DNA of 15,203 nt from Promethearchaeia archaeon (GCA_029856105.1 JAHQWH010000216.1:1-15203); one strand, 5' to 3'; counted from the first letter of the stretch, positions 1 to 15,203 are shown. The notes: generated from the sequence alone by a model not told the origin. Translations and numbers: made by a program.

Positions 1-783
1 TATCAATACGATTTTATTATACATGCTGGGGATCTTGGCCCTTGGGTGGGCGAAGAATTAGATGGATGGCACGCATTCTTTAATCACATGGAAAGACACG
101 CTTCTACTAGCCCATATATGGTTGCAATTGGAAACCATGAATACGGTGTTGATATATTTGCTCGGAATTTCAAATATTTTTTTCCTTATAACTATGTTGA
201 GGATTGGGGCCATTACTACAGTTTTGACTATTCAAACGCTCATTTTGTCATGATTGATGTTTTTCAAAATCAACTCGATTGGGGTGGATTTCTATTAGAA
301 GCTCAAGAAGCGTGGCTTAGGCAAGACTTAGCGCTAAATAAAGATAAATGGCTCTTCGTTGTTCTTCACGCACCACCTTATAGCACTGGGGATTTTAACA
401 TGCATGAAAAGTTAGCTGCCCAATTAGCCCCAATTTTTTACGAAAATCAAGTAGATGTAGTATTATCGGGGCACGATCATCATTACGAAGCTTTTTGGAC
501 TAATCGCACTGAAAGTTGGGGAGGCACGTACTTTTTTGTAACCGGTGGCGGTGGAGGGGACCTCGACGAATTTATTATGCATCGAGATCGAGATCCCTGG
601 AAAAAATTGTGGCATAATGCGTCCATTGAAGCTTATCAAAATGATTATATTACTCGCAATTATCAGATTTACGGAGAATTAACTCATCATTTTATGCATT
701 TTGAATTAAACGGAAATAATTTGCACATTAAAGCAATAAGAGATAACGGTAGCCTAATTCAAGAATTCTTTATAACAAAATAA
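1..783 (+). CDS. Calcineurin-like metallophosphoesterase (purple acid phosphatase-like), 5'-truncated by the window edge
   Basis: Frame 1 is open from base 1 (YQYDFIIHAGDLGPWV...), so the GTG at 46 is internal. Motifs HAGD, GNHE, VVLHAPPY, SGHDHHYE and VTGGGGG are typical of PAP-type metallophosphoesterases. Confidence 0.9.
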   Translation, partial: YQYDFIIHAGDLGPWVGEELDGWHAFFNHMERHASTSPYMVAIGNHEYGVDIFARNFKYFFPYNYVEDWGHYYSFDYSNAHFVMIDVFQNQLDWGGFLLEAQEAWLRQDLALNKDKWLFVVLHAPPYSTGDFNMHEKLAAQLAPIFYENQVDVVLSGHDHHYEAFWTNRTESWGGTYFFVTGGGGGDLDEFIMHRDRDPWKKLWHNASIEAYQNDYITRNYQIYGELTHHFMHFELNGNNLHIKAIRDNGSLIQEFFITK

Positions 784-847
784 AATTTTAAAAACTAACT
801 ACAAGTTCTCTAAAAAAAGGAGATTAACGCACAAACCTAAAGTTAAT

Positions 848-1048
848 TTAAGCGTAGAAGCCTTTATTTTTATTAAAAGCTCTATGTCTGTTTCTCCAGG
901 CTGGTTGTCTCAACTTAGCTGTTCTTCCAAATCCGCAGGAAGCACAATACTTTTTACTTCTGTGGTAACTATGCTTTCCGCATCTTCTACAAGTTTTATG
1001 ACTTGCTGCTTTATTTTTTTTACCCTTACTCGGAGTTCCTTTACCCAT
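848..1048 (-). CDS. rpl37e: 50S ribosomal protein L37e
   Basis: MGKGTPSxGK start, zinc finger CRRCGKHSYH...CASCGFG, very basic. RBS-like GAGGTTGA about 5 nt upstream. Lies directly downstream of an Sm-like gene, the conserved archaeal arrangement. Confidence 0.97.
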   Translation of the reverse strand: MGKGTPSKGKKNKAASHKTCRRCGKHSYHRSKKYCASCGFGRTAKLRQPAWRNRHRAFNKNKGFYA

Positions 1049-1068
1049 TATTTCAACCTCTTCTCTTT

Positions 1069-1410
1069 TTAGATGCCTTCTGATTCCTTTCTATGCATCA
1101 ATTTATCGTGTACATCTTCCTCAACCGCATCCTTAGATTCAGTATCATTATCAGAAAAAATCAATTTCTTTCTATCCTGCCCAATAAAAATGATAGAAGC
1201 TCCTCTAATCATAACTGTCCCAAGATCCTTGCTTCTTTTTCCGCCCCGACCAAAATATATTTCCTTGGCATCCTCTACGATTAAATTCATGTAACCGTCA
1301 AAGTGGGTGAGCTTCCCTGTTAAATAAGTGTTCCAAATCTTTAATTTGATTCTAACTTTATCCTTTAAAATTGCTTTACTTAAAGTTCTTGAGATTGTTT
1401 GTTGCGACAT
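1069..1410 (-). CDS. Sm-like (Lsm/SmAP) RNA-binding protein with a C-terminal extension
   Basis: Sm1 motif GKLTHFDGYMNLIVEDAKE and Sm2 motif LGTVMIRGASIIFI. Located 20 nt upstream of rpl37e. Confidence 0.92.
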   Translation of the reverse strand: MSQQTISRTLSKAILKDKVRIKLKIWNTYLTGKLTHFDGYMNLIVEDAKEIYFGRGGKRSKDLGTVMIRGASIIFIGQDRKKLIFSDNDTESKDAVEEDVHDKLMHRKESEGI

Positions 1411-1541
1411 TTGAAAAACTCTGTAATTGCTTATAGAATATTCTATAAAATGTAGTTAAAATATAAATATTTTTTTATTCTAAAAGATTTAATCTCGCAA
1501 TACGATTTAGATTTGTAATCAATTTTGCATGGAAGCAAACT

Positions 1542-2579
1542 ATGAAAAAAATTGGGATTTTTGATAGTGGTGTTGACACCCCAGAAGAAATAATTCTTGC
1601 CGCTGGATTTGTCTCTCATAGGCTTTTTGGTGATCCAAATATCGAACCAGATAAAGCTAACGAGCATATCCCTCCAACTCATTGCGTTTGGACTCGAAAC
1701 CTCTTAGAACAAGCAATAAGAGGCCTTGATAAAGACATTGTAGGGATAATTGCGACTCATGGGTGCGATCGAACCAATCGGGAGTTCGATATTTGGTTAA
1801 AGTGTATTAACCTTGATTTCATGTTTTTTTTGAATTCTCCCTTCAAACGCCACAAAATAGCTTCAAAATTTTTTATAGACGATATGAAAGAATTAATAGC
1901 TCAATTAGAAGATAGATTTAGCGTTAAGGTGTCTTCTGAAAAAATCAAAGAAGCAATTAAATTGATGAACAAAGTTAGATCCTTGTTAATGGAGATCTCC
2001 GAATTTCGAAGTAAAATGGTATTGAGAGGAGCAGATTTTCACGCACTCGTCAAAAAAGTTCAACAAATAGATAAAAACGAGGCAGTAAAACTACTTGAAG
2101 CTAAATTGGAAGAGCTAAAAACCAAAAAACCTATAAAAAATAAAGATTATAAAAGAATTCTGTTAACAGGTTCAGATTTAGATGATACGGAATTCATTGA
2201 ATATATCGAAAATCTCGGCTTTCAAATAGTTATCGACGATTTAGGCATAGGTACAAAATATTTTTGGAATAAAGTTGACGAAAATAAGGAGCCCATCGAA
2301 GCCTTAGCCAAATATCATTTAGAAAAACCGATTCATTCGACTAAGTTTCCATCTTATGAGAGATTTGATGTCATTAAAAAATTGGCAGAAAGCTATAAGG
2401 TAGATGGAATTATAAACGTTGCTCATAAGTTTTGCGAACCAGTTTTATACGACCATCCTTATTTAAGCAAAAAATTTAAAGAATTAGCTATACCATATCT
2501 TTTTATTGAAACAGAATATAATAGAGAGTCTTATAAGCAGTTAGCAACAAGATTCGAAGCCTTTGGAGAGATTATTTAA
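1542..2579 (+). CDS. 2-hydroxyacyl-CoA dehydratase / benzoyl-CoA reductase family subunit (HgdB/FldC/BcrC/BzdN-like), [4Fe-4S]
   Basis: PEEIILAAG motif, three spaced Cys (PTHC, HGCD, KFCEP), RILLTGS, IVIDDL, and C-terminal IPYLFIETEY...QLATRFEAFGE, all typical of the HGD-D family. Confidence 0.88.
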   Translation: MKKIGIFDSGVDTPEEIILAAGFVSHRLFGDPNIEPDKANEHIPPTHCVWTRNLLEQAIRGLDKDIVGIIATHGCDRTNREFDIWLKCINLDFMFFLNSPFKRHKIASKFFIDDMKELIAQLEDRFSVKVSSEKIKEAIKLMNKVRSLLMEISEFRSKMVLRGADFHALVKKVQQIDKNEAVKLLEAKLEELKTKKPIKNKDYKRILLTGSDLDDTEFIEYIENLGFQIVIDDLGIGTKYFWNKVDENKEPIEALAKYHLEKPIHSTKFPSYERFDVIKKLAESYKVDGIINVAHKFCEPVLYDHPYLSKKFKELAIPYLFIETEYNRESYKQLATRFEAFGEII

Positions 2580-2595
2580 AGGAGGGATTGAAAAA

Positions 2596-3855
2596 ATGTC
2601 GAAAGAAAAGAAAAGCGGGATAATGTTAAACGCAACCAACAAACTAAAAAATGAAATGGGAAGACATTTTCTAGCAATTGAACAAGCGTATAGAGATGGA
2701 AAACCAACTGCTTGGGCAACTGCAGGAACTCCTGTTGAACTTTTATACGCTATGGATGTTCAGGCAATGATGCCTGAAAATTCAGCAACAATATCAGCAG
2801 CGCTTAAACAATCGAAAAAATTTATTGAAATCGCCGAAGATCAAGGGTATTCCTACGACTTGTGCTCTTATTTCAAAACGAGTATTGGTGCCGTGTCAAG
2901 CAAGGCTGAAATGAGCGTTGGTGGAACTAGAAAACCAGCTTTTATGATGTCAAGCGATGTAATATGTGATACTCACGTTAGATGGTTTCAAATACAAGCA
3001 GAAAGACTAAATGTACCTCATTTCACGTTAGATATACCTCACGTAGTGAGCAACACGAGCAATCGCCAACGCGAGTATTTTAAAAAATATATCAAAGAAC
3101 AACTTTGGGAGCTATTAGATTTTATAACGGAAGTAACAGGTCACGAATATAACGAAGAAAAAGCGAGAGAGGTAGCCTCAAATTCCTATGAATTAGGAAA
3201 AATATGGCAAGATGTGTTTGAGCTAAGAAAAAATGTTCCCAGTCCAATCTCAACGCGAGATACTTTTGGTGGACTTTTTCCATTATTCACAATGCCTGGA
3301 CTTAAATCTCCGATTAAGTTATACAAGAGAATGTACAAGGAAGCAAAAGCGAGGGTAGATGCGGGTGTAGGCGCACTTGAAAACGAAGAATTTAGACTCA
3401 TGTGGGAGGGTATACCTTTTTGGTACAATCTAAAATTCTTTTCGAATCTGGAGCGCTGGAACGCTATGATAGTTTACGAACCTTACGTTTATGCCTTTAG
3501 CAAATATACAAATCCAAATATTACGAAAGACGATGTGTTGAATCATCCAGTAGAATCAATGGCTGAATTAGTTTTAAGTTTTTGGTATATTTATGATCTC
3601 GAGACTCGGGTTAAAAAATTCAAAGAAACAATAAAAGAATGGAAAATTGATGGCGTTCTTTTACATAATAACATGTCTTGTAGACCAAACTCGTGTGGAC
3701 AATACGATTTGAAGCGTAGCTTAATGGAAGAATTAGATATCCCTAGTTTAATAATAACTAGTGACATGAACGACCCAAGAAAACTAAATGAGACTCAAGT
3801 GATTAATCAAATCGAGAGCTTCATCGAAATCTTGCGCCAGAGAAAGAAGCAATAA
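2596..3855 (+). CDS. 2-hydroxyacyl-CoA dehydratase / benzoyl-CoA reductase family subunit (HgdA/FldB/BcrB/BzdO-like), [4Fe-4S]
   Basis: PVELLYAMD, PEN, DLCSY, ICD and SCRP motifs, C-terminal SDMNDPR...IESFIEIL. Start placed at ATG 2596 (not TTG 2563) because GGAGGG at 2581-2586 precedes it and this avoids overlap with the upstream gene. Confidence 0.88.
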   Translation: MSKEKKSGIMLNATNKLKNEMGRHFLAIEQAYRDGKPTAWATAGTPVELLYAMDVQAMMPENSATISAALKQSKKFIEIAEDQGYSYDLCSYFKTSIGAVSSKAEMSVGGTRKPAFMMSSDVICDTHVRWFQIQAERLNVPHFTLDIPHVVSNTSNRQREYFKKYIKEQLWELLDFITEVTGHEYNEEKAREVASNSYELGKIWQDVFELRKNVPSPISTRDTFGGLFPLFTMPGLKSPIKLYKRMYKEAKARVDAGVGALENEEFRLMWEGIPFWYNLKFFSNLERWNAMIVYEPYVYAFSKYTNPNITKDDVLNHPVESMAELVLSFWYIYDLETRVKKFKETIKEWKIDGVLLHNNMSCRPNSCGQYDLKRSLMEELDIPSLIITSDMNDPRKLNETQVINQIESFIEILRQRKKQ

Positions 3856-4055
3856 TCCTAGGGATTCAAAAGTTTTATATTACTTTAATGTTGAGCATAT
3901 CGAAAGATAACGTTAAATCTCCGCGAGTTTCCATTTCTTCACTTTAAGACATCTCAGTAATATAAAATCTTACATAATAAAATTTAAAGGTTGATTATTC
4001 CATTTAGAATTAATCCTTAAAATAGTATTTTTAATAAAATTTCGAGTGTGTTGAA

Positions 4056-4865
4056 ATGCCAATAATTGGAATTGATTACGATAAATGTATTAGTTGTGAG
4101 ATTTGTATAAGTGCTTGTCCGTCCCAAGTATATTCCAAAAGCAACAAAGCAGATAATAAGATTATATTTGATCCCGAGAAAAAATGCATATTATGTGGGC
4201 AGTGTATTGCACAATGCCCTGAAGATGCTATAATTTACGAAAACATGGGAGAAAGTTTCACTTTCGGCGAAATTGGCGAGCTTTCTTCTCTTGTCCCTTA
4301 TGAAAACATGTTCAAGTTTCTGGCAGGAAATCGTTCAATTCGTAGATATAAGAAAGATAAGGTACCAATAGAAATTTTAAATAAAGTTATTAAGGCGATG
4401 GAATACGCTCCCACAGCAGCTAACATGAGACCTGAAAATTTCGTTTTAATATCTGATTCAGATTTGATTAAAAAGATGTCTGATGCGATTGTAGAAGAAT
4501 TTAGCAAGGATCCCTCGTTAAAGGAGCAATTCAGCAAGCAACTAGAATATCACGCAAAAGAGATGCGAAGCCCTGCATATTTTGACGCCCCTCATGTGAT
4601 AATCGTATCCTCACCTTTCAACATAATAATGGGAGGTTTCAATATTGGAAATATTATTACATACGGGAGATTAGCCGCCCAATCGCTCGGTTTAGGCACT
4701 TGTTGGAATGGTTGGACCCACTTGGCATTCCATAAAAATCCCAAGCTAAAAAAATTAGCCAGAATACGAGGTAGTCTAGTAACTGCATTAATAATTGGTT
4801 ATGCAGACAACAAGTATTATCGCGTTCCTCCTCGTTCAAAAAAGGATGTAAAGATATTTGAGTGA
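4056..4865 (+). CDS. Nitroreductase family flavoprotein with an N-terminal 2x[4Fe-4S] ferredoxin domain
   Basis: CISCEICISACP and CILCGQCIAQCP ferredoxin motifs. Nitroreductase motifs NRSIRRY, APTAAN and AQSLGLGTCWNG. Confidence 0.92.
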   Translation: MPIIGIDYDKCISCEICISACPSQVYSKSNKADNKIIFDPEKKCILCGQCIAQCPEDAIIYENMGESFTFGEIGELSSLVPYENMFKFLAGNRSIRRYKKDKVPIEILNKVIKAMEYAPTAANMRPENFVLISDSDLIKKMSDAIVEEFSKDPSLKEQFSKQLEYHAKEMRSPAYFDAPHVIIVSSPFNIIMGGFNIGNIITYGRLAAQSLGLGTCWNGWTHLAFHKNPKLKKLARIRGSLVTALIIGYADNKYYRVPPRSKKDVKIFE

Positions 4866-4885
4866 AATATTTTTCGCTAATTAAC

Positions 4886-5230
4886 CTAATTGGAAATTTT
4901 CACACAAGAGTTCGGAGTCAGGATTAAGTATTGGTCCCCAAGACGGGCCATTGAGCCACCATTTTCTCTCAAAAACGATTTTAAATCTTCGATCCCTCTT
5001 TTTAGTTGAGTGACATCAATATTTTGAAGAATATCTTTCGCGTTTAATATTAGAATTCTTTTGCCGAGAAGTTCCTTTTTAATTGCTTCGACTTGCTCAA
5101 GAGAAGAGAAATCGTACTTTTTAATGACAAAACTTTGTTTAAACGAAGAAAACTCTCGGGAAAACCCCATAGTTTCTTCTGGGGAACCTAAAAGTTGATT
5201 TTCTTCCAATTTTTTCCATAATCTACCCAA
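4886..5230 (-). CDS. sepF: Archaeal cell division protein SepF (FtsZ membrane anchor)
   Basis: N-terminal amphipathic MGRLWKKL. Core SLEQVEAIKKEL..KRILILN...LKRGIEDLK...GGSMARLGDQYLILTPNSCVKI matches the archaeal SepF pattern. TTG start, with no in-frame upstream ATG before a TGA. Confidence 0.82.
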   Translation of the reverse strand: MGRLWKKLEENQLLGSPEETMGFSREFSSFKQSFVIKKYDFSSLEQVEAIKKELLGKRILILNAKDILQNIDVTQLKRGIEDLKSFLRENGGSMARLGDQYLILTPNSCVKISN

Positions 5231-5266
5231 TTTTTTACCACGACCAATTTTTTTTAAATCAGTTTT

Positions 5267-5314
5267 ATAAGCTCACTTTAAACATTATGATAATATGAAT
5301 AAGCTCACTTTAAA
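5267..5314. repeat. Perfect 16-bp direct repeat ATAAGCTCACTTTAAA x2 (5267-5282, 5299-5314)
   Basis: Read directly from the sequence. Period 32 bp, in the sepF / DUF35-operon divergent intergenic region. Confidence 0.95.
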
Positions 5315-5390
5315 GAATATATCATTCAGATATTATATTATTTAGATCATTATTTTTTTAAAAATTCTGATTTTTCTGTCTATTAGTAAT

Positions 5391-5403
5391 AAAAGTTTTA
5401 AAA
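5391..5403 (+). promoter_or_regulatory. Putative BRE + TATA box for the DUF35-Ltp4-Ltp3-DUF35 operon
   Basis: AAAAG-TTTTAAAA about 63 nt upstream of ATG 5467. The region is very AT-rich, so alternatives exist. Confidence 0.4.
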
Positions 5404-5466
5404 ATTCATATTCATATTAATAATCATATTAATTGTTATAATAATAATAAAAAAAAAGAAATCAAA

Positions 5467-5928
5467 ATGAGTGAAAATAAAGTAATTGTGGCAAATAAAG
5501 GTATGGTTCGGGCAGATTTTAACTTCTGGGTCGGTCGATACATGGACAAATTTTACGATAATTTTGAAAAAAAGAAAGTAGTTGGCAATAAATGCCAAAA
5601 ATGCGGTGATGTTTTTGTTCCTCCCAGAAAGATATGTGGAAAATGTAATGTAGTTATTCCACTAGAAGAGAATTGGGTTGATTTGCCTGATACGGGTATC
5701 TTAAAGAATTATACCATCACGCCATATAGAGTTAACGATAGAAGTTCAAGAAAGGCTAAACCTCAAATTATTGGTATGGTACAAATTGATGGGAGCAATA
5801 CAGCTATAGTTTATCGATTGTTAAATATAAAACAAGAGGAAGTTAAAACTGGGATGAAGGTTAAAATTGAATGGAGCGAAAAACCGAAAGGAGACCCTTC
5901 AGATATTAAGGGTTTCGTTAAAGTTTGA
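5467..5928 (+). CDS. DUF35 family Zn-ribbon + OB-fold protein (acyl-CoA-binding scaffold, ChsH2 C-terminus-like)
   Basis: GNKCQKCGDVFVPPRKICGKC Zn ribbon, then G.LKNYTI, IGMVQIDG and VKTGMKVKIEW OB-fold pattern. Confidence 0.92.
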   Translation: MSENKVIVANKGMVRADFNFWVGRYMDKFYDNFEKKKVVGNKCQKCGDVFVPPRKICGKCNVVIPLEENWVDLPDTGILKNYTITPYRVNDRSSRKAKPQIIGMVQIDGSNTAIVYRLLNIKQEEVKTGMKVKIEWSEKPKGDPSDIKGFVKV

Positions 5929-5943
5929 GAGGTGAGATGATAA

Positions 5944-7086
5944 GTGGAAAAAGTAGGAATTGTAGGTTATTATCAAGTTCAACTACAGTCAGAAGCTAAT
6001 TATGGTCGATATGAGATGATTTTTGAAGCAGTTAGGGGCGCTTTAGATAAAGGTGGTATAAAAAAGAAGGAAATTACTACGGTCATATCTAGTACTAATG
6101 ATTATTACGACGGAAGAACCATCTCTAATGCGTTTACTGTAGAAGTTGGCGGTGGATATTTAGCTGACGAATCAAAAGTAGAAATGGATGGGGCTCATGC
6201 TGTTTTATATGGTTTAATGAGGATCTTATCCGGGAACCACAAATTAGCGGTAATTTGGGGAGGGAGTATGGCATCTTGCTTTCCTTACCATTCTGCCAGA
6301 TTATTTGAAACGGACCCAACTTGGGAGCGACCTAGTGCTTTGGTAAATGATATCACAGCGGCAGGCTTCCAAATGAGAGCATATATGGAAAAATATGGAG
6401 TTTCTTCAGAAGATATTGCTAAAGTAGCAGTAAATAATAGAAAGAATGCTGCTAAAAACCCTTTGTCTCTAAAAGAAGCTCAATATCCAAATTTGACAAC
6501 GAAGGAAGTTTTAGAATCTGATAATTATGCAGATCCTGTCACTGAACTTATGGTATCTCCTCTTTGTGATGGCGTAGCTGCTTTAATATTAGCTCCAGAA
6601 AAACAAGCTTTGAAGATTACAGACAAACCCGTCTGGATTACTGGAGTAGGATACAATCAAGATGCATATTATCTAGGCGATAGAGATTTATCTACTTCCA
6701 AATCTATGGAAATGGCTGGGAAAGTGGCCTTTAAAGCTGCAGGAATAAATAACCCGAAGGATGAAATAGATGTTGCTGAATTATTTGAAATGTATGCTCA
6801 CGAAGAACTCATTTTTAGTGAAGCTCTCGGATTAACAAAAAAAGGTCAAGGAGCTAATCTAAATTATGAGATTAATGGAGATCTTCCGATTAATCCTTCG
6901 GGAGGAGCTCTGGGAGGTAACGCTCCATGTGCAACAGGTTTAATAAGGATAATAGAAGCAGTTAAGCAATTAAGAGGAGAGGCTAACGGATATCAAGTTA
7001 AAGATGCTAAAAAAGCTATTGCCTCTGGTCAAATTGGAATGTGTGCTCAAAATAATATAATATATGTATTGGAGGGAGAGAATTAA
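5944..7086 (+). CDS. Thiolase-fold (SCP-x type) protein, Ltp4-like, lacking the nucleophilic Cys
   Basis: GTG start 8 nt after GAGGTGA (5929-5935). Thiolase-fold motifs SPLCDGVAALIL, DVAEL and INPSGG. STNDYYDGRTIS...ESKVEMDGAHA...ETDP resembles mycobacterial Ltp4 as I recall it (SSDYLAGRAFS...ESHVEMDAAWA...QTDP). Confidence 0.85.
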   Translation: MEKVGIVGYYQVQLQSEANYGRYEMIFEAVRGALDKGGIKKKEITTVISSTNDYYDGRTISNAFTVEVGGGYLADESKVEMDGAHAVLYGLMRILSGNHKLAVIWGGSMASCFPYHSARLFETDPTWERPSALVNDITAAGFQMRAYMEKYGVSSEDIAKVAVNNRKNAAKNPLSLKEAQYPNLTTKEVLESDNYADPVTELMVSPLCDGVAALILAPEKQALKITDKPVWITGVGYNQDAYYLGDRDLSTSKSMEMAGKVAFKAAGINNPKDEIDVAELFEMYAHEELIFSEALGLTKKGQGANLNYEINGDLPINPSGGALGGNAPCATGLIRIIEAVKQLRGEANGYQVKDAKKAIASGQIGMCAQNNIIYVLEGEN

Positions 7087-7088
7087 AA

Positions 7089-8336
7089 ATGGGAAGACAA
7101 GTAGCTATTGCTTCGGCTGGTTTTAGTGAACATGCTTCAAAACGCTCTGATGTAAGTATGCCGGAACTAGTAAGTGAAGCTATTCTTGATTGTTTAAAGA
7201 ATGTCCCTAGCGTAGGGATTGAAGATATCGATGCTTTTGTGAATGGAAACATGCCCGCATTTGAAGGATCTAATATTCCAGAGCTTTGGATGACGGATTG
7301 GATGGGAGCAAGAAATAAACCATTAATGAGAGTGACTACTGGAGGGACAACGGGAGGATCGGTAGCCATTTCGGGATATTATAATGTAACAGCAGGTATT
7401 CCCGGCGTTGATACTGTTTTAGCAGTAGCTTTTGAACAGCAATCCATAGGCACTACGAGCGTAGGATTAGCAAGCGTAGCATATGGTGAAATATCTGTTC
7501 TTAATTCAATAGGTATTCCTTACGAGGAATTAACGCGTTTGTTATCTGGTGGCGCTGCGATTGGTGTCGCATCATATCAGGCGGCAAATTATATGCGTAG
7601 AAGTAAAATTACTGAAGAAGATTTAGCTAGAGTTGTAGTCCAAAATCGTCATAATGCTGCAAAAACCTGGTGGACACACTTAAAAATGCCAGATCTTACA
7701 ATCGAACAAGTACTAGACACACCTTACATATCTTACCCCTTAAGATACGGTATGGTTTGTCCTGCCTCAGATGGAGCTTGCGCTATGTTGTTTACAACAG
7801 AAGAAAAAGCTAAAGATATGTGTGATATCCCCGTTTATGTAAATGGTGTTGCAAGTGTTTCTCATGAAACAGCTGTTTTAGGATATAACGGAAGTGGTGC
7901 TGGGCAATTAGATCCTTCGGAACAACTAGGTGCTATGAAGTCAGCAGAATTAGCTTTTAATCAGTCTGGAATTTCTTTTCCAAGGAAGGAAATTGATTAT
8001 GCTGAAGTTTATGCCCCATTTCCCAATCAAGAATTAATGTGGGTAGAAAGATTAGGTTTATTTGAAGAAAATACTGCTTCTTCTATGTATGAATCTGGAG
8101 TAACTGCATTAAACGGAGAACTTCCAGTAAATTGCTCTGGTGGAGTGAACTCAACAAATGCTATAGGAGCTTCAGCGATGGAAAGACCAGCCGAAGCAGC
8201 TCTCCAGATTATGGGAAAAGCGAGTAACCAAGTCCCTAAAACTGTTCATACGGCATTAGGCCACGGTTGGGGAGGGGTTATTAATTTAATTACAATGATG
8301 GTGATGTCAGATGAACCTGCTCGTAAATTTAAATAA
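7089..8336 (+). CDS. Thiolase-fold (SCP-x type) protein, Ltp3-like, lacking the nucleophilic Cys
   Basis: KRSDVSMPELVSEAI, FEGSNIPELWMTDWMGARNKPLMRVTTGGTTGGS, CPASDGACA, AEVYAPF, VNCSGG..STNAIGAS and ALGHGWGG closely parallel mycobacterial Ltp3 as I recall it. RBS GGAGGGAG upstream. Confidence 0.88.
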   Translation: MGRQVAIASAGFSEHASKRSDVSMPELVSEAILDCLKNVPSVGIEDIDAFVNGNMPAFEGSNIPELWMTDWMGARNKPLMRVTTGGTTGGSVAISGYYNVTAGIPGVDTVLAVAFEQQSIGTTSVGLASVAYGEISVLNSIGIPYEELTRLLSGGAAIGVASYQAANYMRRSKITEEDLARVVVQNRHNAAKTWWTHLKMPDLTIEQVLDTPYISYPLRYGMVCPASDGACAMLFTTEEKAKDMCDIPVYVNGVASVSHETAVLGYNGSGAGQLDPSEQLGAMKSAELAFNQSGISFPRKEIDYAEVYAPFPNQELMWVERLGLFEENTASSMYESGVTALNGELPVNCSGGVNSTNAIGASAMERPAEAALQIMGKASNQVPKTVHTALGHGWGGVINLITMMVMSDEPARKFK

Positions 8337-8345
8337 TTTTGGAGG

Positions 8346-8885
8346 ATGAAAAAAGTGTCAAAACAAACATTAAGAAAATCTATGGATTATATAAAAAAGG
8401 ATTATATAAAAACTAGAAGAATGCCAGGCAATTGGTATTTGGCGAGTTATACGTTTAAATTTAATATTACTCACATGACTCCCTTTTTAGAGAAATTGAA
8501 ACAGAAGAAATTAGTAGGAAACGAATGTCGGAGTTGCAATAGAGTATTTTTCCCCCCCAGATTAGTATGTGGAAAGTGTATGGTTAAACCTGATAAATGG
8601 ATAGATTTACGCGATACTGCTCGAGTGGCTACCTATACAATTGTATATATCAAAGATCCTGAAACGGGGGAAGTGTTAGAAAAACCAGTAGTTTTAGTTC
8701 GCCAAGACGGTTCTGACACTACTCATATTTCTCAATTAGCACCCAATATAGACTTTAAAGATGCATATATCGGCATGCCACTAAAAGTGCATTGGAAAGA
8801 TGTTACAACTGGTGGATTAAGTGATATTGAATATTACGATGTTTTAGAAGACGATTCAAAGGATATTGAAATAAAAAAAGAATAA
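8346..8885 (+). CDS. Second DUF35 family Zn-ribbon + OB-fold protein
   Basis: GNECRSCNRVFFPPRLVCGKC, VATYTIVY, VLVRQDG and IGMPLKVHW. Starts 9 nt after the Ltp3-like stop. The true start may be a later Met. Confidence 0.9.
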   Translation: MKKVSKQTLRKSMDYIKKDYIKTRRMPGNWYLASYTFKFNITHMTPFLEKLKQKKLVGNECRSCNRVFFPPRLVCGKCMVKPDKWIDLRDTARVATYTIVYIKDPETGEVLEKPVVLVRQDGSDTTHISQLAPNIDFKDAYIGMPLKVHWKDVTTGGLSDIEYYDVLEDDSKDIEIKKE

Positions 8886-8904
8886 TTTAAATTCTTAATC
8901 AATT

Positions 8905-10584
8905 TTATTTTTTATTTTTTTTAAAGATTATACCTTCTAAAGGAGTTAATTTAATATTTCCACAATACGCTTCAGTATCTAAAGCTTTTCTATTCGATAG
9001 TGTTGAGAATAAAAGTTCTGGTTTTTCTATAGGAGTTTTTATTAATAATTCTTTCTTTGTAAAATTTAAATATATAAAGATTTTTTGAGCCTTATGGCTT
9101 CTAGTATAAGAAATAAAATTCCTCTCCAATTTCTCATGTTCAATAAGCTGCAATTCACCTTCTTGTAATGCTATATTTTCTTTTCTAACTCTTAATAGTT
9201 TTTTATAGCAATTTAACAACGAGTCAGGATTTTTTTGTTCTTTTTCAACATTAATTTTCTCGAAAGTATCTGAAACTTTTAACCAAGGTTCGATTTCGAT
9301 ATTAGATGAGAATCCTGCATTTTTCTCGTTGTTCCACTGCATTGGAGTTCTACAACGATCTCGAGTTAAAGAAAAACCAATTAACCTACTTAATTGCGGC
9401 ATTGGAAACCATGACAATTTACGTCCGATTGGATCCTCACTAGTTTTTAGCTTAAACCTAACGTTGGGCATCCCAATCTCTTCCCCATAATAAATAAATG
9501 GAACGCCCCTTAAGGTTAATTGCATAGTTGCAAGAATTTTTGCTTTATGAAAATTGTTTCTTAAAAGAGATATGTAACGATCTCTATCATGGTTCCCATA
9601 AACAAAAGTAGGAGTAAATGGAAATGGCAACGCTTCTTCAATCCTTGAAATTAAGCTTATGTATTTTTTTGGGTCAAACGGTGTTGAAGCAAACTCGAAT
9701 AAAAAACACATGTGCAATCCATTGTCATTAGGTCCATAATACTTTTTAATCTCCTCAATGGAACCAAAAACCTCACCTACAAGAAATCTTTCAGGTTCAT
9801 ACTCGTCCATTACTTCTCTTAATTCCAGAGCAAAATCAAAGGTTTCAGGTAGGTTTAAATCGTATTTGTGCTTATGAAAAAGCGTATCCACTTTTTTGTC
9901 TAAAGGAATGATTGTCCAACTAAATTTATCATTTGTTAATTGTTCATCTTCATAAATAGCATGAAGAATGTCTAATCGAAATCCATCAACTCCTTTATCT
10001 AACCAAAAACGCATTGTATTAAACATTTCTTCCTTTACTTCAGGATTACGATAATTTAAATCAATCATGCTCGGCAAAAAGTGGAAATAAACCCATTGAT
10101 CAGTGTTTTCGTAATATAACCAAGCACAACCTCCAGTCAATGTGGTCCAATTGTTTGGTGGCTTCTTACCACCAGATTTTTTGCCATCGCGCCATATGTA
10201 CCAATTACGCTTTGGATTGGCCCTACTTGAAGCTGATTCAATGAACCATGGATGATCAATAGATGTATGATTAAGAACTAAATCCAAAACCATTTTCATG
10301 TTTTTATCGTGCATTTCCTTTAGGAGTTGATCAAAATCTTTTAAATTCCCATATTCCGGTGCGATACTGCGAAAATTTCTGATGTCATAACCGTGATCTT
10401 GTTGAGGGGAATCAAAAAAGGGGCTAAACCATATGGTTTCTACGCCTAACTCTTCTAAATAATCTAATTTTGAAATTATCCCCTGTAAATCTCCAATACC
10501 ATTACCAGTACTATCTTTAAAAGATCGAGGGTAGATTTGATATACTGTAGTTTTTTGCCACCATTTATACTTCCATTCAGACAT
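8905..10584 (-). CDS. GH13 alpha-glucosidase (oligo-1,6-glucosidase-like alpha-amylase family)
   Basis: WWQKTTVYQIYPRSFKDS.G.GIGDL, DLVLNHTS, and intact catalytic triad motifs GFRLD, LVGE and NHD, plus PFIYYGEEIGM and RDRCRTPMQW. Start placed at ATG 10584. Confidence 0.93.
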   Translation of the reverse strand: MSEWKYKWWQKTTVYQIYPRSFKDSTGNGIGDLQGIISKLDYLEELGVETIWFSPFFDSPQQDHGYDIRNFRSIAPEYGNLKDFDQLLKEMHDKNMKMVLDLVLNHTSIDHPWFIESASSRANPKRNWYIWRDGKKSGGKKPPNNWTTLTGGCAWLYYENTDQWVYFHFLPSMIDLNYRNPEVKEEMFNTMRFWLDKGVDGFRLDILHAIYEDEQLTNDKFSWTIIPLDKKVDTLFHKHKYDLNLPETFDFALELREVMDEYEPERFLVGEVFGSIEEIKKYYGPNDNGLHMCFLFEFASTPFDPKKYISLISRIEEALPFPFTPTFVYGNHDRDRYISLLRNNFHKAKILATMQLTLRGVPFIYYGEEIGMPNVRFKLKTSEDPIGRKLSWFPMPQLSRLIGFSLTRDRCRTPMQWNNEKNAGFSSNIEIEPWLKVSDTFEKINVEKEQKNPDSLLNCYKKLLRVRKENIALQEGELQLIEHEKLERNFISYTRSHKAQKIFIYLNFTKKELLIKTPIEKPELLFSTLSNRKALDTEAYCGNIKLTPLEGIIFKKNKK

Positions 10585-10657
10585 ATTAAAAATCAAATTG
10601 TAGAATCATTAATACTTATTTTAATTTGATTGTTTCATGTTTCATACAGCATTTATG

Positions 10658-10670
10658 CAAAAGTATAAAT
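10658..10670 (+). promoter_or_regulatory. Putative BRE + TATA for a leaderless nitroreductase transcript
   Basis: CAAAAG-TATAAAT ends 24 nt before ATG 10695 and there is no RBS, which fits archaeal leaderless spacing. Confidence 0.5.
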
Positions 10671-10694
10671 TTCTTTATTACGAATTCTTAAAAT

Positions 10695-11225
10695 ATGGAA
10701 TCAAAAACAAACAATTTGTTGGATCTGATTAAGTCGCGAAAGTCCGTCAGAAATTTTATTTATAAGAAAATTGATAACGACACGATAAGAGAGATATTAG
10801 ATTGCGGTCGATGGGCGCCTTCTGGCCAAAATAGCCAGCCTTGGAAAGTTTGTATTGTCTCACATCCCACTGTTAAGCGTATGATTTCAGAACAATCGAA
10901 GTATGGAGGAATCATTGAAAGCGCTTATCTTAATTTTGTTGTCTTCTTAGACTTAGAAAGAGGTTACGATCGGGTAAAGGATGTTTTAGCGATGGGAGCT
11001 TTTATTCAAAATATGCTTTTATGTATCCACGCTAAGGGATTAGGAGCGGTTTGGATCGGCGAAATCTTAAAAAATAAGGAAAAAATTAATGAAATTTTCA
11101 AACTATCGACTGAGAAATACGAATTAATGGGTGTAATTACTGCTGGAATAATTGACGATGCTTTAGAAAAAAGTAAAGATGGAAGGGAAAGAAGAGCGAT
11201 AGACGAATTTATAGATTGGTTTTAA
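10695..11225 (+). CDS. Nitroreductase family protein (single domain)
   Basis: IKSRKSVRNF, WAPSGQNSQPWK and IQNMLLCIHAKGLGAVWIG. Confidence 0.93.
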   Translation: MESKTNNLLDLIKSRKSVRNFIYKKIDNDTIREILDCGRWAPSGQNSQPWKVCIVSHPTVKRMISEQSKYGGIIESAYLNFVVFLDLERGYDRVKDVLAMGAFIQNMLLCIHAKGLGAVWIGEILKNKEKINEIFKLSTEKYELMGVITAGIIDDALEKSKDGRERRAIDEFIDWF

Positions 11226-11263
11226 TAAAATTTCGTTAAAAAATTAAAAATTGTTAGTATTCA

Positions 11264-11965
11264 TTATTCTTTCTTTTTTTTCATTTCTAAACGTCTTATA
11301 TTTTTAAGCTCTGAAGCAAAGAACTCTTTTCCGTAGTGGGAAAACAGAACTGCTGCTGGATTATGCGGGGAAGATCTATCCTTTGCGATTAAAGTCGTTA
11401 CCGGCGCTTCCGACAGTCGCGTAAATGTTATATCGTGTCCGACACATAGACCTACGAGAACGTTCATATCGGTGGAAGAATTATTTAATAGAAGTGCTTG
11501 AGCTACGGGATTACAAGTGATCCACCCGATCGTGTAACCTGTTTTAGAAATCATAGTATATTCTTCAGGTACGCCTACATCAACCTTTTTTACGGATCCA
11601 GTTTTACAACAAACAGATACAACTTCAAATCCATATTTTTCCAATATTTCTGCAATTCTTTTTGTTTCTTCAATCATTCCTACACAGAAAGCTAAACCTA
11701 ATTTAGTATATCCCATTCCTTTCGCATATTCTATGGTATCCTTTAAGCGAGGCCAGTGAATATACCCTTTTGCTTCAACAATAGACGCAACTCCCGTTGA
11801 TCTTTTAACAATCTCATCTTTTTTATAAAGTTCTTTTGCTGTTTTCTCAATATCGGGATGAACTTTCATGGGACAATTATCTAAAATCTTGCTAGCCCTT
11901 CCAACTGCACAGTAATTTATAGATGTGCATTTATGACAGGTAGGATCATTATCATTTTCGGTCAT
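11264..11965 (-). CDS. DUF1847 family Cys-rich putative metal-binding protein
   Basis: N-terminal CHKC...C...CP, then KLGLAFCVG, SVCCKTG, CNPVAQA, VGLCVGHD and APVTTLIAKDR...HNP. Start placed at ATG 11965. Confidence 0.88.
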   Translation of the reverse strand: MTENDNDPTCHKCTSINYCAVGRASKILDNCPMKVHPDIEKTAKELYKKDEIVKRSTGVASIVEAKGYIHWPRLKDTIEYAKGMGYTKLGLAFCVGMIEETKRIAEILEKYGFEVVSVCCKTGSVKKVDVGVPEEYTMISKTGYTIGWITCNPVAQALLLNNSSTDMNVLVGLCVGHDITFTRLSEAPVTTLIAKDRSSPHNPAAVLFSHYGKEFFASELKNIRRLEMKKKKE

Positions 11966-12113
11966 TTTCAATATCAATTTTAATTTTTAAATTAGACTAA
12001 TTTATAATTCGTTCTATTCATTAAAAAAATTAATTTCAATTATTTTTATATAATAAATTTTCATTAACAATTTTATCTAAAACAATCATTTCCTAAAGGT
12101 TTTTACTCAATAA

Positions 12114-12395
12114 AGCATTTTTTTCATTAAAGCAAATTTAATTTTCCAAAACCTTGTCAGTAGGATCACTACAAAACATCGAGGAAAAATATTTGGTTTC
12201 TTTCAATTCTTTGGCAATATTGGATCAGTAATCGGACCAATTTTAGGCGGGATAGTTCTAGATTCCCTTGGATTGAGAGCTCCGTTTTTAATATCAATTG
12301 TAGTCGAATTATGCTTGATACCCTTTTACATAATCCTCGTTCATATAATAAAACCTCATTTAAGAGAAAAATATGACGACAAAGTGAAAATTTAA
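12114..12395 (+). pseudogene. C-terminal remnant of an MFS transporter (last two to three TM helices), absent from the ORF track
   Basis: Stop-to-stop frame of 93 codons: SIFFIKANLIFQNLVSRITTKHRGKIFGFFQFFGNIGSVIGPILGGIVLDSLGLRAPFLISIVVELCLIPFYIILVHIIKPHLREKYDDKVKI*. RGK..G......IGSVIGPILGG is a typical MFS motif. No start codon in the 5' part and an in-frame TAA at 12111. Confidence 0.8.
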
Positions 12396-12502
12396 GTAAA
12401 AAAAATAAAATTGAGAATTTTAAAGGGTTTCTAAATTAATTAAAGTTTAAATCCAATAATGAAATATTCCAGAGACTATTGGACCTATATAGTACTTATA
12501 AT

Positions 12503-13156
12503 TTATATATATAACCAGAAAAGAAAAATTCGCGATACTATAGGCCCGAGAAAGTAATAAAGATCAACCCAAAAGTGGTATGTAAACCCAAGGTATAACA
12601 GTGCGTAAAGGGAAGCAAATACAAAACCAAAAATCACATCGCTTGGAAAATGGACTCCTAAAATCAGACGCGAAAATGCCATCACTACGTCTAATCCTAA
12701 AAATATCAAAAAAACGATCCAACTCTCAAAATAAAAAGCAAAAACAATTCCAAATAGAAGGAAGAACGTAACGTGACCGCTTGGAAAAGATTTTGCTTCT
12801 GATTCTGACATAAGGTATGGAATCCTAATAAAATCGTCGTGTTGCTCGACGCCTTCTGTCTTAAGCTTGATATAAGGTCTATTTCTTCTCACAATTCCAT
12901 AGCGAATAAGAACATGTATGATGACACCCTGATCAAACGCTCCTGTGAACAGTACTAAGAGATAATAATCTTTTGTGAAGAAACCATAGATGAACCATAT
13001 TAACCAGACCAGACCCCAAAAGTATAAGCTTCCAAAAAAGCTAAAAACATTAGCAAATTGTTTTGTTCGCCTAGAAAAATCACTCTTATATAAATTAAGG
13101 AAAGCTTGGCGATCCCATTTTTCAATTTTTTCTATATATTCCGAAAACGACGACAT
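12503..13156 (-). CDS. PAP2 superfamily membrane lipid (pyro)phosphatase
   Basis: C1-like RYGIVRRNRP, C2 SFPSGH and C3 SRLILGVHFPSDV, with several hydrophobic helices. Confidence 0.92.
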   Translation of the reverse strand: MSSFSEYIEKIEKWDRQAFLNLYKSDFSRRTKQFANVFSFFGSLYFWGLVWLIWFIYGFFTKDYYLLVLFTGAFDQGVIIHVLIRYGIVRRNRPYIKLKTEGVEQHDDFIRIPYLMSESEAKSFPSGHVTFFLLFGIVFAFYFESWIVFLIFLGLDVVMAFSRLILGVHFPSDVIFGFVFASLYALLYLGFTYHFWVDLYYFLGPIVSRIFLFWLYI

Positions 13157-13315
13157 AACCCTATTAAGATAGTGGATTGGGAATAATCGTAAATCTACAT
13201 ATTAAAACTTTTTCATACACCTAATAAGTTTGATACTTTTAATCATCTTGAATAATTTTTTTTATTCTACTAAGTTTTTTCAACAAACGATTATTGTTCT
13301 ATAACAAATAGTTAT

Positions 13316-13340
13316 TGTCAGGTCTACATAGATTTATAAA
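13316..13340 (+). promoter_or_regulatory. Operator-like motif (TGTCA-GGT-CTACA-TAGAT) abutting TATA box TTTATAAA upstream of the 2TM-padR pair
   Basis: Reverse complement ATCTATGTAG-ACC-TGACA matches the two copies at 14706 and 14726. TATA box at 13333-13340. Confidence 0.6.
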
Positions 13341-13426
13341 TGATTATTTCTTTATATTATTTAGAATTAAAAATTATTAATTTTAAATAGAATTAAACAA
13401 AATTTAAAGTGGAGTGAACAAAAAAT

Positions 13427-13942
13427 ATGAATGAACATAAATATAACGGGTTTTCAGAGGAACACCTTCGTCGTATAGCCCTCCGAAAAGTAAACTTTAA
13501 AATGTCAGTAAAAATACACATAAGCGTATACATTACAGTTTGTATTTTCCTTAGCGTTATAAACTTGTTTTTTACGCCAACGTATTGGTGGGTGTTATTT
13601 CCTATCTTTGGATGGCTTATTGGCGTTGCTGAGCACATCACATCTTATATAGTATATGCGAGAGGAGTGTATCCGTCGGCAAAGAGAGGCGTAATTTTTC
13701 ATTCTGTAGCATACATATTCGTTATGTTGTTTCAATTTGTAATTAATTACTTCAATACGCCTCTTTATTATTGGGCAATTTTTCCGGCATTTTTCTGGGG
13801 TACAGCATTAGCAATTCACATAGTTACATATTACATCTATCATCGTCCTTCGACTGATGAACAAGGTGTTTTGAAGTCAAGAAGGGAACGTGCCGTTGAA
13901 AAAGAAATGGAAAAAATGCAAACTCGATTTAAAAAAGAATAG
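13427..13942 (+). CDS. Membrane protein with two tandem 2TM-like domains
   Basis: Two internal repeats of H..(V/A)YI.V......IN...tP.Y.W..FP...W......H. Charged N- and C-terminal helices. RBS GGAGTGA at 13411. Confidence 0.8.
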   Translation: MNEHKYNGFSEEHLRRIALRKVNFKMSVKIHISVYITVCIFLSVINLFFTPTYWWVLFPIFGWLIGVAEHITSYIVYARGVYPSAKRGVIFHSVAYIFVMLFQFVINYFNTPLYYWAIFPAFFWGTALAIHIVTYYIYHRPSTDEQGVLKSRRERAVEKEMEKMQTRFKKE

Positions 13943-13960
13943 ATGAGGTGCTAAATTAAA

Positions 13961-14611
13961 ATGTGGCTGGGAAAATTCTTAGATTTTGAAGACGATATTG
14001 AAATGTTGAGATCCAAAATCAAAAAAGAAATTTTTAAAAAAATAAAAAAAAATAAGCTAACTCCTCTCGAATTCACTACAATCGAAGTAATTTTCAATAG
14101 TAGCGCCCTCTCAGGCTATGATATTATCCAAACATTAAATAAACACTTTGCTGGAACCTGGAAAGCTAGGTCTGGCACAGTTTACCCAATTTTGTCAAAG
14201 CTGGAACGAAATGGCTTCTTAAACTCTAAAGCGGTTAAAAGTCCAATTGGACCGATCCGAAAGGTGTATACATTAACTGACGCTGGCGAAGAGATTCTAA
14301 AAGTAAAGGTAAACAAGAATTTCTTTGACCAACTTAAGTTTTTGGAGAATTTTATCATAGAATTATCTTCCATATATGTGAAATCGTATCCCAAACAAGA
14401 AATGTCATCGGTCATCGAAGAAGTGTTAGCAACCTTAAACGAGTCTTTCGAAAGGATTAAAGGTAGTATTCCCTCAACTCTTAGGTTTAAGGCAAAATGT
14501 ACAAATTGCGGTATTGAAATCGGTAGGAAAGTGGCTTACTGCCCTTTTTGTGGAACTCAATTAGCTCCTGAGGAAGAAATTAAAGTAGAAAACTCAAAGG
14601 TACAAGAATAA
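13961..14611 (+). CDS. PadR family winged-helix regulator with a C-terminal zinc ribbon
   Basis: SGYDII...WKARSGTVYPILSKLERNGFL...RKVYTLTDAG PadR signature. C-terminal CTNCG...AYCPFCGTQL. RBS GAGGTG at 13945-13950. Confidence 0.92.
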   Translation: MWLGKFLDFEDDIEMLRSKIKKEIFKKIKKNKLTPLEFTTIEVIFNSSALSGYDIIQTLNKHFAGTWKARSGTVYPILSKLERNGFLNSKAVKSPIGPIRKVYTLTDAGEEILKVKVNKNFFDQLKFLENFIIELSSIYVKSYPKQEMSSVIEEVLATLNESFERIKGSIPSTLRFKAKCTNCGIEIGRKVAYCPFCGTQLAPEEEIKVENSKVQE

Positions 14612-14649
14612 AATCGCTTTTTATATCGTTTAAATTAACTTCAAAATTA

Positions 14650-14665
14650 TTTTTATTTTTTTTTT
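14650..14665 (+). terminator. Putative archaeal oligo-T terminator after padR
   Basis: TTTTTA followed by T10 (14656-14665), about 45 nt after the padR stop. Confidence 0.45.
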
Positions 14666-14705
14666 CAAGAAATTCTTTTAGTAGTCTAAACGAGATGTAT
14701 TTCCC

Positions 14706-14755
14706 ATCTATGTAGTTTCAACACAATCTATGTAGAATCAACAAACTTTTAAATA
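14706..14755 (+). promoter_or_regulatory. Tandem operator-like repeat ATCTATGTAG(TT/AA)TCAACA x2 followed by TATA box TTTAAATA
   Basis: Copies at 14706-14723 and 14726-14743 (16/18 identical, 20-bp period). TATA-like at 14748-14755. Confidence 0.7.
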
Positions 14756-14864
14756 ATTAAAGTTATTAAATAATCAGCAAATCATAAATTATTCATCACA
14801 ATATAAAAAAATAAAAATATTATATTTATAATAAATAAAATCAATATACTTGGGAAGAATAATC

Positions 14865-15203
14865 GTGAATGAGTTTAATGAAAATGCTTTTTCAGAAGAA
14901 AATTTACGCCGTATAGCCGCTTTAAAAATAAAATTTCGACTTTCAGTTAAAATTCATTTAATTGCTTATATATTAGGGATAGTATTATTTATTTCAATAA
15001 ATGCGCTATTTAGTCCACTTATCTTGTGGTTTATTTATCCGATTTTTGGTTGGTTGATAGGGTTGATGATGCATTTAACCGCATATATAGTTTATGCAAA
15101 AGGTATTTACCCCATTGCTAAACGAGCTGTAATTTTTAATACTATAGCTTATATCTTTGTAAACTTACTTTTATTTGTTATTAATGGCTATACTGATGCT
15201 TTA
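14865..15203 (+). CDS. Second tandem-2TM membrane protein, paralog of 13427..13942, 3'-truncated by the window edge (not in the ORF track)
   Basis: GTG start, MNEFNENAFSEENLRRIAALKIKFRLSVKIH...YPIFGWLIG...AYIFVNLLLFVINGYTDAL. By hand count 62 of 113 positions are identical, ungapped, to the first copy. Confidence 0.9.
   Translation, partial: MNEFNENAFSEENLRRIAALKIKFRLSVKIHLIAYILGIVLFISINALFSPLILWFIYPIFGWLIGLMMHLTAYIVYAKGIYPIAKRAVIFNTIAYIFVNLLLFVINGYTDAL

Follow-up and report, generated by a model that had tools for sequence, protein, structure and literature searches.

Breakdown of C24-branched sterol side chains depends genetically on ltp3 and ltp4, whose products have been termed aldol-lyases, according to the account of the original work given in a secondary source (Wilbrink 2012, via PMC6273163). 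In M. tuberculosis, the genes stand in the order Rv3521, ltp4, ltp3 (PMC6429209). The same order is found in our reference actinobacterial loci from Tsukamurella, Nocardia, and Streptomyces, in which a tandem-DUF35 gene is followed by the genes of an NF005924 protein and an NF006180 protein, with an acyl-CoA ligase and a crotonase adjoining. We found no published assay of any Ltp3/Ltp4-type protein in the literature. The catalytic base is proven in TcLtp2 (Tyr294) and CtSal (Tyr302), both equivalent to a Tyr in the archaeal protein B described below, and CtSal carries Gly at the thiolase Cys position (PMC12329534). TbSLP, a Cys-less relative, shows very slow malonyl-CoA decarboxylase activity only. 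Here, we report a four-gene cassette in a Lokiarchaeial genome, located in a stretch of 15,203 nt that was analyzed as a whole (the window). The cassette is related by homology, though distantly, to the bacterial Ltp4/Ltp3 set of sterol side-chain "aldol-lyases" and, by analogy, probably cleaves a C-C bond in hydroxyacyl-CoAs.

Operon layout and loss of thiolase residues

The cassette consists of D1 (DUF35; 5467–5928, 153 aa), A (thiolase-fold, Ltp4-like; 5944–7086, 380 aa, GTG start), B (thiolase-fold, Ltp3-like; 7089–8336, 415 aa), and D2 (DUF35; 8346–8885, 179 aa), all on the + strand. The ORF coordinates bear out the four co-oriented genes and the gaps of 15, 2, and 9 nt described in the initial annotation. 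D1 and D2, encoded by the first and last genes, are single-domain proteins. An AT-rich region on the same strand (5380–5466) with a TATA-like TTTTAAAAA is the presumed operon promoter, a function inferred from sequence. GAGGTGA (5929–5935) lies ahead of the A start, GGAGGGAG (7071–7078) ahead of the B start, and GGAGG (8341–8345) directly abuts the D2 start. The transcription unit preceding the cassette is closed by sepF on the opposite strand, and sepF and an amylase gene are the flanking genes both in this genome and in its genus. Expression of the cassette is not established by the three sequencing sets considered, in which DNA carry-over is possible. Run X12 was credited with 63% of the sampled words, yet only tiny pieces of it align to the window; cDNA library X18 contains an exact 246-nt chimeric contig within B and covers the other genes patchily; and run X19 covers D1 and D2 at 93–95% identity and therefore derives from a relative.

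Pfam places Thiolase_N and Thiolase_C_1 in both A and B, and the AF2 models (pTM 0.87 for A, with an SCP2-thiolase fold, and 0.83 for B) were obtained for the two proteins. Motif positions were set by alignment to solved thiolases and to the Cys-bearing thiolases that this genome itself encodes, which retain VHDCF and GHP. At the nucleophile-Cys position, A reads KVEMDGAHA (VEMDGA, with a three-residue deletion) and B reads RVTTGGTTGG, where Gly replaces Cys (TTGGTTGG). Asn replaces the His of GHP in both (GNAPCATG in A, TNAIGASA in B), and the HDCF motif is replaced by FEMY in A and by YAPF in B. The four motifs quoted in the initial annotation are thus all present as written, and its view that these are no ordinary thiolases holds: with all three hallmarks of thiolases (EC 2.3.1.9/2.3.1.16, SCP2-type) lost, namely the Cys nucleophile, the Cys of HDCF, and the His of GHP, neither A nor B, as judged from these alignments, can act as a thiolase.

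The two proteins differ in what they keep. In B, Tyr308 lies within EVYAPF and Asn357 at the GHP-His position; among 39 sequences of the B clade, Tyr is kept in 34 and Asn in all 39, whereas both positions vary freely in the 35 sequences of the A clade. The B/Ltp3 clade keeps three features of the two characterized thiolase-fold aldolases, namely Gly for Cys, the base Tyr, and the loss of His. With respect to the Ltp2/Sal catalytic pair, B retains the first Tyr only (in YAPF) and A retains neither residue; the second residue is absent from B, which has Asn at the position of Tyr344 (Ltp2) and Pro at that of Cys304 (Sal). The Cys of NAPCATG in A was considered as a family-wide substitute nucleophile and rejected, as it is present in close orthologues only and gives way to T, M, V, F, or L in the rest of the A clade; it may have a role within those close orthologues.

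The same genome encodes, elsewhere, two thiolases with Cys, HDCF, and GHP and two further Cys-less thiolase-like proteins; no HMG-CoA synthase adjoins the Cys-bearing thiolase/DUF35 pair on contig C161. PDB 4YZO (ST0096), the top sequence match of B, was rejected as a close analogue, being Cys-less with HD and GHP kept; it resembles the C155 protein of this genome, unlike A or B. Many matches to B' paralogues contain an in-frame TGA. A selenocysteine reading was rejected at the one locus checked (G144), where the match ends at the ORF's own stop codon, and we read these TGAs as terminal stops on that basis.

D1 matches PF12172 (zf-ChsH2) and PF01796 (OB_ChsH2_C), both above cut-off, and has a four-Cys zinc ribbon (CQKC...CGKC) followed by an OB fold. 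D2 has a basic N-terminal extension, a four-Cys ribbon (CRSC...CGKC; PF12172 at 33 bits, above cut-off), and an OB fold (PF01796 at 24.6 bits, just below the cut-off of 27.1). Each A/B pair comes with two DUF35 domains, the number also found in the tandem-DUF35 gene of actinobacteria, in agreement with the initial annotation. D1 and D2 each match both halves of the tandem protein, the C-half slightly better; the C-half retains its zinc ribbon, and the actinobacterial N-terminal half is without its Cys residues. The two actinobacterial halves pair as sisters (94/92) in the DUF35 tree and show no link to either D1 or D2.

Family membership and conservation

Genes of Tsukamurella, Nocardia, and Streptomyces served as tree references, the labeled sequences being drawn from a plasmid collection. 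A falls with actinobacterial Ltp4 in a 14-row clade (ultrafast bootstrap 96/SH-aLRT 97), and the smallest clade uniting B and Ltp3 has 28 rows and moderate support (74/82); in a quick tree, a 40-row clade with B and Ltp3 has an SH-aLRT of 95. The Cys-thiolases and Ltp2 form a separate clade (99/98), with A and B both outside. VEMDGA is common to A and Ltp4, while E-x-Y-x-P-F and SGGV..N(P/A)IGA, and also Gly for Cys, occur in both B and Ltp3. The Ltp4-then-Ltp3 homology and gene order proposed earlier are supported by shared motifs, by the tree (more firmly for A than for B), and by the reference loci. Both proteins score below the curated NCBIfam cut-offs of 514 bits for NF006180/PRK08313 (Ltp3) and 419 bits for NF005924/PRK07937 (Ltp4). 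B reaches 361 bits on the former, still by far its top family (next 178), where reference Ltp3 proteins reach 734–750 bits; A reaches 192 bits on the latter, with PRK06065 ranking higher at 216, where the reference Ltp4 proteins of Tsukamurella and Nocardia reach 593–596. Because of these scores, we classify A and B, by profile, as distant relatives of Ltp4/Ltp3 rather than strict orthologues. Proteins of the B type are also present in haloarchaea, where the relatives sit in β-oxidation-like clusters, as well as in Dehalococcoidia and Desulfomonilaceae; the closest non-Asgard relative belongs to an uncultured Actinomycetota MAG and lies outside any sterol cluster.

The order D1-A-B-D2 is identical in 16/16 related loci from other Asgard genomes, with identities reaching down to 43–48% for A and B, and the arrangement is therefore not due to chance. 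Of the four proteins, B shows the highest conservation (71–88% identity across cassette-bearing Asgard loci), and a B orthologue was detected in two of 30 Asgard families sampled. Neighbors in the related loci were annotated by Pfam for part and by BLAST to reference proteins for all 16. Within 10 kb of the 17 cassettes, the window included, an acyl-CoA ligase is found at nine, an NMO-type oxidoreductase at six, and an ACAD, a crotonase, and a BKACE at five each. In this genome and its genus, no acyl-CoA enzyme stands beside the cassette, and the window contains no ligase, crotonase, or sterol gene. A phytoene-desaturase-like FAD oxidoreductase is part of the ligase/crotonase operon adjoining the cassette in some genomes, and in this genome it adjoins a paralogous cassette.

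Proposed function and alternative explanations

We consider it reasonably likely that the four gene products form one complex of the Ltp4/Ltp3/DUF35 type, most likely a 3-hydroxyacyl-CoA retro-aldolase with B as the catalytic and A as the degenerate subunit. A and B would assemble as a heterodimer or a dimer of heterodimers flanked by the two zinc-ribbon/OB DUF35 proteins, and the complex would split a 3-hydroxyacyl-CoA into two products, a short acyl-CoA and either a ketone or an aldehyde. Its substrate would presumably be a branched acyl-CoA of small or medium size and not a steroid. Such a retro-aldol step would be needed when a β-branch renders the alcohol tertiary, so that normal β-oxidation is blocked. 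In B, probably the catalytic subunit, Tyr308 would act as base on the substrate hydroxyl, the backbone at Gly85/86 would substitute for the lost Cys, and Asn357 for the His; no residue of B can be named as acid catalyst. A, probably non-catalytic, would serve as a structural partner. The B/Ltp3 clade keeps the aldolase features and the A/Ltp4 clade varies, which argues for a heteromer with one active subunit. D1 and D2 would help to form the cleft for the substrate or provide docking sites for partner enzymes, roles that DUF35 domains play in Ltp2, Sal, BbsAB, and the thiolase/HMGCS complex of archaea. The aldolase chemistry is proposed from Rhodococcus genetics and by analogy to Ltp2 and Sal, which lie in another clade. 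Please note that the scores below the NCBIfam cut-offs, the own genus without acyl-CoA neighbors, and the missing second aldolase residue count against a retro-aldolase.

That missing residue, absent from A and B alike, also fits the view that neither subunit is an aldolase and that the pair either acts as a pseudoenzyme scaffold or performs another reaction on CoA esters (decarboxylation, hydrolysis, or isomerization). The slow decarboxylation by Cys-less TbSLP would agree with this, as would the genome's two other Cys-less proteins and ST0096, which show the Cys to be lost frequently and with no functional explanation so far. We nevertheless regard it as unlikely: the B clade retains Tyr, Asn, and Gly in bacteria and archaea alike, a retention that, together with the high identity of B, points to a working active site, and the ltp3/ltp4 genetics, as far as the secondary account goes, point to a C-C cleavage step. 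The complex could instead build, either as a ketothiolase/DUF35 pair of lipid synthesis or through aldol condensation of acetyl-CoA with a ketone or aldehyde. Asgard genomes carry a mean of 3.8 KT/DUF35 pairs, whose abundance has been taken to indicate fatty-acid synthesis in archaea, and a DUF35-mediated fatty-acid synthase complex was shown in Sulfolobus (bioRxiv 10.1101/2024.07.05.601840); aldol reactions are reversible, and the strong conservation of B would suit a synthetic role as well. Against this, Claisen condensation requires an acyl-enzyme Cys, which both A and B are without; neither a ketoacyl reductase nor a MaoC dehydratase stands beside the cassette in the loci examined, where the neighbors (ligase, ACAD, crotonase) make up a degradative set, and the presence of B in so few of the sampled families fits a core lipid pathway poorly, so that we think a building complex improbable.

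Least probable, to a degree that we give it little credence, is the reading that the initial annotation had in mind, in which this archaeon would use the complex to debranch the side chains of sterols, hopanoids, or isoprenoids. The homology of A and B to sterol-linked Ltp4/Ltp3 speaks for it, and the phytoene-desaturase-like oxidoreductase beside some cassettes is compatible with isoprenoid-derived acids. A link to sterols, hopanoids, or any other named substrate is not supported: no steroid ring or side-chain gene was identified in the window or among the annotated neighbors of the 16 related loci, these neighbors being general acyl-CoA enzymes; the distribution of B-type proteins described above extends to haloarchaeal β-oxidation-like clusters and to an Actinomycetota MAG away from any sterol cluster; and the source habitat is marine sediment.

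Returning to the retro-aldolase, a bolder version of it is tempting, and we hold it with considerable doubt. The cassette might represent a third kind of catalysis among thiolase-fold aldolases, one that uses Tyr + Asn in the absence of both the second Tyr of Ltp2 and the Cys of Sal. As an obligate heteromer in which one subunit is dead and the DUF35 partners are two different proteins, it would provide anaerobic Asgard archaea with an O2- and ATP-independent bypass of β-branches, converting a tertiary 3-hydroxyacyl-CoA into acetyl-CoA and a ketone or β-keto acid, the latter passed to the BKACE enzymes whose genes often lie nearby. If so, a fraction of the Asgard ketothiolase/DUF35 pairs counted so far would be lyases, not condensing enzymes. 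Asgard archaea are the closest archaeal relatives of eukaryotes, and surveys that take thiolase/DUF35 pairs as evidence of fatty-acid synthesis in them may include such Cys-less pairs. Genes of the A/B type carry an acetyl-CoA acetyltransferase annotation, an activity that the loss of the thiolase residues rules out. The residue pattern, with Tyr, Asn, and Gly conserved in the Ltp3-like subunit and free variation in the Ltp4-like one, offers a concrete, testable model for the Ltp3/Ltp4 family.

Comparison with known systems

The cassette and the actinobacterial Ltp3 (Rv3523)-Ltp4 (Rv3522)-Rv3521 module are alike in having an Ltp4-like followed by an Ltp3-like gene with two DUF35 domains per pair, and the loss of Cys, HDCF-Cys, and GHP-His, known here from sequence, is common to both. 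Identity to actinobacterial Ltp3/Ltp4 is only ~30–40%, and the fadD19/echA19-type and sterol gene context of Rv3521-ltp4-ltp3 is absent from the window. In contrast to Rv3521, the DUF35 proteins here are encoded by two separate genes flanking the A/B pair, both with intact four-Cys ribbons. A has a ~25-residue segment absent from Ltp4 and a Phe (FEMY) where Ltp4 has a His (HAPF), and B carries two extra loops (about 118–141 and 261–273) relative to Ltp3.

With TcLtp2-ChsH2 (PDB 6OK1) and CtSal-Shy (PDB 9MYR), retro-aldolases of steroid side chains whose DUF35 partners are ChsH2 and Shy, the cassette has in common the SCP2-thiolase fold and a DUF35 partner; B likewise has Gly for Cys, Tyr first in the HDCF-equivalent motif, and the GHP His replaced. 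TcLtp2 and CtSal, however, fall into another clade and form homodimers with a single kind of DUF35, which in Ltp2/Sal is a domain of the preceding hydratase, whereas the cassette has separate genes. Their catalytic pair is Tyr + Tyr (YDHF and Tyr344) or Tyr + Cys (YDCY), of which the second residue is missing in B. The best structural matches of the AF2 models are archaeal true thiolases with a separately encoded DUF35 (TM 0.81–0.86). These keep Cys, HDCF, and GHP, all three of which A and B are without, and, unlike them, the cassette pairs two different thiolase-fold subunits.

Organization of the cassette and loss of thiolase residues

The source genome (G000) is a 3.66-Mb MAG, 92% complete, in which the window is contig C216, and DNA near-identical to the window occurs in marine-sediment and subsurface metagenomes. 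Among close homologues of the window's proteins are entries labelled Promethearchaeota archaeon and Lokiarchaeia archaeon. The four co-oriented genes of the initial annotation were recovered exactly as ORFs on the forward strand: D1 (5467-5928), A (5944-7086, GTG start), B (7089-8336) and D2 (8346-8885), with intergenic gaps of 15, 2 and 9 nt. GAGGTGA is found before the start of A and GGAGGGAG before that of B, and the D2 start is directly preceded by GGAGG. Because sepF lies upstream on the opposite strand and a convergent alpha-amylase gene lies 19 nt downstream, D1-A-B-D2 is its own unit. By domain content, A and B are thiolase-fold proteins, and D1 and D2 are DUF35 proteins with a zinc ribbon (CxxC...CxxC in each) and an OB fold. 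An exact 246-nt contig within B is present in a sediment cDNA library, and a second cDNA library covers D1 and D2 of a relative, in both cases with patchy cover and possible DNA carry-over.

Solved SCP2-type thiolases and the genome's own two Cys-bearing thiolases served as alignment references for A and B. At the nucleophilic-Cys site, A reads VEMDGA with a three-residue deletion and B reads TTGGTTGG, in which Gly takes the place of the Cys; the HDCF equivalent is FEMY (A) or YAPF (B), and the GHP His is replaced by Asn in both. The alignments thus bear out the initial annotation, in which both proteins were without the nucleophilic Cys and had Asn for the GHP His, and show in addition that the HDCF Cys has been lost. 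Two more thiolase-like proteins without the nucleophilic Cys are encoded in G000 (C155:16992-18215, minus strand, and C39:11999-13420, plus strand); both keep HDAF, the former also keeps GHP, the latter has MHA there, and they resemble Sulfolobus tokodaii ST0096 (PDB 4YZO). They represent a second type of Cys-less thiolase fold in this genome, distinct from that of A and B.

Contig C39 of G000 carries a cassette paralogous to this one but arranged differently, as A'-B'-DUF35-DUF35, where A' (16318-17502) and B' (17505-18671) are the paralogues of A and B and the two DUF35 genes come next. Around it is an acyl-CoA metabolism island (C39:10479-26097; loci L017 and L018) with two BKACE genes, an ACAD, a 473-aa Cys-less thiolase-like gene, two crotonases, an acyl-CoA ligase, a phytoene-desaturase-like FAD oxidoreductase and a ferredoxin-reductase-like gene; the ligase/crotonase/oxidoreductase operon of this island adjoins D1-A-B-D2 in other genomes. 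Another thiolase-like gene on this contig (31573-32868, minus strand), adjoining a DUF35 gene (31076-31576), is interrupted by an in-frame TAA and may be a pseudogene or an assembly error.

Relation to actinobacterial Ltp4 and Ltp3

In the M. tuberculosis locus the order is Rv3521 (conserved hypothetical protein), Rv3522 (ltp4) and Rv3523 (ltp3), near fadD19 and echA19 (PMC6429209). Labelled references were drawn from Tsukamurella, Streptomyces and Nocardia in a plasmid collection. Tsukamurella tyrosinosolvens has a crotonase and an AMP-ligase gene ahead of a tandem-DUF35 gene (double OB-fold, 309 aa) and two thiolase-domain genes (359 and 390 aa), with a steroid 3-ketoacyl-CoA thiolase and a P450 near this triad; the same triad occurs in Streptomyces clavuligerus and Nocardia farcinica. 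The Tsukamurella and Nocardia references score 593-596 bits with NF005924 and 734-750 bits with NF006180, exceeding the curated cut-offs. A Nocardia gene beside ORFs of ChsH1 and ChsH2 size was treated as Ltp2 because of its position and its NF005892 score (711 bits).

B has NF006180 (Ltp3) as its top family at 361 bits (cut-off 514; runner-up 178), and A reaches 192 bits with NF005924 (Ltp4; cut-off 419), which is not its top match. Maximum-likelihood analysis of 88 sequences (LG+G4; ultrafast bootstrap/SH-aLRT) placed A with the three Ltp4 references in a 14-row clade (96/97) and B with the three Ltp3 references in a moderately supported 28-row clade (74/82). The Cys-thiolases, Ltp2 and the other Cys-less types make up a 16-row clade of their own (99/98), and quick trees with 132 and 88 rows are concordant. 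This placement is backed by common motifs: KVEMDGA of A corresponds to HVEMD(G/A)A of Ltp4, and RVTTGGTTGGS, EVYAPF and SGGVNSTNAIGAS of B correspond to RVHTAGSVGGS, EIYVPF and SGGVLSxNPIGAS of Ltp3. Tree, motifs and actinobacterial triads agree with the proposed homology and shared gene order.

The two DUF35 domains per A/B pair likewise match in number those of the double-DUF35 gene, as had been suggested, although the actinobacterial module has one tandem-DUF35 gene and the archaeal cassette two single ones. D1 and D2 each match both halves of the tandem proteins; in the domain tree the actinobacterial halves are mutual sisters (94/92), with D1 and D2 in groups of their own that have no firm position.

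Outside Asgard archaea, B is closest to an uncultured Actinomycetota protein (44% identity) that has B's two loop insertions. These low-confidence insertions (residues about 118-141 and 261-273; window about 7440-7511 and 7869-7907) are common to Asgard B orthologues and this protein and are not in B', Ltp3 or thiolases, which hints at gene transfer between the Asgard and Actinomycetota groups and at a distinct substrate lid. On Rhodococcus qingshengii plasmid pLP1 (locus L059), a 304-aa "hypothetical protein" with a very long branch (5090-6004) lies upstream of a B-like gene, the pair sitting in a MaoC/ACAD/CoA-transferase cluster; this 304-aa protein resembles an A-type partner that has degenerated strongly.

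Distribution and neighborhood

With a threshold of E at most 1e-198, the family to which the window belongs has B orthologues in 55 of 68 genomes sampled and one other family has them in 3/19, whereas the remaining Asgard families sampled gave none (e.g., 0/76 and 0/28); remoter versions (40-46% identity) occur in a few other Asgard families. The synteny survey proposed in the initial annotation returned the order D1-A-B-D2 in all 16 loci fetched, even where A and B are just 43-48% identical.

The flanks vary between loci. Within 10 kb of 17 cassettes, the window included, we counted an acyl-CoA ligase at nine, an NMO-type FMN oxidoreductase at six, and an ACAD, a crotonase and a BKACE at five each; in several genomes an ACAD-ligase-crotonase-FAD oxidoreductase operon is divergent from D1, and a haloarchaeal relative lies within a beta-oxidation-like cluster. 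The Tsukamurella set, too, is accompanied by an NMO-family gene as well as by its crotonase and ligase. In the window's genus, sepF and the amylase gene flank the cassette, without any of these five neighbors. The neighborhood fits a lyase step following acid activation, dehydrogenation and hydration. The sterol or hopanoid role put forward earlier finds no support, no steroid genes having been identified in any of the 17 loci.

Please note that the window also contains, at 1542-3855 and 4056-4865, an HGD-D gene pair (2-hydroxyacyl-CoA dehydratase D-component type) and then a 2x[4Fe-4S] ferredoxin-nitroreductase fusion, with no activator ATPase gene seen in the window; the pair is near the cassette only in the window's genus and at one other locus (L040).

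The proposed active subunit and comparison with known systems

Models of A and B built with AF2 (pTM 0.87 and 0.83, respectively) match DUF35-partnered structures of the SCP2-type thiolase fold (6ESQ, 7YVY, 4YZO, BbsB, PhlC, 6OK1 and 9MYR), with no Ltp3- or Ltp4-type structure among the PDB matches. In TcLtp2 and CtSal, the two thiolase-fold aldolases that have been characterized, the catalytic base is a Tyr at the first HDCF-equivalent position (Tyr294, YDHF, and Tyr302, YDCY, respectively); the nucleophilic Cys is Gly in CtSal, the equivalent Gly of TcLtp2 reportedly contacts the substrate hydroxyl, and Tyr344 of TcLtp2 is Gln352 in CtSal (PMC12329534). By alignment, the Tyr344 position is that of the GHP His, which is Asn in B. 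Among 39 B-clade sequences from archaea and bacteria, 34 have the Tyr and all have Asn for His, with a Gly-rich loop; the 35 A-clade sequences vary freely (F/Y/T/S/H/C at the Tyr site, N/F/D/H/C/Y at the His site), the Asp-Gly pair of the nucleophile loop being the only feature kept there. B is also the most conserved cassette protein across other genomes (71-88% identity; A, 61-83%; D1, 48-84%; D2, 50-69%). From these sequence patterns we infer a heteromer that would have one working active site, in B, with A as a structural partner. The second catalytic residue of TcLtp2 and CtSal is absent from B, which has Asn for Tyr344 and Pro for Cys304.

We found no paper on the cassette in Asgard archaea and no assay of Ltp3 or Ltp4 in the literature. 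About 3.8 ketothiolase/DUF35 pairs per Asgard genome have been read as a hint of fatty-acid synthesis (preprint, bioRxiv 10.1101/2024.07.05.601840); since the Claisen step is impossible for Cys-less pairs, these should be separated in such counts.

D1-A-B-D2 is a real, well conserved feature, most likely a heteromeric 3-hydroxyacyl-CoA lyase in which B is the predicted active subunit, and it merits enzymology work. We regard it as a remote archaeal variant of the Ltp4/Ltp3/DUF35 module, and not as a novel type of system or a sterol pathway. A heteromer with one active subunit would be reminiscent of the KS/CLF pairs found in type II polyketide synthases, as well as of ChsE and ChsH, heteromeric enzymes of sterol catabolism.
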